Shown one piece after another: positions 1 through 64,000 of a DNA stretch of 64,000 bases (position 1 is its first letter; the number at the start of each line of letters is the position of its first letter). The notes under the pieces are model-generated. The model made no database searches, was not told the DNA's origin, and worked only from the letters and a program-made list of their open reading frames with translations. The position numbers and the translations under genes were made by a program. This DNA comes from an uncultured Christensenellaceae bacterium. Lineage in GTDB: Bacteria > Bacillota > Clostridia > Christensenellales > UBA3700. The stretch covers positions 17,287 through 81,286 of the forward strand of contig CALWRH010000004.1 in assembly GCA_944383895.1 (NCBI GenBank). The letters are read 5' to 3'.

Positions 1-44
1 GGCGAGCGAGTATTGCAGCGCAGACTGATATATTTTTAATTTCA

Positions 45-1826
45 ATGAAAACCAAGACAGATAAAAAAGGAAAGCGCAATTTATTTGCGTATTTCGTTTC
101 GTATTACAAACCGCACAAAGTAACGTTCATGCTGGATATGCTGGCGTCGCTTATCTTTTCGCTATGCGGATTGTTTTATCCTATGCTTACGAGGCAGATG
201 CTCAACGATTTTATACCTAACGGCATGGTTAAAGAGATCGTGTTGTTCGGCATCGGGCTCGTCGGCATATATATCGTCCGTGCGTGCATGAATTTTTACA
301 TAAATTACTGCGGTCACGTCATGGGCGTAAAAATGCAGGCGGCGATGAGGAGCGATCTGTTCGATCATTTGCAGAAACTCCCGTATTCTTATTATGACAA
401 TCACGAAACGGGTCAGCTCATGGCGCGTATGACCAACGATCTTTTCAGCGTTTCGGAGCTTGCGCATCACGGCCCCGAAAATCTGTTCATATCGTCTTTC
501 ATGATAGTCGGGTCTTTTGTATATCTGTGTACGATCAATTGGCTCCTTGCGCTTATCGTGTTCGCGTTTCTTCCCGTTATAATCCTCGTTTCGATCAAGG
601 CTCAGAACGACATGAACAACGCGTTTACAAAAAGTCGCGAAGAAACGGGCAACATAAACGCCACGCTCGAGAACAGTATATCGGGTATACGCGTGACAAA
701 GGCGTATGCCAATGACGTATACGAACAGGATAAGTTTGAAAAGAACAACGACGCGTATGTGTTCTGGAGATCCAAGGCATACAAGGCGATGGGCAGATTT
801 TCTGCAAGCATGAGCTTTACGACGCAGGTCTGCAACGCGGTCGTACTTATTGCGGGCGGTCTGTTCTGTATCAAAGGAAAGATAGATTACGGCGACATCG
901 TCGCGTTCATGTTGTCGATCTCGCTGTTTATATCTCCCGTCGAAAATCTTCTGATGTTCTCCGAACAGTTGCAGGACGGCGTTACCGGATTCAAACGTTT
1001 CGTCGAGATCATGGACGCGAAAGCGGAAGAAGACAGCCCTGATGCAAAGGATATAGAAAGGCCTGCGGGACACGTCAGATTCGAAAACGTCGGTTTTTCT
1101 TATGACGGAAAAGCCGAGGTCCTCAAAGATATAAATATCGATATACCTGCGGGCAAGATATACGCTTTCGTAGGCGCGAGCGGCGGCGGCAAGACTACGC
1201 TCTGTCATCTGATCCCCAAGTTTTACAAGCTGGAAAAAGGCATGATATATATCGACGACATGCCGATAAGCGAAATTTCCAACAAGTCGCTGAGAAAGAA
1301 TATAGGTATCGTTCAGCAGGACGTGTTTCTCTTTACGGGCACGTTCAAGGAGAATATCGCATACGGCGAAACGGACGCGACAGACGAGGAGATAATTACC
1401 GCCGCAAAGAGAGCGAATATACACGACTATATCGCGGGTCTTTCCGACGGTTACGATACGCAGATAGGAGAGCGCGGCATAAAGCTTTCGGGCGGGCAGA
1501 AGCAAAGACTCAGTATAGCAAGAGTATTTCTCAAAAATCCGTCCATCCTGATACTCGACGAAGCTACGAGCGCGCTGGACAACGCTACCGAAGTCGCGGT
1601 GCAGAAGGCACTGTTCGATCTTTGCAAGGGAAGGACGACGCTTATCGTCGCGCACAGGCTGAGCACGATAAAAAACGCGGACGAAATAATCGTGGTCGAA
1701 GAGGGCAGGATAAAAGAACGCGGAACTCACAAAGAGCTGCTCGAAAAGGGCGGAGCTTACAAACAGCTTTACGAAGCGCAATATAAAGAATACGACGAGG
1801 GGGAAAGTCCTGATGAAAAAGCTTAA
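45..1826 (+). CDS. ABC transporter, fused permease/ATPase (MsbA-like exporter)
   Basis: 593-aa ORF. TM-rich N-half. Walker A GASGGGKTT, ABC signature LSGGQKQR, Walker B ILILDEATSALD. Confidence 0.9.
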   Translation: MKTKTDKKGKRNLFAYFVSYYKPHKVTFMLDMLASLIFSLCGLFYPMLTRQMLNDFIPNGMVKEIVLFGIGLVGIYIVRACMNFYINYCGHVMGVKMQAAMRSDLFDHLQKLPYSYYDNHETGQLMARMTNDLFSVSELAHHGPENLFISSFMIVGSFVYLCTINWLLALIVFAFLPVIILVSIKAQNDMNNAFTKSREETGNINATLENSISGIRVTKAYANDVYEQDKFEKNNDAYVFWRSKAYKAMGRFSASMSFTTQVCNAVVLIAGGLFCIKGKIDYGDIVAFMLSISLFISPVENLLMFSEQLQDGVTGFKRFVEIMDAKAEEDSPDAKDIERPAGHVRFENVGFSYDGKAEVLKDINIDIPAGKIYAFVGASGGGKTTLCHLIPKFYKLEKGMIYIDDMPISEISNKSLRKNIGIVQQDVFLFTGTFKENIAYGETDATDEEIITAAKRANIHDYIAGLSDGYDTQIGERGIKLSGGQKQRLSIARVFLKNPSILILDEATSALDNATEVAVQKALFDLCKGRTTLIVAHRLSTIKNADEIIVVEEGRIKERGTHKELLEKGGAYKQLYEAQYKEYDEGESPDEKA

Positions 1827-2775
1827 AATAGTCATACTTGACGGAGAGTGTGCAAATCCGGGAGATCTGTCGTGGGCAGAATTCGAAACGCTGGGAGAAG
1901 TGCAGGTATATCCTCACACCGAAGACGGCGAAGTGGTCGAGCGTGCCAAAGACGCAGACATAATATTGGACAACAAGGTCAATATTACCGCGGATACGAT
2001 AAAGAACCTGCCTGATCTGAAATATATAGGATTGCTATCTACGGGGTATAACGTCGTAGACGTGGCAGCGGCGAAGAAAAGAGGAATACCCGTATGCAAC
2101 GTGCCCGCGTATTCGACCGTAAGCGTTGCGCAGCATACGATAATGCTCATCACCGCGCTGGCGGCAAAGCTTTTCGCGCATGCAAACAGCGTGAGCCAAG
2201 GCGAGTGGGGAGAGTGCAGAAATTTTTGTCTTTACAAAGGCGAAGTGACTGAGCTGCACTCAAAAACCCTCGGTATAATCGGATATGGCAGCATAGGCAG
2301 AGCCGTTGCAAAAATTGCTCTTGCGATGGGGATGAAAGTGGTTGCATGCAGAAGACACTCTTACTCTACGGACAAATCGGTCAAGCTTGTTGAAAATATT
2401 GACGAATTGCTCAAGGTGTCAGACGTGATAACGCTGCACTGCGATCTCAATGCAGGCAATGCGGGGCTTGTAAACGACGAATTTTTGTCAAAGGTCAAGA
2501 AAGGAGCGATACTCGTGAACACTGCGCGCGGAGGACTTGTCGACGAGTCTGCCGTAAGGCGCGCTCTCGATGAAGGAACGCTGTCTGGTTACGGCGCGGA
2601 CGTGCTTGCCGAAGAACCTCCGAAAAACGGCAGCCCGCTTTTCGGCGCGGACAACTGCATTATAACGCCGCACGTCGCATGGGCGAGCAGGGATGCAAGG
2701 GAAAGACTGCTCAAAGCTGCAAAGAAAAATATAGACGCTTTTATAGAAGGCAATCCGATAAACATCGTATATTGA
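1813..2775 (+). CDS. D-isomer-specific 2-hydroxyacid dehydrogenase (glycerate dehydrogenase/hydroxypyruvate reductase-like)
   Basis: 320 aa. NAD-binding GIIGYGSIGRAV, NTARGGLVDE, ITPHVAWAS. GAGGGGGA SD. Start overlaps the ABC gene end by 14 nt. Confidence 0.85.
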   Translation: MKKLKIVILDGECANPGDLSWAEFETLGEVQVYPHTEDGEVVERAKDADIILDNKVNITADTIKNLPDLKYIGLLSTGYNVVDVAAAKKRGIPVCNVPAYSTVSVAQHTIMLITALAAKLFAHANSVSQGEWGECRNFCLYKGEVTELHSKTLGIIGYGSIGRAVAKIALAMGMKVVACRRHSYSTDKSVKLVENIDELLKVSDVITLHCDLNAGNAGLVNDEFLSKVKKGAILVNTARGGLVDESAVRRALDEGTLSGYGADVLAEEPPKNGSPLFGADNCIITPHVAWASRDARERLLKAAKKNIDAFIEGNPINIVY

Positions 2776-2805
2776 CACAGTCATATTTATGGTACAGATA
2801 ACAAA

Positions 2806-2836
2806 GAAAAACGCGCCTAAACGGCGCGTTTTTTGA
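2806..2836. terminator. Bidirectional intrinsic terminator between convergent genes
   Basis: Stem AACGCGCC / GGCGCGTT (2810-2817 / 2823-2830), 5-nt loop, A-run upstream and T-run downstream. Confidence 0.75.
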
Positions 2837-2849
2837 CGTTTGATTCAGG

Positions 2850-3344
2850 TCAGGGCAGAGCGATCTCCGTTACGTCGTCGGGTACGAACATATCGAGCTC
2901 TTCGTGCATGTCTGCATCGGTAATTTTTTCGGCAGGCATTTTATAATATGTAGCTGTACCTTCTGCAAGGACGTTGCCCTGCATATCTTTTATGCAGGCG
3001 TTGCCGGTATAAGCTCTCGAGCCGTTTTTCACCACAGTGCCCATGCCGATGAGCTGAGTGTCGTAGGGTACGGGTTTGCGGAATTTGACGTTTATGTCGA
3101 GAGTGACGGCAAGTATTGTCGGATCTGTGACCCAGATGACTCTGCCTATCAGCTCGTCGAGCATACAGGTTATCATGCCGCCGTGAACTCTGCCGGGATA
3201 GCTCTGATGTTCGGAAGAATAAGAGAACAGAGTAACGACGCTGCCGTCTTCCATTTCGTAAAAAGGAGCTTTTACGCCTGCGGGATTGCACATGCCGCAT
3301 ATAATGCAGTTTTTGCTGTTGGTTTGTTTTTTTACAACTTTCAT
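2850..3344 (-). CDS. PaaI-family hotdog-fold thioesterase
   Basis: 164 aa. N-terminal CIICGMC Cys cluster followed by GRVHGGMITCMLDE, typical of PaaI/4HBT thioesterases. Confidence 0.75.
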   Translation of the reverse strand: MKVVKKQTNSKNCIICGMCNPAGVKAPFYEMEDGSVVTLFSYSSEHQSYPGRVHGGMITCMLDELIGRVIWVTDPTILAVTLDINVKFRKPVPYDTQLIGMGTVVKNGSRAYTGNACIKDMQGNVLAEGTATYYKMPAEKITDADMHEELDMFVPDDVTEIALP

Positions 3345-3523
3345 CGTATCACCTCGTAGTTTTCAGATATATTTTAGCACCGCATAAGCATTAAGTAAAC
3401 GGATTGAAGAAAAATGAGTTGTAAATCTCACGAATAAGCATATGATTCGGAAATTACGACAATCGGATACGGCTTGAAGTCTGCACATGATCGGACGGGG
3501 CGACGTGGCAGTTTTTTATAGCG

Positions 3524-3552
3524 TTGACAAATATAATAAAAAAGAGTATACT
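3524..3552 (+). promoter_or_regulatory. Sigma-A-type promoter for the alcohol dehydrogenase gene
   Basis: TTGACA (3524-3529), 17-nt spacer, TATACT (3547-3552). About 40 nt upstream of the AAGGAG SD and the ATG at 3595. Confidence 0.6.
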
Positions 3553-3594
3553 TATCTAAAACGTGCGATAAGTATTGAGTTATAAGGAGTTTTT

Positions 3595-4800
3595 ATGAAC
3601 GCTTTGCAGAAAATATGGTGCAGGACCTATCAGACCGTAATGAAGGCGGCAACACCGCTTTTGCCGTGGAGAGAGCCCGAACTTCTCGAGTTCGAAAACG
3701 GCACGCGCGGACTCGGCGCTTTCGTCAGGAACAAGGGCTATGCCAAAATGCTGGTCGTGACCGGTCCCAACGTATATAAAAAAGGGCTCGCAGACGAGCT
3801 TATCAGGGGACTTGATGAAAACGGCGTGAAATACGCTCTTTTCAACAGAGTAGTCAACAATCCCACGATAGACAATATAGAAGAGGCCTACGCTCTTTAC
3901 AAGGCTGAAGGTTGCGACTCCATCGTAGCTCTCGGCGGAGGTTCTCCTATGGATCTCGCCAAGGTCGTAGGCGCAAGAGCCGCAAAACCCAATAAATCGG
4001 TGAAGAAGATGAAGGGACTGCTCAAGATAATGAAGAGGATCCCCGATCTTTACGCGATACCGACCACCGCGGGCAGCGGCAGCGAAACCACGATCGCCGC
4101 AGTCGTAAGCGATTCCAAGACTCACGAAAAATATCCTATAAACGATCTCAGCCTTATCCCGAGATACGCGATACTCGACCCGAAACTCACGGCGGCATTG
4201 CCTCCGTCGACCACCGCAACTACGGGCATGGACGCTTTGACGCACGCGGTAGAAGCGTACATAGGCAGGAGCAATACCAAGAAGACGAAAGAGAGCGCAG
4301 AAAAAGCGGTAAAACTCATATTCGACAATCTGCTCAAGGCATATGAACACGGCGACGACATAGAGGCTCGTCGCAATATGCAGAGGGCGTCTTATTATGC
4401 TGGAGTAGCGTTTACCCGCGCATACGTCGGTTACGTTCATGCTCTGGCGCACGCGCTGGGAGGATTTTACGGCACTCCGCACGGACTTGCCAACAGCGTA
4501 TTGCTGCCCGTTGTTCTCGAGTATTACGGAGAGAGCGCGCACAAGCCGCTTGCCCGCCTTGCGGAGATAACGGGAATATGCACCGATAAAGACGACGATG
4601 CGGCAAAGGCGACGAAGTTTATAGACAGAATTAAAGAGATGAACGCGCTTATGGACATACCTTCTAACATAGACGGAATAAAGCCCGAAGACGTGCCCGA
4701 AATGGCTAAGCGCGCGGCAGCGGAAGGCAATCCTCTGTATCCCGTACCCAGACTTCTCGGAGAGGACGAACTCGCGAAGATATACGGGTTGATAATGTAA
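3595..4800 (+). CDS. Iron-containing (group III) alcohol dehydrogenase
   Basis: 401 aa. GGGSPMDLAK and His-rich HALAHALGGFYGTPHGLAN motifs. AAGGAG SD. Confidence 0.9.
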   Translation: MNALQKIWCRTYQTVMKAATPLLPWREPELLEFENGTRGLGAFVRNKGYAKMLVVTGPNVYKKGLADELIRGLDENGVKYALFNRVVNNPTIDNIEEAYALYKAEGCDSIVALGGGSPMDLAKVVGARAAKPNKSVKKMKGLLKIMKRIPDLYAIPTTAGSGSETTIAAVVSDSKTHEKYPINDLSLIPRYAILDPKLTAALPPSTTATTGMDALTHAVEAYIGRSNTKKTKESAEKAVKLIFDNLLKAYEHGDDIEARRNMQRASYYAGVAFTRAYVGYVHALAHALGGFYGTPHGLANSVLLPVVLEYYGESAHKPLARLAEITGICTDKDDDAAKATKFIDRIKEMNALMDIPSNIDGIKPEDVPEMAKRAAAEGNPLYPVPRLLGEDELAKIYGLIM

Positions 4801-5426
4801 TGAAGGCTCTTATAGTTGGCGCGGCAGACGATTTCTGCGCGGACATGCTTATAAAAAACGACGGAGATCTGCTTATAGCGGCTGACGGCGGTTATGCAAA
4901 GATCGCGGACAAAACGATTATCGATCTCGTAGTCGGAGATTTCGATTCTCTCGGCTATTGTCCAGACGCGAAAAAAGTGATCAGACTAAAGCCCGAAAAA
5001 GACGAAACGGACACGGATTGCGCGGCGGAATACGCTGCGGAACACGGCGCGGACGAGATCGTGTTTTATGCTTGTCTGGGCGGCAGACCCGATCATGCAC
5101 TTGCAAATCTGCAGCTCGGTACGAGGCTTGCAAAGCGCGGTAAAAAAGTCAGGTTCGAGAGCACGGGCTATACAGTATACTTTATTAAAGACGGCTGTTT
5201 GCGTTTGCCTGCGAAGAGTAGAGGACGGATTTCTGTTTTCAGCCCCGACGTTACGCGCGGAGTCACTATAAAAGGATTGAAATACGAAATAACGGATAAA
5301 ATGCTGACAAACGTGTTTGCGCTCGGCGTGAGCAACGAGTTTGTCGGCAAAGACGCGGAGATATCCGCAAAAGACGGAGTACTGATAATATTTGTTTATG
5401 AAGAAGATAATAATATTCGATCTTGA
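4800..5426 (+). CDS. Thiamine pyrophosphokinase
   Basis: 208 aa. VVGDFDSLG, KDETDTD and GGRPDHALANL motifs. ATG overlaps the upstream TAA (TAATG). Confidence 0.8.
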   Translation: MKALIVGAADDFCADMLIKNDGDLLIAADGGYAKIADKTIIDLVVGDFDSLGYCPDAKKVIRLKPEKDETDTDCAAEYAAEHGADEIVFYACLGGRPDHALANLQLGTRLAKRGKKVRFESTGYTVYFIKDGCLRLPAKSRGRISVFSPDVTRGVTIKGLKYEITDKMLTNVFALGVSNEFVGKDAEISAKDGVLIIFVYEEDNNIRS

Positions 5427-6045
5427 CGGGACGCTGCTCAATTCGCTCAAAGACCTTTGGGCGGCGGTGAACGGCGCGCTCTGGAGCGTGGGATTGCCTT
5501 GCCGCAGCGAAGAAGAAGTAAGACAGTTCGTCGGCGACGGAGTGGATATGCTGATAAGACGCGCGATAGGTGACGAACAGAATAAATTCGACGATTGCAA
5601 GGCAGCGTTCAAGAAACTCTATGACAAGGACATGCAGAACCAGACGAGGCCTTACGACGGGGTAAACAAGATGCTTGCCGATCTGAAGGCAAAAGGACTT
5701 GAGATCGCGGTATTGTCCAATAAATACGACAGCGCGGTGAAAGCGCTCTGCGATTATTATTTCAAAGATAAGATAAGTTATGCCGTAGGTCAAAAGGACG
5801 GCGTTAAGGTCAAGCCCGATCCCGCTGCGCTGAAAGAACTGCTTGAAAACGCCGGATATACTTCTGACGAGGCATTGTATTGCGGAGACGGAGAGGCGGA
5901 CGTACTTTGCGCGAAAGCGGCGGGGGTGGATTTTATCGCTGCGGCATGGGGGTTCAGACACTACAGCGTGCTTGAAAAGGCAGGCGCGAAAGTATTTGCG
6001 GGCATGCCTGCCGACGTCGCTGCGATAGTCGATACGTTTATGTGA
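5398..6045 (+). CDS. HAD-superfamily hydrolase (phosphoglycolate phosphatase-like)
   Basis: Motif I IIFDLDGTLLNS and motif IV GDGEADV. I prefer the ATG at 5398 (MKKIIIFDLDG) over the track's TTG at 5392. Confidence 0.8.
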   Translation: MKKIIIFDLDGTLLNSLKDLWAAVNGALWSVGLPCRSEEEVRQFVGDGVDMLIRRAIGDEQNKFDDCKAAFKKLYDKDMQNQTRPYDGVNKMLADLKAKGLEIAVLSNKYDSAVKALCDYYFKDKISYAVGQKDGVKVKPDPAALKELLENAGYTSDEALYCGDGEADVLCAKAAGVDFIAAAWGFRHYSVLEKAGAKVFAGMPADVAAIVDTFM

Positions 6046-6086
6046 AAAAGCCGCTCAAGGCGGTGAGATATAAGAGGAGAATTGTT

Positions 6087-8591
6087 ATGAAAAAAGCGAA
6101 ATACGGCAGCGGATTCAAGCTGTTCGACTACTACAAGACTGTAGCTCGCGTCGGCGGAGTTTTTTCCGCTTTATCGCTTTCTGCGATGATCTATGTTATC
6201 TATTACATGTTCTACAACTACATGTACGGAGAACTCAAAGAAGAGCTTACGACTAATTCGGCTCTCAAATATTCTTTGATAGCCGTCGGCATAGTACTTG
6301 CTATAATGGTCGTGGTGTTCGTTGCGTTGAAGATAGCGTCAAAAAGGACGAGCGCGCTCGACGTCGCTCTTATAGTCGTCGGAATCGCGGATATCGTGAT
6401 CATGGTCAAGAAGTTCTCGATCGACGCGAATATAAGAAACGCACAGGAAGTGCTCGTGTATGCGATACCGCTTGCATGCACTGTTATCGTGAGTATAGTC
6501 AGATGGATAGTTTTCTCTCCGAGAAACAACAAACTCATATCCACTCACGGAGAAAAGAGCAACAGCAATTTCAAAGATTATTACATATCCCTGTTCAAGA
6601 AACCTTCGACCTGGTTTATGATCGTCATGGCGCTCGTGATCGCGCTCATGTTTGTACTCGCGCAGGCTGAAGGCTGGCTCAACGTTTTCGATCTCAACGA
6701 ATATTCCAAAACCGAGATGATAAGAAACTGCGCCGTCATGGGCGGTATCGCAGGAGTTCTGTTTATCATCGGACTTGTTATAAGACTGTACAACAAGACG
6801 ATGAACTTTATGGACGCGTATTCCTTCGCGCTCGTTCCCGCAGGCATCGTAATGATCATAAGTTATATAATCGTGCAGCATACGGCTACGCTTATACTCG
6901 CGCTCGGTGCGATAGTGATTTCCTCAGCGTTGCAGATATTGTACGCTAAGACTTCTTATCTCACGGACAGCATAGTATGCGACGAAGAAGAAAAATTTGT
7001 AGAAGAACCCGAGAGCGAAAGCAAGGCTGAAGAACCTTGCTGCGTGGCTGAAGAAAGCAAAGGCGAGGTGTTCGGCGCAGTTGCGGCCGTCACCGAAGAA
7101 CACGAAGATTACGGCGCGACGCTCGAGGCCGTGCAGAAGACTCTCGACAGAATTTACAGACAGAACGAAGAACTCGAGGAAAGGCTGGCAAAAGCCGAAG
7201 TGGCGATAAGATCGCTCGAAGACAAAAACGCACAACTCGAAAAAGAAGTATCGGGACTGAGATCGTCCAACCGTTTCGTTTTGCTCGATATAGAAAAGCT
7301 CATGTCGAGGCTGTCTTATCTCGAAACCAAGACAGGCAAACCTCAGCCTGCGGTAGTCGTAAAAACCGATGCGGGCGAGAACGCGTTCGTGATGAGAGCG
7401 ATAGAGAATATCCTTTCCAGACTTACTTACGCAGAAAGCCTTGTCAGAGGAACTGACGAAGCTGTCGAGTATAGCACGGAGCCTTGCGAGGCAGCGGACG
7501 ATTATCCGTTTATAATGCTTACGCTTGAGAAACTGCTTTCGAGGCTGACCTATGCGGAAAGTCTGCTTGCAAAGGGCGTAACCGTTATTGAACAAGAGGA
7601 GGAGATCGGGGAGCAGCCTGAAGAAGAGGTTGCAGAAGAATCCGAAGAGCCCGAGGAGCAGCCCGAAGAAGTCTTGGAAGACGAAGAAACGGAAGAAGAC
7701 GAGGACGAAGAAAGTCAGGATGAAGAAAGCGCAGAACCTGCAGAAGAGGGCGAAATAACGTGGGAAGAGGTCGCGTCCAATAAACGCCGCGCTAAACCCA
7801 GATTCACCTTTGATATGAAACTGCGTATCGCAAGCGACGACGTGAAGAAGTTCTACAGCGATATCAAGAACGCTTTACTGTCTTACGGCATGCACGCAAG
7901 GATGTCGCGCCATAAAGAAAACTTCAACAAGGGAAGAAACAATATCGCGCGTATGGCGATAAACGGCAAGACGCTCAAAGTATATCTCGCGATAGATCCT
8001 AATGAGATCGATCCCAAGTATTATCACCACCGCGACGTCAGCGACAAGAAAGGTGTGGCGGAACTGCCCACGATGATCAACGTGCGCTCTAAAGTCGCTG
8101 TCAAAAAGGTAAAGATGCTTATCGACAGGATCGCGGAAGAGCTCGTTATCTTCCCCAAGAAATACACTCCGAAGGATTTTGCAGAAGATCTGACTCTTGA
8201 CGGATATTCTACGGTAGAGCGCAAAGGATACGGCTATCTCGTAAATAAAGACGGAGTGGCAAAGAAAGAAGACGTTGACGCTATCCCTGACGATTTTGCG
8301 ACAAATGCGGTCGAATATATATACGCACCGCAGAAGGCAAGCCGTTTCATAAAAGCGGAGCTGTCGCTGAAAGAGCTTGAAAGCAATTTCAAGGACGGCG
8401 ACGTCGTTGACATAGAAAAGGTCAGAGATAAAGGACTCTGCGCGGTAAACGCAAATTATCTGTCGGTTACTGACAGCAATACGCTCAAAAAGAAATTCCG
8501 CGTCTATGCAGACGAATACACCGTTGCAGCGGCAAAGATGATCTGCGTAGCGGGCGGAGAAGCTTATATGATTATTCAACCCGAAGCATAA
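6087..8591 (+). CDS. Polytopic membrane protein with coiled coil, triple SRL(S/T)Y motif, poly-acidic linker and uL15-like C-terminal domain
   Basis: ATG at 6087 is preceded by an AGGAG SD (the track start at 6042 is GTG). About 8-9 hydrophobic helices, then EE/heptad-rich segments. The last 79 aa align by eye to the ribosomal protein uL15 C-terminus. Confidence 0.85.
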   Translation: MKKAKYGSGFKLFDYYKTVARVGGVFSALSLSAMIYVIYYMFYNYMYGELKEELTTNSALKYSLIAVGIVLAIMVVVFVALKIASKRTSALDVALIVVGIADIVIMVKKFSIDANIRNAQEVLVYAIPLACTVIVSIVRWIVFSPRNNKLISTHGEKSNSNFKDYYISLFKKPSTWFMIVMALVIALMFVLAQAEGWLNVFDLNEYSKTEMIRNCAVMGGIAGVLFIIGLVIRLYNKTMNFMDAYSFALVPAGIVMIISYIIVQHTATLILALGAIVISSALQILYAKTSYLTDSIVCDEEEKFVEEPESESKAEEPCCVAEESKGEVFGAVAAVTEEHEDYGATLEAVQKTLDRIYRQNEELEERLAKAEVAIRSLEDKNAQLEKEVSGLRSSNRFVLLDIEKLMSRLSYLETKTGKPQPAVVVKTDAGENAFVMRAIENILSRLTYAESLVRGTDEAVEYSTEPCEAADDYPFIMLTLEKLLSRLTYAESLLAKGVTVIEQEEEIGEQPEEEVAEESEEPEEQPEEVLEDEETEEDEDEESQDEESAEPAEEGEITWEEVASNKRRAKPRFTFDMKLRIASDDVKKFYSDIKNALLSYGMHARMSRHKENFNKGRNNIARMAINGKTLKVYLAIDPNEIDPKYYHHRDVSDKKGVAELPTMINVRSKVAVKKVKMLIDRIAEELVIFPKKYTPKDFAEDLTLDGYSTVERKGYGYLVNKDGVAKKEDVDAIPDDFATNAVEYIYAPQKASRFIKAELSLKELESNFKDGDVVDIEKVRDKGLCAVNANYLSVTDSNTLKKKFRVYADEYTVAAAKMICVAGGEAYMIIQPEA

Positions 8592-8653
8592 CGGGATATA
8601 AGGGCCTGCCGTAAGACGGGTCCTTATGCCTTCAGCATAGGGCAGGAGGGAAA

Positions 8654-10222
8654 ATGGCTGACAAATTAAAATTGATACCTTACCCGTCAAAAGTCGAGTT
8701 CAAAGACGGCATTGCGGATTGCAGCTCCGTAAAGCTTTGCAACGACGCTGTCGTGAACGGCTTTGACGTGAAGGATTTTCTCGTAAAATACGGAGTTAAG
8801 ACGGAAGACGACGGACTTCCCGTTACGTTTGAACTAAGCGACGTTTCTGTAAAGGAGAAAGAGGGGTACAGACTCGATATCTGCAATGATAAAATCGGGA
8901 TAGAGGCATGCGCGCCTTGCGGACTTCTGTACGCTTTCGTAACGCTCGTGCAGCTGATAAACAACTATTCCGGCAGGATACCGTGTTGCCGTATAGATGA
9001 CGCTCCCGAGATATCTTACCGCGGTTTCATGCTCGATTCGGGCAGATATTTCTTTACGAAACAAGACGTTCTGAAGATAATAGATCTCTGTTTTCTCAAT
9101 AAGATAAACGTATTCCATTGGCATCTTACAGAAGATCAGGGGTGGCGTATCCAGATCGACAAATATCCGCTCCTTACCGAAAAGGGCAGCGTCAGATCGC
9201 ATACCAATTTCGGGTTCAGACCTCACGGCGGATATTATACAAAACAGGATGTAAAGGATATAATCGGGTATTGCCGTGCGAGAAATATCGAAGTGATACC
9301 CGAATTCGATATCCCCGGTCACTCTCAGGCGGCACTCGCGTGCTATCCGTGGCTGGGATGCTTTGACAGAAAGCTGGAAGTCGCCACGCACTCGGGCGTT
9401 AAACACGATATCCTGTGTGCGGGCAAGGAAAGCACCTACCGTTTCGTATTCGACGTGATAGACGAGATAGCTGAGATGTTCAAGGATTCACGCTATATCC
9501 ATCTCGGGGGCGACGAGGCGGTAAAGACGCGCTGGAAGATATGCCCTCACTGTCAGAAAAAGATGAAGGAACTCGGCATTGAAAAAGAAGACGCGTTGCA
9601 GGCTTACTTTATGGAAAGGGTCGCAGGTTACGTCGCGGACAAAGGTTTTACTCCGATAATGTGGAACGAAACCGATCTGTCCTTGCCCTGTCACGATAAG
9701 ATGGTATGGCAGCTCTGGACAACGGGAAACGGAGTCGTAAAGACAGAAGACATAGTATCTGCCGCATGCTCGAGAGGCGGTATAATAAACAGCGACAGTG
9801 CCTACGTTTATGTGGATCTGCCGTATGCTGATATAAATCTCGAAAAGAGTTATGCCTTCAAGCCCGTGCCCGAAGGAGCGGGAGATAAATTCATAGGCGC
9901 AGAGATCGCGCTGTGGAGCGAATACGTTCCCGATTTCGCAACCGCGTGCAGACGCATGCTTCCGAGGGCTTTGGCGATAGCGGAGGCAATGTGGGGCAAG
10001 CACGGAGAGGATTTTGACGGTTTCTGCAAAAGGCTTGACGCTACGCAAGAATTTTTAGAGAGGGCAGGTTATAAAGGCGTATCGGGAAAGACAGCCATGC
10101 CCGGCAAAGTCAGAGCTTTCTTTCAGAAGATGTGGTTCGAGCGCAGACAGTTGCATTGGCAGGGACTGCACAATCTTATAGACAACGCTGTCGTGAAAAT
10201 AAAATATTCGTCCGAGAGGTGA
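8654..10222 (+). CDS. Beta-N-acetylhexosaminidase (GH20)
   Basis: 522 aa. HWHLTEDQGWRIQI, IPEFDIPGHS, IHLGGDE. AGGAGGG SD. Confidence 0.9.
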   Translation: MADKLKLIPYPSKVEFKDGIADCSSVKLCNDAVVNGFDVKDFLVKYGVKTEDDGLPVTFELSDVSVKEKEGYRLDICNDKIGIEACAPCGLLYAFVTLVQLINNYSGRIPCCRIDDAPEISYRGFMLDSGRYFFTKQDVLKIIDLCFLNKINVFHWHLTEDQGWRIQIDKYPLLTEKGSVRSHTNFGFRPHGGYYTKQDVKDIIGYCRARNIEVIPEFDIPGHSQAALACYPWLGCFDRKLEVATHSGVKHDILCAGKESTYRFVFDVIDEIAEMFKDSRYIHLGGDEAVKTRWKICPHCQKKMKELGIEKEDALQAYFMERVAGYVADKGFTPIMWNETDLSLPCHDKMVWQLWTTGNGVVKTEDIVSAACSRGGIINSDSAYVYVDLPYADINLEKSYAFKPVPEGAGDKFIGAEIALWSEYVPDFATACRRMLPRALAIAEAMWGKHGEDFDGFCKRLDATQEFLERAGYKGVSGKTAMPGKVRAFFQKMWFERRQLHWQGLHNLIDNAVVKIKYSSER

Positions 10223-10225
10223 AAC

Positions 10226-11872
10226 ATGTTAGGTCAACCCATACTCAAATTCGCGTTCAGGTGCGGTGACGATATCCTGACTGCAAACGGCTCGAGAGAC
10301 GAGGTGGAATTTACTTGCGAGTATTCGGAAAAAGGTTACAAACTGTGGGTGCTCGCGCATAAAGACGTCACTCCGCTGATATGCGAGCTCAGATATTCTT
10401 ATCCGTATCCCGCAGGCGCAAAAGTGTTCGGCGGAGGTTTTCAGTCGTGGACGCATACGAGAGAATACGGAGAAAACGACGTCCAGAAAGGTCTGCGTCT
10501 GCCTGTGCGCTACGGGGCGGCGAGAAAATTCGCAGCGGCGTTCGGCGATTACGATTTTGCGAAATACAGTCGCAAAGCAGGGGATTGCCACTCTTTTTAT
10601 TACACCTACATAAGGGACGACAACGAATTTACTTTTGTCGGAAGTCTTGACGAAAGTCAGGGCTATACCGTGTTTTACCACAGCAGGGACAGAAAGGAAA
10701 TAAAGGTTGTGAAAGACCTCGAAGGTCTGACTCTGCGCGCGGGAGAGAGATACAAGCTTTACGATCTCTATTTTGACAAGGGTACTCAGGACGAAGTTTT
10801 CGACGCATATTTTTCTATGCTCGGTACAGATAAGCCGCGAGAGAAAAAGCTGTGCGGATATACGAGCTGGTACAATCTTTTCGGCAAAATAGACGAGGTC
10901 AGCATAATGAGAGATCTCGAGGGACTAAAAAAAGCCGACGTCGGAGCAACGATATTTCAGATAGACGACGGATATCAGGCGGCAGTAGGGGATTGGCTCG
11001 AAACAGACTCCGAAAAGTTTCCTTCGGGCATGAAAAAGCTGTGCGAAGAAATACATGCGCGCGGTTTCAAGGCAGGGCTCTGGCTTGCGCCTTATCTTTG
11101 CGCGAGGAACAGCCGCGTTGCTAAAGAACATCCCGACTGGCTCGTCAAAAATGACGGAAAACCCGTCATAGGCAACATCGGTTGGGGAGGCGCGTACGTG
11201 CTCGACTCTACCAACGGAGAAGTAAAGGAGTACCTCAAAAAAGTGTTCGATACCGTGCTCGGGGATTGGGGGTACGATATGGTAAAACTCGACTTCCTCT
11301 ATGCCGCGGCGATGTATCCCAAGTGCGGAAAAACAAGAGGAGAGCTCATGATTGACGCAATGAAGTTTTTGCGTGCCCGTGTAGGAAAAAAGTGGTTACT
11401 CGGTTGCGGTGTGCCGCTTTTCCCCGCGTTCGGGACGTGCGATTTCTGCAGAGTAGGCAGCGATGTGGATCTGAGTTTTAACGAGAGGGTATTCTCGAAA
11501 CTCACCAACAACGAAATAGTTTCGACATACAACGCGATCACTTCTTCTGTGTTCAGACATCATCTCAACGGCAGAGCTTTCACATGCGACCCCGACGTAT
11601 TTTTCTTGAGAAAAGACAATATAAAGTTCAGCGACGCGCAGAAGAAATTGCTTGCCAAAGTCAATTCTCTCGTAGGCGGAGTGCTTTTCGTTTCGGACAA
11701 CGCAGGCGATTACGGAGAGGAAGAAAAGCGCATCATGAAGGAGAGTTTTTCGCGTGATGCAACGGTAAAAGACGTGCGTTATTTGTCCAAAAACGTGATA
11801 CAGATAAGCTATACCGAGAAAGGAAAAGACGAAAAACTCTGTTTCAATATAAGAAACGGCAGGACAGTTTAG
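10226..11872 (+). CDS. Alpha-galactosidase-like glycoside hydrolase (GH36/clan GH-D type)
   Basis: 548 aa. FQIDDGYQ, GFKAGLWLAPY, YDMVKLDFLY. Starts 4 nt after the GH20 stop. Confidence 0.7.
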   Translation: MLGQPILKFAFRCGDDILTANGSRDEVEFTCEYSEKGYKLWVLAHKDVTPLICELRYSYPYPAGAKVFGGGFQSWTHTREYGENDVQKGLRLPVRYGAARKFAAAFGDYDFAKYSRKAGDCHSFYYTYIRDDNEFTFVGSLDESQGYTVFYHSRDRKEIKVVKDLEGLTLRAGERYKLYDLYFDKGTQDEVFDAYFSMLGTDKPREKKLCGYTSWYNLFGKIDEVSIMRDLEGLKKADVGATIFQIDDGYQAAVGDWLETDSEKFPSGMKKLCEEIHARGFKAGLWLAPYLCARNSRVAKEHPDWLVKNDGKPVIGNIGWGGAYVLDSTNGEVKEYLKKVFDTVLGDWGYDMVKLDFLYAAAMYPKCGKTRGELMIDAMKFLRARVGKKWLLGCGVPLFPAFGTCDFCRVGSDVDLSFNERVFSKLTNNEIVSTYNAITSSVFRHHLNGRAFTCDPDVFFLRKDNIKFSDAQKKLLAKVNSLVGGVLFVSDNAGDYGEEEKRIMKESFSRDATVKDVRYLSKNVIQISYTEKGKDEKLCFNIRNGRTV

Positions 11873-11979
11873 TGCTGAAACGGGCATAAATATACATTTC
11901 TGCCCGTTTATGTATTTTTTAATATTGAATATGCGATTATTTGCACGACGCGTCGTGCGTATGTTATTATAATGAAGAT

Positions 11980-14550
11980 ATGAAAGAAATAAGACTTCTT
12001 AAAAAACTCGAGCGTGCGCGCAACAAGAAAAAGCACGACAGTCATAAACTGAAAAACGCAGAAAAGTTTTTCCCGACCACAGATACGGGGCTTACTGCGG
12101 AACAGGTTGAGATACGCGTCAGAGACGGTCTTATAAACAAAAAGACCGACAATTCGAGCAAATCATACTTCAGAATAGTTTTCGAAAACATTTTCAATTT
12201 CTGCAATACGGTTACGATACTTCTCGTAATATTGTTGCTCGCGATAGGCGCATGGGATTATACGCTGTCATCGAGCATCATTTTCATCAACATAGCCATC
12301 GGTATAATTCAGGAAATAAAAGCCAAATGGACGGTGCAGAAACTGTCCCTTGTCGCTCAGTCCAAGTGCGACGTGGTTCGCGACGGCAAGCGCGTGAATA
12401 TCAACACAGCGGATCTCGTGCTCGAAGACGTATTCTATATACACGCGGGAGCGCAGGTCCCCGTCGACGCGGTAGTTCAGAGCGGTTACATAGAGGTCGA
12501 CGAATCTATCATAAGCGGAGAATCCCGTCCCGTGCGCAAAGAAGCGGGCGCAAATATCCTTGCAGGCAGCAACGTGCACGAGGGCGAGGCGTGTTGCATA
12601 GCGACGCGCGTAGGAAGGGACAGATATATCGAAGGCGTTTCCAAGGTAGCGAAACGCGTCAGCAAGCCCAAAAGCCGTATATTCTCGGTGCTCGATTCCC
12701 TTATCAAGGGCATAACCGTAGTGCTTGTGATACTTGCGGGATTTTTGCTTGCCGCTGACAGAATAACGGTCGGCGGAGCGTGGAAAGATACCGTGATCAC
12801 GGTTTCGAGCAGCGTGCTGGGCATGATACCTATAGGCATGTTCCTGCTGACTTCTACCGCGCTTGCGGCAAGCGTGCTCAAGCTTTCTAAAAAGCATGCG
12901 CTCGCACAGGATCTGTCGGGTATAGAAATGCTTGCGCTCACCGATACGCTGCTCCTCGACAAGACGGGCACTATCACGGACGGAAAGCTCGAACTCGTTG
13001 AAACCGTAAAGGTCGGGGATATAGAGAGCCCCGTAGACTTGCTCAATACGATAATGAGTGCGACACACGACAGCAAATCCACTGCGCTCGCTCTTTTGCA
13101 GGGAGTGGGAGAAGGCGAGATAATGCCGGTAAGCGACGTGATGAGTTTCAACAGCGCGCGCAAGTACAGTGCGGTTACGCTCGAAGGCGGCGCGACTTAC
13201 GTTCTCGGCGCGCCCGATTTCGTAGGAGTGCTCGAGGGCAAAGTCAAAGAGGCTGTCAGCAACAATTCCTCAAAGGGAAGAAGAAGTATTCTCTTATCGC
13301 GTTTTGACGGATCGATAGCTGATATTGACAAGACGAAGACGGTGCCGTGTTTCGTATTCGCGCTCGAGGACACGTTGCGCTCTAATATCCGTAAGACGCT
13401 CGACTGGTTTTACGAAAACGACGTAGACATAAAGATAATTTCGGGCGACGATCCCGTAACGGTTGCAAATATTGCAGGCAAGGCGGGGCTTAAGAATTGC
13501 GATCACAGCGTCAACTGCGCAGAGCTTGACGAAGAAAGTCTGAGAGCGGTCGCTGCTGATACGGCGGTATTCGGCAGAGTTTCGCCCGAGCAGAAGGCGA
13601 CGATCGTAAAACAACTTCAGAGCGAAGGCAGGACCGTAGGTATGATAGGCGACGGCGTCAACGACGTTCAGGCGCTCAAAGAGGCGGACTGCTCGATATC
13701 TTTCGCAAGCGCAAACGACGTGGCGAGAAATATTTCGAGAATTATCCTTATGGACAACGATTTCGCGTCCATGCCCGATATAGTCAAAGAGGGCAGACAG
13801 GTCATAGGCAATATAGAAAAGGTTTCCGCGCTGTACATTATGAAGAATATATTCGTAATGTTCATGACTTTGCTTTATGCGATAATCACAATAGTTACAA
13901 AAGTCAACAGCTATCCTTTCGATACCAAGAAAATGCTGATGATAGAGTTTTTCGTCATCGGCGTGCCGACCTTCCTGTTTGCGTTGCAACCGACGAAAGC
14001 GCGGCCTAAAGGCAATTTCCTTAGAAACGTGCTGAAATCTTCTCTGTCGGCTGCGGTAGGACTTATTGCGGCTACGGGATTTATAATGATAATGAACGCG
14101 GCGGTAATAGATTATTCTCCGATAGCGTCTACGCCCGAAGCGGTGGAGGCTGTCAAAGCGGTCATGGCTACTTTTGCGCTCACTATGGCGGGATTCGTGT
14201 GTCTGACTGTGATAAGCATGCCGCCCAATAAATTCAGACTTTCGGTCATTGCCGTTATGTTTGTCGTATCTCTGCTTGCAATATGGTTCGACAACAGGTT
14301 TATGGACGGGACTTTCCTCGGCATGAATTTCGTTCCTCTCGAATACGCGTGGTGGATAATAGTAAGTTCCGTTATCGCTCTTGTCGCAATGCTCGGTACG
14401 AAGTGGATAATAACTTATTTCGACAATAAGTACGGAGAAAAGATAGTCGAAGGCATGGACGAAAAAATACGCGACTTCAAACGCAAGAGGATAGAGAAAT
14501 ACAACAAAAGACAAGAGGAGAAAGAAGAGAAGGGTGGACAAAAAGAATAA
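11980..14550 (+). CDS. Cation-translocating P-type ATPase
   Basis: SGES, phosphorylation site DKTGTITDG, hinge GDGVNDVQALKEAD, about 10 TM segments. The ATG at 11980 (MKEIRLL) is preferred to the track's TTG at 11941. Confidence 0.9.
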   Translation: MKEIRLLKKLERARNKKKHDSHKLKNAEKFFPTTDTGLTAEQVEIRVRDGLINKKTDNSSKSYFRIVFENIFNFCNTVTILLVILLLAIGAWDYTLSSSIIFINIAIGIIQEIKAKWTVQKLSLVAQSKCDVVRDGKRVNINTADLVLEDVFYIHAGAQVPVDAVVQSGYIEVDESIISGESRPVRKEAGANILAGSNVHEGEACCIATRVGRDRYIEGVSKVAKRVSKPKSRIFSVLDSLIKGITVVLVILAGFLLAADRITVGGAWKDTVITVSSSVLGMIPIGMFLLTSTALAASVLKLSKKHALAQDLSGIEMLALTDTLLLDKTGTITDGKLELVETVKVGDIESPVDLLNTIMSATHDSKSTALALLQGVGEGEIMPVSDVMSFNSARKYSAVTLEGGATYVLGAPDFVGVLEGKVKEAVSNNSSKGRRSILLSRFDGSIADIDKTKTVPCFVFALEDTLRSNIRKTLDWFYENDVDIKIISGDDPVTVANIAGKAGLKNCDHSVNCAELDEESLRAVAADTAVFGRVSPEQKATIVKQLQSEGRTVGMIGDGVNDVQALKEADCSISFASANDVARNISRIILMDNDFASMPDIVKEGRQVIGNIEKVSALYIMKNIFVMFMTLLYAIITIVTKVNSYPFDTKKMLMIEFFVIGVPTFLFALQPTKARPKGNFLRNVLKSSLSAAVGLIAATGFIMIMNAAVIDYSPIASTPEAVEAVKAVMATFALTMAGFVCLTVISMPPNKFRLSVIAVMFVVSLLAIWFDNRFMDGTFLGMNFVPLEYAWWIIVSSVIALVAMLGTKWIITYFDNKYGEKIVEGMDEKIRDFKRKRIEKYNKRQEEKEEKGGQKE

Positions 14551-15280
14551 TCCTCACGTAAATCACAGAGAAAGGATGCGTACGAGAGTAGCGGAAAATT
14601 CTCTCGATTCGCTGAACGAGCACGAGGTGCTCGAATATCTTTTGTATCCGTTTATTCCGCGCAAGGACACCAACGGCATAGCTCACGATCTTATATCGAA
14701 GTTCGGTTCGCTTGCCGCCGTGCTCGACAGCGATCCTGTCGCGCTTTCCGCGGTAAAAGGCATGACTAAAAACGCGTCTTTGTATCTCAGCAGCATGTCG
14801 TCGCTTGCAAGGCGTTATTATTCGAGCAAAATGCTGCAAAAGCCTAAAATGGAAACGCGCGGGCAGATACTCGATTATCTGAAAAGCTTTATGAGCACGC
14901 TCGAAGAAGAGCGTATTTACGCGATATGCGTAGACAGTGCGGGAAGGCTGAAAGAGCGTTGCGAGCTCGGCAAGGGTACGAGCGACGATTGCAAACTGCG
15001 CGTCAGAGAGCTCATCATGTTGTGTCAGAATTCTCAGACGAAATACGTTTATCTCGCTCACAATCATCCGTCAGGCATCGCCAAACCGTCAGTCGAAGAT
15101 ATAGAATTTACCAAGTGGGCGGTTACGGCATGCGAAATGATGGACGTGCTTCTGATAGACCATATAATAATCGCAAAAGACGGACATTACAGCTTTCAGC
15201 AGGACGGGAAACTCGACGAATTCAGGAAGTCCTATCTGAAATTCGTCGACGAGGGCAGGATTTCCGACAGGAGGAATTGA
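14534..15280 (+). CDS. RadC-like JAB/MPN domain protein
   Basis: N-terminal HRERMRTR...EVLEYLL helix-hairpin-helix-like region and the HNHPSG JAB motif. GTG start overlaps the ATPase gene end. Confidence 0.8.
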   Translation: MDKKNNPHVNHRERMRTRVAENSLDSLNEHEVLEYLLYPFIPRKDTNGIAHDLISKFGSLAAVLDSDPVALSAVKGMTKNASLYLSSMSSLARRYYSSKMLQKPKMETRGQILDYLKSFMSTLEEERIYAICVDSAGRLKERCELGKGTSDDCKLRVRELIMLCQNSQTKYVYLAHNHPSGIAKPSVEDIEFTKWAVTACEMMDVLLIDHIIIAKDGHYSFQQDGKLDEFRKSYLKFVDEGRISDRRN

Positions 15281-15281
15281 T

Positions 15282-15938
15282 ATGCCCCGTCCGATTTTAC
15301 GCAGTTACCGCCTGACCGAGGGCGGCATAGATTTCACCGTTGTCAGGAAAAGAGTCAAGAATACCACGATAAGGATAAAAAACGGCGAAGTAGTAGTTAC
15401 CGCTCCGCTTTACGACAGCGACGCAAAGACGTGCTCCGTTGTCGCAAAACATGCAGAGTGGATAAGAAAGCATCTGTCTGCCTCCGAAAAGACAAAAGGC
15501 AAAGTATTGCTTTTCGGGAAACTATACGACAGAGTTGACGAAACTGCTCCGCGCGCCTCGGTGAGTTTCGAAAACGGCATTTGCATCGTAAGAGGAAAGG
15601 ACGGAGAAAAAAGAGAAAAAGCTCTTCTCGGTTTTTACAAAAAAGCGATAACGCCGCTGCTTGAACCGTTGTTCGATAAGTGGCAGAAAACGACGGGACT
15701 TTATGCAAGCAAGGTCGCAGTCACGTCTGCACGTTCGTATCTCGGCAGATGCGAGGTGAATACGCGTATTATAAAAATAAGCTGTCGTCTTGCCGAGAAA
15801 GACATAAGCGTTATAGATTACGTCGTACTGCACGAGCTGTGTCATATACGTCATGCGGGGCATCAGCGCGACTTTTATGCGCTTGTTGCAAAATACATGC
15901 CCGATTACAAAGAAAGAATAAAACTCATGAAAAAATGA
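15282..15938 (+). CDS. YgjP-like (DUF45/M48-type) metal-dependent hydrolase
   Basis: 218 aa. Zinc motif HELCHIRHAGH near the C-terminus. Starts 2 nt after the radC-like stop. Confidence 0.8.
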   Translation: MPRPILRSYRLTEGGIDFTVVRKRVKNTTIRIKNGEVVVTAPLYDSDAKTCSVVAKHAEWIRKHLSASEKTKGKVLLFGKLYDRVDETAPRASVSFENGICIVRGKDGEKREKALLGFYKKAITPLLEPLFDKWQKTTGLYASKVAVTSARSYLGRCEVNTRIIKISCRLAEKDISVIDYVVLHELCHIRHAGHQRDFYALVAKYMPDYKERIKLMKK

Positions 15939-16045
15939 CGATTGGTCAAGCGGCATAAAACGGGAAAAGCTGTATAAAACGGCTCATGAAAACGCTCTTT
16001 ATAAGGGCGTTTTTTTATGCCTTCCGAAATGCGTCATAACGCGGT

Positions 16046-16137
16046 TTATCTACACATATAAATGATTATGCCGGCGGTTGTTTTTATGCGGAGTTATCCA
16101 CAAGAACGGATGTTTTGGTGGATAAGTCTGTGGATAA
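16046..16137. promoter_or_regulatory. DnaA-box cluster (2 perfect and 2 one-mismatch 9-mers)
   Basis: TTATCTACA at 16046-16054. TTATCCACA at 16094-16102. GGTGGATAA at 16117-16125. TGTGGATAA at 16129-16137. Confidence 0.6.
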
Positions 16138-16207
16138 CTGTTCAATAATGCCGCTTTTCGCAAATTTTCGCATGTTTGCGACAAGTTTTGCAGACGGGAG
16201 AAATTAT

Positions 16208-16891
16208 ATGGTTTTTATAGGAAAAAAGACTGTGATCTGCGTAGTTGCCGCAACGCTGGTTTTCGCATTGACGGCGGTAGGAGTATTTACCGTTGCAAAG
16301 ACGGTTGCGAACTCTTATGTTCCTCTCGGCGCGGTAGTCGTTATAGACGCCGGGCACGGCGGTATGGACGGCGGAGTGGTTGGAGTAACGGGGACAAAAG
16401 AGAGCGATCTCAATCTGAAAATAGCTATGTGTCTTGGCGATATACTGACTGCAAAAGGCGTATACGTCGTTTATACGAGAGAAAACGAAAATTCGCTTTC
16501 AGACAGCAAGAGGGAAGATATGAAGATGCGTGCGGAGATAATAAAGGAAAGTCGCCCCGACTGCGTCGTAAGTATACATCTCAACAGTTACAGCGACGCT
16601 GCGCGCAGAGGCGTGCAGGTATTTTACGACGATACGGGCAGAGGAGAGTCGTTTGCCTCGCTTATGCAGGAAAGGCTTAACGCGACGATAAATTACCGAT
16701 ACAGCAAGAGGAGCGACCTTGCTCCGCAATCGGGTGATTTCTATATCACCAAATGCGCGGCGGTACCGTCTATAATTATCGAGTGCGGTTTTATATCCAA
16801 CGCAGAGGACGAAAGTCTGCTGAAAACTGAAAATTTCAGGCGTGAACTGTGCAGGGAGATAGCAGACGGCATAATATTAGCCGTAGCGTAG
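16208..16891 (+). CDS. N-acetylmuramoyl-L-alanine amidase (Amidase_3, CwlD-like)
   Basis: VVIDAGHGGMDGG, SIHLNS, IIECGFISN. N-terminal signal-anchor. ATG at 16208 with a GGGAG SD is preferred over the track's TTG at 16115, which lies inside the DnaA-box cluster. Confidence 0.85.
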   Translation: MVFIGKKTVICVVAATLVFALTAVGVFTVAKTVANSYVPLGAVVVIDAGHGGMDGGVVGVTGTKESDLNLKIAMCLGDILTAKGVYVVYTRENENSLSDSKREDMKMRAEIIKESRPDCVVSIHLNSYSDAARRGVQVFYDDTGRGESFASLMQERLNATINYRYSKRSDLAPQSGDFYITKCAAVPSIIIECGFISNAEDESLLKTENFRRELCREIADGIILAVA

Positions 16892-16914
16892 CCCTATAAC
16901 AGAGCAAAAAGGCA

Positions 16915-16934
16915 CCCTCCGCGGTTGCGGAGGG
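16915..16934. terminator. Bidirectional hairpin terminator between convergent genes
   Basis: CCCTCCGC-GGTT-GCGGAGGG. On the minus strand a T-run follows (plus-strand AAAAAGG at 16906-16912). Confidence 0.7.
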
Positions 16935-16944
16935 CTATTTGATG

Positions 16945-17772
16945 TCAGAGAACTCTGCGGCCTTCTATGAAATAAGACCAACGTTTTGAAGATATCTGCT
17001 CGATAACGGCGTGATCGCTCGCCGTATGCAGGATATAGTTGTCGCCGAGGTATATCGCGACGTGTCCCACTCTTTCAGTGCCGGTAAGGTTGTAACGGGA
17101 AGAATTGGTGAAGAACATGAGGTCGCCTCTTTTCAGATTATCGCGCGTTACGCGCACGCCCTGCAGAACCTGTGTTCTCGTCGTTACGTCGAGGAGAACG
17201 CCTGCTCCTTTATAATAAGCGTATTGGGTAAGCGCCGAGCAGTCGAATTCTCCCGCAACGAAATTGGTGTTGAGGATCCCGTTGCCCCAGTGGTAACGCT
17301 GACTGCCCCAGACGTAAGGATATCCGAGCAGAGATTTGCCTACTGTGATTACGCTTTCTACTTTTTCGTCGCCTTTGTCCATACGGTACAGCGTAGAGTA
17401 TGAGCTGTTTGCGGAAACGTAGGCAACGCGTTCTTTATAAACTGTTTTATACCATCCGTCTTCGAGTGCGATAAACGCGACCATGTCTCCTTTGTCGAGA
17501 GTGCCGAGAGAAGAATAGGACGTGCCTTTTCCGCTCCGCACGTTAAGTCCGTTGGTCAGGGAAACAACGAGAGTGTCCTGATCCGAAACGGAAGGGGATT
17601 GATTGTCGCCGCCCTGGTTTTGTCCGACGTAGTTTGCATATATCAACGCGTCGATTTTGTCCGCGATAGAAAAAGCGAATACTTTATTGTAGTCAGACTG
17701 CCCGCAAGATACAAGCGCGAACGCCGAAACGGCTATTACGGCGATAGCGACGATAATTGTTACGGTCTTCAT
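16945..17772 (-). CDS. NlpC/P60 (C40) cell-wall peptidase with SH3 domain, lipoprotein
   Basis: Signal peptide plus lipobox LVSCG. SH3-like LNVRSGKGTSYSSLGTLDKGDMV. Catalytic FDCSALTQYAY and GHVAIYLG. Confidence 0.85.
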   Translation of the reverse strand: MKTVTIIVAIAVIAVSAFALVSCGQSDYNKVFAFSIADKIDALIYANYVGQNQGGDNQSPSVSDQDTLVVSLTNGLNVRSGKGTSYSSLGTLDKGDMVAFIALEDGWYKTVYKERVAYVSANSSYSTLYRMDKGDEKVESVITVGKSLLGYPYVWGSQRYHWGNGILNTNFVAGEFDCSALTQYAYYKGAGVLLDVTTRTQVLQGVRVTRDNLKRGDLMFFTNSSRYNLTGTERVGHVAIYLGDNYILHTASDHAVIEQISSKRWSYFIEGRRVL

Positions 17773-17882
17773 TTTCCTGCCTCCATTGATGTGATTACGG
17801 GTATCGCCCGCACCGTTATTTTATAATGCACGGTGCAAAAGGGTCAACGCACAAATTTTTCCAATGGGAAATATCATGTATG

Positions 17883-17903
17883 TGTTTGTTATTTTAACAA
17901 ACA
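17883..17903. promoter_or_regulatory. Perfect 9-bp inverted repeat in a divergent promoter region (candidate operator)
   Basis: TGTTTGTTA-TTT-TAACAAACA between the NlpC/P60 and GH27 genes. Confidence 0.35.
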
Positions 17904-17945
17904 TAACACTAAGTGTGAGAAAAACAAACCAAGTGAAACTCCTTG

Positions 17946-17974
17946 TTGTAATGGCGTTTTGCGTATGCTATAAT
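17946..17974 (+). promoter_or_regulatory. Extended -10 sigma-A promoter for the GH27 gene
   Basis: TTGTAA (17946-17951), 17-nt spacer ending in TGC, TATAAT (17969-17974). Confidence 0.6.
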
Positions 17975-18012
17975 AGACGCAGCGGAAAGTTATCCGCATT
18001 ACGGAGGATATT

Positions 18013-19653
18013 ATGAAACGCAATTCAATGTGCCCGATATGTTTTTTGAAGACGGTTTTTACGCGTCCGTCAAAAGTGGGAAACGTCTATCCCGATAAAA
18101 AGTACGACAACGGAACGCTTACCGCGCCGCCTATGGGTTGGTCGAGCTGGAACACATTTAAGAACAATATAGACGAAGACCTGATTTACGACACTGCTGT
18201 CGCGATGAAGGAAAAAGGACTGCTTGCGGCAGGTTACGACCGTATAAATATGGACGACTGCTGGCACAGCTCTCTGAGAGACGCCGACGGCAATCTGCAA
18301 GGCGACCTTACAAGATTCTGCGGCGGTATAGAGTCGCTCGTAAAAAGAATAAACACACTCGGGCTCAAAGTCGGCATATATTCTTCCAACGGTACGCTGA
18401 CCTGCGAGGATCTGCCCGCAAGCCTCGGCAACGAGTACCGCGACGCTTATACGTTTGCAAAGTGGGGGATCGAGTTTTTCAAATACGACTTCTGTCACAA
18501 CGTGCCGCTTCCGTATTACGGACCCGTCGTATACGGCATAGAGCTTACCGAAAAAGGGCAGAAAGAAGGAAAATTCTATCCCTGTACAGACGCTAAACTC
18601 GAAGGACTCGCAAAATTCATGCCATGCAAAAAACTGCCTACCGGCTGTTTCGTGAGCGGTATGGACAAATGCCGCGGTGCTATGGAATACAACAACGTGT
18701 ACAGCGAAAACGGCGGCGAATACGTCTTTACGCTGTGCTGTAAAAAGACAAACAGTCAATTCGAAAAGCTGGCAATGGTCATAATTAACGACGATATTTA
18801 TCTTTGCCCGATACCTCCGCAGAAGTTCTGGAACCTGACTTCGCGTTTCCAGCTCAACGTAAAGCTTGAAAAGGGCGTGAACAAGGTGCGTATCTTCAAT
18901 CCGGTATCGAGCAGAGCGGACAGCGCGATGCTGCAATATCTGACGATGGGCAAAGCGCTCAAAGTTGCGACCGCGAGAGTGGCTGAAGAGAGCGGAAAAC
19001 CCGAAAAGCCTATCGTATATTCTATCTGCGAGTGGGGTAAAAACCAGCCGTGGAAATGGGGCGCTCTTGCAGGCAATATGTGGCGTACTACGGGCGATAT
19101 AATACCGTCGTGGGTATGGATAAAAATGATTTACAACAAGACGGTAAAACTTTACAAGTATGCGTCCGTCGGCGCATACAACGATCCCGATATGCTCGAA
19201 GTCGGCAACGGCAAGCTCACCGAGGAACAGAATAAGTCGCACTTTGCACTTTGGTGCATGATGGCGGCTCCGCTTATACTCGGCAACGATCTGAGGAGCA
19301 TAAAGGACGAAGTCCTCGATATAGTCACGAATAAGGACCTTATAGCCGTAGATCAGGATTCGCTCGGCAAAGCGGCAAAGAGAATCGTGAAAGGCAGCGT
19401 GGACGTGCTTGCAAGACCGCTCGAGGGCGGCGGAGCGGCGATATGTTTCTTCAACAAGACGGGACGAAAGAAGCGTGCGCGCATAAGCGTAGAAAAGCTT
19501 ATCGAGGACGGATACGCAGGATTGAAGAAAGGCGTGGTTTACGACTGTAAAGAAGTGTATTCCGCAAAAGAGTATGCGCTCAAAGACAGACTCGAGGTCG
19601 AACTGAACAAAGACGCCTGCGAAGTTATCGTGCTCACAAAGCGCGACGCATGA
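18013..19653 (+). CDS. Alpha-galactosidase (GH27)
   Basis: PPMGWSSWNTF, NMDDCW, KYDFC, DMLEVGNG. GGAGG SD. Confidence 0.85.
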   Translation: MKRNSMCPICFLKTVFTRPSKVGNVYPDKKYDNGTLTAPPMGWSSWNTFKNNIDEDLIYDTAVAMKEKGLLAAGYDRINMDDCWHSSLRDADGNLQGDLTRFCGGIESLVKRINTLGLKVGIYSSNGTLTCEDLPASLGNEYRDAYTFAKWGIEFFKYDFCHNVPLPYYGPVVYGIELTEKGQKEGKFYPCTDAKLEGLAKFMPCKKLPTGCFVSGMDKCRGAMEYNNVYSENGGEYVFTLCCKKTNSQFEKLAMVIINDDIYLCPIPPQKFWNLTSRFQLNVKLEKGVNKVRIFNPVSSRADSAMLQYLTMGKALKVATARVAEESGKPEKPIVYSICEWGKNQPWKWGALAGNMWRTTGDIIPSWVWIKMIYNKTVKLYKYASVGAYNDPDMLEVGNGKLTEEQNKSHFALWCMMAAPLILGNDLRSIKDEVLDIVTNKDLIAVDQDSLGKAAKRIVKGSVDVLARPLEGGGAAICFFNKTGRKKRARISVEKLIEDGYAGLKKGVVYDCKEVYSAKEYALKDRLEVELNKDACEVIVLTKRDA

Positions 19654-19709
19654 TAATGCTTTACCCTTGAAAAAATTTTGAAAACAAAATAACAAACCGC
19701 AATTAAGAC

Positions 19710-19756
19710 GCACGGGCATGGAAAATTTATATATTTCCGTCCGTGCCGTTTTTTGT
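19710..19756 (+). terminator. Intrinsic terminator of the GH27 gene
   Basis: GCACGG...GGAAA / TTTCC...CCGTGC interrupted stem, followed by CGTTTTTTG. Confidence 0.65.
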
Positions 19757-19771
19757 ATACGAGCCGCAATA

Positions 19772-20041
19772 ATGGTCAATAATCGGGGTATGAGAAGAGG
19801 TTGCGGTTGCGGCGGCTGTCTTTCTAAGATAGTCGTCGCGGTAATAGTTATATTTGTCGCTTTGTATTGGGGCTATTCTTCGCTTACGCTCGAAAAACTC
19901 GGCAAGGCGGACGAGGCAGGCATGTTCGGATTTCTCGGAGAGAGATACGAGGACAAGTCACCCCGAGATTTAGGCATAGAAGATCTGACTCTCAAAGAGA
20001 TAATCGAGTGGTTTCTTAACAGAGAAGACGCCGCCCCTTGA
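19772..20041 (+). CDS. Small hypothetical membrane protein
   Basis: Basic, Cys-rich N-terminus (RRGCGCGGC) and then one TM helix (IVVAVIVIFVALYWGY). The track start at 19718 lies inside the upstream terminator. The ATG at 19790 is an alternative start. The SD is weak. Confidence 0.45.
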   Translation: MVNNRGMRRGCGCGGCLSKIVVAVIVIFVALYWGYSSLTLEKLGKADEAGMFGFLGERYEDKSPRDLGIEDLTLKEIIEWFLNREDAAP

Positions 20042-20059
20042 CAGAGCGGCGTCGGACGG

Positions 20060-20194
20060 TCAGTCCTCGATATATTCGTCGAGTTTGTCTTCAAAGTGGT
20101 AAAAACCGTCCGCTTCGTCTTTGAGGCTCATTTCAAGATTTTGTTTGTCTACGTCGCGTGCCGTCGACGTATTCTTTTTTTTAGTCTTTTTCAT
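20060..20194 (-). CDS. 44-aa basic-then-acidic hypothetical protein (not in the ORF track)
   Basis: AGGAGGTGAAATT-ATG (SD is the reverse complement of 20201-20207). Translation: MKKTKKKNTSTARDVDKQNLEMSLKDEADGFYHFEDKLDEYIED. Confidence 0.55.
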   Translation of the reverse strand: MKKTKKKNTSTARDVDKQNLEMSLKDEADGFYHFEDKLDEYIED

Positions 20195-20283
20195 AATTTC
20201 ACCTCCTGATTTATTGTGCGCGCAGGTTCAGTTATTATACAGAGATGTTGCGTTGTATAAGGATTCTGTGCTACAATACAGTT

Positions 20284-21657
20284 ATGCAAAAAGGCGATAT
20301 TCTCGATCTTGAAATAGTTTCTTCGGGTATGGAAGGAGAGGGCGTTGCGCGCGTAGACGGCATGGTCGTTTTCGTGCCGCTTTGCATGCAGGGCGAAAAG
20401 GTGCGCGTAATGGTCAGAGAGGTGAATAAAAAGTTTGCCCGCGCGACAGTGATAAAAGTCCTCGAGCCGTCGCCTGACAGAACAGAGCCTCTGTGTCCGA
20501 TATTTTACCGCTGCGGCTGCTGCGATATGCAGCATATAAAATATGACCGTCAGCTTCTGATAAAAAAGGCAAACGTCGAGGCATGTCTTTACAAGGCTCT
20601 GGGCAGAAAGGTGCAAGTCGACGACGTGCGAGGCGATGGGAAGGTATATGGCTACCGCAACAAGATACAGGTCCCGCTCGCAAAAGTCGGCGGCAAAGTA
20701 GTCGCAGGATACTATAAAGGGAATACGCACAATGTAGTGCCTTTCGGTCAGAGAGTCAGAGAAGATCTCGGTGCGTGCGTTATGTATACGGGCGGCATGC
20801 AGGATATGCTCGACGCTTTTCTGCGTTACGCAAACGAGGTCGGGCTCGACTGTTACGACGAGCAGAAACACACGGGTTTTCTTCGCCATTTCGTCGCAAG
20901 ACGGGTAGGGGACAAATATGCCGTCGTAATCGTTGCCAACGGCAAAAAACTGCCTTTGGAAAAGAAACTCATAGAGGTATTAAAGAACACGGGCAGGGAA
21001 TTTTCTCTGTATTTTGACAGCAATACAAAAAAGACCAACGTGATCATGTCGCCGGACATAAAAGTACTTTACGGCAGCGAGAGGCTGGATGCGGATATTT
21101 GCGGAGTGCGCGCAAAAGTCAGTCCGCTTTCGTTCATGCAGGTCAACGACGGCGTCAGGGATATGATATACGAGGCAGTAGCGGAGCGTATTAAAGAGGA
21201 CGCGGACAAGGTCGTGATTGACGCTTACAGCGGCGCGGGAGTACTTACCAACGTGCTTGCAAAAAGCGCGGATAAAGTGTACGGCATAGAGATAGTGCCC
21301 GAGGCGGTTGCCGACGCGGACGAACTCACGGAGCAGAGCGGCAATGTCGGAAAAGTCGAGAATATATGCGGCGACTGCGTAGAAAAGTTGCCTGCGCTCG
21401 CAGAAAAACTCAGAGAGCAAGGCAGACGTTTTGCCGTCGTTCTCGACCCTCCGCGCAAAGGTTGCGACGAAAGAGTGCTCGACGCGCTGAAATCGGCTAA
21501 GCCCGACAAGGTATATTATATCTCATGCAATCCCGCTACGCTTGCAAGAGATCTTGCCCGGCTCGACGACGCTTATACAATCATGTCGGTCACGCCGTAC
21601 GATATGTTCCCCGAAACAAAACATGTAGAGACTTTGGTTTGCCTTGAAAAGAAATAA
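20284..21657 (+). CDS. 23S rRNA (uracil-5-)-methyltransferase, RumA/RlmCD family
   Basis: TRAM-like N-terminus, Fe-S Cys cluster CPIFYRCGCCDMQH, DAYSGAGV, LDPPRKGC, YISCNPATLARD. The ATG at 20284 is preferred to the track start at 20245. Confidence 0.9.
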   Translation: MQKGDILDLEIVSSGMEGEGVARVDGMVVFVPLCMQGEKVRVMVREVNKKFARATVIKVLEPSPDRTEPLCPIFYRCGCCDMQHIKYDRQLLIKKANVEACLYKALGRKVQVDDVRGDGKVYGYRNKIQVPLAKVGGKVVAGYYKGNTHNVVPFGQRVREDLGACVMYTGGMQDMLDAFLRYANEVGLDCYDEQKHTGFLRHFVARRVGDKYAVVIVANGKKLPLEKKLIEVLKNTGREFSLYFDSNTKKTNVIMSPDIKVLYGSERLDADICGVRAKVSPLSFMQVNDGVRDMIYEAVAERIKEDADKVVIDAYSGAGVLTNVLAKSADKVYGIEIVPEAVADADELTEQSGNVGKVENICGDCVEKLPALAEKLREQGRRFAVVLDPPRKGCDERVLDALKSAKPDKVYYISCNPATLARDLARLDDAYTIMSVTPYDMFPETKHVETLVCLEKK

Positions 21658-21660
21658 TGC

Positions 21661-21704
21661 AAAGCCCGCCGACCGCGAATCCCTTGCATCGGGCGGGCTT
21701 TTTG
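21661..21704 (+). terminator. Intrinsic terminator after the methyltransferase gene
   Basis: AAAGCCCGCC ... GGCGGGCTTT stem followed by TTGG. The loop is large (about 21 nt). Confidence 0.6.
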
Positions 21705-21974
21705 GCTATAATATAAAAAAAGTGAGAGGTGAATAACAGAGGGATATGTCCACAGAGTGATAGGGACGGGAAATCCTGAACAGTTTTTGCGATGTTGAGC
21801 AAAGACCGATCAGTTTTAATAATACGCATAAAGAGATTTTGCATATAAATTTTTATATTCGGGTAAAGAATAAAGGTATCGTCGCAAAAGTACGTTTGTA
21901 ACTTTATCGACGGCTGACGTATCTCGGTCCGAGGCGGATTTTACGGGGAAATAATTATAAGGGAAGGAATATAT

Positions 21975-22979
21975 ATGACAAAGGGTAAAAAGGCACTTAT
22001 CGCCGTGATATCGGTGATCATGGCGCTCGTGCTTATCGGGTGTTTCGTTACCGTAGTCTGCGGCATATTCGACATGACGCTTTCTGAAAAATACGATTTT
22101 ATCGAGTACGACGGCAGCAAAGGCGGTGACAGGATTCATTTTCTCAATGTCGGTAACAGCGACGCAATATTGCTTGAAAGCAAAGGCAGATTCGCGCTTG
22201 TCGACTGCGGAGAAGACACAGACAATCCGCGAGGATTCGAAAATCTGGAGCTTGAAGGATACGAGGATTTCGTCGTCGATTATCTCAACGAATTCTGCGC
22301 GGACGAAGACGGCGAAATCTATCTCGATTTTATAATCGGAACTCATGCGCACTCTGATCATCTCGGCGGGTTCGACACCGTGCTTTCTCAGGACAACGTG
22401 CATCTCGGGAGAGCATATCTCAAGCGTTATCACGAAGACAGGATAAAGAAGTCTGAAGTCGAGAACTGGGATAATCTCGAGGTTTACAACCAGACAGTGG
22501 ACGCGATAAATGCGCAGGGTGCAGAGCTTATACAGGACTTGGAGGATGTATCTTTCACTTTCGGCAACTATAAGATTACCATATACAACGGGCAAGAGGC
22601 TGAGGAGGGAGAAAAGGTCGGAGAGAACGAAAATTCTCTCGCTGTTCTCGTAGAGAAAGACGGATACAAAGTCATGCTCAGCGGTGATCTTAATAATTTC
22701 GACGGTGACGAAGACAGGGTAGCTCCTTTAGTTGGCAAAGTCAACGTGCTGAAACTCGGACATCACGGATATATGGGATCGTCCACTCTCGGATACGTCA
22801 ATACGTTAAAGCCTGATCTTGCTGTACAGACGTGTGGGGATCCTGCAAATTATTCTGTAAAATTCAGCGTTACGATAATAAACCGTGCGCCTATATATTC
22901 GACGGGTAAGCTCAACGGGATAATACTTGACATAACGGATGTCGAGGACGTAAAGCTATACAAAAATATCGTTATATAA
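21975..22979 (+). CDS. Membrane-anchored MBL-fold metallo-hydrolase (ComEC C-terminal-domain-like)
   Basis: N-terminal TM helix, HAHSDHLGG metal motif, GHHG near the C-terminus. Confidence 0.8.
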   Translation: MTKGKKALIAVISVIMALVLIGCFVTVVCGIFDMTLSEKYDFIEYDGSKGGDRIHFLNVGNSDAILLESKGRFALVDCGEDTDNPRGFENLELEGYEDFVVDYLNEFCADEDGEIYLDFIIGTHAHSDHLGGFDTVLSQDNVHLGRAYLKRYHEDRIKKSEVENWDNLEVYNQTVDAINAQGAELIQDLEDVSFTFGNYKITIYNGQEAEEGEKVGENENSLAVLVEKDGYKVMLSGDLNNFDGDEDRVAPLVGKVNVLKLGHHGYMGSSTLGYVNTLKPDLAVQTCGDPANYSVKFSVTIINRAPIYSTGKLNGIILDITDVEDVKLYKNIVI

Positions 22980-23107
22980 AACAGCGGGACGTTAACCGAA
23001 TCAAGTCTGATTTTTGCTTGCTGAAATTAAAAATACGCATTACGTACCGCGAAAAGAGTCGAAAAAGTACTTATTTGCGCGTATTGATTTTATCTTTTGA
23101 TATTTCC

Positions 23108-23136
23108 TTGCATTTTAATCACAAAAGTAATATAAT
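23108..23136 (+). promoter_or_regulatory. Near-consensus sigma-A promoter for the small ORF at 23164
   Basis: TTGCAT (23108-23113), 17-nt spacer, TATAAT (23131-23136). Confidence 0.6.
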
Positions 23137-23163
23137 TCGCTTGTGTGATTGGGAGGTAGGCAA

Positions 23164-23403
23164 ATGATTATTGTGGATTTCAACAAAGCCGCAAGGCGCG
23201 GTCTGAACCGCAGAAGGGTGGAAATGAGCAGCAGATACAGCGAAACGAGCAGCATACTTTCGCGTATTGCCAATTTGCAGCGCATGCTTGACGCAGGCAA
23301 ATTGTCAGGGGACGAAAAGAGATATTTCGAGAGCAGACGCAAACTGAATAATCTTATTTTCGCCGTCGTTGCAGACGACGTCGGGGTCAGAGAAAGAAGA
23401 TAA
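23164..23403 (+). CDS. 79-aa Arg-rich hypothetical protein
   Basis: GGGAGG SD 7 nt upstream of the ATG at 23164 (the track start at 23149 is TTG, inside the SD). It has its own promoter. I recognise no family. Confidence 0.55.
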   Translation: MIIVDFNKAARRGLNRRRVEMSSRYSETSSILSRIANLQRMLDAGKLSGDEKRYFESRRKLNNLIFAVVADDVGVRERR

Positions 23404-23600
23404 GAGAAATGATCGTCCTGCAACGGTCAAAGAGTTTTTGAGCAGAATGGCGGTTCAGGATTTATAGCAGATATCTTCACTGAGAAAACAGGAAAAAGCG
23501 CATTTCAAAAAATGTGCAGACTTTTTGTGTGTAAAAAATCACATAAAAGAGATAATTCTGGCAGGCAACTCGAGAGTGTTATAATTTTCACAAACCTCAG

Positions 23601-24443
23601 CTATTTTCTGAACTGCGCACGGTAGCGGCTGGGTGTCATGCCTGTCTGACGCTTAAATGCATTGGAAAAATAGTGCTGATCTATAAAATTGAGCTTGTCT
23701 GCGATTTCGTTTATCGTTTCTTCGCCCGTTCTGAGATACATTTCTGCGAGCTCTATTTTGCGCTTGAGATAATACTGAGCGGGAGTCATGTTAAACTCTT
23801 TTTTGAAAGAGCGGATGACGTAATTTACAGAATAATGCAGATTTTCGGCTATGTCTTTTATTGACAGATTTTCGTGAGAAGAATAGTCTATGGCGTATTT
23901 TACTTTATACGCTACGTTATCGCCGAATCTCGTCAAAGAGGCGTTTACGTCTACCATAAAACTGCAGAAAAGCAACGTTGCGTATTTCAGAAACTCTTCT
24001 ATGTTATCCGAATACGTCTTCAGCAGATCGTTCATGCCTGAAAAGAGATATTCTGCGTTAAAATCGGGGACGTAATAGACGTCTTTTGGCAGATACCATC
24101 CAAGCATTTTGTGCGCGAGCTCGCCGTCTATCACGAGCCATTTTTTTATCCAGAGGTTGTCTTTGTCGGGATAATATCTGTGGTTGCTGTTTTTTGTAAT
24201 GAAGAAGACTCCGCCTTCTTTTACTTTTACGGTCGAACCGTTGATTTCGAGAGTTCCGCTGCCTTTTACGATGTATTCTATAGCGGTGATCTGAGAATTT
24301 TTCCGCTGGGTAAAATATCCGCTGTCGTTTGTCGAAACGCAGTCGGAAGTCCCTATCATGCCTACGAAAAAAGGCATCGAAGGGTTGTAATAATTCCACA
24401 AAATTACGGCATCGTCGCTCAGGTTTGTTTTTTTAACTTTCAT
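23601..24443 (-). CDS. AraC-family transcriptional regulator
   Basis: 280 aa. Cupin-like N-domain plus a C-terminal double HTH (IADKLNFIDQHYFSNAFKRQTGMTPSRYR). Confidence 0.9.
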   Translation of the reverse strand: MKVKKTNLSDDAVILWNYYNPSMPFFVGMIGTSDCVSTNDSGYFTQRKNSQITAIEYIVKGSGTLEINGSTVKVKEGGVFFITKNSNHRYYPDKDNLWIKKWLVIDGELAHKMLGWYLPKDVYYVPDFNAEYLFSGMNDLLKTYSDNIEEFLKYATLLFCSFMVDVNASLTRFGDNVAYKVKYAIDYSSHENLSIKDIAENLHYSVNYVIRSFKKEFNMTPAQYYLKRKIELAEMYLRTGEETINEIADKLNFIDQHYFSNAFKRQTGMTPSRYRAQFRK

Positions 24444-24534
24444 ACATTAATTACGTCTTTTAATTATTATAAAAAGATGTTACAATTATCGTAACATACT
24501 TTGCATTGTTTTTCAAGCAGCAAGGAGAAAGGTA

Positions 24535-26475
24535 ATGGGGAAAATATCAAACGTCTGGTACGACGTGCGCAGTTATTGGGAGAAACCTCGCAAGACGGAG
24601 TATGTGTCGTACAAAGAAGTTTTCAACTTCTGCATCGGAGGCATAGGCATTAAGACGCTCGGCTCGCTTCTGTCATACATGACGCTGGCATCGACGTGTC
24701 TTTTGTTCGGATCGGTTTACGGACTGAGCCCGCGCCATTTTATAATTCTTACCGTCATAACCAACGTGATAAGCATTATAAAGACTCCGTTCGTCAGCAT
24801 GCTCGTTGACAATACGCATACTAAAATAGGCAAATTCAGACCGTACGTTCTTTGGGCAGGCATACCTACCGTCGTGGGTATAATAGGTATGGCATATATA
24901 CCTCTGGATGCCCCTCCGGTCGTAAAGGTCGTAGTTGTCGGCATACTGATAAATCTCGTTACTATCGCTCAGCCGCTTTACAACAACGCTTATATGGGCG
25001 TATCGCAGACGATCACGCCGAATTCTTACGAACGCACAAAAATCCTGAGCGTTTCCGAGTTTCTTGCAAATCTCGGTCCGAGTCTTGTACAACTTCTGTT
25101 GCCGTCGTTGGCGGGTATTTTCTTGGGCAAGGACTGTATGACGAATATTCTGACTTACAGGATATTCTTTCCGATATTTGCCATAGCGGGATTCCTTATG
25201 GGACTTCTCGTCATGACGAATACGCGCGAGCGTACGTTAATCAAAGATTGTGAAAAAGAAGAAAAACTGCCTTTTTTCAAGGGTATAAGAGAGATAAGCA
25301 AAAGCAGATATTTCTGGATAGTTTCGATATCCAAATTTTTTGACGGGTTCAAAGGCGGTATAGGAGTACTGCTTGCCTGGGTGTGCACTTATCAGCTCGG
25401 CAATTCCGCCGCTCTCGGTATCGTCCAGACCATTACCTCTATGGGCTTTACCCCCGGCATAATACTTGCGCCTCTGCTTATGAAAAAGATGGGCACCAAA
25501 AACGCAGCTTTCTTTGCTCACGCGCTCAACTGTGCCGCGTCACTTCTCATGCTTTTCACTTTCAGAAACGGTTTCGTGTTTTTCGTCATTGCGCTTTTCT
25601 GTTATAATTTCGCGTCGGGACCGCAGTACATAATGCAGACGAGCATATTGTCTGACGGATTGGACTATCATCAGGACAAATACGGTACGCGTCTTGAAGG
25701 TTTTGCGCAAAACTTCATGCTGATGATAACAACGATCGGTACGATACTGTCTACCGTAACCTTCTCTATGATATACGAGAACTTCGGACTCGTTGCCGAC
25801 GAAACCACGGGACTTACGGATTACAATATACTCACCGATGCAGCAGTCAGAGAACCTATCATACAGTGGGTGGTCATCGTTGCGATGATAGCGGGAGGAC
25901 TTGCGGCACTTCCTTATATCTTCTGCAATCTCAAGGCAAAAGATATGGTTGAAATAAGAGAGAGGCTCGAATATAAAAAGTTCTGCGGCAGAGAAGAGTG
26001 CGTCGGATTGCCCGAAGAAGAGATAAAAAAGATGTATGCCGCATACCTCGAGGACGTCGAACGCGAGCACGAGGCAGAAAAACGCAAGGTAGAGGCTCTC
26101 AAACGTGAGGCGGAAGAAAGACAGCTTGCCGCGGTCAAAGAAAAAGAAGATTTCAATAAAGCGCTTTTTGACAAACAGACAGAACTTGCGTCTTCGGGTG
26201 CATCGCAGAGAGAGATAAAAGCAGCCTTGAAAGCTATGAAAGAAGAGAGAAAACAGAGGCTGAATAAAGAGTCTGCAGAAAAGCGTAAGGCTTTTATAGA
26301 AGAATACAAGGCTTTCCGCAAAAGAAAGAAGGAATTCATTTTACAGGATGTAAAAGAAAGAAAAGAACGAGGAGAAAAAGGTTTTCTTAAGATACTCGCA
26401 AAAGAAAAATTCGAAGATATGATAGTTGCGGAAAACATTGAAAAGGCAGAAGAAACGTCGGGATCTGAAAATTAA
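24535..26475 (+). CDS. GPH-family MFS glycoside/cation symporter with a C-terminal charged extension of about 180 aa
   Basis: About 12 TM segments, with GKFRPYVLW and other GPH-type motifs. The C-terminal K/E-rich helical tail starts around 25930. Confidence 0.85.
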   Translation: MGKISNVWYDVRSYWEKPRKTEYVSYKEVFNFCIGGIGIKTLGSLLSYMTLASTCLLFGSVYGLSPRHFIILTVITNVISIIKTPFVSMLVDNTHTKIGKFRPYVLWAGIPTVVGIIGMAYIPLDAPPVVKVVVVGILINLVTIAQPLYNNAYMGVSQTITPNSYERTKILSVSEFLANLGPSLVQLLLPSLAGIFLGKDCMTNILTYRIFFPIFAIAGFLMGLLVMTNTRERTLIKDCEKEEKLPFFKGIREISKSRYFWIVSISKFFDGFKGGIGVLLAWVCTYQLGNSAALGIVQTITSMGFTPGIILAPLLMKKMGTKNAAFFAHALNCAASLLMLFTFRNGFVFFVIALFCYNFASGPQYIMQTSILSDGLDYHQDKYGTRLEGFAQNFMLMITTIGTILSTVTFSMIYENFGLVADETTGLTDYNILTDAAVREPIIQWVVIVAMIAGGLAALPYIFCNLKAKDMVEIRERLEYKKFCGREECVGLPEEEIKKMYAAYLEDVEREHEAEKRKVEALKREAEERQLAAVKEKEDFNKALFDKQTELASSGASQREIKAALKAMKEERKQRLNKESAEKRKAFIEEYKAFRKRKKEFILQDVKERKERGEKGFLKILAKEKFEDMIVAENIEKAEETSGSEN

Positions 26476-26548
26476 AACGGATTCAGGTTATAAAAAAGGA
26501 TTGCTGAAAAGCAATCCTTTTTTTGTTTATATCGAGCGGGTTTTCCGA

Positions 26549-29500
26549 TCATCTGAGCAGCAGAGTCATTATTCCGAAAGGTCTGATATTCAGGCCGTCT
26601 GCCTTAATTTCGACAAGATCGTTGCAGAGAAGATCCGCGGCGTATATCTTTTTGAAACCGAAATCAGTCTTCAGATTGAATTTCTGCGGTTTTCCCGAGC
26701 TTTCGTACAATCTTATAGCTATACCGTCTTTTTCGGGGTGAACAGAATCGATTATCACGTTGGCATTGTCTGTACGCGCGCCTTTGACCGAAGGAGTGAA
26801 GTCGAGCAGTATCGGCGGGCGGTTGAGTTCGTAAGCGTATTTCTTTATGTCGGTATTCTCGACTCCGCCTTTGTGCGGGAAGACCGCAAACGTAAACTCG
26901 TGTCTGCCTCTGTCTGCCTCGGGATCTGGATATACCGTAGAACGGAGAAGGTTGAGGCTTATCTTGCCGTTTTTGACCCTGTGACCGTATTTGCAGTCGT
27001 TGAGAAGAGCTGTTCCGTATCCGTTTTCAGACACGTCCACCCACTTGTGAGCGCATATTTCGAATTGTGCTTTTTCGACAGAGTTTTCTGTTTTCGTACT
27101 TCTCGAAATGTGTCCGAACTGAATTTCGCAGTTTACTTTATCCGAAAAATCCTTCGGGAAAAAGTCTGCGCGCAGCATTTTGTGCGTTTCGTGCCAATCT
27201 GCGACGTTTTCAAAGTAAACTACGGGGCTGTCAGAGGTGACGTAAACCTTTCTCGTCACGACTGACTTGCCGTAGACGAGTTTTTGCTCTACGGTAGCTT
27301 TTCCGCCTTTTACATACGCTTTTGCAGATACGAGTTTCATCTTTACGCTCTTTCTCTTCTCGTAGTTCGGATCTATGTCCCAGGCGTTGTAAGGATAAAG
27401 CCTCTTGTCGGTGTAAACTCTCATCGTGCCGAAAACCGATCTGACGTATTCTCTGTTGTCGTCCGTCTTGTCGGTAAGGCTTGTTATTTCGCCGTCTTTA
27501 TTGAATACCGCCTTGACGAAAGAGTTTTCTATAACGGTTTCGCTTGCGGACAAGCCGGCGTTTGCCGTGTCTTCAGACGTTTCCGTAAGAGGAGCGCAGG
27601 CGTAAGCTTCGACGTCGTAAGCATAAAGTTTGCCGTTTTTTTCCTGATATCCTCTTCTTCTGAACGGACAGTCGTTTATCACCGACGGCGCATCGGATAC
27701 CCGGAGAGTTCCGAGTGCCTTATCGCGCATCTCGTTGAGTCTTCCGAGCAATACTTTGTACCGTTCGTGACACTCTTTGTATATTCTGTTTATCGAAGAG
27801 CCCGGCAACATATCGTGGAATTGATAGAGCAGTACTTCCTGCCATATCTCGTCGAAATCCTTCTGAGGGAAAGCCGCTCCTTTTTCTGCCGCGACGGTAC
27901 ACAGCCACTCTGTGAGCTGAAGAGCTCTTTCCGCCGTGCGGTTGTAACGTTTCATGCGCGACTGCGTGGTGTATGTTCCGCGGTGCTTTTCGAGATACAG
28001 TTCTCCGTTATAGCGAGGCAGTTTTGCCGCGTCTTTTGCGAGTTCGTCAAAAAATTCTTTAGCCCGTGTTTGTTTTACGACAGGAAGCCCGTCTATTTTC
28101 TTGCATCTTTCTATCATTTCGAGGTGATATTCTCCCGGACCTCCGCCGCCGTCGCCGATACCGTACAGCATAAGCGCTTTGTCGGACACGCCTTTTTCGC
28201 GGTAACGCGTTTCAGAAGCTTTGACGGCGATAGGGCTTGCGGTAGAATTGTAGTCGCCTTCGGGCGGCATGTGCACGAGCACTTTCGAGCCGTCTATACC
28301 GCTCCATACGAAGGAGTGGTAAGGGAATTTGTTTACCGTGTTCCAGCTCAACTTTATCGTCATGAATCTGTCAGCGCCGCATCCTCTCAGTATCTGAGGC
28401 AGATTGCCGCTGTATCCGAATACGTCGGGGACCCAGAGCATGTCGCAGTCGAGTCCGAATTCTTCCTTCCAGAAAGCTTTGCCGTATTTGCATTGACGTA
28501 TAAGACTTTCGCCCGAGGGGACGTTGGTGTCGGGTTCTACCCACATACAGCCCTGCGGCTCTATGCGTCCTTCTTCGACCGCTTTTTTGATTTTAGCGTA
28601 AAGTTCGGGGCGGTTTTGTTTCATCCATTTGAATTGTTGAGGCTGACTTGCTCCGAAGACGTATGAAGGATATTTTTCTATGTTTGCGAGCGCGTTGGAG
28701 AAAGTTCTTTCCGCCTTTCTCTTGGTTTCCCTGACAGGCCACAGCCAGCCGAGGTCGAGATGCGCGTGTCCCGTTGCGTAAAGAGTGAAGTCTTTGCGTT
28801 TGTTCCCCGAGAGGAAAGGCTTTAATATACCGCGTGCGCGTTTGCAGGATTCTTCGGTAGGTATTGCTGCAGTAAGGCACGCTTTTCTTAAAGCGGCGTT
28901 TATTTTACGCTTTACGGCTGCGTCTTCGCATATTGCCGAGTACTGATACAAAGAAAGAAAGTCGTAAAAATATCCGTGGATATCGCCGTTAAAACGCGCT
29001 ATATAAGCTCCTTTGAATCTGGAGCCGTGTGTCTGACGGTTATTGCCGCCTTCGACCCATACGGTGAGAGGAGAACCCGCTACAGGAGAAAGTTTTGAGA
29101 GTGCTACGACTTTTTTGCCTTTTATCGGTTGCATAAAGTCTGCTACGCCCATTACGTCGGTAAGTCCTTGCACTACGCCGTTGTCGTCGAATATGCAGCC
29201 TTCGCCTCCGAGGTCGAGCACTGCGACGTATGCGGACGCGTCGTTTGCCGCTTCGTCCGGCAAATCCGCCGTTAGCTTGTACCAACAGCATGAGAACAGT
29301 TTGCCCCATCTTTCGCCGCGCTTTATCGCGCTGTATGTCAGCGACGTGCGGTTTTCGTACGGTACGGGTTCGTCCGTTACTGCGATCTTGCAGTCAAAAT
29401 CGGCGACTTTAGCGTACACGTTTTTCTTTACTATCTCGAGGTGAGAGGCAAAAAAAGGATTGCGGATATAAGAGAGTATTGTTTGAGCGTTTACGTCCAT
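26549..29500 (-). CDS. Alpha-mannosidase (GH38)
   Basis: 983 aa. GHAHLDLGWLWP and the long GH38-type central and C-terminal regions. Confidence 0.9.
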   Translation of the reverse strand: MDVNAQTILSYIRNPFFASHLEIVKKNVYAKVADFDCKIAVTDEPVPYENRTSLTYSAIKRGERWGKLFSCCWYKLTADLPDEAANDASAYVAVLDLGGEGCIFDDNGVVQGLTDVMGVADFMQPIKGKKVVALSKLSPVAGSPLTVWVEGGNNRQTHGSRFKGAYIARFNGDIHGYFYDFLSLYQYSAICEDAAVKRKINAALRKACLTAAIPTEESCKRARGILKPFLSGNKRKDFTLYATGHAHLDLGWLWPVRETKRKAERTFSNALANIEKYPSYVFGASQPQQFKWMKQNRPELYAKIKKAVEEGRIEPQGCMWVEPDTNVPSGESLIRQCKYGKAFWKEEFGLDCDMLWVPDVFGYSGNLPQILRGCGADRFMTIKLSWNTVNKFPYHSFVWSGIDGSKVLVHMPPEGDYNSTASPIAVKASETRYREKGVSDKALMLYGIGDGGGGPGEYHLEMIERCKKIDGLPVVKQTRAKEFFDELAKDAAKLPRYNGELYLEKHRGTYTTQSRMKRYNRTAERALQLTEWLCTVAAEKGAAFPQKDFDEIWQEVLLYQFHDMLPGSSINRIYKECHERYKVLLGRLNEMRDKALGTLRVSDAPSVINDCPFRRRGYQEKNGKLYAYDVEAYACAPLTETSEDTANAGLSASETVIENSFVKAVFNKDGEITSLTDKTDDNREYVRSVFGTMRVYTDKRLYPYNAWDIDPNYEKRKSVKMKLVSAKAYVKGGKATVEQKLVYGKSVVTRKVYVTSDSPVVYFENVADWHETHKMLRADFFPKDFSDKVNCEIQFGHISRSTKTENSVEKAQFEICAHKWVDVSENGYGTALLNDCKYGHRVKNGKISLNLLRSTVYPDPEADRGRHEFTFAVFPHKGGVENTDIKKYAYELNRPPILLDFTPSVKGARTDNANVIIDSVHPEKDGIAIRLYESSGKPQKFNLKTDFGFKKIYAADLLCNDLVEIKADGLNIRPFGIMTLLLR

Positions 29501-29690
29501 GATATTCCCCCGTTGCTTTATAATTTTATAATACGCGCACTGCGCGCGCGAGTCAATGGCAAAACATAATAAAAATGTGTAAAAACGAACACAAAGGAGA
29601 ATATATGTCTACAAGTTGAGCCGACGATCCTTTGACTCAATTGAATAATATTAAGACGTGACCCGAAAAGGCATGAAATATCCAAGATAC

Positions 29691-29721
29691 AAAAAAAACG
29701 GCTCCTTCGGGAGCCGTTTTT
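29691..29721. terminator. Bidirectional intrinsic terminator downstream of rnfB
   Basis: A8-CGGCTCC-TTCG-GGAGCCG-T5. Confidence 0.85.
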
Positions 29722-29734
29722 GCATTGACTCAGA

Positions 29735-30553
29735 TCAATGTTCTTTTATTATCTTTCTCGGGCATTTCTTCAGACACTCCATGCAACCCGTGCATTTTTT
29801 ATAATCGAATACGGGCAGGTTGTTTACCATGGTTATAGCGCCGTTAGGGCATACCCTTGCGCACATGCCGCAGCCTATGCAGCCGACTTTGCAGAAAGAC
29901 ATCGTTTCTTTGCCTTTGCATGTGGTAGAGCACGCGCAGTATACCTTTGCCGTTGCGGGGATGCGCTCTATGATAAGCTGAGGACATTTCTGCATGCAGG
30001 CTCCGCATGATGTGCACAGAGTCTTGTCGACGAAAGCCACGCCGTCTTTGACCTTTATCGCGCCTACGGGGCAGATCTCTTCGCATGTACCGCCGCCGAG
30101 ACAGCCGTGAGGACACATCTTGCAGCCTCCGAGGTACATCTTTCTGTTGAGGCAGCCTTCGTTGCCTATATACTCGTATTTGTCTTCGGCATTGATTCCG
30201 CCGTTGCATTTTACCACGGCGACGGTCGGCTCGCTCGAAGAGAATTCGATGCCCGCAAGTTCTGCGATGACTTTCTTTTCTTCGTCGGACGTGACCTTGC
30301 AGTCGTCGAGGGAAGCTTTGCCGCAAGCCAGGCATTTTGCAAAACCTTCGCAGCCGCTGTGTCCGCAACCGCCGCAGTTTGCTCCCGCCAAATGTTCGAG
30401 TATTTTTACGACTTTTTCGTCTTCCTGTATATGGCAGACTTTTGTGACTATAAGAATAAGTATTGCGAAAACGACGGCAAGAGCAGCTATGATGCCGAGC
30501 ACCAGACCTACTTTATTCCATTGTATCGCAGCGGATATTAACAAATCGTACAT
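29735..30553 (-). CDS. rnfB: Rnf electron-transport complex subunit B
   Basis: N-terminal TM helix. Several CxxCxxCxxxCP ferredoxin motifs (CTSCGACMQKCP, CIGCGMCARVCP, CTGCMECLKKCP). Last gene of the rnf operon. Confidence 0.9.
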   Translation of the reverse strand: MYDLLISAAIQWNKVGLVLGIIAALAVVFAILILIVTKVCHIQEDEKVVKILEHLAGANCGGCGHSGCEGFAKCLACGKASLDDCKVTSDEEKKVIAELAGIEFSSSEPTVAVVKCNGGINAEDKYEYIGNEGCLNRKMYLGGCKMCPHGCLGGGTCEEICPVGAIKVKDGVAFVDKTLCTSCGACMQKCPQLIIERIPATAKVYCACSTTCKGKETMSFCKVGCIGCGMCARVCPNGAITMVNNLPVFDYKKCTGCMECLKKCPRKIIKEH

Positions 30554-30568
30554 CTTATTTTATCCTCC

Positions 30569-31174
30569 TCAACCTATCATATTGAAAACGTAAAAGCCCA
30601 TAGCCATAAAGCAAGCCGCCATCATCGTGATAGGGAATCCTTTCATCGATCCGGGCATTTTGAGGTGGTCAATCTTTTCTCTCAGGCCGCTCATTATGAC
30701 TATCGAAACGGTGAAACCTACGCCCGCAAACAAACCGTAGAGCACGGCTATGCCGATGTTCATTGAAGAGATGCCGAGAAGACTCATCATCTGAGCTTTG
30801 TCGATAACGAGCTCTGCCACGCCGAGCACCGCGCAGTTGGTGGTGATGAGCGGTAGATAAATACCCATTGCCTGGTAAAGCGCGGGCGAAAATTTCTTTA
30901 TCGCACGTTCTATCATCTGTACGAGTGCCGCGATGACGAATATGAACACGATGATCTCGAGGTATTCGAGCCCGAGCGGAGTGAGAATATACTCGTATAT
31001 CGGATAGGTGATAAGACAGGTTATCGTCATTACGAGAGTTACCGCGATGCCCATGCCGAGCGCGTTGTTGGTCTTTTTGGAAACGCCGAGGAAGGGGCAG
31101 ATACCGAGGAACTGCACTACGACGAAGTTGTTTACGAATACCGCTATGATAAGTATTGTAAAGAAAGTACCCAT
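30569..31174 (-). CDS. rnfA: Rnf complex subunit A
   Basis: 201-aa polytopic protein. VNNFVVVQFLGICPFLGVSKK, typical of RnfA/NqrE. Confidence 0.9.
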   Translation of the reverse strand: MGTFFTILIIAVFVNNFVVVQFLGICPFLGVSKKTNNALGMGIAVTLVMTITCLITYPIYEYILTPLGLEYLEIIVFIFVIAALVQMIERAIKKFSPALYQAMGIYLPLITTNCAVLGVAELVIDKAQMMSLLGISSMNIGIAVLYGLFAGVGFTVSIVIMSGLREKIDHLKMPGSMKGFPITMMAACFMAMGFYVFNMIG

Positions 31175-31175
31175 A

Positions 31176-31931
31176 TTACTTTACCTCCTTTGCGGCAACG
31201 TCCGCGGTAGCAGTTGAGTTTGTCTGCTCCTGAGCGTCTGTATCTGTTACGACGCTTGCGTCGGGATCGAGGTTGTCGGGAGCGGAAACGTCGGGTTTAG
31301 GCATGACGCGCACTGCAAACGTCTTGCTGCGACGTACGTTTTCCATCTTCTTGTAAACGGCGTTGAATATTGCGATCGAAAGTCCGTATACGAAGAACGC
31401 GCCTGCCGAAGACGTAAAGAATTCTATCTTGAAATCCCACAGCTGAAATCCGAATATCGCGCCTGCGCCGAGGATCTCTCTGACAGCGCCGATAAAGGTG
31501 AGGGCGCAAGTAAATCCGAGACCCGTGAAAAGACCGTCGCATGCAGAATCGAGCACTTTGTTTTTACTTGCAAAGGATTCGGCTCTGCCGAGGATTATAC
31601 AGTTAACGACTATAAGCGGCAGATAAACGCCCATAGAGTCGTACAGCGAAGGTATGAATTTGTCCAGCACCATTCTGACGATGGTAACGAACGTAGCTAT
31701 GATTATGACGAACGCAGGTATACGCACTGCGTTGGGTATAGTTTTGCGCAGCAGGGATATGAGCACGTTGGAGCATATGAGTATGAACGTGACCGCAAGG
31801 CCCATGCCTATGCCGTTGAACGCCGCGGTGGAAAGCGCGAGCGTAGGGCAGGTGCCGAGTACAAGACGGAGAGTAGGATTGTTTTTGAGCAGTCCGTCAA
31901 AGGCTATTGTTTTGAATCTTTTTCCCGTCAT
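31176..31931 (-). CDS. rnfE: Rnf complex subunit E (with Thr/Asp-rich C-terminal tail)
   Basis: NPTLRLVLGTCPTLA motif. The ATG at 31931 follows a GGAGG SD and the rnfG stop. The track's longer start at 31970 overlaps rnfG. Confidence 0.88.
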   Translation of the reverse strand: MTGKRFKTIAFDGLLKNNPTLRLVLGTCPTLALSTAAFNGIGMGLAVTFILICSNVLISLLRKTIPNAVRIPAFVIIIATFVTIVRMVLDKFIPSLYDSMGVYLPLIVVNCIILGRAESFASKNKVLDSACDGLFTGLGFTCALTFIGAVREILGAGAIFGFQLWDFKIEFFTSSAGAFFVYGLSIAIFNAVYKKMENVRRSKTFAVRVMPKPDVSAPDNLDPDASVVTDTDAQEQTNSTATADVAAKEVK

Positions 31932-31932
31932 A

Positions 31933-32517
31933 TCAGTCAGCCTCCTTTGCGAATAAAACTTCGTGCGCAAACTTGAGCGCGCAGTCTACAGCGTTGTTGA
32001 GCGCGTTGGTAGAGTATGTCGCGCCGCTCACGACCACTTTTATTCCGCTGTCGTCAGTCGTGAAGTATATTTCGCCCGTGACCTTGTCGTTGTGAGCGGA
32101 ATATACGTCGTATGTCAGTTTTGACATGAGAGTCTGTTTTTCGTAGCTTTCGAGCACGACTTTTTCTATGCCTGTAAAGCCGTCCTCGTTGCCCGTGAGT
32201 ACGATCCAGACGGTTATCGTGCCGCCTTTATATCCTTCGCCACCCGTGCTCTGGACGAGGTAATTGCCGTTTTCGAGCAGGTAGACTTTGGATATAGAGC
32301 CGTAATCGTTGGATAGCTGACTATCTTCGAAATCGAGCTCTTCGTATTTCATTTCTTTGCCGTAGACCTTTTCGATCGCGCGCATCGTGCGTTCTTCTTC
32401 AGTGACAAAAAGCACGTCGTTGAGGATAGCGAGCAGACCGCCTGCGATGAGAGCTATTACGAGAAGGACTATGATACATTTGAAAGCCTGACTTTTGAAA
32501 AACTGTTTGACTGTCAT
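31933..32517 (-). CDS. rnfG: Rnf complex subunit G (FMN-binding)
   Basis: N-terminal TM helix. FMN attachment motif SGATYST. ATGA overlap with rnfD. Confidence 0.88.
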   Translation of the reverse strand: MTVKQFFKSQAFKCIIVLLVIALIAGGLLAILNDVLFVTEEERTMRAIEKVYGKEMKYEELDFEDSQLSNDYGSISKVYLLENGNYLVQSTGGEGYKGGTITVWIVLTGNEDGFTGIEKVVLESYEKQTLMSKLTYDVYSAHNDKVTGEIYFTTDDSGIKVVVSGATYSTNALNNAVDCALKFAHEVLFAKEAD

Positions 32518-33548
32518 TGTTTTCCCTCCTCCTCTTTAGCAGCTTTGGCAGCTTTTTTCTCCGCGATCTTAGTGCGGATACGTTCTATAAATCCTGCTGC
32601 TCCGAACGGACGCGGACGTATGTAAGCGTTGATGAGCGGAACGAGCAGGTTCATGAGCAGGATAGCGAAAGATACGACTTCTATCTTGGTTGCCGCTCTG
32701 AGGACTGCGGTAAGCACGCCGAGCGCCACGAAGTAGACGTAATTGCCTGCCGCGCTGTTGGGGCTGGTGACGTAATCCGTTGCCATGAATATCGCGCCGA
32801 GGAACAGACCGCCCGAGAGTATAGAAGGCATAAACTGCGCGAAGTCGAATTTTGCAAGACATACCGCTACGAAACCTTCTACGACTATGTAGATGACGGG
32901 GTACTGCCACTTGATAACTTTACGGGCGACGAGATAGATGCCGCCGATAAGCAGAGCGAGTTTGCAGGTTTCACCGATACAGCCCGCCATGCCCGTACCG
33001 AGGAACATGTCGAGAAGACTGACCGAATAGCCGTTGCCGCCGAGCATGGAAGTGAGCTGCGTTGCGCCCGTAGTTACGCTGCCGTCGAGTGCCGCGATTG
33101 ACGGAGCTACCCAGCCCGAAACCATTACGGATTGGAACGCGATAAACGCAAAGACTCTGCCCGTGATGGCGGGGTTGACTATGTTTTTGCCCGTGCCGCC
33201 GAAGAGCATTTTGACTACCGCGATAGAGAATACCGCCGAAAGGAGCGGGACGTACCACGGAACGCTCGAAGGAAGACACATCGCAAGCAGAAGTCCCGTA
33301 ACTACGCTCGTGAGGTCGAAAGACTTTATGATGTCGAGCGGTTTTTTCTTAAGACACAGACAGTAAACGAACTCTGTGAGAACGCTTGCTGCCACGCTTA
33401 TCAGGATCGTAAAGAACGCGTCGAGACCGAAGTATACGCAACCCATCACCGCTGCGGGGAGCAGTGCGATGATGACGTCGAGCATTATACCTCTTGTCGT
33501 GCGTTTGCCTCTTATATGAGGGCTGTCGGATACTATGACTTTTTCCAT
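32514..33548 (-). CDS. rnfD: Rnf complex subunit D
   Basis: 344-aa polytopic protein. N-terminal SPHIRG and TGATQL FMN-site motif. Confidence 0.9.
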   Translation of the reverse strand: MEKVIVSDSPHIRGKRTTRGIMLDVIIALLPAAVMGCVYFGLDAFFTILISVAASVLTEFVYCLCLKKKPLDIIKSFDLTSVVTGLLLAMCLPSSVPWYVPLLSAVFSIAVVKMLFGGTGKNIVNPAITGRVFAFIAFQSVMVSGWVAPSIAALDGSVTTGATQLTSMLGGNGYSVSLLDMFLGTGMAGCIGETCKLALLIGGIYLVARKVIKWQYPVIYIVVEGFVAVCLAKFDFAQFMPSILSGGLFLGAIFMATDYVTSPNSAAGNYVYFVALGVLTAVLRAATKIEVVSFAILLMNLLVPLINAYIRPRPFGAAGFIERIRTKIAEKKAAKAAKEEEGKQ

Positions 33549-33564
33549 TATTCCTTTATCCCTC

Positions 33565-34866
33565 CTATTTCATTTCTCTGAGTTTCTGCTTGCAAAGCTG
33601 TATGCTCTGGACGAGCGCGCGGTTTGCAGGGCAGACGTAAGCGCAGCTGCCGCACTCTATACAGTTGAGTACTCCGCCGCGTTCTTTTGCCATGACGTAA
33701 TCGCCCGCCTGCGTATAGAAGTCTATATCCATAGGCATCAGGTGCATCGGGCATACTCTCGCGCAGCTGCCGCAGCTTATGCACGGCGTCGGGTTTTTCA
33801 GCGATACTTCTGATTTAGGCAACAAGAGCAGACCGCTGTCGGTCTTGCGGGTGTAGTAGTCTGTCGAGAGCATGGTCGCGCCCATCATAGGACCGCCGTC
33901 TATTATCATGCCGATATCGCCTTTTATTCCGCCGCATTTGTCGAGTATGTAATCGAAACTCGTGCCGAATCTCACCATAAGGTTGGCGGGATGTTCGACG
34001 CATTGACCGGAAACCGTGACCACACGTTCGAACAGCGGCTTGTCGAGTTCTACAGCCTCGTATACGGCGTAGGAAGTCGCGATGTTCTGCACGACGCAGC
34101 CTGCGTCCGCGGGCAGTTTTCCGGGCGGGACTCTGCGGCCGGTACAGCAGTATATCAGATGTTTTTCGCTGCCCATCGGGTAACGCTTCCTGAGAAGTAC
34201 TACGTCGAGGTCGTCGTATTTTTCAAACAGAGCGACGGCGTCGGGTTTGTTTTTCTCTACGCCGACGATGATATGGTCTACGCCGAGTGCCTTTGCTATG
34301 AGTCTGAAACCCTGAACGAGTTGATCCGTGCGTTCTATCATCAGACGGTAGTCGCAAGTCAGATACGGTTCGCACTCCGCGGCGTTGATGATAAGAGTGT
34401 CGACGGGAGTTTTGGGGGACAGCTTGATGAACGTCGGGAATCCCGCGCCGCCCATGCCTACTATTCCTGCCTCGGCGATTCTCGCGATTATCGTCTCTTT
34501 GGTTTTTTCTTTGAGGGGTTCGAGTTTCAGATAATCGTCGCCCGCGTTTTCGTCGCGTTTGATCACTATATGAGTGTCGAGCCCTCCGCGAGGATTTGCA
34601 CGTTTTTCTATTGCTATAACGCTGCCGCTTACGCTGCTGTAAATGTTTGCGCTTACAAAGCCGTCAGCTTTTGCTATCAGCTGACCGCATTTTACCGTAT
34701 CGCCTACTGCGACGACGGGCATAGCGGGTTTGCCGATATGCTGTTGTACGGCAATAGAAACTATTTCCGGCGCGTCAAGCTTGCTTATAGGGCAGTCTTT
34801 GCTTATGAATTTCATGTCGCGGAAATGTACGCCGCGGCTGAAAAACTTGCCGTTTCTTGCTTTCAC
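33565..34866 (-). CDS. rnfC: Rnf complex subunit C
   Basis: GMGGAGFPT NADH/FMN-binding motif. Two 4Fe-4S motifs (CISCGSCARVCP, CIECGSCAYVCP). Confidence 0.9.
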   Translation of the reverse strand: MKARNGKFFSRGVHFRDMKFISKDCPISKLDAPEIVSIAVQQHIGKPAMPVVAVGDTVKCGQLIAKADGFVSANIYSSVSGSVIAIEKRANPRGGLDTHIVIKRDENAGDDYLKLEPLKEKTKETIIARIAEAGIVGMGGAGFPTFIKLSPKTPVDTLIINAAECEPYLTCDYRLMIERTDQLVQGFRLIAKALGVDHIIVGVEKNKPDAVALFEKYDDLDVVLLRKRYPMGSEKHLIYCCTGRRVPPGKLPADAGCVVQNIATSYAVYEAVELDKPLFERVVTVSGQCVEHPANLMVRFGTSFDYILDKCGGIKGDIGMIIDGGPMMGATMLSTDYYTRKTDSGLLLLPKSEVSLKNPTPCISCGSCARVCPMHLMPMDIDFYTQAGDYVMAKERGGVLNCIECGSCAYVCPANRALVQSIQLCKQKLREMK

Positions 34867-34934
34867 AGTTACCTCCGGGGATTTATTTGCACGCTGTGCA
34901 TTGTTTCGCCCTTAAAGAGCGATCAAGGTTCGGT

Positions 34935-35465
34935 TTATAAAGTTACGTCTGCGCCCATTTTTGCAAACATGCGCGTAGGTATGCGCTTGATGATCAGAAC
35001 GCATGCCACACCTACGGCAAAACCGCTCAGTGCTCCGAGCAGTATAAGATAGGGCAGATATACAATTGCCTGCCACGTCTGAGATACGGCGCAGAACACA
35101 AGACATTGCACCGTATTGTGTATCACGGCACCGCATACGCTGATGCAGACCATGCTGATTTTCGGAAAGGCGAATTGCCACAATAAAGTCGATACGCTTA
35201 TACTCACGATTCCCGCACACAACCCGAACAGCATAGAAGAAAGAGAACCTGCTATCAGGTTGCCGAGGACGCAGCGCAGAATCACAATAAGAAAAGCTAT
35301 CGGCGGTGAATATATGACGAGGGCGAGCATAGAAAATGCGTTGCCGAGACCGAGTTTTGCGCCCGGAATAAATATCGGGGGCAAAAAGCTCTCTAACATA
35401 AACGCTATAAGACTCATGGCGAGCAGAAGTGAAACACCCGCGATTTTCCTCGTTCCCAAACCCAT
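34935..35465 (-). CDS. Gx transporter family protein (heptaprenyl diphosphate synthase component I-like, PF07456-type)
   Basis: Polytopic protein with a PGAKLGLGN motif. The ATG at 35465 is preferred because the track's TTG at 35483 would leave almost no leader after the promoter. Confidence 0.7.
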   Translation of the reverse strand: MGLGTRKIAGVSLLLAMSLIAFMLESFLPPIFIPGAKLGLGNAFSMLALVIYSPPIAFLIVILRCVLGNLIAGSLSSMLFGLCAGIVSISVSTLLWQFAFPKISMVCISVCGAVIHNTVQCLVFCAVSQTWQAIVYLPYLILLGALSGFAVGVACVLIIKRIPTRMFAKMGADVTL

Positions 35466-35501
35466 ACAATAAAAGACCTTCAATACATAAGGATTATATA
35501 T

Positions 35502-35530
35502 ATTATAAAATAAAGAAGCGGACTTGTCAA
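35502..35530 (-). promoter_or_regulatory. Consensus sigma-A promoter driving the Gx-rnfCDGEAB operon
   Basis: On the minus strand: TTGACA (35530-35525), 17-nt spacer, TATAAT (35507-35502). Confidence 0.75.
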
Positions 35531-35748
35531 TTTTGCTTGAAAAAAGTCATGAAATCAACATTTTTTTAACAAACTCGCGAAATAACATGTAAAAACACAA
35601 CAAAAATCAAAAAGATGAGGCGGAATTCGCGACCTGATAATTTCGGTATCCGAAATAAAATTACAAGCGGTTACTTTTACCGAAAAGAGAAAGGGTATTG
35701 GTTGAAGTGGTTCGGGGCGAGGAGAGAAGGCTCCTGACGTATAAAAAA

Positions 35749-35770
35749 GACGGCGCGTTTGTGCGCCGTC
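35749..35770 (-). terminator. Intrinsic terminator of the lipoprotein gene
   Basis: GACGGCGC-N6-GCGCCGTC. On the minus strand a T6 run follows (plus-strand A-run at 35743-35748). Confidence 0.8.
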
Positions 35771-35789
35771 GTTATTTTGCTTTGCAAGT

Positions 35790-37112
35790 TTATTCCATAG
35801 CCTCTTTAATAGCCGCGGCAAGCGACAGGCTGTCCGTCGTATCGTAATGCGGGCATACGGAGAGAAGTCCCGCTATGCCGTAGTCGTAACAGAACGCCGC
35901 CATATCCCTGACAAACAGATATCCGTTGAATCTTATTTCGGTGTCGCCTTCTTTGACGACGTTGCCGTATTTTCCGAGTTGTTCTGCATAGTCGCAATAC
36001 TTATACAGGGTTTCCGTTTCTTTGTCGTAGCTGTAGAAAGGAACGGTGAGGTGTGTTTTGGATTTAGGCAGATCGCTGTCCTTTACCGTTTCGAGAGTTT
36101 CGCATACCGTTTCCGAAAAAGCAGACTTGTTATTGTCGTCGAGATTGGGGGTAAGGACATAGAAGTTGTCGATGTAATTTTTGGACTGCTTATCGAAAAA
36201 TCTTGCGTCGGGGTTGATAAAAATACCTATTTCGTACGGCGACATAACCTTGCCGCGAAGTGTATCGATAAAGTCGTTGTAAGAGCCGTAATCGAAGAAG
36301 TTGATGCCGCTGTCGAAACCGAATACGACGCCGTCAAAGTCAGAACCCTTGAGAAGTTCCGAAACGTTGGTCGCAAGAGTTTCTGCATTGTTCTTGAACG
36401 CATTGTGACGCACGTCGTTTTCGTCTTGACCATCTGACGGTTCAGGCAAAATGACGATATGGATATTTGCATCCTGATTGAAAGAGCGGATCTTTCTGGT
36501 AACGTCGATGAGTTCGAACTTGCCTACGTTGAGATTGCCGCTTGAATCGAAGGTCGCAAGCGGATATATTATATAATCGGTATAGTTTTTCAGAAGAGTG
36601 GTGTCCACGCCGTCGAAAGGATTGCCGTTTTCGTTGAGTCTGACAAAAGCGGTGGAGTGGAAGTTACGGTTTCTCGAAAGGTTGTAAATGCCGATATTCG
36701 TCAGCTTATACGTGCCTTTGCAAGATGTGATTTTTACCGTTACGGAAGTGGCGGTGGTAGAACCGAGATATACGTTTCTCATTTTGCCGATGTTGTCCTG
36801 AGAATATACCAGCTCGTCGTTGACGTATATTTCAAAACCCGTAACGTTGGTGCCGTTTTCGTAGAGGAATATTTCGTTGAATTCTACTGCGCTGTCCCAC
36901 GAGATCCTGACCCATGCCTCGCCGGATGCTTTCAGAGAGAAGTTTATCTTTCTGTCGCCGTTGCTGTATGTGAACTTTGCATAATCGGCGAGGTTGGTAG
37001 CGTTGATTTCAAAAAGGTTTTTAATATCGCTGCAACCTGCGAGTACGCTGCACAGTAAAGCGAGCGTAAAAACAATAACTATTACAGATACGATCAACGA
37101 CTTCTTTTTCAT
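35790..37112 (-). CDS. Lipoprotein with discoidin/CBM32-like N-domain and a GH18-like domain with a degenerate catalytic motif
   Basis: Signal peptide plus lipobox LAGCSD. An N-terminal beta-sandwich-like segment of about 120 aa. FDGVVFGFDSG aligns to the GH18 motif DGxDxDxE but lacks the acidic residues. Confidence 0.8.
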   Translation of the reverse strand: MKKKSLIVSVIVIVFTLALLCSVLAGCSDIKNLFEINATNLADYAKFTYSNGDRKINFSLKASGEAWVRISWDSAVEFNEIFLYENGTNVTGFEIYVNDELVYSQDNIGKMRNVYLGSTTATSVTVKITSCKGTYKLTNIGIYNLSRNRNFHSTAFVRLNENGNPFDGVDTTLLKNYTDYIIYPLATFDSSGNLNVGKFELIDVTRKIRSFNQDANIHIVILPEPSDGQDENDVRHNAFKNNAETLATNVSELLKGSDFDGVVFGFDSGINFFDYGSYNDFIDTLRGKVMSPYEIGIFINPDARFFDKQSKNYIDNFYVLTPNLDDNNKSAFSETVCETLETVKDSDLPKSKTHLTVPFYSYDKETETLYKYCDYAEQLGKYGNVVKEGDTEIRFNGYLFVRDMAAFCYDYGIAGLLSVCPHYDTTDSLSLAAAIKEAME

Positions 37113-37245
37113 AGTAATTTTATTATATCATATTATCCGTCAAAACGCATAAAAAATTTATAAAAATCGAAATTAGCAAGTTTTTACGCATTTGTTATGA
37201 CTGTTTACAGGTTTCTGCGGCTGAAATAATTGCGTATCGCAGAGT

Positions 37246-37269
37246 AAAGGCGGCGTAAAAAACGCCGCC
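37246..37269 (-). terminator. Intrinsic terminator of rubrerythrin
   Basis: GGCGGCG-N7-CGCCGCC (37249-37269), with TTTAC following on the minus strand. Confidence 0.6.
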
Positions 37270-37317
37270 CGATTGTGAGGGGGATTTATGTGCATAACGC
37301 ACACGGGTATGAAAAAA

Positions 37318-37914
37318 TCAGTTGTTGTCGTTGAGCTTGAGCATGACTGCACCCTGTTTTGCCTGACAGAGAGGGCATACCTTCCATGCCTCTTTCGAGG
37401 TAGCCTCGTAGCCGCAGTCGGCGCACTTCCATTTTACAGCCTTGGGACGGCAATAGAGTTTGCCTTGAGAGAGCTGATTGTAAAGATCTGTAAACAGCTT
37501 GTTGTGGCATGTTTCAACCTGTACAACGTTGTCGAAAAGTCCCGCGATATCCTTGAAACCTTCTTTTCTTGCGGTTTCGGCAAAAGCGGGATAAATTCTC
37601 GTTGCCTCTTCGTTTTCGTCATCCGCCGCGAACTTGAGATTGTCGACAAGGTTCCACTTTTCCTTGAACGGATATTCCGCGCATATCTCCACAGAATCGA
37701 TTGCAGCGTTTTTATCTGCCGTCTGTATAAAAGAGTAGAACATGCGCGAGTGATGAAATTCCTGAGTGGATACCTGTTTGATCATTTTCGCAAGTTCGGT
37801 ATATCCTTCCTGTTTCGCGCCGTAAGCCATATACTCGTAGCGCGCCTTTGCCATACACTCTCCCGCAAAAGCGCGGGCGAGATTCTTAAAAGTTTCACTG
37901 TCTTTGAGTTGCAT
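37318..37914 (-). CDS. rbr: Rubrerythrin
   Basis: 198 aa. Ferritin-like di-iron N-domain plus a C-terminal rubredoxin-like CADCGYE...CPLCQ. GGAGG SD. Confidence 0.9.
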   Translation of the reverse strand: MQLKDSETFKNLARAFAGECMAKARYEYMAYGAKQEGYTELAKMIKQVSTQEFHHSRMFYSFIQTADKNAAIDSVEICAEYPFKEKWNLVDNLKFAADDENEEATRIYPAFAETARKEGFKDIAGLFDNVVQVETCHNKLFTDLYNQLSQGKLYCRPKAVKWKCADCGYEATSKEAWKVCPLCQAKQGAVMLKLNDNN

Positions 37915-38062
37915 AATTACCTCCGTCGAGCTAAGTATTGACGGATTTTTTTGCGATATTCATTTGCTTTTATAAAATGACGTTAGCGTGCCGTCGTTGA
38001 AAACACTAAATTAATTGTTCGGCATTTTATAAGGTATAAGTATTGTAGAGATAATTTGAAAT

Positions 38063-38091
38063 GATTTTTACCAAAAATATTGGTAAAAATC
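38063..38091. promoter_or_regulatory. Perfect 10-bp inverted repeat upstream of rubrerythrin (candidate operator)
   Basis: GATTTTTACC-N9-GGTAAAAATC, about 150 bp upstream of the rbr start codon. Confidence 0.4.
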
Positions 38092-38170
38092 AATTGCAGA
38101 TAAATGCTATTTTTTTTGGGCAAGAATAGGAACAAAGAAAAATAAACGTTGCAATATGTTTATAAATGTA

Positions 38171-38336
38171 GTACTTTCACAAAAACCACGTTTTTGTGAA
38201 AAGTACAATATGAGTCCGTCAGCCGTAGGGTAGGACAAGGCTTGGAGGGGATAAAGTAAGGGGAAACACAAATCACCGCGTATATGAAAAGGGCTGTCCT
38301 TGCGGACAGCCGTTTGATTTAGCGTAGTGATTTTGG
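38171..38336 (+). repeat. Structured non-coding unit A (candidate sRNA or miniature hairpin-ended element)
   Basis: 5' AT-rich hairpin (TTCACAAAAA-CCACG-TTTTTGTGAA, 38176-38200). G-rich core GGAGGGG..AAGGGG. GC hairpin GGCTGTCC-TTGC-GGACAGCC (38292-38311) followed by GTTTGATTT. Enclosing pairing 38270-38279 / 38322-38333. Confidence 0.55.
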
Positions 38337-38377
38337 CGTATTTTGTTAAAAGTTTGATGTAATAGCAAGTTGTATTT

Positions 38378-38543
38378 TCTTTTTACAAAAACCACGCTTT
38401 TTGTAAAAAGTACAATGAGAGTCCGTTAGCCGCAGGGTAGGACGAGGCTTGGAGGGGATAAAGTAAGGGGAAACACAAATCACCGCGTATATGAAAAGGG
38501 CTGTCCTTGCGGACAGTCCTTTGATTTAGCGTAGTGATTTTGG
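38378..38543 (+). repeat. Structured non-coding unit B (second copy, offset about 207 bp)
   Basis: Same architecture as unit A. A 71-nt core is identical. The 5' hairpin carries a compensatory C-G to T-A change. The GC hairpin (38499-38518) doubles as the terminator for the convergent UPF0210 operon. Confidence 0.55.
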
Positions 38544-38564
38544 TGCCCCTTGCTAAGCGAAGCG

Positions 38565-39914
38565 TCAGTTTTTATTACTATGCAACGGCGCGGGAATTCT
38601 TCCTCCGCGATTGACGAACTTGGAAGGATCGCTGCGGTTTATGCTCATGATAGGTGCCTCGCCGAGCAGTCCGCCGAAAGTCGCTGTTTCGCCTTCTTTC
38701 TTGCCGTATACGGGTATTACTCTGACAGCAGTCGTCTTGGTGTTGACTACGCCGATAGCGATTTCGTCGGCGATCAGAGCGGATATGATCTCGGGAGAAA
38801 CGTCGCCCGGGATAGCTATCATGTCAAGGCCGACAGAACATACCGCCGTCATTGCCTCGAGTTTTTCGATCGAGAGCAGTCCGCTTTCCGCCGCCTTTAT
38901 CATGCCTGCGTCTTCGGATACGGGGATAAACGCGCCCGAAAGTCCGCCGACGTGGTTGCTTGCCATAATGCCGCCTTTCTTTACCGCGTCGTTGAGCAGG
39001 GCGAGCGTTGCGGTAGTGCCGCAAGCGCCTACGCTTTCAAGACCTATCTCTTCGAGGATATGCGCGACGCTGTCGCCGACTACGGGGGTAGGAGCGAGCG
39101 AGAGGTCGACTATGCCGTAGCTTACTCCGAGTCTGTTTGCCGCCTCGCGTGCAACGAGCTGACCTACGCGGGTTATCTTGAACGCAGTCTGCTTTATGAC
39201 TTCCGCTACCTGAGTGAGGTCGCCGTCAACCTGTTCGAGCGCGACTTTGACTACGCCGGGTCCGGATACGCCGACGTTGACTACCGCGTCGTCCTCGCCG
39301 CTGCCGAGGAACGCGCCTGCCATGAACGGGTTGTCCTCTACCGCGTTCGCGAAAACGACGAGTTTAGCGCATGCTAAGCTGTCCTGATCGCGGGTGAGGT
39401 ATGCGCAGTCCTTGACTATCTTGCCCATGAGTTTGACTGCGTCCATGTTTATGCCCGCTTTTGACGTAGCGACGTTGACCGAAGAGCATATCTTCTTGGT
39501 CGTGGACAAAGCCTCGGGGATGCTGAGCAAAAACTCCTTTTCGTAAGGGGTCATCGCCTTGTGCACGAGTGCGGAATAGCCTCCGAGGAAGTCTATGCCG
39601 ATTTCGTCTGCTACTTTATCGAGAGTCCTGATGATCTCGAGATGTCCTTTGCTTGCCGCCGCGACAAGACTGACGGGAGTTACCGCGATACGCTTGTTTA
39701 CGATCGGTACGCCTATTTCGCCCGATATATCGTTGCCTATTCTGACGAGGTTGCCCGCCTTTTTCATAAGCTTGTCGTATATCTTGTCGCAGGTGCGCTT
39801 GGGACTGTCCGTAATGCAGTCGAACAGCGAAACGCCGAGCGTTATCGTTCTGACGTCGAGGTGCTGATGCGACACCATGTTTATGGTTTCTAAGATTTCG
39901 CTTGTAGAGTACAT
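38565..39914 (-). CDS. UPF0210 family protein (PFL-like, DUF711)
   Basis: 449 aa. The N-terminus [30 protein letters not shown] matches my recollection of the UPF0210 family. It is paired with an ACT protein, as is usual. Confidence 0.8.
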
Positions 39915-39926
39915 ATTGTAAATTCC

Positions 39927-40214
39927 TCAGTTGGATTTTGACAGCGAAACGTTGTGCATGCTGTCGAATATGCTTTTGAGTTGTATCTGGATCTGTACGC
40001 CGATTTTTTCGCCGAGCGCGTTGAGATTTGACTTGATGACGTCGAAACGGGGAGCGTTTTCACAGATCTCTACCGCCATGATCATCGTGAAGTATTCCTG
40101 CAGAATAGTCTGAGAAATGTCTTCGATATTAACGTCCATGTCGTAGAGGGCGTTGGATACTTTGGCGATAATGCCTTTTTTGTCCTTTCCGATAACGGAA
40201 ACGATTGCTTTCAT
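39927..40214 (-). CDS. ACT domain protein (UPF0237 type)
   Basis: 95 aa. MKAIVSVIGKDKKGIIAKVS... ACT fold signature. Immediately upstream of the UPF0210 gene. Confidence 0.8.
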   Translation of the reverse strand: MKAIVSVIGKDKKGIIAKVSNALYDMDVNIEDISQTILQEYFTMIMAVEICENAPRFDVIKSNLNALGEKIGVQIQIQLKSIFDSMHNVSLSKSN

Positions 40215-40224
40215 ATGGTACCTC

Positions 40225-40779
40225 TCAATAATTTAATATGACTTTGCCGACGATCCAATCCTGCTCGATACAGCCGTATATATGACTGTCGAGAGAGTCG
40301 TTGCGATTGTCGCCGAGTACGAACAATTGATTTTCTCCCACGGTAATGCCTGTGGTGGTCAGCGCGGCGTAGACTTCTTTATCTCCGCTCATAAAGTAAT
40401 TGCTGTCATAACCCGTCTTTTCGGCATAATCGTCAATAGGTTTGCCGTTGACGGTATAATCCATCTTGTCTATATCGAAATATATCACGTCGCCGGGGAG
40501 CCCTACTATGCGTTTTATCGGCGGAGAGTCGTTGCCTGGGATCTTGAATACGATCACGTCGCCTCTGTCGAGAGAGTAACCCACTTTTGCGAGCAGAACC
40601 TTGTCGCCCGTATCGTAGGTGGGATACATCGATCTTCCCGATACGCTCATCGGCGTAACGAAAAAGAGCAGAGTTATTATGACAAGCACGAGCAGGACGA
40701 TTATCACGCTCAGAGCTACGTTGATCAGGTTAAGGCGGCGGGACTTTTTTTCGTTTCCGTTGTCAAGAAGAGAGTCCAT
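40225..40779 (-). CDS. lepB: Signal peptidase I (S26)
   Basis: TM anchor, catalytic SGRSMYPT, GDNRNDSLDSH box. Confidence 0.9.
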   Translation of the reverse strand: MDSLLDNGNEKKSRRLNLINVALSVIIVLLVLVIITLLFFVTPMSVSGRSMYPTYDTGDKVLLAKVGYSLDRGDVIVFKIPGNDSPPIKRIVGLPGDVIYFDIDKMDYTVNGKPIDDYAEKTGYDSNYFMSGDKEVYAALTTTGITVGENQLFVLGDNRNDSLDSHIYGCIEQDWIVGKVILNY

Positions 40780-40963
40780 TGTTGTCGCCTCCGATTATCT
40801 TTTTAACGCTTTTTTCGAATTTCAGCGCGTCGAGCATCACGCTTCTACCGCATTTGTCGCAGACTATTTTTACGTCTGCGCCCGTTCTCGTGATAGTCCA
40901 GACGTTGTTTCCGCAAGGATGAGATTTTTTGGTCACGGCTTTGTCGCCCACTTTATACTGCAT
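40763..40963 (-). CDS. DUF951 family protein
   Basis: 66 aa. HPCGNNVW...CDKCGR Zn-ribbon-like pattern typical of DUF951. Confidence 0.7.
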   Translation of the reverse strand: MQYKVGDKAVTKKSHPCGNNVWTITRTGADVKIVCDKCGRSVMLDALKFEKSVKKIIGGDNNGLSS

Positions 40964-40970
40964 GATCGAA

Positions 40971-42629
40971 TTATACCCAAAGTATGTTCTTGAAAATCAC
41001 TCCGTTAATTTTATGGAACGAAAGGCTCTTTATATTGCTCCAGCCCTTCAGAGGTGCAAGCGTCTGCGTTTTGAAGGAAGAGGGAGAGAGAGAACATTTT
41101 GTCCACTCTCCGTCGCCGTTTACCGTGCATACGGCGGTGTAGAAGACTTTTTTGCCGTTTTCCTTATTGCAGACTCTGACCTCGACCGTCGTCGTGCGGG
41201 GGCTGTATGCGTCGAACTGCAACAGGCTTTCGTCCGTGCGCAGATATTTGTCCTCTCCTACGCTGTACGTCGTGATGTCGGCGTCCTCGCAGGTTATGCC
41301 GAGTATGTCGTATGCTCCCGCTTTGAGGAAAGGAGCGGTGCAGGACAGATAGTGATCCGAGTTTTCGGATACGAAACATCCCGTACCGTTTTTGCGCTCG
41401 TAAATGATATGCGTTCTGCGTGTAAGCACGCGTTTTACGCTTTCGGGGAGTTTTATAAACTCTTCGAAAGAGGAGAGCAGCGAGCCGTCGTCATACTCTA
41501 CGTTGACGAAGACGAAGGCGCATTGCGCGCTTTCCGCAACGGGGATTTCGCAGCGTTTGCAGCCGTTTTGCGGCAATATGATCTTGTTCCAGTTTCTTAT
41601 AGTGCCGTCCAGCTCGTCGAAAGCGTACCATACCGATATCTCTTTTGCTGCGAGAGGAGCGTCTACGGTGAGTTTGGCGACGAGCATATCGTCCTCGATC
41701 GCGAGGGCGCAGTCGGGGCTCTTTTTCAGCCTCGGTACTTTGCTGTCGTAAAAGTCGATAAAATTGAGTTGGGTATGCAGCGCACTCTGCGGCAGCAGAA
41801 GTCCCGTGTTGGGGCAGACGGTGCAATATACGCGCTCGTTGTCTATCAAAGACAGCGTATTTTCTATGCGGTCGATGCTGGAGATCGGGTTGTTGGAGCC
41901 GCATACGAGAAGGCACGGACACTCGACGTATCTTGCGTATGTCTGGCTTGCGCAACCGGCGAACCATCTTTCGCGTTCGTCGGTAAGCTGCATAGGTTCA
42001 GCGTTTTCGTCAAATCTGAAAATGTCTTCGTATTCTCTCCAGCCTGCGTTGTTTATGGATACCGCGGCGTCGACGCGTTTGTCCATAGCAGCTGTCTGCC
42101 AAAGCATATCCGCGCCCTCGCGCGCTCCGACAAGTACGATCCTGCAATCCTTGGAAAGAGTCTTTATAAACGTGATGACTCTGCGCGTGATCCTAGTCCA
42201 CAGATACTGACAGCTGTCTTTTGCCGTAGGCTCTGCTACGGACATATGTCCTTCACTGTGACTGAGTTCTCCGTACTTTACGCTCTCGGGATAACGCGAA
42301 CGTCTGAGCACGTCCGGATTGCCTGCGTTGTAATCGAAACAGATAAATCCGAAACCGCGGTCGATAAAACCGTTTACGAAAGTATCGGGAGGCGGGGTGC
42401 CCGCTCCGTCTTTGATGTATATTGCAATTTTCGGAGAAACGGACGTAGGGTACGATCCGTTTATGAAAATACGCGGCGCGCCGTCCGTATAGACGTCGCC
42501 GTTGAAAAACGCTTCGAAAGCGATACGACCGTTCTGTTTGCGGAAATCCCTGAAGGATATCTGCAGAGGAGCTTCCTCGGGGTCGTAGTCCTGCCATATC
42601 TGCAATGGCGTCAGAATAATGTTGTCCAT
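40971..42629 (-). CDS. Hypothetical protein with alpha/beta-hydrolase-like N-domain (nucleophile elbow reads GAREG)
   Basis: 552 aa with normal amino-acid composition. The opposite-strand 573-aa ORF is R/V/F-rich shadow. IVLVGAREGADML sits where esterases carry GxSxG. Confidence 0.75.
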   Translation of the reverse strand: MDNIILTPLQIWQDYDPEEAPLQISFRDFRKQNGRIAFEAFFNGDVYTDGAPRIFINGSYPTSVSPKIAIYIKDGAGTPPPDTFVNGFIDRGFGFICFDYNAGNPDVLRRSRYPESVKYGELSHSEGHMSVAEPTAKDSCQYLWTRITRRVITFIKTLSKDCRIVLVGAREGADMLWQTAAMDKRVDAAVSINNAGWREYEDIFRFDENAEPMQLTDERERWFAGCASQTYARYVECPCLLVCGSNNPISSIDRIENTLSLIDNERVYCTVCPNTGLLLPQSALHTQLNFIDFYDSKVPRLKKSPDCALAIEDDMLVAKLTVDAPLAAKEISVWYAFDELDGTIRNWNKIILPQNGCKRCEIPVAESAQCAFVFVNVEYDDGSLLSSFEEFIKLPESVKRVLTRRTHIIYERKNGTGCFVSENSDHYLSCTAPFLKAGAYDILGITCEDADITTYSVGEDKYLRTDESLLQFDAYSPRTTTVEVRVCNKENGKKVFYTAVCTVNGDGEWTKCSLSPSSFKTQTLAPLKGWSNIKSLSFHKINGVIFKNILWV

Positions 42630-42765
42630 ACAAAAATTATTATAGTATAGAGGTAAAAAAAATGCAAGTGCTTACGACGCGCGATTGCGAAACGCATGCG
42701 GGCAGATAAATCAAAATCATAAACGCGATCTTTGCGGCATAAATTAGCAGGGAACGGAGGTTGAT

Positions 42766-43248
42766 ATGGCGGAATATGACGATTACAGGCTTGCAAACGA
42801 CGACGAAGTAAACAAAATGAACTCCGAATATGCAGAGAAGAACGCAGAAAAGGGCAGAAAAGAGGCGCGGGCGGGGCTGCCAGTATATCTTACCGACGAG
42901 GCGCACCGCGCGGCGGAAAGTTGTTTTTCTGCGGCGCAGGGCTGCGTGTATCTTCTGGATTACGCGACTACGCCCGAGGAAAGAAAACTGCTCAAGTATG
43001 CCGCGGACTCTATGAACGGACTGTGTTCTGCGCTCGGCAGAGGCAGAAAAATATCGTCTGCGGAGCCTTTCGGCACGCACGGCGTAAAGCGCACGCTCGA
43101 AAAGACTTTCGTGCTCTGCAACGACGCCGCGATAAGACTTTGCAGGATCGCGGATTCGTCGGGAGGGGACGCTTTTCTGTGCTCCGCTGCAAGGACGGCG
43201 CTTTGCGCTACGCAGAGCGCGCTCGCGGTTTATCTTATGCAAATTTAG
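42766..43248 (+). CDS. Hypothetical helical protein with three C-x7-C motifs
   Basis: GGAGG SD. SCFSAAQGC, LCNDAAIRLC, LCSAARTALC. Reminiscent of Cys-rich four-helix-bundle (DUF326-like) proteins. Confidence 0.65.
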   Translation: MAEYDDYRLANDDEVNKMNSEYAEKNAEKGRKEARAGLPVYLTDEAHRAAESCFSAAQGCVYLLDYATTPEERKLLKYAADSMNGLCSALGRGRKISSAEPFGTHGVKRTLEKTFVLCNDAAIRLCRIADSSGGDAFLCSAARTALCATQSALAVYLMQI

Positions 43249-43331
43249 GCACCCGTGTTGATTAAACAAGATAATTTTTTTGCGACGAGAGCAGATCTTT
43301 CGCCGCTTTTTTGTATATGAGGATAAAAAAA

Positions 43332-43350
43332 TCCCGCCTTCGAGGCGGGA
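43332..43350 (-). terminator. Intrinsic terminator of the DUF378 gene
   Basis: TCCCGCC-TTCGA-GGCGGGA. On the minus strand a T-run follows (plus-strand A-run at 43325-43331). Confidence 0.8.
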
Positions 43351-43369
43351 GCAAAAACGGCTTTACGTT

Positions 43370-43615
43370 TTATTCGTGATCGTGCATTTTGTTGCCTTTT
43401 TCGATAGCGTTGATTCTCTTGGGGTTGAACTTGTTGTAAATGAGATAAACAATAGTCCAGATACCCGCGATGCCTACTATCGCGTAGAGAATACGTGCGC
43501 CGACGTATGCTTCGGACGTGAATATCCAATTGACGAAGTTGAAATCGAAAATACCCACGCTCAGCCAGTTGAGTGCGCCTACTACGAGCAGTATCAAAGC
43601 GATTACGGTTATCAT
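43370..43615 (-). CDS. DUF378 domain membrane protein
   Basis: 81 aa, two TM helices, GALNWLSVGIFDFNFV motif. Confidence 0.8.
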   Translation of the reverse strand: MITVIALILLVVGALNWLSVGIFDFNFVNWIFTSEAYVGARILYAIVGIAGIWTIVYLIYNKFNPKRINAIEKGNKMHDHE

Positions 43616-43789
43616 GACGGCCTCCTTTTATATAGATTAAGGCTGCTTGCCTTATCGGTAGTTTGCATAAACGCGCAAAAATTATCCGTGCAAAAACAAT
43701 TGAAATATAAGCGGTTTTAGTTTATAATCTTTATAAAGTCGCTTTTTCGGTGTAAAATCAAGGCGGCAATCAGCAATCGGAGTATAAAA

Positions 43790-44518
43790 ATGGCAAGCAG
43801 AGGAAAAAAGAAAACTCAGGCAAGAGGGACTCAGGCTCCCGTGGTTCAGGTCGTGAACGCAAAAAAAGACAACCGTTGGATAATAGTTTCGGCGGCTGCT
43901 CTCGTGTTGCTCGCAATATTCCTCTTTCTGAATTCCTTTACTATTCAGGCTAACATAGAATATACGACGGATGACGGCACGAACGTGTTCGAAGATGTAG
44001 ACAAGAGCGAGCTGTCTTTCGCTAAGAGCGCGGTCACGATCATATTTGCTCCCGTCAACGGGTACGAGGGCGCGGTGGATTATACGATAAAGAATCTGCC
44101 TTTGCTTTCCGGCAGCGATATGGCTCAGGACATCGCCAAGCAGTTTATTTCGTCTTATCCGCAGAGCAAGCTCGATCTTCTCGACAGCGCGTACAATACG
44201 ATCTACGTTACAGAGCTCGCTTATTGCGTACTGTCACTTGCATATTTCGTAATGCTTATAGTCGTGCTCGTCCGCAGAAAAGAAGGCGACGACGTCATAG
44301 CGTTGGCAGGCACTTCCGTCATGACGGCGTTTTCGGCGGCGCGACTTATCATAGGTCTTATAATGTGCATGCAGAGCACGAGCGATTTTCTTATTACGGC
44401 GGGCGGCGCGCCCTGGCTCGCTCTCGTGGTAACGGCTGCGGCTACGGTATTGCTTGCGGTGCTTGTAGCAAAGCGCCTTAAGGAGAAAAAAGCAGCCGCT
44501 ACGGAGAAAAAGCAATGA
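43790..44518 (+). CDS. Hypothetical 4-TM membrane protein
   Basis: 242 aa. Basic N-terminus and hydrophobic helices. ATGA overlap with the next gene. Confidence 0.7.
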   Translation: MASRGKKKTQARGTQAPVVQVVNAKKDNRWIIVSAAALVLLAIFLFLNSFTIQANIEYTTDDGTNVFEDVDKSELSFAKSAVTIIFAPVNGYEGAVDYTIKNLPLLSGSDMAQDIAKQFISSYPQSKLDLLDSAYNTIYVTELAYCVLSLAYFVMLIVVLVRRKEGDDVIALAGTSVMTAFSAARLIIGLIMCMQSTSDFLITAGGAPWLALVVTAAATVLLAVLVAKRLKEKKAAATEKKQ

Positions 44519-45360
44519 AATGCAGAGTGTGCGGTAAAGAAATAGAAGAAGGCTCCGAGTTTTGCAGATATTGCGGAGCGTCGCAGAAGAAAAAGAGAAA
44601 GCCTACCTGGAGCGAAAGAAAACGCGCCAGGGAAAAGGAAACTGCTGAAATTCTCAGAAAATCGTATATAACGGAGCAGGACGCTTTGCTCGCGGTGCCG
44701 ACAGGTACGGAAGGACTCGAAGTCAGACTTGTCGGGGATACACACGGCGAGTTCAAAAAATGCGTCGCGCTCAGCGTTCTGTACGGATTGCTGACTGCGG
44801 CGGCACTTGCGGGACTCGTGTTCTTTCAGCGCGTGGACGTACTTACGAGAACGTGGAGAGCGCTCATATCTTTTGCTATCCTTCTGTTTTTTGCCGGCAG
44901 CGGCGCGGCTTTTGCAGAAAGAGTGTACAGCGCGAAAACTTTCGGCAAAATGATGAAGTGCGTGCGCGCAGTAAAAAAAGTCAGCTACGGCAAAGCTCCT
45001 TATATAACAAACGGAGGCAAGCTTTATCAGCTTATCTGCAACGCAAAGTGCAGGATCTGCGGCATGAATATGCATATCGAAGAATTCGACGGCAGACTTT
45101 TCGAAGTGTGCGACGTAGACAGGACTCATATCTGCGTGCTGTCCACTGAAGAGATATTCAAAAATCTTCTCGGAGTGCCTGAAGAAGAATTCGGGGACGG
45201 CAACGAGAAAACGGAAGATTTGTCGGATAAGGCAGAAGGAAATTCCGTAAAAGAAGAGGCTCATAGCAGAAATCAGACCGATACGGGCAGCGACGTCAAC
45301 GTCTGTGCAGGAACGGACGAAAATGCCGATCTTACCGAAGGCAAGAAAGATAAGGACTGA
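44515..45360 (+). CDS. Zinc-ribbon membrane protein (hypothetical)
   Basis: N-terminal CRVCG...CRYCG zinc ribbon, two TM helices, a second Cys cluster CNAKCRICG...C..C, and an acidic tail. Confidence 0.7.
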   Translation: MKCRVCGKEIEEGSEFCRYCGASQKKKRKPTWSERKRAREKETAEILRKSYITEQDALLAVPTGTEGLEVRLVGDTHGEFKKCVALSVLYGLLTAAALAGLVFFQRVDVLTRTWRALISFAILLFFAGSGAAFAERVYSAKTFGKMMKCVRAVKKVSYGKAPYITNGGKLYQLICNAKCRICGMNMHIEEFDGRLFEVCDVDRTHICVLSTEEIFKNLLGVPEEEFGDGNEKTEDLSDKAEGNSVKEEAHSRNQTDTGSDVNVCAGTDENADLTEGKKDKD

Positions 45361-45576
45361 AAAGCATAATTTACGATATAACGATTTCAAACCGCTCTGA
45401 GAAGGGCGGTTTTTTCATCCGAAAAGTGAGGAAAAGTTGAGCTGTGCCGTAATAAAGGACCGTAGGTTTCCGACTTGAAAACGCAGGAATCCGCAAATTT
45501 CGGCAAGTTCAGGAAAACGGTGAAGACGTTCAGAACGACAGGTCGGCAGACAAGAGGACAAAACGGAAAATACGCT

Positions 45577-45605
45577 ATTTACAACGGGCGTGCGTTAGTG
45601 TATAA
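45577..45605 (+). promoter_or_regulatory. Sigma-A promoter for the second GPH transporter
   Basis: TTTACA (45577-45582), 17-nt spacer, TATAAT (45600-45605). Confidence 0.55.
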
Positions 45606-45640
45606 TAAATTCGACGGCGTTTTGCCGAAAAGGGGAGAAT

Positions 45641-47200
45641 ATGAACATCATCAACAAAGCGGGAGAAGTCGTAAAAGACTTTTTCAGACATTGGAACAAG
45701 CCTGCCGAAGGGAATTATGTCGGAAACAAAGAGGTTGTCGCATATTCCGTCGGAGGCATGGGCGTACAGTTTGTGGCGGCTATAAGTTCGTCCATCCTCC
45801 TTCAGGCAAACTGTATTCTTATCGGCTCGGTTTATAAACTCAAACCCACCGATCTTGCGCTGTTGCTATTGATAAATACGATTTTTTCGATAGTGATCCA
45901 GCCTTTCAAAAGCTGGCTTATAGACCATACGCCGGGCAAACAGGGCAAAGCAAGACCGTGGATACTGTGGCTCGGACCTCCTTGCGCACTGCTCATGTCG
46001 TTGATGGCGTTTATACCTCAGACCTGGAGCAAACAGCAGATATTGATATGCGTCGGAGTGCTGTACATAATAATGAACTTTATTTACCAGTTCTATCTCG
46101 GTATGTACACGCAGCTCGTTCAGCTCGAAACACCCAACACCAACGAACGCGCAAAGATAATTTCTATAAGCTCTATCGTTTACAGCCTGGCTCCCACGAT
46201 AACGGGTGCAGTGTTCCCTTTGATAGCGATGTGCTTCGACATGGGACAGGTAGATCAGAACTATTACAAAGTCATATTCCCCGTATTTTCTTTCCTCGGC
46301 TGTGGACTCAGTCTTTTCGCTTTCTTCGGAACAAAGGAACGTATCATCATGCCGCGCAGACAGGTGCAGCAAGTTAAATTTATCGACGGTTTCGTAAAGA
46401 TATGCAAAAACAGATATTTCTGGATAAATAACGTTGCGACATGGTTCGTATTCGCTCGTGCGGCGGTAACGGGCAGCATGGCGTGGGCTTACATATATAT
46501 GCTGCAGAACGAAGTCGTACAGTCCGTCGCAACGCTCGTTATAGGCACTGCGTCGCTCGTCGGTATGGTCATGGGACCTTTTATAATCAAAAAGATAGGC
46601 AAACGCAATACCGTATTGCTTACGGACGTGGCATTTGCCGCGGCAATGATCCCGCTCATATTCTACAACAATAACTTTTATATATTCGCGCTGCTTTGTT
46701 ACGTCGCCAATTGGGGCAATGCGGTGCAGATAATCACTTCGCCTGCAATGAGTGCGGACGCACTCGATTATCAGCAGTGGAAAACTGGCGACCGCCTTGA
46801 AGGCTTTTCTCAGAATTTCGCGATCATAAATTCTCTTATCGCAATGGGTACGAATTACATCATACCTTTTATCAACGAATATTTCGGACTCGTAAACGAC
46901 TATGACGTTCTTTACGACGAGTCTATACGTTCTCCTATGTTTTCCGCACTCGCGGCACTTGCCGTTGCAGGTGCGTTGCTGCATGCGGTACCGTATCTGT
47001 TCTGGAAGATGACTGAAAAAGACCAGGCAAACATGATAGAGGATCTCAAACGCCGTGCACGCGAGCAGAACGAACGCGACGGATATATCGGCGAGAGCAT
47101 ACTTTCCAGCCACGAACATCTCAACGAAGGAGATCTTTTTGCGGAAGAAGAAAAAGCCGTGCAAGAGCAATCGGCTGAAGGCGGGGAGGACAATTTATGA
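45641..47200 (+). CDS. GPH-family MFS glycoside/cation symporter
   Basis: 519 aa, about 12 TM segments, paralogous to 24535..26475 and 54331..55749. GGGGAG SD. Confidence 0.85.
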   Translation: MNIINKAGEVVKDFFRHWNKPAEGNYVGNKEVVAYSVGGMGVQFVAAISSSILLQANCILIGSVYKLKPTDLALLLLINTIFSIVIQPFKSWLIDHTPGKQGKARPWILWLGPPCALLMSLMAFIPQTWSKQQILICVGVLYIIMNFIYQFYLGMYTQLVQLETPNTNERAKIISISSIVYSLAPTITGAVFPLIAMCFDMGQVDQNYYKVIFPVFSFLGCGLSLFAFFGTKERIIMPRRQVQQVKFIDGFVKICKNRYFWINNVATWFVFARAAVTGSMAWAYIYMLQNEVVQSVATLVIGTASLVGMVMGPFIIKKIGKRNTVLLTDVAFAAAMIPLIFYNNNFYIFALLCYVANWGNAVQIITSPAMSADALDYQQWKTGDRLEGFSQNFAIINSLIAMGTNYIIPFINEYFGLVNDYDVLYDESIRSPMFSALAALAVAGALLHAVPYLFWKMTEKDQANMIEDLKRRAREQNERDGYIGESILSSHEHLNEGDLFAEEEKAVQEQSAEGGEDNL

Positions 47201-47925
47201 AAAAATCAATAAGATTTATTATCGTTTCGCTTATAATAATCGCGACGGCATTTCTTTCGTTCGCATTGACGGGTTGTAACGAATCCTTAGATATCGGAGA
47301 GGCAGAAAAAATCCTCGCAGAAGGCATAGAAAAAGCTCTTGAAAGCGATACCTATTACATAAAATACAGAATAAACAACGTGAATTCCGAAGAAGGAAAG
47401 TTCGTTCAGTACAGCCTCAACGTGGCGGAGGAAAAGACTGCAAAGTTCACCGTCGCTACGGGAGATATGCTCAAGACTGATTACAAGGACAGCTATTACG
47501 GCAAAAGTCTGAAAGAAGGAGTGAACAAGGATTCCGCAAAAGACAGCGATTACGTTACCGGTTTTCTCGAAAGCGCAAGCAACGGAAAGTGGAACATTAC
47601 GCCGTGTACTTTCGAAGAGTTCTTGACCAACGAAAAGATTTCTGCCTATAATATGGATAGCGTGACGGCATTGCTGAAAGATATTCCCGAGGGGCAGCTC
47701 GAGATAGTATCTGCGACAAGAACGGGTAAAGTAGTATACATAAACGTTAAAGTAAAAGACCAAAACAATATGCTTTCCGCTTACGAAAGCGTCAATATCC
47801 GCGTGATAAACGGCAAACTCAGTTACATAGGCGACGTAAAGGAAAGTTTTGACATAAGCATTGCTTTCGGAGGACCAAAAATAACGGTACCCGTATGGAG
47901 TGCAACAAATGAAAAAGGAGAATAA
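47197..47925 (+). CDS. Hypothetical lipoprotein
   Basis: Signal peptide plus lipobox LTGCNE. ATGA overlap with the transporter gene. I recognise no family. Confidence 0.75.
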   Translation: MKKSIRFIIVSLIIIATAFLSFALTGCNESLDIGEAEKILAEGIEKALESDTYYIKYRINNVNSEEGKFVQYSLNVAEEKTAKFTVATGDMLKTDYKDSYYGKSLKEGVNKDSAKDSDYVTGFLESASNGKWNITPCTFEEFLTNEKISAYNMDSVTALLKDIPEGQLEIVSATRTGKVVYINVKVKDQNNMLSAYESVNIRVINGKLSYIGDVKESFDISIAFGGPKITVPVWSATNEKGE

Positions 47926-47926
47926 A

Positions 47927-49534
47927 ATGAAAGAGATCATCCCAAGACCGCAATCGTATATAGCGGCAAAGAACGGAGGAACGTTCGATCTCGCAAGGAT
48001 AGACGGGCTTGACGTCGACGGCAAGTTTGCTGTCACAGAACCCGTGATAAGAGAAATCCTCGAGCAGGGGCTCGGGAAAAAATTGGGTAAAGAAGGAGAG
48101 TGCGTGCTCAGAATAGGTTTTGCCAGCGAACTCGCTCCGCAGAGTTACCGCATAGAGGTGGACGAAAACGGCGTATCCGTAGTGGCAGGCGACGCGGCGG
48201 GCGCGCTTTATGCCGTGCAGTCTTTCAGAGTCGGCGCGATGCTCAACACGCCTTATCAGGATACCGTCGTACCGTGCGGTAAACTCAATGACTATCCCCG
48301 TTATAAATGGCGCGGAATACTGCTCGACGAGGCAAGGCATTTCTTCGGAGAGAAAGAGGTCAAAAAGCTCCTCGACATTATGTGCATGCACAAACTCAAC
48401 GTTCTGCATTGGCATCTGACTGACGATCAGGGCTGGAGAATAGAGATAAAGAAATATCCTCTGCTTACCGAAATCGGTTCTTCCCGCGAAAGATCGCAGA
48501 TACACGGCTGGCAGTCTACCGACGTGGACGACGTGCCCGTAAGCGGATACTATACGCAGGAAAAGATCAGAGAGATAGTGGAATATGCAGCCGCAAGGGG
48601 CATTTCTATAATACCCGAGATAGACATGCCCGCTCATCTTGCAGCGGCGATGGCGGCTTATCCGTGGCTCGGCTGCAGAGAGATAAAGAGAGATCCTCAT
48701 TATTATTTCGGAGGCAAGATCCCGCTTTCTCAGGGTATAAAGGATTGGAACAGGAGCGCGTGCATAGGCAAGCCGACGACGCTCGAGTTTATTCGCGGAG
48801 TAATAGACGAGATATGCGAGCTGTTCCCTGCACCTTATTTCCATATCGGAGGCGACGAAGCTCCGAAAGAAGAGTGGAAGAATTGCCCCGCATGTCAGGA
48901 GCTCATTAGATCTCTCGGTCTGAAAAACGAGAAACAACTTCAGGGTTGGTTTATAAACGAAGTCGCTAAGTATGTCAGAAGTAAAGGCAGAAGACTTATC
49001 GGCTGGAACGAAGTTCTCGAAGGCAACAATCTCGAAAATGACGTTATAGTTCAGTATTGGACTCCCGCACGCGACAACAAAGTGCTCCGTCACGTCAAAC
49101 ACGGCGGAAACGTTGTGATAAGCAAGCACAAATATTTCTATTTCGATATGCCTTACGCGCTGTATCCTTTGAGAAACACCTATATGTTCAATCCGTATTT
49201 CGAAGGATTCACGTCGAGGGACGACAACAGCGTAAAAGGTATAGAGGGCGCGTTGTGGACAGAGTGGATATCCACTCCGTCAAAGCTCGAATTTCAGCTT
49301 TTCCCGCGTATGGAAGCGCTTGCGGAAGTATCCTGGTACGGCGGCCCGAAAAACTACAAGAAATTTTTGCAGAGAGTCAGGGATTATAAGCCTCTTCTCG
49401 ACATGTACGGCGTGAATTATGCAAAAGAAGAGATATACCGTCCTGCGAATCCTTTCAAAAGAGTAAATGCTATACGCACATGGTACGGCGGCAACGAGAA
49501 CGTAGAGTACGAAAAAAACGACAACAAATACTGA
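47927..49534 (+). CDS. Beta-N-acetylhexosaminidase (GH20), second copy
   Basis: HWHLTDDQGWRIEI, IPEIDMPAHL, FHIGGDE. The ATG at 47927 follows an AAGGAG SD (the track start at 47900 overlaps the upstream gene). Confidence 0.9.
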   Translation: MKEIIPRPQSYIAAKNGGTFDLARIDGLDVDGKFAVTEPVIREILEQGLGKKLGKEGECVLRIGFASELAPQSYRIEVDENGVSVVAGDAAGALYAVQSFRVGAMLNTPYQDTVVPCGKLNDYPRYKWRGILLDEARHFFGEKEVKKLLDIMCMHKLNVLHWHLTDDQGWRIEIKKYPLLTEIGSSRERSQIHGWQSTDVDDVPVSGYYTQEKIREIVEYAAARGISIIPEIDMPAHLAAAMAAYPWLGCREIKRDPHYYFGGKIPLSQGIKDWNRSACIGKPTTLEFIRGVIDEICELFPAPYFHIGGDEAPKEEWKNCPACQELIRSLGLKNEKQLQGWFINEVAKYVRSKGRRLIGWNEVLEGNNLENDVIVQYWTPARDNKVLRHVKHGGNVVISKHKYFYFDMPYALYPLRNTYMFNPYFEGFTSRDDNSVKGIEGALWTEWISTPSKLEFQLFPRMEALAEVSWYGGPKNYKKFLQRVRDYKPLLDMYGVNYAKEEIYRPANPFKRVNAIRTWYGGNENVEYEKNDNKY

Positions 49535-49593
49535 GAAGTTCTGCGTCTTAGAACGCAGGGAAGATACAAAAACACATTTAGAGTGTATTATCG

Positions 49594-49621
49594 GACGCGC
49601 GGTATGACCGCGCGTCTTTTT
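49594..49621 (+). terminator. Intrinsic terminator after GH20-2
   Basis: GACGCGCGG-TATGA-CCGCGCGTC followed by T5. Confidence 0.85.
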
Positions 49622-49682
49622 GCGTATTGAAATCCTTAATCGCGTGTGATATAATAAAACCAACAAACAAAAGGGGAAACAT

Positions 49683-51113
49683 ATGAAAAAAATCGTAATT
49701 ATCGGTGCGGGCGTGGTAGGATGTTCGATCGCGAGAGAACTGAGCCGCTACGACGCGAAAATAACCGTTCTCGAAAGGGCGAACGATGTGGCTTGCGGTA
49801 CTACAAAAGCCAACTCGGGCGTCGTGCACGGCGGTTTCGACGCAAAACCGGGTTCGCTTAAGGCAAAATATAACGTGCTCGGCAACGCGATGTTCGACAG
49901 GCTCGCAAAAGAGCTCGATTTCCCGTTCAGGCGCAACGGCGCGTACGTCCTCTGCTTTGACGACACAAAATGGGACGGCTTGAAAAAGCTGTACGATCAG
50001 GGCATAGAAAACGGGGTAAAAGATCTCAGAGTCGTAACGGGCGACGAGGTGAGGGAGAGAGAACCTTACGTTTCAAAAGAAGTGAAAGGTGCGCTGTGGT
50101 GTCCGTCGTCGGGCATTGTCAGCCCTTACGAAATGACTATCGCCTATGCCGAAAACGCTGCTAAAAACGGCGTTGAGTTCGTCTTTGAAAAGAACGTTGA
50201 AAAACTCGTGCAGACAGACGGAAAGATACAGGTCGTCTGCTCGGACGGCGACGTTTACGAAGGCGACGTCGTGGTAAACTGCGCGGGGCTGCACAGCGAC
50301 GATCTCAACAACACTATCTGCGACAAGAAATACAAAATCGTGCCGAGAAAAGGCGAATACATGCTGCTCGACAAGACGTCGGGATATCTCACGGGCACTA
50401 CGCTATTCCAGCTGCCTACCGCAATGGGCAAAGGCATACTCGTCGTGCCGAGCGTACACGGCAATATACTGCTCGGACCTACCGCGGTGGATATAGAGGA
50501 CAAAGAGTGCAAGGATACCACTTACGACGGCTTAGCGGAGGCATTTGACAAGGCGCGCATCACTATGCCGTCGCTTACCAAAAAAACGGTTATCACGCAG
50601 TTTACGGGACTGCGCGCACATGCGGATGCGGGCGACTTCGTGATAAGTTTTGCAAAAGACGGCGTTCCCCTTTACAACCTGATAGGCATAGAGAGCCCGG
50701 GACTTACTGCCGCTCCCGCCATCGCGGTGCAGGCGGCTAAGGATATTTCCGCTTATCTCGGACTTGACGCGAACAAGGCGTTCGACCCGATAAGAAAGGG
50801 TATCCCTTGTTTTGCAACCATGACGGAAAGCGAAAGAGCGGAGATAATAAAGAAAAATCCGCTTTACGGCAGGATAGTATGCCGTTGCGAAGTGGTTACC
50901 GAAGGCGAAATAGTCGACAGTATCAACAGACCCGTCGGTGCAAAAGACCTCGACGGAGTAAAAAGACGTACCCGCGCGGGCATGGGCAGATGCCAGAGCG
51001 GATTCTGTTCGGAACGCGTTATGGAGATAATCGCGAGAGAGCGCGGCATTGACATGACCGAAGTTACCAAGAGCGGAAAGGGATCCGAGATCCTCGTGGG
51101 GAGGGTAGAGTGA
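49683..51113 (+). CDS. FAD-dependent glycerol-3-phosphate dehydrogenase/oxidase-like protein with BFD-like 2Fe-2S domain
   Basis: IVIIGAGVVGCSIA dinucleotide motif. C-terminal CRCEVVTEGEI BFD-type motif. First gene of a cluster that ends in glpK. Confidence 0.8.
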   Translation: MKKIVIIGAGVVGCSIARELSRYDAKITVLERANDVACGTTKANSGVVHGGFDAKPGSLKAKYNVLGNAMFDRLAKELDFPFRRNGAYVLCFDDTKWDGLKKLYDQGIENGVKDLRVVTGDEVREREPYVSKEVKGALWCPSSGIVSPYEMTIAYAENAAKNGVEFVFEKNVEKLVQTDGKIQVVCSDGDVYEGDVVVNCAGLHSDDLNNTICDKKYKIVPRKGEYMLLDKTSGYLTGTTLFQLPTAMGKGILVVPSVHGNILLGPTAVDIEDKECKDTTYDGLAEAFDKARITMPSLTKKTVITQFTGLRAHADAGDFVISFAKDGVPLYNLIGIESPGLTAAPAIAVQAAKDISAYLGLDANKAFDPIRKGIPCFATMTESERAEIIKKNPLYGRIVCRCEVVTEGEIVDSINRPVGAKDLDGVKRRTRAGMGRCQSGFCSERVMEIIARERGIDMTEVTKSGKGSEILVGRVE

Positions 51114-52372
51114 TGAGCGTAAAAAATCTGATTATAATTGGCGGCGGTCCGGCTGGACTCGCTGCGGCGAAAAGCGCGTACGACGCGGGCGAAAGAGATA
51201 TACTTATCCTCGAGAGAGAGGACAAGCTGGGCGGAATACTCAATCAGTGTATCCACAACGGATTCGGTCTGCATACGTTCAAAGAAGAACTGACGGGTCC
51301 CGAATACGCGGCGCGTTACATCGACGAAGTGCTCGAAAGAAAGATAGAGTACAAACTCGGCACCACGGTGCTCAGCATAGACAAGAACAAACGCGTGACG
51401 TGCGCTAACGAACAGGACGGTCTGCTCGTATACGAGGCAAAGGCGATAATACTCGCGTGCGGATGCAGAGAAAGACCGAGAGGCGCGATAAACATCGCCG
51501 GCTGCAGAGCCGCGGGTATTTTCAGCGCGGGCACGGCGCAGAAACTTATCAACATAGACGGATATATGCCGGGCAAAGAAGTAGTTATACTCGGCAGCGG
51601 CGATATAGGTCTGATAATGGCTCGCCGTATGACTTTCCAGGGCGCAAAAGTCAAGGCGGTAGTGGAACTCATGCCGTATTCTTCGGGACTCAACAGAAAT
51701 ATCGTGCAATGTCTTAACGACTTCGATATACCTTTGATGTTCTCTCATACGGTGGTGGATATAAAAGGCAAAGGCAGAGTGTCATCCGTAGTCATAGCGG
51801 CGGTCGACGACAAGCTCAATCCGATAAAAGGCACGGAACAGGAGATAAAATGCGATACGCTTTTGCTCAGCGTAGGACTTCTGCCCGAAAACGAACTGTC
51901 CAAGATGGCGGACGTCGCACTCAGCCCGATAACGGGAGGAGCGATAGTCGACGACGACATGATGACTGAGGCGGACGGAATTTTCGCGTGCGGAAACGTC
52001 CTGCACGTCCACGATCTCGTTGACTTCGTCAGCGAAGAGAGCGAGTGGGCGGGAAGACGCGCCGCGGCTTATATCAAAGGCGAAAAGGTGAACGGAGAAA
52101 AGGTCGGCATCGACGCAAAAGACGGAGTAAGGTACGTTGTCCCGCAGTTTGTTAACAAAGACGGCGACGAACTACTCAAACTCAAAATGCGCGTAGGAAA
52201 CGTCTACAAAGACGTAAAGCTGTGCGTGGTATGCGACGGAGAAGAAGTCTATGCGAGAAAATGCAGGATAGTCACTCCGGGAGAGATGGAAACCATCAAT
52301 CTGAACGAAAAACAAACACGGGCACTGAAAAATTGTAAACAGGCGGTAGTTTGCCTGAAGGCGGTGAAATGA
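51110..52372 (+). CDS. NAD(P)/FAD-dependent pyridine-nucleotide-disulfide-type oxidoreductase
   Basis: IIIGGGPAGLAAA and a second Rossmann motif, VVILGSGDIGL. 4-nt overlap with the upstream gene. Confidence 0.8.
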   Translation: MMSVKNLIIIGGGPAGLAAAKSAYDAGERDILILEREDKLGGILNQCIHNGFGLHTFKEELTGPEYAARYIDEVLERKIEYKLGTTVLSIDKNKRVTCANEQDGLLVYEAKAIILACGCRERPRGAINIAGCRAAGIFSAGTAQKLINIDGYMPGKEVVILGSGDIGLIMARRMTFQGAKVKAVVELMPYSSGLNRNIVQCLNDFDIPLMFSHTVVDIKGKGRVSSVVIAAVDDKLNPIKGTEQEIKCDTLLLSVGLLPENELSKMADVALSPITGGAIVDDDMMTEADGIFACGNVLHVHDLVDFVSEESEWAGRRAAAYIKGEKVNGEKVGIDAKDGVRYVVPQFVNKDGDELLKLKMRVGNVYKDVKLCVVCDGEEVYARKCRIVTPGEMETINLNEKQTRALKNCKQAVVCLKAVK

Positions 52373-52731
52373 TGAGAGAGATGATTTGTATATGCTGTCC
52401 TATGGGGTGCAGACTTACCGTTGACGACAGCGACGTCAACAACGTAAAAGTGAGCGGCAACACTTGTCCGAGAGGCGAAAAGTACGGAAAAGAAGAAGTA
52501 GTATGCCCCAAGCGCATGGTCACTTCTGTCGTAAGAGTTAAAGGCGGAGATGTCGCCATGGTCAGCGTAAAGACTAAAGAAGCGATTGAAAAATCCAGGA
52601 TATTCGACGCTCTCGACGCGCTCAAAGGCGTAGAGGTGAAAGCTCCCGTAAAGATAGGGGACGTCATCGTAAAAGACGTGCTCGGCAGCGGGGTCGATTT
52701 TATTGCGACAAAAAACGTCGCCGCACGCTGA
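52369..52731 (+). CDS. DUF1667 domain protein
   Basis: MICICCPMGC...GNTCPRGEKY pattern. ATGA overlap with the upstream gene (the track's TTG at 52351 is rejected). Confidence 0.75.
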   Translation: MMREMICICCPMGCRLTVDDSDVNNVKVSGNTCPRGEKYGKEEVVCPKRMVTSVVRVKGGDVAMVSVKTKEAIEKSRIFDALDALKGVEVKAPVKIGDVIVKDVLGSGVDFIATKNVAAR

Positions 52732-52755
52732 CTTTGTCAGATAAGAGGTGAGATT

Positions 52756-54237
52756 ATGGCAAAATACGTCATGTCGATAGATCAGGGAACTACGAGTTCG
52801 AGGGCTATCGTTTTCGATAAAAAGGGCAATATTATAGCTAAGGCTCAGAAGGAGTTCAGACAGATATATCCTCACGAAGGCTGGGTCGAGCACGATCCCG
52901 AAGAAATACTTTCGGGGGTAAAAGAAGTCGTTGCTGCGGTGCTTGACAGCGTCGGGGCGGACAATATCGATTGCATAGGCATCACCAATCAGCGCGAAAC
53001 GGTCGTCGTCTGGGATAAAAATACGGGAAAGCCCGTCTACAACGCGATAGTATGGCAGTGCAGGCGCACGGCGGATTACTGCGATACTCTGAAACAGGCG
53101 GGACTCGAAAAGCTTATTTACGCCAAGACGGGACTGCAGATAGACGCGTATTTCAGCGCGACAAAGATAAGATGGATACTGCAGAACGTAGAAGGAGTGA
53201 AAAAGCGTGCGGAAAACGGAGAGCTGCTTTTCGGCACGATGGATACCTATGTGATGTGGAATCTTTCGGGAGGAAAGATCTTCGCTACGGACTACACCAA
53301 CGCGAGCAGGACAATGCTCTTCAATATCCACGATATGGCATGGGACGACGATCTGACGGAGATGTTCGACATACCTGCGTCGATGTTCCCCGAGGTGTAT
53401 CCGTCGGGTCACCGTTACGGAGTTACCGATACGTCGGTTACGGGCAGAGAAATACCGATTTGCGGTGTCGCGGGAGATCAGCAAGCCGCGCTTTACGGAC
53501 ACCTGTGCACAAAAAAAGGCAGCATAAAGAATACATACGGTACGGGTTGTTTCGTGCTTATGAACACGGGCGACGAGCCGATAGAATCCAAACGCGGACT
53601 CGTTACCACGGTCGCCGCGAGCAGTGACGGACAGAAACCGCAATACGTTCTCGAAGGCAGCGTTTTCGTCGGAGGAGCCGTCATACAGTGGCTGAGAGAT
53701 GAGCTTAAGATAATAAATTCTTCTCCGGAAACGGAGGAGATAGCAATGAGCGTCAAGGACACTGGCGGAGTGTATCTGGTGCCCGCTTTCGTAGGGCTCG
53801 GCGCGCCGCATTGGGACGCAAGGGCGAGAGGACTGATAACGGGCATAACGCGCGGCACGTCGAGAGCTCATATAGTGAGGGCGGCGCTCGAGTCGATAGC
53901 GTACCAGGTCGTCGACGTAATGCACGCCATGCAGAGCGACGCGGGATGCAAGATATCTGCTCTCAGCGTTGACGGCGGAGCATGCGCAAACAACTTCCTT
54001 ATGCAGTTTCAGGCCGATATCCTCAATTGCAGCGTAGTCAGACCCAAGATAATAGAAACGACTGCTCTCGGCGTCGCGTATCTTGCGGGACTTAATACGG
54101 GGTATTGGAAAGACGAAGACGAGATAAGAGAGAACGTGGGAGTAGAGCGCGTTTTCGAGCCGAATATGTCGCGTAAAAAGCGCAACGATCTGCTCATGGG
54201 CTGGGCGGACAGTATTGCGAGGACGAAATTCCGCTGA
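52756..54237 (+). CDS. glpK: Glycerol kinase
   Basis: 493 aa. [14 protein letters not shown] and GDQQAALYG motifs. Full-length FGGY kinase. Confidence 0.95.
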
Positions 54238-54270
54238 AAGCTGCCCGGATAACCAAAACGACGTATTTTA

Positions 54271-54299
54271 TTGCATTACATTAAAAATAGTGGTACAAT
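54271..54299 (+). promoter_or_regulatory. Extended -10 promoter for the third GPH transporter
   Basis: TTGCAT (54271-54276), 17-nt spacer ending in TGG, TACAAT (54294-54299). Confidence 0.6.
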
Positions 54300-54330
54300 C
54301 AACGGGTACGTCGCAAGGAGAGTTTATCTT

Positions 54331-55749
54331 TTGGACAACAAACAATATCTGACAAAGATGGAAAAATCCGGCTACGGGCTTGCTGCTTTGGGGCAGGGAG
54401 CTATGTATGCCATGATGACTTCTTGGCTGAGCAGGTTCTATACGGACGTGCTCGGTCTTGAGCTGTTGTTTGTAATGGGACTTATGTGGGTAGCCCGCCT
54501 TGTGTTCGCGATCGGCGATCCGTTGATGGGCGTACTTGTGGATAACACGCGTTCTAAATACGGCAAAATGAGGCAGTATCTGCTTTTTGCGCCGTTTATC
54601 GTATCTCTTCTCAGCGTATTCTTGTTTATAGATTTCGGCCTCGACATGACGGGCAAGATGATCTATGCGTCTATAACCTATATGGTATGGGGCGTGGCTT
54701 ATGCCGTGTGCGACGTGCCTTTCTGGGGACTTCCTTACGCGATGACCCCCAACGTTACGGAACGCGACAAATTTCTGTCTTTCGCGCGCACGCTCAACAG
54801 TATCGGAGGAGCGCTACCCGTGGCAGTGGTCGCTTTTCTTATCGGAGACAGCATCTTAGGCTTAAGAAAAGGACTTATGGTCGGCGCGATACTGTTCGCT
54901 GCGATAGCGATCGTACCGTTTTCAATGACGTTCTTTTTTACGAGAGAGAGAATAGAGCCGCAAAAAGAAAAACTCAGCTTAAAACAGTCTTTCAGGATAA
55001 TAGGCAAGTGCAAGCCGCTCGTGCTCGTAATGCTGTTCGGATTGCTCAGTTTCGGCAGATATATGATACAGGCGTCGTATACTTATGCTGCAGATTACGT
55101 CTTTACGTATTACGAAAACGCCAACGCGTTTACCGCTTTTGTCTATGACATGAGACAGATACTCGGAGCAGCGTTGATAGGCATAGGCATGTTCCCGTCA
55201 ATGATAATAATGCCTAAACTGCTGAGGAAATACAATACGCGCGTTATCGCGCTCGGTGCGGGCATATTCTCGGGCGCCGTACTCGGGCTTTTCTTCCTGA
55301 TAGGAACGCTGACGCATTACAACTATTATATAGCTTTGCCTTTCTTCTTCCTGAGCGGACTGCCGCTCGGTATATACAACGTCATAACTTTCTCTATGGT
55401 GGGAGAGTGCATCGACTATCTGCAATACAAGCTTGACATACGCGCAGAAGGACTTGCGTCATCGTGCATATCTTTTGTGGGAAAGCTCAGCGCCGCGTTT
55501 TCTGCGGGAGCGATACCGCTCGTACTCGAAATAGCCGATTACGTTCAACCCGTTACAGAAAACGGCACGACCGTGCTTATGGAGCAGACTTCGGGCACAA
55601 GGACAGCGATTTTCATGTTGCTTACGCTTATTCCAGCCGTCAGCCTGTTCGTATCCACGCTGCCGCTCCTATCGTACGATCTCGTGGGCAGGAAAAAGAG
55701 GGAGATCGAAGAGGCTCTCGAAAAGAAACGCGTGATAAAAGAAGAGTAG
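54331..55749 (+). CDS. GPH-family MFS glycoside/cation symporter
   Basis: About 12 TM segments. TTG at 54331 lies 8 nt after an AAGGAGAG SD. The ATG at 54358 is an alternative start. The track start at 54271 is the promoter -35 hexamer. Confidence 0.8.
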   Translation: MDNKQYLTKMEKSGYGLAALGQGAMYAMMTSWLSRFYTDVLGLELLFVMGLMWVARLVFAIGDPLMGVLVDNTRSKYGKMRQYLLFAPFIVSLLSVFLFIDFGLDMTGKMIYASITYMVWGVAYAVCDVPFWGLPYAMTPNVTERDKFLSFARTLNSIGGALPVAVVAFLIGDSILGLRKGLMVGAILFAAIAIVPFSMTFFFTRERIEPQKEKLSLKQSFRIIGKCKPLVLVMLFGLLSFGRYMIQASYTYAADYVFTYYENANAFTAFVYDMRQILGAALIGIGMFPSMIIMPKLLRKYNTRVIALGAGIFSGAVLGLFFLIGTLTHYNYYIALPFFFLSGLPLGIYNVITFSMVGECIDYLQYKLDIRAEGLASSCISFVGKLSAAFSAGAIPLVLEIADYVQPVTENGTTVLMEQTSGTRTAIFMLLTLIPAVSLFVSTLPLLSYDLVGRKKREIEEALEKKRVIKEE

Positions 55750-55801
55750 AGCAAAATTACGCACAAGTATTCGTTTTTTTTGCATATCGTAAACAGTAAA
55801 G

Positions 55802-55832
55802 AAAAAGCTCCGCAGAAAGCGGAGCTTATTTA
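55802..55832. terminator. Bidirectional terminator between the MFS and TetR genes
   Basis: AAGCTCCGC-AGAAA-GCGGAGCTT with an A-run upstream and a T-rich run downstream. Confidence 0.8.
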
Positions 55833-55848
55833 TTGCTTGTTATAGTCT

Positions 55849-56403
55849 TTAGACGTTGAAACCGCCTTTGATATGGTTTGTCAGCGACTGCATGAGGTAG
55901 TTGCTTTTTGGAGTGCCGATGTCCTGCAGATTGTCGCAGATGGTTTCGACGAGCCCCGATATCAGAAAGCATACCGAATATTCGAACATAGTCCTGTCGC
56001 GGTAACGGTATGAGTTTTCCTGCAATATTTTGTTTTCGAGCAGACCTTTCAGCTTGCGACGGAAATCCGAGTGAAAATTGTTCTGCAGCAGATTGATGTA
56101 CAGGTCGAGATCTTTCTGAAGGAAGTCGAAGACGTGCTTGAGAAAAGGCTCGGGATTGGTGAGTATCGTTGCGAAATCGAATTTATCCAGCACGCTCGTT
56201 ATATTTGCGATGATATCGTTGTGGACCTGCTCAATAACGTCGGTCGCGTCGTAATAGTGCAGATAGAACGTGCTGCGGCTCACGTCTGCGAGAGAACATA
56301 TCTCTTTTATCGAAAGTTTGTTGATAGGCACCGTGTTGAGCAACTGTACCGTAGCGGTGATTATGGCTCTTTGCGTCTTTCTTATTCTTCTGTCTTTAGG
56401 CAT
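55849..56403 (-). CDS. TetR/AcrR-family transcriptional regulator
   Basis: 184 aa. N-terminal HTH LSIKEICSLADVSRSTFYLHY. Confidence 0.9.
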   Translation of the reverse strand: MPKDRRIRKTQRAIITATVQLLNTVPINKLSIKEICSLADVSRSTFYLHYYDATDVIEQVHNDIIANITSVLDKFDFATILTNPEPFLKHVFDFLQKDLDLYINLLQNNFHSDFRRKLKGLLENKILQENSYRYRDRTMFEYSVCFLISGLVETICDNLQDIGTPKSNYLMQSLTNHIKGGFNV

Positions 56404-56579
56404 AGAAATAAGACTCCTTGTTAAAAAATTTACAAATCGCGTATTTTTGTATCGTAATGAGCAATAAACCTTTATTTATCCGCGTAAAAACATACGCGTT
56501 ATACGCTGTTTTGTTCTATAATTATTATAGATTAAAAATTTACAGTTGTCTATTATTTGACACATATTTAGGAGGCAAC

Positions 56580-57467
56580 ATGATTCATATCGTAACGGAT
56601 GCAACTACTGATTTCCCTAAGCAGTTTTATGAAAAGGATTTTACCGTTCTTCCTATGGGCTACATGCTCGATGACGAGGACTTCGACGGAGAAACCAAAA
56701 CCATAACGGCAAAAGAATTTTACGACTACATGAGAGCAGGCAGAAAAACCAATACCCGCATGGTTGACGAGGCGACGATACTCAAGTACGTCGAACCGTT
56801 GCTCAAAGAAGGAAAGGACGTGCTTTACGTCGTATTTTCGTCAGGACTTTCGGGTACTTACGACAACGCGGTGCGCGTATTCAAAGAGCTGCACGAAAAG
56901 TATCCTGCATGCAAACTTGCGGCGGTAGACAGTTACAATGCGAGCATGGGCGAGGGACTTCTCGTCTGGTATACTCTCAAGAAGAGAGCAGAAGGAGCTG
57001 ACTTCGAAGAACTCTGTAAGTACGTCGAAGACACGCAGGCTCATCTGTGTTCGTACTTCACGGTCGACGATCTTAAGCACCTTGCAAGACTCGGCAGAGT
57101 TACCAAGACAGCGGCGTTCATAGGTTCGCTCGCCAACATCAAACCCGTGCTTTTCGTAAACAGCAAAGGCAAGCTTATCCCTATCGCAAAAGTCGTGTCG
57201 CGCAAGAAATCGCTCAAAGCGCTCGTCGACAAGATGGAGGAGAAGATGCTCCCCGTAAGCGAACAGAAAAAGATCTTTATCGGTCATGGTGACTGTTACG
57301 ACGACGCAGTGTTTGTCAAGAATGAAATAGAAAAACGTTTCGGACTCGATTGCGTTGTGATAGATTACATCGGTCCCGTTATCGGAGCTCACGCAGGAGC
57401 GGGCGTCGTTGCATTGTTCTTCCTCGGCACCGACAAATTCGAGAAGAACGACACTTCCGAAGACTAA
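56580..57467 (+). CDS. DegV family fatty-acid-binding protein
   Basis: MIHIVTDATTDFP and SSGLSGTY. The ATG at 56580 follows a GGAGG SD (the track's TTG at 56418 is rejected). Confidence 0.9.
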   Translation: MIHIVTDATTDFPKQFYEKDFTVLPMGYMLDDEDFDGETKTITAKEFYDYMRAGRKTNTRMVDEATILKYVEPLLKEGKDVLYVVFSSGLSGTYDNAVRVFKELHEKYPACKLAAVDSYNASMGEGLLVWYTLKKRAEGADFEELCKYVEDTQAHLCSYFTVDDLKHLARLGRVTKTAAFIGSLANIKPVLFVNSKGKLIPIAKVVSRKKSLKALVDKMEEKMLPVSEQKKIFIGHGDCYDDAVFVKNEIEKRFGLDCVVIDYIGPVIGAHAGAGVVALFFLGTDKFEKNDTSED

Positions 57468-57480
57468 AAAGTAAAGATTT

Positions 57481-57512
57481 GCCCCCGAAATGCTACGTTT
57501 CGGGGGCTTTTT
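57481..57512 (+). terminator. Intrinsic terminator after degV
   Basis: GCCCCCGAAA-N7-TTTCGGGGGC followed by T5. Confidence 0.85.
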
Positions 57513-57603
57513 GTATATTTTAGATACGAATTATAAAAAAACAGTTGAAAAATATAACGTTTATAACGCACAATTAAAGCAAAGATCAACGGGGATATGA
57601 GAA

Positions 57604-58911
57604 ATGTACGATTATAAAAACAAAGTCATCGGTATAGAAAAAGCGTTGTCGCTCGTCAAAGACGGGTGCAACATCGTTACCGGTCTCGGTGCAGCGGAGG
57701 CGAGAGGCTTTCTCGGTGCGTTGCATACGATAGCAGGTAAAGTCAGAAACGTAAAAGTGACAACGTGTCTGTCGGTATGCGATTATGAGTTTACCAGACC
57801 CGAATATTCCGATTCCTTCAGAATAGAAAGCTGGTTTTATTCTTCCAAGCAGAGGAGAGATCACTCCCGCGGAAACATTTCCTTCATACCCAATCATCTG
57901 CATCTCGCCGCAAGCAAAAGGCTGTGGATGGCGCACCCCGACATCGTTGTCGTCAACGCAAGCATGCCCGACAAGCACGGATACATGTCGATAGGATTAT
58001 CCAACGTCTACGAAAAGGCGATGATAGAGGCGGCGGACCTCGTGATAATAGAGATAAACCCCCACGTTCCGAGAGTGTTCGGAGATTGCGATCTGCACGT
58101 TTCGCAGGCAGACTATCTTATAGAAACTGATTACGAGTTGCCCGAAATACCCGATATAGTGCCCAACGAAAAGGATAAGATAATCGGCAGACTCGTCGCC
58201 GATTACGTCAACGACGGCGACTGTATACAGCTTGGTATCGGAGGTATTCCCAATGCGTTCGCGGATGCGCTGATGACAAAGCACGATCTCGGCATACATA
58301 CCGAAATGCTGACTACGGGCATGGTCAAGCTCATAGAGGCGGGAGTCGTCAACGGCAGCAGAAAACAGCGCAACAAAGGCAAGGTCGTCACAGCTTTCGC
58401 GCTCGGCAATAAAAAGCTGTATGAATTCATGGACGACAATATCGGCATAGAAGTGAGAAACTGCGCTGAGGTCAACGATCCGTACGTCATAGCGCAGAAC
58501 GACAATCAGATATCCGTCAACACTACGCTCGAAGTGGATCTTACGGGGCAGTGCTGCAGCGAGTCGCTCGGTTCTACTCAGTTCAGCGGTACGGGCGGTC
58601 AGGCCGATACCGCAATAGGCGCGCAGATGTCGAAAAACGGAAAATCTTTTATAGTCCTCTATTCTACCGCAATGGTCAAAGATCCCGTTACGGGAGAAAG
58701 AGAAGAAAAGTCCAAGATAGTGTGCCAGCTCAAGGCAGGCGCGGCTGTATCTCTGTCGAGAAACGACATTGACTTTCTTGCAACCGAATACGGCGTGGTA
58801 TCTCTGAGAGGAACGAACATAAAGGAAAGAGTGGAAAAGATAATTTCAGTCGCTCATCCGAAATTCAGAGAAGAGCTTATAGCCGACGCGAAAAAAGTCG
58901 GACTTATCTGA
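57604..58911 (+). CDS. Acetyl-CoA hydrolase/transferase family protein (4-hydroxybutyrate or butyryl-CoA:acetate CoA-transferase-like)
   Basis: 435 aa. LGIGGIPNA, HTEM, GTGGQADT motifs. Confidence 0.85.
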   Translation: MYDYKNKVIGIEKALSLVKDGCNIVTGLGAAEARGFLGALHTIAGKVRNVKVTTCLSVCDYEFTRPEYSDSFRIESWFYSSKQRRDHSRGNISFIPNHLHLAASKRLWMAHPDIVVVNASMPDKHGYMSIGLSNVYEKAMIEAADLVIIEINPHVPRVFGDCDLHVSQADYLIETDYELPEIPDIVPNEKDKIIGRLVADYVNDGDCIQLGIGGIPNAFADALMTKHDLGIHTEMLTTGMVKLIEAGVVNGSRKQRNKGKVVTAFALGNKKLYEFMDDNIGIEVRNCAEVNDPYVIAQNDNQISVNTTLEVDLTGQCCSESLGSTQFSGTGGQADTAIGAQMSKNGKSFIVLYSTAMVKDPVTGEREEKSKIVCQLKAGAAVSLSRNDIDFLATEYGVVSLRGTNIKERVEKIISVAHPKFREELIADAKKVGLI

Positions 58912-58978
58912 GTTGAAATTACTGTATCCGTGTTTATTAAACACGTTTTACGGTCAGCAAGACAAAACAACGTGACAA

Positions 58979-59007
58979 ATGCAGGCGGGATCGCTTGCAT
59001 TTTTTTA
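58979..59007 (+). terminator. Intrinsic terminator after the CoA-transferase gene
   Basis: ATGCAGGCG-GGAT-CGCTTGCAT (one G-U pair) followed by T7. Confidence 0.8.
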
Positions 59008-59564
59008 TATGTGCGGGCAGAGTAGTAAAGTGCGATAAAACGTAGTATGTCGGCAGGAGAGGAAAAGAGAAATGAAAGCATTTATCGGATAAAAAGATGT
59101 ATGTTTTTCATACTGTAAGCAGGTAAAAGGCTCTATCCGTTCAAGCAGACAGCGTATAAGCGCATAGGCTGAGTCAGATGCTTTCAGAAAAAATCTGTAA
59201 AGTAAAAAAAATAAAATAGACATAAAAAAAATTATTCAAAAAACGGCTCTCGAAGTCAGCATTTCATACATCAATGAAATATGTATAAAATATGTCAATA
59301 AATTAACGATCGAAGAAAGACGGTTAGTGTCGTCCTGAGATATTTCGCAGAAATTCAACAAAAAACTGAGCAAAATCGAGCCGAAACATCGCTAAAAGAG
59401 GTTGTCGGTAAAACGTAAAAGCAACGGGCATATTAAAAGTCTTATGGATAAAACAGTTTATTTTCCGCATGTTTCAGAATAATAAAAAACATTAAAAACG
59501 GATACGAACGGGAATATTTTAGCAGAAATTGCCAATTTCACGTAATTTTTTGGTGTAAATACAT

Positions 59565-59593
59565 TTGATATTAAAAAAAATATGTGCTACAAT
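59565..59593 (+). promoter_or_regulatory. Extended -10 promoter for the giant lipoprotein gene
   Basis: TTGATA (59565-59570), 17-nt spacer ending in TGC, TACAAT (59588-59593). An 80-nt leader with two GC hairpins follows. Confidence 0.6.
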
Positions 59594-59681
59594 TTACATA
59601 ACCATAGTGCGCGTATTTATATATACGCACGCGCCGCGGACATAGACGGCGCAAAACGGTAAGGTTGAGAGGTGGAGAACT

Positions 59682-62600
59682 ATGAAAAGGTTCAAAAAAA
59701 CAGCTACGTCGGTTCTGGTCGTATTCGTAGTCGTTCTCGCTCTTTCTCTTGTTCTTACGGCGTGTGACCAAACGACTACCACAACGGACGTTTCGTACAA
59801 CATAACGCTGGATTACGACGGAGGAGCGATTTCGGGTACAGGCTCGACGACTGTCAGCGTAAACTCGGGTCAGCAGATAGATCTGAGTCAGTATAAACCC
59901 GTAAAAGCCGGATACATATTCTCGGGTTGGAGTGACGGCAAGCAGATATACAAGGGAACGTACACCCCTTCTGCGGACGTGACTCTCAAAGCCGTATGGA
60001 TCAAGTCGGGCTCCAACACTACGCTCAACGCGCTCAAGACTTTGCTTGACGCGATGGATCAGGAAGGAGCTTACGGATTCGTATTCGAGGGCAGCGGGAC
60101 TGATGCCGACGGCAAGCTGACGTCTATCGCGCTCAAGGCGAGCGTTTCGAGCGAAGAAAAATATACGCTCGGGTTTGAAATTTCCGATGCGGACGGCAAC
60201 AGGACGGTAGGCATATACGTCATGGACGGAGTGTTCTACGTCTGGTCTCCCGAAATGGGCGGCGTTGCGCTCGAAGATTTCGACATGGATTATATTCTTC
60301 AGGTTGCGGTACGCACTCCCGAAGTGCTCGGCAACCTTCTCGGCAACATCGATCTTGCCGGATTCTCTTTTGATACTATTCTCAACATGCTCTTTGAAAT
60401 GTTTACCAAGACTACGGTAAGCGCAGAGGGCACCGATACCGTTTATAACGTAGCCATCAACCCTGCGGGTCTCAAGAGTATTGTAAGTCTTCTCAACCTC
60501 ATCAACCTCGACTCTTTGCTTGCAGGTGCCGGCCTTAATATCAAGACCGCCGGCGTTATAGACTGGTTTATGAGCATATTGCCCGAAATGACCATCAATC
60601 TCAAGTTTATGGTGGGCATGGAAAGCGGCAAGCTCACGGGAGTACAGTCCGACGCCGTTTATGAAGGCGAGAAATATTTCGAGTTCTCGACCGTAGACGC
60701 GGGATTCTACGCAGAAGACGAAGTCGTGCCCGTAGCTCCCGAAGAACTCGAAGGATATCAGCAGATATCGCTCGGCAACATAGACATGCATGTCGATTTC
60801 TCGGTGGAGAACGAAAGCGCGGATCTCGGAGCGTTCATCAACGCGGTAACGGGTACGACTGCGGTGCCTGTCGGCACGCTGTTGCTTGACAGCGGACTCA
60901 GATACAGACTTACGCTCAAGACTCAGCTCGATATCGCTCAGAACACAGTTACTGACGAAAATTATATAGTGCTCGAGCTCGATGAGCTCGGCAAAGACGG
61001 TTCGCTCAAACCCTTCCTTTCGGCATATTACAAGAAAGGCAACGTCTACATCGACGTCGCAAAAACGGTAGGCGGCATATACGGAGGCAAAGGCGTAAAG
61101 ATAGGAGTGGATCTCAAAGAACTCATATCCGAGGTCAAAGGAGTAGTTACCGACGCGATAGACAGCACCTTCTTTACAGAAGACCGAGCGATCAGCGGCA
61201 ATGCGGTGCTTAATAAGAACGGCGTCGTAGCGCTTTCCGGCAGTGAAGGCAACTACTACGTTTCGAGCGGCGCGCTCAACTTTATTCAGGTCATCGTCGG
61301 CGTGTTCGGCGTGGACGGAGATAAAGTCAGCGTAACCGACGGCGAAGACGAGGGCGGCAAATACAGCATACTCAACTTCAATATAGACGACGAATTCTTG
61401 TCGGCGTTCCTCAACGCGATAGGACAGAAGAACGTCAGCGTGCCCGATTTCGGCGCGATAAATCTGGATATCAGACTCGAGGCAGACGGATTGCAGTCGG
61501 TAGGTATCAACGCGGATCTCGAAGGCGGGATAAAGGCGTCGATAATGTTCGACAACTTCTCGATAGGTAAAAAGCCGGAATTCGACGGATACGACGGCAT
61601 CAGCGATTATATCGACGCTCAGGTGGGCGACGAAAGCAACTATACCTATTCGGTAAAAGAACTCGTATATTCTTTGCTCGAAGGCGTTTCTCTCGACGTC
61701 GACGCAAAGCTTTCGCTTGCGGCGGGCAACTATAATATCATGGACATCGTTTCGCTGTTCGGTATTGAAAATACAGACGGCGTTGCGACCCCGTGGACGG
61801 TGAGCAAAGACAGCACGGTAGACGCCACGTTGTCTGCAAGACTCGCTCTCGATCCAGCGACGGAGAAGATCAGCGCGGTAGTTAAGATAATACTCAATAA
61901 GGATTTTGCGCTCGGTACCGACAAGATCCTGCCTGCAGGCGAGCTTATCTCGGTATATCTGTCCGAAGACGGAACGGGATACATAGATCTGTCGGGCATT
62001 GAGCTGTTCGGCGTGAATCTGCCCGCGCTCAAGGCAAATATAGATCTGACCTCCGTGACAGACAAACTGAGCGAAAGTCTGAATACGGACCTCGTATTCG
62101 ACGTGTCGGGACTTTTCGGTACGAGCGAAGAGGAAACGCTTTCGAGACTAAACGCGGACGCTTCTTCTAAGCCGCTTTCCATGAATTCTCAGGTAACGGC
62201 AGAGGCAAGCGATATAATAATCAATTCGGATTCTCTGAAGGTCAACGTTACGCTTGCGACCGTATCGGCTCTTCTCAACGCGTTCGGCGTCAGTATAGCT
62301 CTTCCCGACGGACTCGAGGCGGATCTGTCCGCATCTCTTGACGGCGAGGGACTGAACGTTGAGCTTGACGCATCCGTCGCAGCGAGCGAAGGATATGACG
62401 CTCTCGGGCTCGGACTCGGTATAAGCGTAGGCAAAGGCGGGCTTATGACGGGTGTGGACGGCATGTCCGCGGAAATAGAAAACACTATAAGGACAGAAAC
62501 CGCAGACCTTGCGGACGCTCAGTCCAACGTAATAAAGGCTTTGCTCGGCACTGTCGGCAAAATGACGATAGAGGCAGAGATAGACGTCACGTCGGACGAA

Positions 62601-64000
62601 AACGCGGATCTCGGAGCGTTCGTCGAGCAATTTGTAAAGACGTGGCTGCCCGATACCGATATCAGACTCAACGTTTCGGGCGGAAAAGTAAAACTTTCCG
62701 TGGCTCTCAATGCCGAGAGAGGAGAGTATTCCGTAGTTCTCTCTGAAGGCGACGGCAACGAGCTCATCGGCGCGCGTGCCACAGGCGATACCATCGTGGT
62801 CACGGTAGTCGATTTCGGCAGCTTCCTGCTCAGAGATACAGGCATAGTCGCAACGATAGAAAAAGCGGTGAACGACGCGATAGCGGGTATAGAGAACGCG
62901 GACCTCAATACGCTTTTCTCCAATCTGCTCAATCCCAAGGACGATCCTTCTCAGCCCGAAGGCGGTGAGGGAACGGAAGAACCTTCTCAACCCGAAGGCA
63001 GCGAAGGTTCGAGCACTGCGATCGACATAGTATCTCTTCTCGGAGGAATATCCGTCGACGACGCCGTTATTAATATTGATATCACGCGCGAGATGATAGC
63101 GGGCATACTTTCTACGTTCGGCATAGAAGTGGATTTTGTTTCGGCGGGAGGAGCGATAGACATCTTCGGAGGTAAAGCGCAGATAAGCGCGGTTATCGGA
63201 GATAACGCTCTCGAGCTCGGCATCGGATTGTCCATTGGCAGAACCGACGACGAAACGACGGATTACGCTTATGCGCGCGCTATGCTTGCGGCTTACGGCG
63301 ATGAAGGTTTCGTTCCTACGGGAGAGAACGACGCCGAAAATCTGCGCGCATACCTCGTGGCAGGACTCAAAGCGTACGGAGAATACCGCAGTTATATGGA
63401 CAGCTGGTCGCTTTCTGCGCTCAGCACCGAATACACGCGTTACGTTCAGTCAGACAGCGTGCTCGTGTTTACGTCGCGCGACGATCTGCGTCAATACGTC
63501 ATGGGCATTCTCGAGGGCGTTTCGCTTGAGGCGGAAGTCACGTTGGACTTCACTCCGGGTGAGTACAATATCCTCGAGCTCGTCAGCAAGTTCACCGATA
63601 TAGAAAAACTCGGTCTGCCTGAGGACTCGAAACTCATCGTGTCTTTCGGAGAACCGTCAGTAGATCTTTCGATAAGATTCAACAGCGCGATACGCAACAC
63701 GGACAGCGGCGTCGAGGGCGTGATGGGACTTGAAATAATCACAGAAAAAGATCTGTCTTTCGGCACGACTCTCGGCGGCGGAGACGCAGTCACGGTAATA
63801 CCTGCGGGCGAGGCGCTGCTTGCGGTCTACATATACGACGGCAGTCTGTACATAGACGTGACGGCGCTCGAAGTGCTCGGTCTGAGTCTGCCCGTATTCA
63901 AGGCGGACAACTTCGATCTGCCTGAATTCCTTTACAATCAGATAGACTCTATGCTCAAAGGTATTTTCGCTGAAGATACCTCTGGAGGAGACGGCACTGC
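59682..64000 (+). CDS. Giant surface lipoprotein, 5' partial (at least 1439 codons, open at the window edge), with InlB-B/Listeria-Bacteroides repeat domain and a super-repeat of about 600 aa
   Basis: ATG at 59682 after the purine-rich SD GAGAGGTGGAG. Hand translation of every codon to 63998 found no stop. Signal peptide plus lipobox LVLTAC|DQ. YNITLDYDGG...AGYIFSGWSDG...LKAVW. Absent from the ORF track because it has no in-window stop. Confidence 0.85.
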   Translation, partial: MKRFKKTATSVLVVFVVVLALSLVLTACDQTTTTTDVSYNITLDYDGGAISGTGSTTVSVNSGQQIDLSQYKPVKAGYIFSGWSDGKQIYKGTYTPSADVTLKAVWIKSGSNTTLNALKTLLDAMDQEGAYGFVFEGSGTDADGKLTSIALKASVSSEEKYTLGFEISDADGNRTVGIYVMDGVFYVWSPEMGGVALEDFDMDYILQVAVRTPEVLGNLLGNIDLAGFSFDTILNMLFEMFTKTTVSAEGTDTVYNVAINPAGLKSIVSLLNLINLDSLLAGAGLNIKTAGVIDWFMSILPEMTINLKFMVGMESGKLTGVQSDAVYEGEKYFEFSTVDAGFYAEDEVVPVAPEELEGYQQISLGNIDMHVDFSVENESADLGAFINAVTGTTAVPVGTLLLDSGLRYRLTLKTQLDIAQNTVTDENYIVLELDELGKDGSLKPFLSAYYKKGNVYIDVAKTVGGIYGGKGVKIGVDLKELISEVKGVVTDAIDSTFFTEDRAISGNAVLNKNGVVALSGSEGNYYVSSGALNFIQVIVGVFGVDGDKVSVTDGEDEGGKYSILNFNIDDEFLSAFLNAIGQKNVSVPDFGAINLDIRLEADGLQSVGINADLEGGIKASIMFDNFSIGKKPEFDGYDGISDYIDAQVGDESNYTYSVKELVYSLLEGVSLDVDAKLSLAAGNYNIMDIVSLFGIENTDGVATPWTVSKDSTVDATLSARLALDPATEKISAVVKIILNKDFALGTDKILPAGELISVYLSEDGTGYIDLSGIELFGVNLPALKANIDLTSVTDKLSESLNTDLVFDVSGLFGTSEEETLSRLNADASSKPLSMNSQVTAEASDIIINSDSLKVNVTLATVSALLNAFGVSIALPDGLEADLSASLDGEGLNVELDASVAASEGYDALGLGLGISVGKGGLMTGVDGMSAEIENTIRTETADLADAQSNVIKALLGTVGKMTIEAEIDVTSDENADLGAFVEQFVKTWLPDTDIRLNVSGGKVKLSVALNAERGEYSVVLSEGDGNELIGARATGDTIVVTVVDFGSFLLRDTGIVATIEKAVNDAIAGIENADLNTLFSNLLNPKDDPSQPEGGEGTEEPSQPEGSEGSSTAIDIVSLLGGISVDDAVINIDITREMIAGILSTFGIEVDFVSAGGAIDIFGGKAQISAVIGDNALELGIGLSIGRTDDETTDYAYARAMLAAYGDEGFVPTGENDAENLRAYLVAGLKAYGEYRSYMDSWSLSALSTEYTRYVQSDSVLVFTSRDDLRQYVMGILEGVSLEAEVTLDFTPGEYNILELVSKFTDIEKLGLPEDSKLIVSFGEPSVDLSIRFNSAIRNTDSGVEGVMGLEIITEKDLSFGTTLGGGDAVTVIPAGEALLAVYIYDGSLYIDVTALEVLGLSLPVFKADNFDLPEFLYNQIDSMLKGIFAEDTSGGDGT

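Follow-up and report, generated by a model that had tools for sequence, protein, structure and literature searches.

The C-terminal part of an 834-aa membrane protein of a gut Christensenellales bacterium, encoded in the window (the whole 64,000-nt stretch of DNA analysed here), is a two-domain module, X-Y, which recurs in thousands of previously undescribed membrane proteins and giant surface proteins of Firmicutes. Domain X is strongly basic, and domain Y, which ends the chain, is truly homologous to the globular domain of ribosomal protein uL15. The initial annotation had regarded a ribosomal-protein-like module on a membrane protein as an unusual occurrence. The module proved real and conserved, but it is not a one-off fusion, since X and Y together define a family that keeps to a stereotyped layout and comprises approximately 4,100 clusters at 50% identity. 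This family is not covered by Pfam or NCBIfam, and literature searches on PF00828, PDC-S18, uL15-like and DUF5655 topics returned no description of the architecture. The features of the window protein are collected in Table 1.

Table 1. Features of the X-Y protein gene and its product, in window coordinates
Feature	Position (nt)	Strand	Basis
Shine-Dalgarno site AAGAGGAG	6072-6079	+	7 nt upstream of ATG 6087; read from sequence
Complete ORF, 834 aa plus stop codon	6087-8591	+	stop-free translation
Polytopic membrane domain, 8 predicted TM helices (aa 24-279)	6156-6923	+	hydropathy scan
Probable coiled-coil segment (aa ~346-393)	7122-7265	+	weak Pfam matches; heptad-like sequence
Three copies of F[VI][LM]xxxExxxSRL[ST]Y[LA]E (aa 397-413, 434-450, 475-491)	7275-7559	+	regex scan
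Acidic linker core (aa 503-557)	7593-7757	+	33/55 Asp/Glu = 60%
Domain X (aa ~568-698), basic (+10), alpha-beta4-beta-alpha sandwich	7788-8180	+	HMM, model, Foldseek
Acidic helical connector X-Y (aa 699-755)	8181-8351	+	model secondary structure
Domain Y (aa 756-834), uL15 C-terminal globular homologue	8352-8588	+	PF00828, PDB profile search, Foldseek

The single protein proposed in the initial annotation is encoded by one intact ORF with a good Shine-Dalgarno site and a conserved start, as orthologues begin with the same residues (MKKAKYGSGF). Full-length orthologues of 824 to 831 aa were found at L004 and at L006 to L012, and L005 has this gene too, there listed with 880 aa counted from an upstream ATG. 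In approximately 17 Christensenellales genomes the complete fusion is uninterrupted and lies in conserved synteny. The search for related loci used an alignment of closer homologues and reaches Christensenellales-like relatives only. An Rfam scan of the whole window returned no RNA family, and a promoter scan gave a count of promoter-like sites not above chance. Terminator-like sites were more numerous than expected (12, against 4.0 ± 2.2 in shuffles); most of them lie inside coding sequences, chiefly on the minus strand, and the gene end has none.

The identity of Y was established using sequence profiles, a search of PDB sequences and predicted structure. Pfam model PF00828 (Ribosomal_L27A) matched aa 759-826 over positions 2-71 of 72 (E=9.5e-6, 26.4 bits against a gathering score of 21.5); the tail alone scored 28.4 to 28.7 bits, and 14 of the 21 family members matched the same model, the best at E=1.6e-14. 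The NCBIfam model rplO_bact (TIGR01071) matched aa 757-825 over positions 74-142 of 144 (E=1.2e-3), with a score of 18.6 bits that falls short of its curated cutoff for full-length proteins, 77.95 bits. A family profile run against PDB sequences retrieved uL15 chains (E=4e-4) and no other significant match. Foldseek, which had been proposed at the outset and was run on AlphaFold models, gave the same answer against the PDB: all 50 of the 50 listed matches to the first model were uL15-family chains (uL15/L18e/L27a), as were the top 20 for the second. In the best cases the RMSD was 1.8 to 2.8 Å over approximately 70 to 76 residues, reaching 1.8 Å over 69 to 72 columns. The model has a pLDDT of 91.9, with values above 90 within Y, and Y adopts the uL15 globular fold. 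The likeness of the last 79 residues to uL15, seen by eye beforehand, was thus borne out by the very searches that could have found no significant relation.

Approximately 75 residues of Y share the profile and alpha/beta fold of uL15 (RplO; PF00828, TIGR01071), the similarity covering the pattern ...L..KK..V.A......A...I...GG.A. In contrast to uL15, Y is the tail of an 834-aa membrane protein and has no counterpart of the Gly/Arg-rich N-terminal extension (profile positions ~1-73); the residues that precede Y form the acidic helical connector, with a mean charge of -6 across the family. The uL15 extension threads into, and is buried in, 23S rRNA. Nor is the gene located in the spc operon, its neighbours encoding a HAD hydrolase and a GH20 hexosaminidase. 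As it lacks the N-terminal half of uL15 and is encoded outside a ribosomal-protein operon, the window protein is in all probability not a functional ribosomal protein, and Y would be a recruited fold. The positions common to Y and uL15 in the PDB-profile alignment are mostly core hydrophobic residues and glycines, so that a conserved fold does not by itself mean that rRNA binding has been kept. Y is also close to neutral in net charge (-1 in the window protein, +0.8 on average in the family).

What had been described as a single C-terminal domain is indeed a conserved region, but it consists of two domains and a connector, and X had been overlooked. The window copy of X matched a local HMM at 158 bits, and its AlphaFold model has a pLDDT above 90, with helices at 5-19 and 90-106 enclosing strands at 24-28, 31-36, 39-47, 50-55 and 83-87. 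The basic charge is a family-wide property, averaging +8.5 over approximately 117 aa in 331 copies. Foldseek matched the model to the DNA-binding domain of T4 MotA in the PDB (1kaf_A, E=5.8e-3, a single weak match) and to a phage DUF5655 protein in BFVD (E=4.4e-4). The Foldseek output did not include aligned ranges, and both matches were assigned to X from their aligned lengths. In relatives, the X copy of P0053 matched Pfam DUF5655 (62.8 bits against a cutoff of 24, E=3.6e-17), and that of P0042 approached DUF1801 (23.8 bits against a cutoff of 27.2, E=6e-5). The window's own X had no Pfam match even at E<=1, a Pfam scan of 35 X domains at E<=1 gave scattered single matches at chance level, and an X-only profile retrieved nothing from PDB sequences. 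A further match was to the PADLOC candidate PDC-S18, at aa 551-694 of the window protein (E=2.2e-9) and down to 3.5e-25 in relatives. Only positions 196-331 of 365 and 187-299 of 302 of the PDC-S18 models were matched, and the window protein has no counterpart of the first two thirds of the model.

X shares with DUF5655 and DUF1801 (YdhG-like) and with the C-terminal domain (CTD) of T4 MotA a sandwich of helix, antiparallel sheet and helix. It differs from the two Pfam families in forming a large, strongly basic family of its own that is often tandemly repeated, and the window copy falls below detection for both models. We know of no established function for DUF5655 or DUF1801. Our putative assignment of X is a YdhG/DUF5655/MotA-CTD-like nucleic-acid binder. 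The sandwich is a common fold that also occurs in frataxin and YdhG, neither of them a binder of nucleic acids (PMC10855754).

The family has a characteristic architecture: a membrane anchor, an acidic linker, one to three copies of X, and Y at the very end of the chain, approximately 4 residues from the C-terminus. Anchors range from domains of 8 to 12 TM helices to giant surface proteins of 2-6 kaa. Y is almost always preceded by at least one copy of X, which is the more widespread and more repeated element. Y is also tied to membrane anchoring, as 78 of 103 TM-anchored proteins have it, against 5 of the 38 that are soluble (Fisher p=1.4e-11). The soluble relatives consist of 3-7 tandem X copies fused to DUF2357 (the McrC N-domain), mostly without Y, and all seven DUF2357-carrying relatives that were scanned lack it. 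In the giant relatives a signal peptide is followed by ectodomains (Big_3, Flg_new, beta-helix), one TM helix with a KK/RR stop-transfer signal and then the tail. Pfam matches to HC2 and Extensin in these giants were rejected; they come from acidic low-complexity linkers of the PEEPAV type and not from histone-like basic regions. Family hosts include Christensenellales, other Clostridia and Acholeplasmatales-like Bacilli. The window protein has X in common with the McrC-like proteins, where 3-7 copies stand in tandem, and with PDC-S18, where X corresponds to the C-terminal part of the model. Unlike McrC, the window protein has a membrane anchor and Y and lacks DUF2357, a nuclease and an McrB neighbour; no Pfam match to DUF2357 or PD-(D/E)xK was found in it or in its neighbours. 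Type IV restriction (McrC) systems are known to carry extra fused domains, including modified-base-binding modules of the EVE superfamily (PMC11090510).

A Kyte-Doolittle scan gave eight hydrophobic segments in the membrane domain, within the eight to nine expected from the initial reading. The domain had no Pfam family match and seems to consist of 4-TM units in tandem; a jackhmmer search connected it with the N-domains of 11-12 TM helices in other X-Y proteins. Lys and Arg residues number 16 on the even-numbered loops and 7 on the odd-numbered ones. This positive-inside count and the even number of TM helices fit a predicted topology with both termini inside. Together with the layout of the giant relatives, the same evidence places the module, by prediction, in the cytoplasm. 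NCBIfam matches to TraP, AmaP and LrgA were sub-threshold, reflected hydrophobic or coiled-coil composition and were rejected.

The stretch from the last TM helix to X has a net charge of -51. Its coiled-coil segment, noted initially from the sequence, gave weak, sub-threshold Pfam matches to Tropomyosin, DivIC, FlaC and bZIP, which are consistent with a probable coiled coil but are no proof of one. The repeated motif that follows is kept in the closest orthologues only. The acidic run of approximately 55 aa is present as first described, although "almost pure Glu/Asp" overstated its composition (Table 1). An acidic linker is general in the family, being net acidic in 94% of 104 TM-anchored members.

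The gene lies in a housekeeping neighbourhood (Fe-ADH, TPK, HAD, GH20, P-type ATPase) conserved across several genera. The distribution and neighbourhood of homologues, which the initial annotation had recommended examining, revealed a large family with lineage-specific synteny, and no conserved neighbour beyond that synteny or pointing to a pathway. A tblastn search of the module against phage and plasmid records gave no match, and PHROGs had nothing for it. The conserved synteny and the lack of phage or plasmid matches indicate that the gene is vertically inherited. In species whose module is 73-77% identical, identity amounts to 27-31% in the membrane domain and to approximately 50% in the adjacent HAD and TPK genes, from which we conclude that the module is under purifying selection.

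The reading that we favour, if tentatively, is that the membrane-tethered X-Y protein is a cytoplasmic binder of nucleic acids or ribosomes. X looks like a nucleic-acid-binding domain because of its strong basic charge, its likeness to DUF5655, DUF1801 and MotA, its McrC-like fusion and its PDC-S18 match. Domain identities, topology, the architecture of the family and purifying selection on the module are results of the analysis, whereas nucleic-acid binding and tethering are inferred from them. The protein is an inner-membrane protein with eight predicted TM helices and both termini in the cytoplasm, where the long acidic, partly coiled-coil stalk holds the module, a basic YdhG/DUF5655-like X followed by a duplicated uL15 globular domain. 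X-Y would bind a large polyanionic ligand, either DNA or rRNA and ribosomal particles, and the protein would keep this ligand at the membrane. The acidic linker may keep the basic module off anionic lipids, or may mask it until the ligand arrives, and Y would act jointly with X, specifically in those family members that are tethered to the membrane. Tethering of ribosomes or RNA, which had been suggested from the start, is compatible with a cytoplasmic topology and a basic X; reuse of the fold is just as plausible a reading.

Several observations were counted against a nucleic-acid binder. For X these are its generic sandwich, the single weak MotA match and the lack of Pfam or PDB sequence matches for the window copy; for Y, its near-neutral charge and its mostly core positions shared with uL15; and for the gene, the absence of a pathway-indicating neighbour.

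Among the alternatives, the one that deserves most weight, while still unlikely, is that X and Y, as reused folds, serve to oligomerise or to bind a cytoplasmic protein, for example a cytoskeletal or divisome component, with no part for nucleic acid, so that X-Y organises or immobilises membrane and surface proteins. The same tail on unrelated anchors, including giant surface proteins, fits such a generic localisation or anchoring module, as do the near-neutral Y, the generic fold of X, and the coiled coil and repeated motifs of the stalk. However, what X shows would be more typical of a polyanion binder: a strong positive charge throughout the family, fusion to McrC-like restriction proteins and an acidic linker alongside.

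We consider it improbable that the protein is a ribosome-specific tether or uL15 mimic, in which Y would dock on the 50S subunit, on an intermediate lacking uL15 or on a component that neighbours uL15, while X grips rRNA and ribosomes or pre-50S particles are held or sequestered at the membrane. Y is derived from uL15 and closest to bacterial uL15, certain members of the family have stayed very close to uL15 (E=3e-14 and 1.6e-14), Y goes with membrane anchoring, and the module faces the cytoplasm, where ribosomes are. One paralogue family also lies directly after rpsL-rpsG-fusA-tuf, but this is a single case, and the window gene and most relatives are away from translation genes. The extension by which uL15 is anchored in 23S rRNA is missing, only positions 74-142 of 144 being matched, and the residues in common are mostly core. 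Proteins with a membrane anchor and a charged cytoplasmic region have been proposed as ribosome holders elsewhere, namely YqjD, ElaB and YgaM in E. coli and p180/RRBP1 at the eukaryotic ER. Their general layout may be likened to that of the window protein, but they have no sequence or domain relation to it and contain neither uL15-like nor YdhG-like domains.

A defence sensor, in which X would detect the DNA or RNA of an invader at the membrane, with the polytopic domain as effector, as in abortive infection with TM effectors, is very doubtful. X is common to PDC-S18 and to the McrC-like DUF2357 proteins, but only the C-terminal part of the PDC-S18 models (positions ~190-330) is matched, the conserved housekeeping neighbourhood across several genera speaks for vertical inheritance, phage, plasmid and PHROG matches are absent, and giant adhesin-like relatives are ill-suited to the role of a defence effector. 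Next to impossible is an artefactual fusion of separate membrane and uL15-like genes by frameshift or assembly error: gene calls at L002 and L003 cover the last 258 aa only and L001 has a stop codon just ahead of the module, but the former reflect an N-gap in the acidic-linker DNA with both flanks in frame with the two halves, the latter is one AAA-to-TAA change 58 nt from a contig end, and the 8-TM and module ORF, which the initial annotation feared might be split in other assemblies, is intact in approximately 28 independent genomes, including the complete HiFi chromosome L014.

To our knowledge, it is uncommon for a domain of a ribosomal protein to be duplicated and taken up by other proteins. 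In the present family, recruitment of the uL15 globular domain extends to thousands of clusters of membrane proteins, among them surface proteins of 2-6 kaa. That the module represents a previously undescribed system of membrane-ribosome or membrane-nucleoid coupling in many uncultured Firmicutes is a quite improbable proposition. If it were true, Y, X and the acidic stalk would physically connect ribosomal particles or rRNA with polytopic membrane proteins and with the cytoplasmic tails of giant surface proteins, and the system would be the bacterial equivalent of the ribosome receptors of the ER. Binding of ribosomes, rRNA or DNA would mean that gut Firmicutes widely couple their envelope to the translation machinery or the chromosome. 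Even as a scaffold, X and X-Y constitute a large family outside Pfam and NCBIfam, with McrC-type links, that merits family definition and biochemistry.

The C-terminal ~79 residues of the window protein (domain Y), which the initial annotation had aligned by eye with the end of ribosomal protein uL15, are truly homologous to it. PF00828, the uL15/L18e/L27a globular domain, matched aa 759-826 over profile positions 2-71 of 72 with 26.4 bits, above its gathering score of 21.5 bits, and NCBIfam rplO_bact was matched in its C-terminal half only (positions 74-142 of 144). Apart from uL15 chains, the best at E=4e-4, a family profile run against all PDB sequences retrieved no noteworthy match. In two AlphaFold models Y was predicted at pLDDT >90; Foldseek searches of PDB gave uL15-family proteins for 50 of 50 among the matches listed for the first model and for the top 20 of the second, the best superpositions reaching an RMSD of 1.8 A over 69-72 columns. 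PF00828 was also matched by 14 of 21 relatives (best E=1.6e-14), and one relative of 2,828 aa scored E=3.2e-14. On profile evidence the protein thus carries a bona fide PF00828 domain. It lies outside the uL15 ribosomal protein family, since its score is under the NCBIfam cutoff, the N-terminal extension is missing and the gene is not part of a ribosomal operon.

The homologue alignment extended the conserved C-terminal region to ~270 residues, compared with the 79 noted initially, and divided it into a domain X, a connector and Y. X of the window protein had no match in Pfam, NCBIfam, PHROG or PDB sequences. The AlphaFold model built from the more diverse alignment (mean pLDDT 91.9) predicts X as a sandwich of helix, four- to five-stranded antiparallel sheet and helix. 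Beyond the uL15 family, Foldseek matched the T4 MotA DNA-binding domain in PDB (1kaf_A, E=5.8e-3). Its matches in viral models were to an unnamed protein of 215 aa (E=3.9e-5) and to a DUF5655 protein (E=4.4e-4). In sequence comparisons, the summed X copies of one relative (P0053) matched DUF5655 at E=3.6e-17 and a single copy of another (P0042) matched DUF1801 at E=6e-5. Because of these DUF5655 and DUF1801 matches, X is best placed in or beside the YdhG-like (DUF1801/DUF5655) superfamily. The YdhG-like fold also resembles frataxin (PMC10855754), and the fold of X therefore does not by itself fix a function. X is strongly basic (mean charge +8.5 over 331 copies, +10 in the window protein), the connector is acidic (mean -6) and Y is near neutral.

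Features of the target gene, its product and its neighbourhood
Feature	Residues	Window position	Strand	Basis or content
Genes 5' of target				ABC exporter, 2-hydroxyacid dehydrogenase, 4HBT thioesterase, Fe-ADH, thiamin pyrophosphokinase (TPK), HAD hydrolase
Target ORF	834 codons	6087-8591	+	single uninterrupted reading frame
Membrane domain, 8 TM segments	24-279	6156-6923	+	hydropathy scan
Putative coiled coil	~346-393		+	weak Tropomyosin, DivIC, FlaC, bZIP matches
~17-aa motif F[VI][LM]xxxExxxSRL[ST]Y[LA]E, three copies	397-491	7275-7559	+	spacing ~37-41 aa, cytoplasmic stalk
Acidic run	503-557		+	Asp/Glu 33/55 = 60%
Domain X	~568-698		+	conserved in homologue alignment
Acidic helical connector, X to Y	699-755		+	homologue alignment
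Domain Y, uL15-like	last ~79		+	homologue alignment
Genes 3' of target		8654-15277		GH20 hexosaminidase, GH31/melibiase-like glycosidase, P-type ATPase, RadC-like JAB protein

At the 5' end of the gene, AAGAGGAG lies 7 nt upstream of the ATG at 6087, and orthologues share the N-terminus MKKAKYGSGF. The membrane helices first read from the sequence were recovered by the hydropathy scan, and the run described as almost pure Glu/Asp is very acidic, though not almost pure. Lys and Arg are biased to the N-terminus and even-numbered loops (16 versus 7), which together with eight TM helices predicts a cytoplasmic tail. The segment at aa ~346-393 is compatible with a coiled coil. The stalk motif, kept in the closest orthologues only (L004-L012, P0016, P0019), may be an amphipathic helix repeat. 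Long ORFs of 180-271 aa also overlap the gene on the minus strand (6339-6881, 6924-7595 and 7875-8690); most likely they do not encode proteins and are a side effect of the gene's codon composition.

The initial annotation had asked if the ORF is split in other assemblies. In two metagenome contigs (L002, L003) the called gene comprises only the last 258 aa, and in a third (L001) a stop codon directly precedes the module. Both former contigs carry an N-run in the acidic-linker DNA (~5780-5880) with the two halves in frame on its flanks, and the L001 stop (7690-7692) stems from one AAA-to-TAA difference, 58 nt away from where the contig ends. In these assemblies broken at the linker, gene callers report fragments of 563 aa and 258 aa, and a spurious 312-aa antisense ORF is called over the membrane domain. 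When one genome per species was scanned, 40 loci were obtained. Nearly all belong to MAGs of Christensenellaceae, Christensenellales or unclassified Clostridia, 'Candidatus Ornithoclostridium' among them. In ~28 of the 40, among them a complete HiFi chromosome (L014), the module is in an intact ORF of 715-893 aa with a 7-8 TM N-domain, which excludes an artefactual fusion. Most of the neighbourhood, in the tabulated order from 2-hydroxyacid dehydrogenase to RadC, is kept in about 17 of these genomes. The gene is thus a real one, carried on the chromosome and passed on vertically. The context is one of ordinary housekeeping and glycan use with no obvious tie to the target.

In species whose X-Y module is 73-77% identical to that of the window, identity is 27-31% for the membrane domain, about 50% for the HAD and TPK neighbours and about 73% for Fe-ADH. 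Within the protein, constraint is therefore strongest on the tail, on par with a central metabolic enzyme.

Searched exhaustively with a profile, 1.84 billion cluster representatives yielded 4,105 proteins at E<=1e-3, including 3,058 at E<=1e-10. Local re-analysis of the best 150 of the 4,105 showed 1-7 tandem copies of X and a nearly always single Y, ending at a median of ~4 residues before the C-terminus. Anchors comprise 8-TM domains, 11-12-TM domains, single N-terminal TM helices and giants of 1.6-6.4 kaa. No Pfam family covers the 8-TM domain. Jackhmmer, with scores that may be inflated by hydrophobic composition, found it homologous to the 11-12-TM N-domains of P0065, P0066, P0072, P0097, L039 and L040, and overlapping matches suggest that both types are built of tandem 4-TM units. 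The giants start with a classical signal peptide, followed by domains of extracellular type (Big_3, Listeria-Bacteroides repeat, beta-helix); after a single TM helix and its Lys/Arg stop-transfer, a PEEPAV-like acidic linker leads to X-X-Y. X-Y is predicted to be cytoplasmic in every architecture. Of 104 anchored members, 94% carry a net negative charge between the last TM and the first X (median -21.5; window protein -51). Presence of Y is linked to membrane anchoring (78 of 103 TM-anchored versus 5 of 38 soluble proteins; Fisher p=1.4e-11). Soluble members, mostly without Y, have 3-7 X copies and often DUF2357, which in Type IV restriction systems forms the N-terminal domain of McrC and its contact with McrB (PMC11090510). 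The DUF2357-X proteins (P0028, P0030, P0036, P0038, P0043, P0047 and P0058; ~1,100-1,600 aa) resemble McrC-like restriction components equipped with an undescribed array of specificity domains. A further match of X is to PDC-S18, a defence candidate in PADLOC, over its C-terminal part.

The window protein is a polytopic membrane protein whose long acidic, partly coiled-coil cytoplasmic stalk bears a basic YdhG-like domain and a uL15-derived domain at its tip, and this layout is ancient and selected. Our tentative reading is that X-Y would bind a large polyanionic ligand in the cytoplasm and tether it to the membrane, with the acidic linker spacing or masking the basic module. The ligand would most plausibly be nucleic acid, because X is basic, is similar to a DNA-binding domain from a phage and recurs as tandem arrays in McrC-like restriction proteins. 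That the module is purely a protein scaffold or localisation device seems rather unlikely. The ribosome-specific version, in which Y would act as a uL15 mimic on 50S or pre-50S particles, is attractive, but we consider it improbable. One family of single-TM X-Y paralogues (P0193; 463 aa, L044-L046) does lie directly 3' of rpsL-rpsG-fusA-tuf and 5' of homoserine dehydrogenase, the sole translation-related neighbourhood seen, but Y lacks the N-terminal half with which uL15 penetrates rRNA, and the positions in common with uL15 are mostly core residues. A defence sensor, as the McrC and PDC-S18 links might suggest, is very unlikely given the housekeeping synteny and the lack of phage or plasmid matches.

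Since X is the only domain common to them, the window protein is neither McrC nor PDC-S18. In function, its nearest analogues would be ribosome binders anchored in a membrane, namely E. coli YqjD/ElaB/YgaM and eukaryotic p180; these are not known to share a domain with it. Our literature search found no paper on this X-Y membrane-protein architecture. Both ingredients, a recruited domain of a ribosomal protein and a membrane-tethered YdhG-like domain, are of kinds already known. The uL15-like fusion is real and more general than first noted; within Christensenellales, the window protein represents a very large family, so far unannotated, whose defining trait is a cytoplasmic X and uL15-like module on membrane anchors.

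Follow-up and report, generated by a model that had tools for sequence, protein, structure and literature searches.

A conserved, predicted DnaA-binding module outside the origin, upstream of a CwlD-like amidase gene in Christensenellales

The amidase locus

The window, i.e. the whole 64-kb stretch of DNA analysed here, harbors genes for transporters, glycoside hydrolases, an Rnf operon and metabolic enzymes. Searching it for DnaA boxes, defined as matches to the consensus TTATCCACA with at most one mismatch, identifies a cluster of four boxes in the 270-bp spacer between a YgjP-like metallopeptidase gene and a gene encoding a CwlD-like N-acetylmuramoyl-L-alanine amidase. The features of this region are, in order:

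15282-15938, plus strand: YgjP-like metallopeptidase gene (Pfam PF01863, E = 2e-38), left boundary, outside the element
15988-16017, plus strand: intrinsic terminator closing the upstream transcription unit (12-bp stem, then a U-run)
16034-16040, plus strand: putative sigma-E-type -35 element, TCATAAC, 6/7 of [TG][AC]ATA[AT][AT]
16046-16054, plus strand: DnaA box 1, TTATCTACA, one mismatch, within the spacer of the promoter match and touching the -10 element
16055-16062, plus strand: putative sigma-E/K-type -10 element, CATATAAA, 7/8 of CATA[CT]A[AC]T
16094-16102, plus strand: DnaA box 2, TTATCCACA, perfect, opposed member of the triad
16103-16116, no strand: spacer between boxes 2 and 3, 14 nt, with an invariant AAC-N4-GTT core
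16117-16125, minus strand: DnaA box 3, TTATCCACC on the minus strand (GGTGGATAA as written), one mismatch, first of the tandem pair
16129-16137, minus strand: DnaA box 4, TTATCCACA on the minus strand (TGTGGATAA as written), perfect, second of the tandem pair
16158-16181, plus strand: small inverted repeat TCGCAAA...TTTGCGA, a helix in the predicted leader fold, just 5' of the ribosome-binding site
16208-16891, plus strand: CwlD-like N-acetylmuramoyl-L-alanine amidase, 227 amino-acids (Pfam PF01520, Amidase_3, E = 3e-42)

The amidase consists of an Amidase_3 domain preceded by an N-terminal membrane anchor, an architecture that fits CwlD. Its best NCBIfam match is TIGR02883 (CwlD), which scores far above the other NCBIfam families, but the score of 158.3 bits lies below the equivalog cutoff of 221.55, and the protein is therefore labelled CwlD-like. 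The first-pass annotation, made from the letters alone, had placed the cluster in the 5' region of such a gene, and this assignment holds with that limit on the family name. The same annotation had pointed to a TTG start at 16115, inside the cluster. This TTG is a mechanical ORF start only: the true start is the ATG at 16208, which is preceded by a GGGAG ribosome-binding site (16196-16200) and yields an N-terminus sharing the motif M(V/F)F(I/L)xKK with the orthologues, and an independent gene call returns the identical 227-residue product. All four boxes are therefore intergenic. The terminator that closes the upstream unit folds with -19 kcal/mol (z = -5.85), and 0 of 200 shuffled sequences fold equally well. 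With the YgjP-like gene so strongly terminated, the amidase gene needs a promoter of its own within the spacer.

A non-random cluster of DnaA boxes

The four boxes, two of them perfect and two with one mismatch, are packed into 92 bp; the coordinates and strands first given for these 9-mers are all correct. Boxes 2 to 4 form a triad core in which a plus-strand box is followed, after 14 nt, by a minus-strand box and, 3 bp further on, by a second minus-strand box, while box 1 lies 48 bp upstream. By the definition given above, the window as a whole contains 20 boxes, as compared to 10.1 ± 2.9 in dinucleotide shuffles. None of 300 second-order Markov simulations places four boxes within 100 bp, and the maximum reached is two, which bears out the original view that the cluster is not random. 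Its reasoning has to be amended on one point: a perfect 9-mer was said to be expected far less than once in a window of this size, and the expectation is ~0.5 per 64 kb when both strands are counted. The significance resides in the clustering and not in single perfect boxes.

Conservation of the module

A gene-first scan with the amidase as query, at one genome per species, returned 80 loci, the closest being uncultured Christensenellales MAGs with amidases of 71-77% identity. Of these loci, 25 have three or more boxes in the 600 nt around the amidase start; with a background of 0.37 boxes per kb, the probability of this is P = 0.0015 per locus. Across the Christensenellales lineages, whose amidases are 45-77% identical to the query, the triad boxes occupy fixed offsets (0/+23/+35), and the 14-bp opposed gap and the 3-bp tandem gap are invariant in all of them. 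The geometry is unchanged even where the amidase identity is only ~45-57%. Box 1 is found at -48 in the nearer lineages and is a perfect TTATCCACA in L002-L005. In alignment A1, comprising 20 lineages, the mean column identity reaches 0.97 for box 2, 0.96 for box 3 and 0.98 for box 4, as compared to 0.57-0.63 for the flanks. The spacer between boxes 2 and 3 is invariant in length, with 95% identity in its AAC and GTT columns and 30-80% in the remaining ones. The boxes vary within the DnaA consensus (TTTTCCACA, GGTGGATAA), mostly by non-compensatory changes, and all variants of box 2 stay within TTWTCCACA.

The genes around the module do not follow the same pattern. Upstream synteny (P-type ATPase, RadC, YgjP) is restricted to the five closest genomes, L001-L005. 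Beyond these, the upstream gene differs and is often a divergent GH20 gene, while the module still sits 57-270 nt before the amidase start. Locus L013 has a small ORF and MBOAT and AlgX-like genes between module and amidase, and we infer that the module there heads an operon composed of the small ORF, the MBOAT and AlgX-like genes and the amidase. The module is absent from L007, L015-17 and L024-28, which are Christensenellales-like, and from L030-33; it is missing from several lineages and hence dispensable.

Boxes and spacing are thus kept well beyond close relatives, down to ~45% amidase identity, which answers the question of conservation raised with the first description of the cluster. 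Judged from these alignments, the boxes are under selection, and we hold it very probable that they constitute a real, selected module outside the origin with predicted DnaA binding. To note, box clusters are also observed in other Clostridia downstream of the amidase or ~4 kb away from it, which are not promoter-like positions.

The triad in other contexts

A DNA-first scan of metagenome contigs with the exact pattern TTATCCACA-N14-TGTGGATAA-N3-TGTGGATAA returned 64 matches, on contigs ranging from 25% to 62% GC. A handful of these are of the amidase type: the amidase gene is confirmed downstream in L088, L094 and L116, and the flanking sequence of L110 is the same as that of the amidase-type triads. 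Other matches occur in different neighborhoods. The triad lies between gidB/rsmG and parA in 13 near-identical contigs (the L086 group) from a gut lineage of ~60% GC, next to parB in L119, and next to rnpA and a YidC-like ORF in L093, Pfam confirming rnpA only. It is also present on phage-like contigs that encode a terminase, an SSB or a VapE-like protein. The triad thus seems to serve as a general-purpose docking unit for DnaA. Its reuse at sites where DnaA is expected to bind provides independent support for DnaA as the binder at the amidase gene.

Promoter context

The block 16034-16062 reads TCATAAC-gcggTTTATCTACA-CATATAAA and matches 13 of 15 sigma-E positions with a 14-nt spacer. The pattern [TG][AC]ATA[AT][AT]-14 nt-CATA[CT]A[AC]T was taken as the consensus of the mother-cell factor sigma-E. 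Matches with at most two mismatches occur ~19 times per window, both strands included, and a single match is therefore weak evidence. The comparison between loci is more informative. Upstream of the amidase, such matches are found on the coding strand in 40 of 78 loci, against 15 of 78 for the reverse complement (Fisher p = 4.7e-5), and inside the amidase gene of the same 78 loci there is one. A match with the 14-nt spacer stands at an offset of -82 to -84 from the tandem pair in some 16 of the 19 Christensenellales lineages, and the CACATATA block belongs to the most conserved columns of A1 outside the boxes. In all lineages that carry the module, the -10 element ends in A and not in the T of the consensus. 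Published work on B. subtilis sigma-E gives 12 ± 1 bp between an 8-nt and a 10-nt element, with a T at position 4 of the -35 element (PMC517825).

The position of the match depends on the presence of the module: it begins ~30-50 nt before the start codon in loci devoid of the module and ~175 nt before it in loci that carry the module, the triad being intercalated between the match and the gene. The distance between triad and promoter block is constant to within ±1 nt, while that between triad and start codon ranges from 57 to 270 nt. A triad locked to the promoter block at a variable distance from the start is the pattern expected of a regulatory unit. As box 1 lies inside the spacer of the sigma-E-type match, the triad falls in the predicted leader. 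Based on the match and its recurrence, we infer that the amidase promoter may depend on sigma-E. In distant lineages in which box 1 is degenerate, the motif TTCGACA, which resembles a Spo0A box, is found at the same place.

Other promoter types fit less well. A consensus scan of 15800-16400 found no sigma-70 promoter. Inspection by eye of the -35-like TTGCGA/TTGACG downstream of box 4 reveals no usable -10 element before the start codon, and the sigma-G and sigma-K -10 patterns do not fit the conserved CACATATA block. Three lineages, L008, L018 and L020, display by eye a sigma-A-like TTGAAA-17-TAAAAT downstream of the triad, which would place their boxes upstream of a promoter, in an activator-type geometry.

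A known counterpart is the promoter of B. subtilis cwlD, a cortex gene that is sigma-E/sigma-G dependent and repressed by SpoIIID (PMC517825). Both systems associate a member of the CwlD family with a mother-cell-type promoter match upstream; the arrangement described here differs by a ~140-nt leader that carries the triad between the promoter match and the gene. Some Christensenellaceae are reported to form endospores, while the majority of Christensenellales MAGs are predicted not to sporulate (PMC12536801).

A possible regulatory role

The attachment of the cluster to one gene and to one promoter-like element favours, as far as sequence can tell, a regulatory function over a titrating one. 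Extra-origin clusters provide a precedent: DnaA of B. subtilis represses dnaA, ywlC and yydA and activates sda from adjacent DnaA-box clusters (DBCs) (PMC3245932). Given where the boxes lie relative to the promoter match, the simplest reading is that DnaA would repress, rather than activate, the amidase gene. Transcription would start near 16068-16071. Abundant active DnaA would fill the two consensus boxes and spread cooperatively to their weaker neighbours; at box 1 it would occlude the promoter, while on the triad, at about +25 to +68, it would form a roadblock. The amidase would thereby be held off until DnaA activity drops, and a few DnaA molecules would be tied up on the module as well. 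On balance we lean towards this full model, in which the module would act as a DnaA operator and roadblock on a sporulation-type amidase promoter, with titration as a side effect.

Several of the observations reported above weigh against it: the score of the amidase under the CwlD equivalog cutoff, the weakness of a single sigma-E-type match when ~19 occur per window, the final A of the -10 element in all module lineages, and the sigma-A-like promoter located 3' of the triad in L008, L018 and L020. To these are added the dispensability of the module, absent in several Christensenellales-like lineages, and the invariant AAC-N4-GTT, for which DnaA boxes do not account. The linkage between module and gene could also reflect in part the shared ancestry of the block instead of its function. 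Finally, the prediction that most Christensenellales MAGs do not sporulate (PMC12536801) fits poorly with a sporulation-type promoter.

Extra-origin DnaA-box clusters are a known kind of element; the new features include the partner gene, a CwlD-like amidase, and the host group. To our knowledge, B. subtilis, E. coli and Streptomyces are the only bacteria in which such clusters have been studied well. The present module belongs to the uncultured gut order Christensenellales and is bound to a single cell-wall/sporulation gene over deep evolutionary distances. The literature searched yielded no link between DnaA and cwlD. No DnaA boxes are known from the cwlD gene of B. subtilis, and a study that mapped in vitro DnaA binding over the whole B. 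subtilis genome names neither cwlD nor an amidase in its main text (PMC4447404).

The conservation of the module suggests that the cell couples the expression of the amidase, or the pool of free DnaA, to its replication status. If DnaA does control the amidase, replication status and spore-cortex or cell-wall remodelling would be directly linked in Clostridia, and the recurring triad would supply a testable sequence rule for the assembly of DnaA outside origins. As far as we know, Clostridia lack the Sda checkpoint protein of Bacillus. A bolder proposal, which we offer as a speculation with rather low expectations, is that DnaA directly gates a mother-cell sporulation gene in Clostridia, the cortex amidase waiting for DnaA to stand down, and that the triads at gidB-parA, rnpA, parB and in phages would represent a widespread type of DnaA assembly unit, akin to the DARS core, that has no name so far. 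Such gating would amount to a replication-to-sporulation checkpoint of an undescribed kind.

Titration, leader structure and reactivation as alternatives

The alternative that survives best, although we judge it unlikely, is that the module is purely a site of DnaA titration or inactivation, of the B. subtilis DBC or E. coli datA type, that restrains re-initiation and lies next to the amidase by accident. The module resembles the B. subtilis DBCs, in which consensus boxes are likewise grouped in intergenic DNA of a Firmicute away from oriC. The DBCs are located beside DnaA-regulated promoters and are proposed to be titrators; a strain lacking the six extra-origin DBCs initiates replication early and is partly rescued by a single DBC, even an ectopic one (PMC3245932). 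A position close to oriC is typical of DBCs, though it does not strictly define them. The occurrence of the triad in unrelated, origin-proximal contexts agrees with such a role, as do the clusters of other Clostridia that lie downstream of the amidase or ~4 kb from it. The present module differs from the DBCs by its CwlD-like amidase neighbour, by the number of its boxes, only four, and by its rigid triad-plus-one layout. Four boxes offer a very small titration capacity. Furthermore, the cluster keeps one gene, one orientation and its distance to the promoter block to ±1 nt while its other neighbours change, and the 16 kb upstream and 48 kb downstream of it contain no origin-proximal marker genes, all of which speaks against pure titration.

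It is improbable that the boxes instead make up a hairpin in RNA or DNA, or that some other, dimeric regulator uses them as its operator, so that they would act through the mRNA leader or a protein other than DnaA. This reading draws on the folding of the region. Boxes 2 and 3 together with AAC...GTT form a 32-nt palindrome that folds with -18.4 kcal/mol (z = -3.9), and the whole predicted leader folds with -48.7 kcal/mol (z = -4.4). The central AAC-N4-GTT is invariant and lies outside any DnaA box, and L006 displays a compensatory change, TTTTCCACA being paired with TGTGGAAAA. The covariation measured in A1 by pair counting is nevertheless not above the shuffled controls (0.065, versus 0.057 in the shuffles, of which 111 of 500 reach that score), and the single variable box pair is broken four times against that one compensatory change. 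A hairpin or riboswitch was rejected on these grounds despite the good folding of the palindrome, and an RNA family because the Rfam search returned noise only, with E-values of at least 0.26. A structural helix would not be expected to preserve three or four exact copies of the DnaA consensus from lineage to lineage, boxes 1 and 4 are not needed for the fold, and the same box geometry recurs with unrelated spacers at origin-proximal sites and in phages. With box variants that stay within the DnaA consensus and no covariation, recognition by a sequence-specific protein explains the data better than a helix. As a side observation, L009, L014 and L023 display by eye other complementary arms (TCGCGC/GCGCGA) at a place similar to that of the small inverted repeat near the ribosome-binding site.

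Slightly more doubtful still is the idea that the module might be a DARS-like DnaA-reactivating sequence, an idea that comes from its likeness to DARS1 of E. coli. The DARS1 core, read from MG1655, is AGTTATCCACT-5 bp-TGTGGATAA-3 bp-TGTGTATTA, and its counterpart in the window is AGTTATCCACA-14 bp-GGTGGATAA-3 bp-TGTGGATAA; the boxes start at (+)208, (-)222 and (-)234 in L146 for the former and at (+)16094, (-)16117 and (-)16129 for the latter. Both have one box opposed to two tandem boxes, a 3-bp tandem gap and the AGTTATCCAC flank. Three more distant Clostridia (L034, L042 and L043) come closer to DARS1, with TTGTCCACC-5 bp-TGTGGATAA-1-TGTGGATAA-3-TGTGGATAA before the same amidase gene, i.e. 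a degenerate opposed box 5 bp from the first tandem box. The opposed gap in the window is 14 bp instead of 5 bp, with a rotational phase shifted by ~50 degrees, and the tandem boxes both match the consensus exactly or nearly so, whereas box III of DARS1 is degenerate. As the defining 5-bp gap is not found, the module was not classed as a DARS. Moreover, a position locked to a gene and a promoter is not needed for DARS function, which relies on an ADP-DnaA biology that Firmicutes may not share. The DnaA proteins of S. aureus and B. subtilis reportedly exchange nucleotide fast and unaided, and we know of no demonstration of DARS activity beyond E. coli and its relatives; both points count against a DARS-like reading. 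On the other side, DARS1 is likewise found upstream of a gene unrelated to it, in the bioD-uvrB spacer, and the opposed boxes of the module are 23 bp apart from centre to centre, within the 19-26 bp spanned by a modelled head-to-head DnaA dimer (PMC6868365).

Comparison with replication origins

The first-pass annotation had described the cluster as extra-origin rather than oriC, with no dnaA or dnaN nearby, and the gene content and the GC skew both sustain this. Pfam and NCBIfam searches of essentially all large ORFs of the 64 kb found no dnaA, dnaN or other origin-region gene, and NCBIfam found no sporulation or replication gene among ten ORFs of the window (six that had no earlier Pfam match and four previously unscanned). 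The GC skew is positive throughout the window, at about +0.10 on either side of the cluster, and at ~24 related module loci its sign is equal on both sides in essentially all cases; no skew switch is thus observed in the window or in the related loci.

The module may also be compared with the basal unwinding system (BUS) of oriC, with which it shares a closely spaced, co-oriented tandem pair of near-consensus boxes. A BUS comprises at least three DnaA-trios within 16 bp of a box and an adjacent unwinding region (PMC8287927). In the module, the 14-nt stretch adjoining the TGTG end of box 3 (AAG AAC GGA TGT TT) contains neither a run of three NAN trios nor a TAG, and no AT-rich unwinding element lies beside the boxes. 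Boxes 2 and 3 point their CACA/TGTG ends at each other with only these 14 nt in between, which leaves no room for at least three trios and an unwinding region: an opposed box stands 14 nt away instead. That the locus would be the chromosomal origin of the lineage, or half of a split origin, is therefore improbable in the extreme: four strong boxes, a tandem pair with the 3-bp gap of the BUS box pair (PMC8287927) and the divergent genes found around the spacer in some lineages (GH20 minus, amidase plus) speak for it, but the missing trios and unwinding element, the missing skew switch, the missing origin genes and the co-directional genes flanking the spacer in the window speak against it.

Other boxes of the window

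The third perfect box of the window, at 54537, is isolated. A larger cluster of 1.8 kb that would include the boxes at 14351, 14402 and 15457 was considered and rejected: two of these three boxes are not conserved, and the only one that recurs in relatives, at about -1860, sits in well-conserved coding sequence.

Sequence between boxes 2 and 3 and at the box 1 position

Between the facing DnaA boxes 2 and 3 upstream of the CwlD-like amidase gene, the middle of the palindrome (window 16103-16116, columns 93-106 of the 20-lineage alignment) is an invariant AAC-N4-GTT. This motif exhibits no covariation in the alignment and is not accounted for by the DnaA boxes; it could be the site for a second protein or reflect a DNA-shape requirement.

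At the equivalent of box 1 (window 16046-16054), six relatives (L008, L010, L012, L018, L020, and L021) possess a degenerate box, and the promoter spacer there reads TTCGACA or TCGACA, similar to a Spo0A (0A) box. The same CACATATA block follows in all six.

Triad geometry at other sites

The exact arrangement of boxes 2 to 4 (the triad) is also found in a gut lineage of ~60% GC, where it occupies the gidB(rsmG)-parA spacer and has an extra degenerate box within the 14-nt gap:

L086:2958-3001, metagenome contig, triad in the gidB(rsmG)-parA spacer
12 near-identical metagenome contigs beside L086, with the same triad geometry, among them L092, L097, L106, L109, L121, L123, L131, L137, L138, L140, and L142

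Three phage-like metagenome contigs (L085, L087, and L096) harbor the triad close to genes for a large terminase, an SSB, and a VapE-like protein. Phages, this suggests, also employ the triad as a DnaA docking arrangement.

Other box clusters around CwlD-like amidase genes

Upstream of the CwlD-like amidase gene, at a distance of ~4.3 kb, Lachnospiraceae-like genomes display a cluster of three boxes. It is conserved and, unlike the triad, has every box on the plus strand, at offsets 0, +53, and +62. Its flanking genes, annotated for L039 alone, encode an NlpC/P60-SH3 protein and a DUF1858 protein. Three loci (L055, L058, and L068), from MAGs that bear the names Thermotaleaceae, Emergencia, and Senimuribacter, have a cluster of 3-7 DnaA boxes directly 3' of the CwlD-like amidase gene, not 5'.

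L039:1691-1753, L041:1639-1702, L050:1767-1829, L064:1712-1774 (+), three-box cluster, Lachnospiraceae-like genomes
L055:791-1078, L058:6665-6789, L068:1773-1897, box cluster 3' of the amidase

Other boxes and reading frames in the window

A third perfect box (54537-54545, minus strand) stands isolated within an MFS transporter gene, consistent with a chance expectation of ~0.5 perfect boxes per window. The one-mismatch box TTATCCACC (14351-14359), at the 3' end of a P-type ATPase gene, is shared with three relatives (L002, L003, and L005) at about -1860 from the amidase start; because the ATPase protein is 85-90% identical, this recurrence probably reflects coding constraint. An unannotated 217-aa ORF (37288-37941) has another one-mismatch box (37289-37297, minus strand) at its start, together with two sigma-E-type promoter matches at 37109 and 37128 (region 37109-37297). 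Finally, an 849-aa ORF (6042-8591) yields only weak Pfam matches, to Ribosomal_L27A and Tropomyosin, both probably spurious.

Follow-up and report, generated by a model that had tools for sequence, protein, structure and literature searches.

The window, which is the whole 64-kb stretch of DNA that was analysed, contains two direct copies of one unit in the gap between the rubrerythrin gene and the DUF711/UPF0210 operon. Units A and B share 94% identity over 159 nt (E = 8e-65; blastn and MAFFT) and, as the first-pass annotation had reported, are spaced by 206–207 nt. An identical core of about 72 nt extends in both copies from AGGCTTGG to GGACAG. The rubrerythrin gene is divergent from the array, and its promoter region lies between 37915 and approximately 38160. 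The same divergent arrangement is present at the homologous loci L014, L018, L024, and L027. The DUF711/UPF0210 gene is convergent with the array. Its stop codon reads as TCA at 38565–38567 because the gene is on the minus strand, and the element ends exactly there. Both blastn and the covariance model found one locus of the element in the window. The repeat first described as a single unit is real, but each unit is composed of a head module and a tail module, which are separable and combined differently elsewhere. The locus contains the following features:

37318–37914, minus strand: rubrerythrin gene, divergent from the array (Pfam PF02915)
38171–38336, plus strand: unit A, direct copy (blastn, MAFFT)
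38171–38206, plus strand: H1 of unit A, AT-rich hairpin GTACTTTCACAAAAAC-CAC-GTTTTTGTGAAAAGTAC (inverted repeat)
38214–38236, plus strand: H2 (type a) of unit A, GTCC...GGAC stem around GCC/GGT (RNAalifold of 15 type-a units)
38244–38267, plus strand: G-box of unit A, GGAGGGGATAAAGTAAGGGGAAAC; 5′ half predicted unpaired, 3′ half forms P1
38268–38334, plus strand: tail of unit A, composed of P2 5′ strand (38268–38281), ATATGA, P3 (38288–38315), GATTTA, and P2 3′ strand (38322–38334) (covariance-model match 38244–38352, 109.7 bits; covariation)
38335–38352, plus strand: decayed P1 3′ strand of unit A, GGCGTATTTTGTTAAAAG (alignment rows L001-3926 and window copy A)
38378–38543, plus strand: unit B, direct copy (blastn, MAFFT)
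38379–38410, plus strand: H1 of unit B, CTTTTTACAAAAA-CCACGC-TTTTTGTAAAAAG (inverted repeat, 13 bp, 100% complementary)
38421–38443, plus strand: H2 (type a) of unit B (alignment, folds)
38451–38474, plus strand: G-box of unit B (exact repeat, family conservation)
38475–38541, plus strand: tail of unit B, with P2, loop ATATGA/GATTTA, and P3 at 38495–38522 (covariance model, MFE fold)
38546–38564, plus strand: P1 3′ strand CCCCTTGC (38546–38553) and end piece TAAGCGAAGCG (P1 covariation)
38565–39914, minus strand: DUF711/UPF0210 gene, convergent with the array (Pfam PF05167, E = 2.6e-183)

Head and tail modules and their structured strand

The head module is approximately 100 nt long and consists of the AT-rich hairpin H1, the stem H2, which occurs in two alternative forms, and a purine box, referred to as the G-box. 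The helix of H1 is kept in all homologues, including double changes from CAC/GTG to CGG/CCG. Between the two copies in the window, the arms TTCACAAAAA/TTTTTGTGAA of unit A are replaced by TTTACAAAAA/TTTTTGTAAA in unit B, so the compensatory change proposed for the first hairpin holds as a true double change from C-G to T-A. H1 itself does not exhibit a strand bias in G·U versus A·C cells, and therefore could be a DNA palindrome. Its right arm is retained even where the left arm has been lost, and its half-sites vary inside one genome. Among the 15 type-a units folded with RNAalifold, H2 pair 53/74 is A-U in eight sequences and U-A in seven, and pair 60/69 is an invariant G·U, which is possible on the plus strand only.

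The G-box, with the consensus GGAnGGGATAnnRTAAGGGGAAAC, is invariant across the family and forms its most conserved segment. The G-rich stretch noted previously is borne out by the motif GGAGGGGATAAAGTAAGGGG, which occurs exactly twice in the window, whereas zero occurrences are expected by chance. The GGA is invariant in every G-box and is located within a linear purine tract. The 5′ half of the box (GGAnGGGAUA) is single-stranded between helices in the MFE fold of window copy B, from which its unpaired state is taken, and the alignment folds include the 3′ half as a strand of P1.

The tail is formed by three nested helices, P1, P2, and P3, around an invariant symmetric internal loop, AUAUGA/GAUUNA, which reads as tandem G·A/U·U. 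P3 of tail A is the GC hairpin with A/T extensions. In copy B, a C-to-T change in the GC stem results in one G·U on the plus strand, in agreement with the first reading. The longer-range pairing proposed to enclose this hairpin is also real: it corresponds to P2, AAATCACCGC/GCG-TA-GTGATTT, and covaries in homologues. P1, the outermost helix, was absent from the earlier description and pairs GTAAGGGG of the G-box with CCCCTTGC at 38546–38553, after which TAAGCGAAGCG runs up to the DUF711 stop codon. Only copy B retains an intact P1; decay has left G·U pairs in copy A (GTATTTTGT), where the 3′ strand differs from that of copy B by four C-to-T changes that keep the G·U pairing. The covarying pairs of P1 are 12/108 (A-U 23, C-G 5) and 20/100 (G-C 21, A-U 4). 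The invariant unpaired parts of the alignment are the 5′ half of the G-box, the AUAUGA/GAUUNA loop, and TTTTGG, whereas the stems vary.

Every helix shows compensatory changes in homologues. In the 29 distinct tails, 95.1% of cells are paired, compared to 85.5% in shuffles, and the covariation score is 0.319, compared to 0.152 in shuffles and 0.03–0.08 with the partners slid; none of 500 shuffles reached either value. Covariation in homologues, which had been set in advance as a test of a structured RNA, is thus present above the level of shuffles. The ratio of G·U to A·C cells is 99:3 in the tail, 18:1 in head a, and 30:4 in head b. The RNAalifold energies of the plus and minus strands are -14.0/-4.3, -18.9/-10.6, and -26.0/-21.3, and the fraction of paired cells is 80.5% on the minus strand versus 95.1% on the plus strand. 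Tail B (38451–38559) matches the covariance model with 125.5 bits when the plus strand is scored, compared to 22.8 bits for the minus strand. The G·U asymmetry, consensus energies, and covariance-model scores agree that the structured strand is the plus strand of the window, which the first-pass annotation had weakly favoured. The MFE fold of a four-head array is ambiguous. A G·U bias is likewise expected for a structure of single-stranded DNA, which counts against reading the element as an RNA gene.

Distribution and array architecture

The element is present in at least eight species represented by Christensenellaceae metagenome-assembled genomes (MAGs), at two to three loci per genome; these copy counts are pattern matches from a G-box scan of one genome per species. 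The G-box was found in 13 stretches of Christensenellaceae-type MAGs, several of the genomes have it at multiple loci, and many of the matches are in tandem. The tandem pair is therefore not a private duplication of this genome; it is one member of a family that spans several loci and species, a search for homologues having been suggested as a check. Arrays contain one to four tandem heads followed by a closing tail, as in L027 with four heads and one tail, and the head-tail head-tail order of the window is the simplest case. The tail covariance model identified up to five tails per locus. Tails lacking P3 are confined to the interior of arrays and to L029, in which the tail is followed not by a convergent gene but by a co-directional response regulator gene.

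The DUF711/rubrerythrin locus carries the element in seven species, and the PFOR locus in two. The variant of P2 tracks the locus and not the genome, which indicates old paralogous loci and not recent mobility. Truncated and fused modules include L019-3981, the half-H1 junctions of L024 and L026, and the chimeric P2 helices of L005 and L007. Assemblies of one species contain one, two, or three units, which is an apparent difference in copy number. The element is absent downstream of the DUF711 and PFOR orthologues of related species, where SpoU, TM2, a plain terminator, or other repeats are found instead. Genomes of related species carry other tandem hairpin repeats. Such repeats, together with the truncated and chimeric modules and the copy-number differences, fit selfish or neutral dynamics.

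The element matches no family in Rfam, in line with the earlier failure to recognise it as any riboswitch or RNA family. The search of the whole window against Rfam 15 at gathering thresholds yielded no match, and that of positions 37000–40000 at E <= 10 yielded chance matches only (mir-513 with 20 bits against a gathering threshold of 72, and eukaryotic lncRNA models). The unit had no blastn match in phage and plasmid collections, the G-box scan of viral contigs gave none, and the scan of JGI metagenome contigs gave two chance matches only. In the literature, we found no paper describing the element and none on small or structured RNAs in Christensenellaceae. As judged from its sequences, the family is an undescribed, lineage-restricted set of modular structured RNA elements.

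No conserved open reading frame is present, as stated before: the mini-ORF in the terminator differs completely between stem variants and its ATG is lost in some copies. Long minus-strand ORFs through the arrays were rejected as artefacts because the unit periods of 95–105 nt are not multiples of three. Scans for sigma-70 promoters upstream of heads in the window, L024, and L019 gave sites not above shuffles. The promoter candidates selected by eye (TATAAA at 38161–38166, TACnnT after H1, and TAnnRT in the G-box) were set aside, in part because they are not conserved, and the reading of TGGTGCCCCTTGC as a sigma-54 site was dismissed since the spacing is wrong by inspection. Searches with tblastn for CsrA, Hfq, and FliW in the window and homologous loci, which represent a small fraction of any genome, returned nothing. 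Within the 64-kb window, neither a C-rich partner RNA nor a match to RsaE was found.

P3 as a putative shared terminator

The GC hairpin GGCTGTCC-TTGC-GGACAGCC followed by GTTTGATTT receives a terminator-like call on both strands. The calls cover both strands of P3 in copy A and the minus strand in copy B, where the minus-strand terminator-like site is located at 38516–38501. The P3 stem has T tracts on both strands and is positioned at the stop codon of the convergent gene. Its GC stem-loop, T tract, and location at the end of a transcription unit are those of a predicted intrinsic terminator. In 10 of the 11 loci, no more than about 30 nt separate the end of the tail model from the stop codon of a convergent gene; the known convergent partners are DUF711, the protein of which carries the NCBI name 'PFL family protein', PFOR, and GGGtGRT. 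Of the four P3 variants that contain a wobble pair, three carry it on the minus strand; the commonest P3 stem shows a GCAA (GNRA-type) loop there, and some variants fold better on that strand. The plus-strand terminator of the first-pass annotation is thus terminator-like, but the hairpin also appears to be the terminator of the convergent DUF711 operon, which had been missed. We infer that P3 is a bidirectional intrinsic terminator shared by the array transcript and the convergent operon, where transcription would end from both sides. The plus-strand terminator is probably weak because its T tract is interrupted (TTTGATT). The 3′ strands of P1 and P2 are located downstream of the T tract of P3 and would be missing from an RNA that ends there; the RNA model thus requires either read-through or trimming back to P1. 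P3 resembles bidirectional intrinsic terminators in having a GC hairpin with an A tract and a T tract at a convergent junction, but it is enclosed by two more conserved helices and an invariant loop, which are unneeded for termination.

Possible functions of the element

The chances are about even, in our estimate, that the element is a family of stand-alone plus-strand sRNA genes displaying single-stranded G-rich boxes, possibly as decoys. Tandem sRNA genes antisense to their neighbours are the better-fitting of the two hypotheses put forward initially, given the structure, the G·U asymmetry, and the order of an array followed by a terminator. The window would contain two tandem copies of a lineage-specific modular structured RNA element read from the plus strand. 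The transcript of the array itself would be stopped at P3, as would that of the convergent protein-coding operon (in the window, DUF711/UPF0210), which is read from the opposite strand. The repeated exposed G-rich boxes may act as decoy sites of the RosA/RsaI or CsrB type, and the number of heads may set the decoy capacity.

RosA sponges the C-rich sRNAs RoxS and FsrA with three single-stranded G-rich regions, and RsaI is similar (PMC8216469). RosA of Bacillus subtilis and RsaI of Staphylococcus aureus, both stand-alone sRNAs from Bacillota, display two or three such regions between helices, and the predicted G-rich boxes of the element, also between helices and beside redox and pyruvate genes, can be likened to them. 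The element differs from them in the lack of sequence or structure homology, in its build of repeated 100-nt modules and a three-helix tail at several paralogous loci, in its lineage, which is Clostridia and not Bacilli, and in having no C-rich partner in the 64-kb window. CsrB/CsrC and RsmX/Y/Z have repeated GGA sites, a variable number of units, paralogues that are sometimes in tandem, and a 3′ Rho-independent terminator. The element shares the repeated GGA sites, variable units, paralogues, and a predicted closing terminator, but does not match the Csr/Rsm models of Rfam, and its GGA is in a linear tract instead of hairpin loops. To our knowledge, CsrA is not known for Christensenellaceae.

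The element might instead be an intergenic mosaic of the BOX or BIME kind, selfish or neutral, spread by recombination and tolerated beside the 3′ ends of genes, with incidental termination or protection of mRNA 3′ ends as its sole 'function'; we consider this unlikely, although with an appreciable chance. BOX elements have the structure boxA-boxB(n)-boxC and are transcribed only when inside a transcription unit (PMC3049150). The element is likewise a lineage-restricted intergenic mosaic with extensive hairpins, like BOX of Streptococcus pneumoniae and the BIMEs of Escherichia coli, with separable modules, a variable number of internal units, truncated and fused modules, and one, two, or three units in assemblies of one species. 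At 10 of 11 loci it lies directly against the 3′ end of a gene, the same genes lack it in related species, related genomes contain other tandem hairpin repeats, and promoter scans do not rise above shuffles. BOX and BIME elements are dispersed in roughly one hundred copies or more and are judged parasitic. In contrast, the element has two to three loci per genome by pattern and one in the 64-kb window, so that a variable-module mosaic was found, but not a high dispersed copy number without conservation of position. Different species carry the element at the same loci, each locus with its own helix variants, and the unpaired motifs are conserved above the stems. Terminal inverted repeats, target-site duplications, and a nearby transposase are lacking, and the phages, plasmids, and viral contigs searched contain no copies. 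Furthermore, the structured strand is antisense to the adjacent gene, and the structure is therefore not the 3′ UTR of that gene. The same absence of insertion signatures and transposase, the low copy number, and the helix variants that follow the locus speak against the element of PATE/IS200-IS605 type suggested at first. PATEs and REP/RAYT elements are also hairpin-rich, intergenic, and strand-asymmetric, but the element has no nearby transposase or RAYT, no hairpins at both ends, no high copy number, and no insertion signature. A PATE or REP-RAYT element was rejected: the two ends are unrelated (a T-rich linker with H1 versus CCCCTTGCTAAGCGAAGCG), the flanking genes are without a transposase domain, and only two to three loci were found by pattern. 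A type III toxin-antitoxin array (ToxI-like) was also rejected, as the tail is followed by a convergent gene (DUF711, PFOR, GGGtGRT) and not by a same-strand toxin gene.

We regard as very unlikely a cis-acting antisense or insulator device, in which the heads sense a signal and set the read-through of the tail antisense into PFOR, the DUF711 operon, and GGGtGRT. An antisense RNA controlled by a riboswitch is exemplified by the S-box-controlled antisense RNA of the ubiG operon of Clostridium acetobutylicum. The tail faces a convergent gene in 10 of 11 loci, with PFOR, DUF711, and GGGtGRT as the known partners, an interruption (TTTGATT) breaks the T tract that follows P3 on the plus strand, and the conserved 3′ strands of P1 and P2 beyond P3 imply a read-through RNA. 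However, we found no alternative anti-terminator pairing that competes with P3 and no ligand-pocket-like conservation outside the G-box. The tail of L029 has a co-directional response regulator gene next to it instead of a convergent gene, and just three kinds of partner gene are known. An sRNA of the minus strand with C-rich anti-Shine-Dalgarno seeds (CCCCUUACUUUAUCCCCUCC), repressing translation like RsaE/RoxS, LhrC, and csRNAs, is extremely unlikely. Tandem multicopy C-rich sRNAs are known in Bacillota. CCCC and CCUCC motifs are present on the minus strand, where some P3 variants fold better, and sRNAs with C-rich regions have been described (PMC8216469). The anti-Shine-Dalgarno seeds of the first-pass annotation nevertheless fail, since the consensus structure of the minus strand largely collapses (80.5% versus 95.1% paired, -4.3 versus -14.0), the invariant G·U pairs of H2, P1, and P2 become A·C mismatches, and a strong putative terminator is located upstream of the C-rich motifs and none downstream. 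Arrays of up to four heads have no minus-strand terminator after them because an A run comes after H1. Control of rubrerythrin or local transcription by the DNA itself, with H1 as operators and TAnnRT of the G-box as a -10-like element, is scarcely probable at all. The symmetric H1 palindrome lacks a strand bias and keeps its right arm even where the left one is gone, the G-box centre matches TAnnnT, and one locus has rubrerythrin divergent from the array, but the remaining loci are without this gene. Moreover, H2, P1, and P2 have RNA-type covariation and G·U bias, the H1 half-sites are variable within one genome, and there is no consistent -35 element.

We speculate that the head-tail arrays define a previously unseen class of multi-site regulatory RNA from Clostridia, acting either as a decoy or as a meter of antisense read-through, but this joint claim is quite unlikely. 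In the decoy form, the arrays would be decoys for a global RNA-binding protein or for C-rich sRNAs, the first described outside Bacilli and Proteobacteria, and their capacity would depend on how many heads stand in tandem. In the read-through form, it would be a signal sensor metering antisense transcription into PFOR, the DUF711 'PFL family' operon, and GGGtGRT. The recognition sites would in either case be the invariant G-box and the invariant internal loop of tandem G·A/U·U.

The element is a structured RNA candidate well supported by covariation, strand bias, and conserved unpaired motifs, and its head(n)-tail build is unusual. If it is a selfish repeat, it would provide a low-copy counter-example of BOX-like mosaics that mimic RNA genes and break metagenome assemblies. 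Christensenellaceae are a heritable, health-associated family of the human gut. If the element is transcribed, it would offer a first handle on post-transcriptional control near the anaerobic core metabolism of these bacteria (PFOR, rubrerythrin) and a natural case of repeat number tuning a decoy RNA.

Two tandem units and their relatives

One unit is present twice, in direct orientation, in the 650-bp gap between the genes for rubrerythrin and DUF711/UPF0210, as the first-pass annotation had claimed from the sequence.

Features of the locus (window coordinates)
37318-37914, minus strand, rubrerythrin gene (Pfam PF02915)
38171-38336, plus strand, unit A
38378-38543, plus strand, unit B
38565-39914, minus strand, DUF711/UPF0210 gene (PF05167)

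A repeat search of the window returned a 159-nt family with a spacing of 207 and a 28-nt family with a spacing of 206, and blastn aligned the two units with 94% identity over 159 nt (E = 8e-65), with no third copy across the 64-kb window. The other parts described in the first-pass annotation were recovered as well. The AT hairpin carries a true compensatory C-G to T-A double change between the copies, the GC hairpin is called terminator-like whichever strand is read, the pairing AAATCACCGC/GCG-TA-GTGATTT that encloses it is present, and the G-rich stretch occurs in both units (two occurrences in the window against none expected by chance). Both strands fold better than shuffles, with -76.1 kcal/mol (z = -5.6) on the plus strand and -59.3 kcal/mol (z = -5.1) on the minus strand. 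The observation was confirmed as a whole; its interpretation, as sRNA genes or a PATE-type mobile element, is supported in part only.

An identical rubrerythrin is encoded on ten metagenome contigs, each showing the same locus with one unit (three contigs), two (six, of which one has an N-gap within its array) or three (one), and such differences derive from assemblies that visibly break or are gapped inside arrays. Among the units of these contigs the GC stem occurs in three versions unrelated to one another, and the enclosing helix in versions that match. The pattern GGAGGGGATNNAGTAAGGGG, scanned in one genome per species, matched 19 stretches. Six of these are chance matches; the other 13 are the element and come from eight uncultured MAGs assigned to Christensenellaceae or Christensenella, among them Candidatus Ornithoclostridium faecavium.

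Read on the G-rich strand, which is the plus strand of the window, the loci consist of separable modules.

Modules of the element
Head, about 100-105 nt: T-rich linker, AT hairpin H1, second hairpin H2, G-box
H2 form a: GAGwCCG...AGGGTrAGGwC, the form found in the window
H2 form b, unrelated to form a: CAAAAAGTT-GAGTCGGGGCGA-AACTTTTTG
G-box: GGAnGGGATAnnRTAAGGGGAAAC, as a whole 21/24 purine
Tail, about 95 nt: P2 5' strand, loop (A)TATGA, variable GC hairpin P3, loop GATTnA, P2 3' strand, TTTTGG, CCCCTTRC
P1: CCCCTTRC of the tail paired with GTAAGGGG of the preceding G-box; TAAGCGAAGCG often follows CCCCTTRC

Arrays consist of one to four heads followed by one tail, with four heads and one tail in L027 (L-handles denote homologous or comparison loci from other assemblies). 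The window has the simplest arrangement of the family, head-tail head-tail, and a covariance model of the tail matches exactly the two copies there (125.5 and 109.7 bits) and up to five tails per locus elsewhere. Tails lacking P3 occur inside arrays (L019, L026) and in L029, and a within-array tail of L018 has a short AT-rich P3. By inspection, a T-rich run follows each of the three tail helices in both directions, and for the invariant symmetric loop AUAUGA/GAUUNA one can draw the pairs A.G, G.A, U.U and A-U.

Unit counts from metagenome assemblies are uncertain, since two contigs of one MAG, L022 (5715-5863) and L026 (1-560), both end inside arrays and the array of L004 contains a run of N. 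One contig of the pair reads PFOR then array and the other array then UDG; PFOR and UDG are neighbours in L044, so the array broke that assembly. The first tails of the arrays in L005 and L007 (rows L005-3927 and L007-3926) are chimeric, with the P2 5' strand of one variant, the 3' strand of another and a broken P2, the result of a misassembly or of tandem copies recombining.

Covariation and strand

Alignments of 29 distinct tails, 15 form a heads and 13 form b heads were analysed with RNAalifold, which supported all six helices; H1, H2a, H2b, P1, P2 and P3 each contain double compensatory changes. Tail pairing held in 95.1% of cells against 85.5% in shuffles (reached by 0 of 500), and the tail covariation score was 0.319 against 0.152 (0 of 500), controls that are indicative rather than probabilities because the aligned sequences are related. 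Sliding the partners by 1-3 columns reduced the score to 0.03-0.08.

The strand signal is strong and favours plus. G.U cells outnumber A.C cells by 99:3 in the tail, 18:1 in head a and 30:4 in head b. The counts were made on the plus-strand consensus, a choice that itself tilts them towards G.U. Independent consensus folds gave plus/minus energies of -14.0/-4.3, -18.9/-10.6 and -26.0/-21.3 kcal/mol. Invariant G.U pairs are present in H2a (one), H2b (one) and P2 (two), and the decayed P1 3' strand of window copy A has four C-to-T changes, each converting G-C to G.U. There are two exceptions: H1 is unbiased, and P3 has its wobble pair on the minus strand in three of the four wobble-bearing variants. 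On that strand the commonest P3 stem reads as a GCAA tetraloop followed by CTTTTCAT.

Genomic setting

In 10 of 11 loci the tail overlaps the stop codon of a convergent gene or ends no more than about 30 nt from it; in the window it ends at 38564 and the DUF711 stop codon lies at 38565-38567. This position makes P3, on the minus strand, the putative terminator of the convergent gene. In seven species that gene encodes DUF711, in two it encodes PFOR and in one a GGGtGRT protein. The exception is L029 (5072-6000), where a tandem duplication of roughly 470 bp contains two tails without P3 and lies upstream of genes for an OmpR-type response regulator, which has its own promoter-like sequence, and a probable kinase.

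The array's other neighbour at the DUF711 locus is rubrerythrin in every case, in divergent orientation. Just upstream of its start codon in the window, a hairpin TCCGTCGAGCTAAGTATTGACGGA (37922-37945; also in L014, L018 and L024) pairs UCCGUC on the mRNA (minus) strand with GACGGA of the Shine-Dalgarno sequence GACGGAGG, and may serve translation control or 5'-end stabilisation. Two inverted repeats in the rubrerythrin promoter region (38059-38095 and 37970-38032), one being AAATGATTTTTACCAA/TTGGTAAAAATCAATT (16 nt, 94% complementary) and the other a 13-nt pair 37 nt apart, are candidate operator sites separate from the repeated element.

The element was absent after DUF711 in relatives whose DUF711 is 79-87% identical, where SpoU, a plain terminator or other repeats follow, and after the three PFOR orthologues examined. 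The family is thus limited to a subclade, with gain or loss of loci. In a relative lacking the element (L042, 5330-6090), the SpoU methylase gene is followed by a 720-bp gap that holds another duplicated segment, about 110 nt long, GACAGTACCGACAAA.GGTTTTATT.GCTTG.CGAATATACACCGTTTCGTTTG... Another Christensenellaceae contig (L047, 6440-7100) carries three other short tandem hairpin repeat families downstream of PFOR: TGTCCACTTTTGTGGACAC (x3), CAAGGCGGTTAAGGGGTGGAGCG (x3) and CTTGTCAAGT..ACTTGACA (x5). A small hairpin repeat, TTTAGGTC-WWWW-GACCTAAA, adjoins arrays in either orientation in four loci of different genomes (L019, about 1590-1612 and 2206-2229; L024, 2801-2820 and about 2500; L027, about 2102-2125; L029, about 5790 and 5320), with none in the window. 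Intergenic repeat arrays seem to be plentiful in this lineage.

Identity and proposed function

An Rfam search returned no family matching the element, in line with the first-pass annotation, which had not recognised it as any riboswitch or RNA family, and searches of phage, plasmid and viral sequences gave no match. Literature searches on small or structured RNAs in Christensenella found nothing. The element lacks the defining features of type III antitoxin arrays and of PATE/REP elements. The earlier PATE-type proposal is also opposed by the P2 variants, which track the locus and not the genome (TCCC/GGGA for PFOR in two MAGs, TCAC/GTGA for DUF711) and argue for old paralogous loci over recent transposition.

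A plus-strand structured RNA family is the probable reading, and on it we rate the element as a multicopy structured sRNA built from head(n)-tail modules, with a shared bidirectional terminator. A stand-alone plus-strand RNA initiated inside the intergenic region would fit several observations. Heads precede the tail, no plus-strand gene lies upstream, and unpaired motifs are better conserved than stems. The wobble pairs of H2, P1 and P2 are biased to the plus strand, and tails lack P3 only if more of the array comes after them or, as in L029, if the tail is not followed by a convergent gene. However, a structure of single-stranded DNA would yield the same G.T bias. Promoter scans of the window, L024 and L019 gave nothing above chance, and the 3' strands of P2 and P1 are downstream of the T tract of P3, so that the RNA model needs read-through or 3' trimming. 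The chimeric tails also weigh against the RNA reading. The main rival, a modular selfish repeat forming a parasitic mosaic, appears unlikely. Other tandem hairpin repeats in related genomes raise its prior (PMC3049150). The element has the mosaic build of BOX/BIME without their copy number or dispersal.

The stand-alone plus-strand RNA would end in a reinforced bidirectional terminator, the tail, which would keep the RNA gene insulated from the operon convergent to it. Each head is predicted to show GGAnGGGAUA single-stranded between H2 and P1. Repeated GGA sites are the working parts of CsrB/Rsm RNAs. Single-stranded G-rich regions are those of RosA, a Bacillota RNA that sponges the C-rich sRNAs RoxS and FsrA, which control central metabolism, and similar regions of RsaI bind its C-rich partner sRNAs (PMC8216469). 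Such G-rich or GGA decoy sRNAs would be closest to the element in working, a likeness that does not allow membership to be claimed. No decoy partner was found among C-rich RNAs in the window or as CsrA/Hfq genes in the window and homologous-locus contigs. By analogy with these RNAs, we tentatively propose that the RNA is a multi-site decoy, a step that is doubtful taken alone; the best explanation with this function included stands at about even. The capacity of the decoy would be set by the number of heads, and the AUAUGA/GAUUNA loop may provide a second recognition site.
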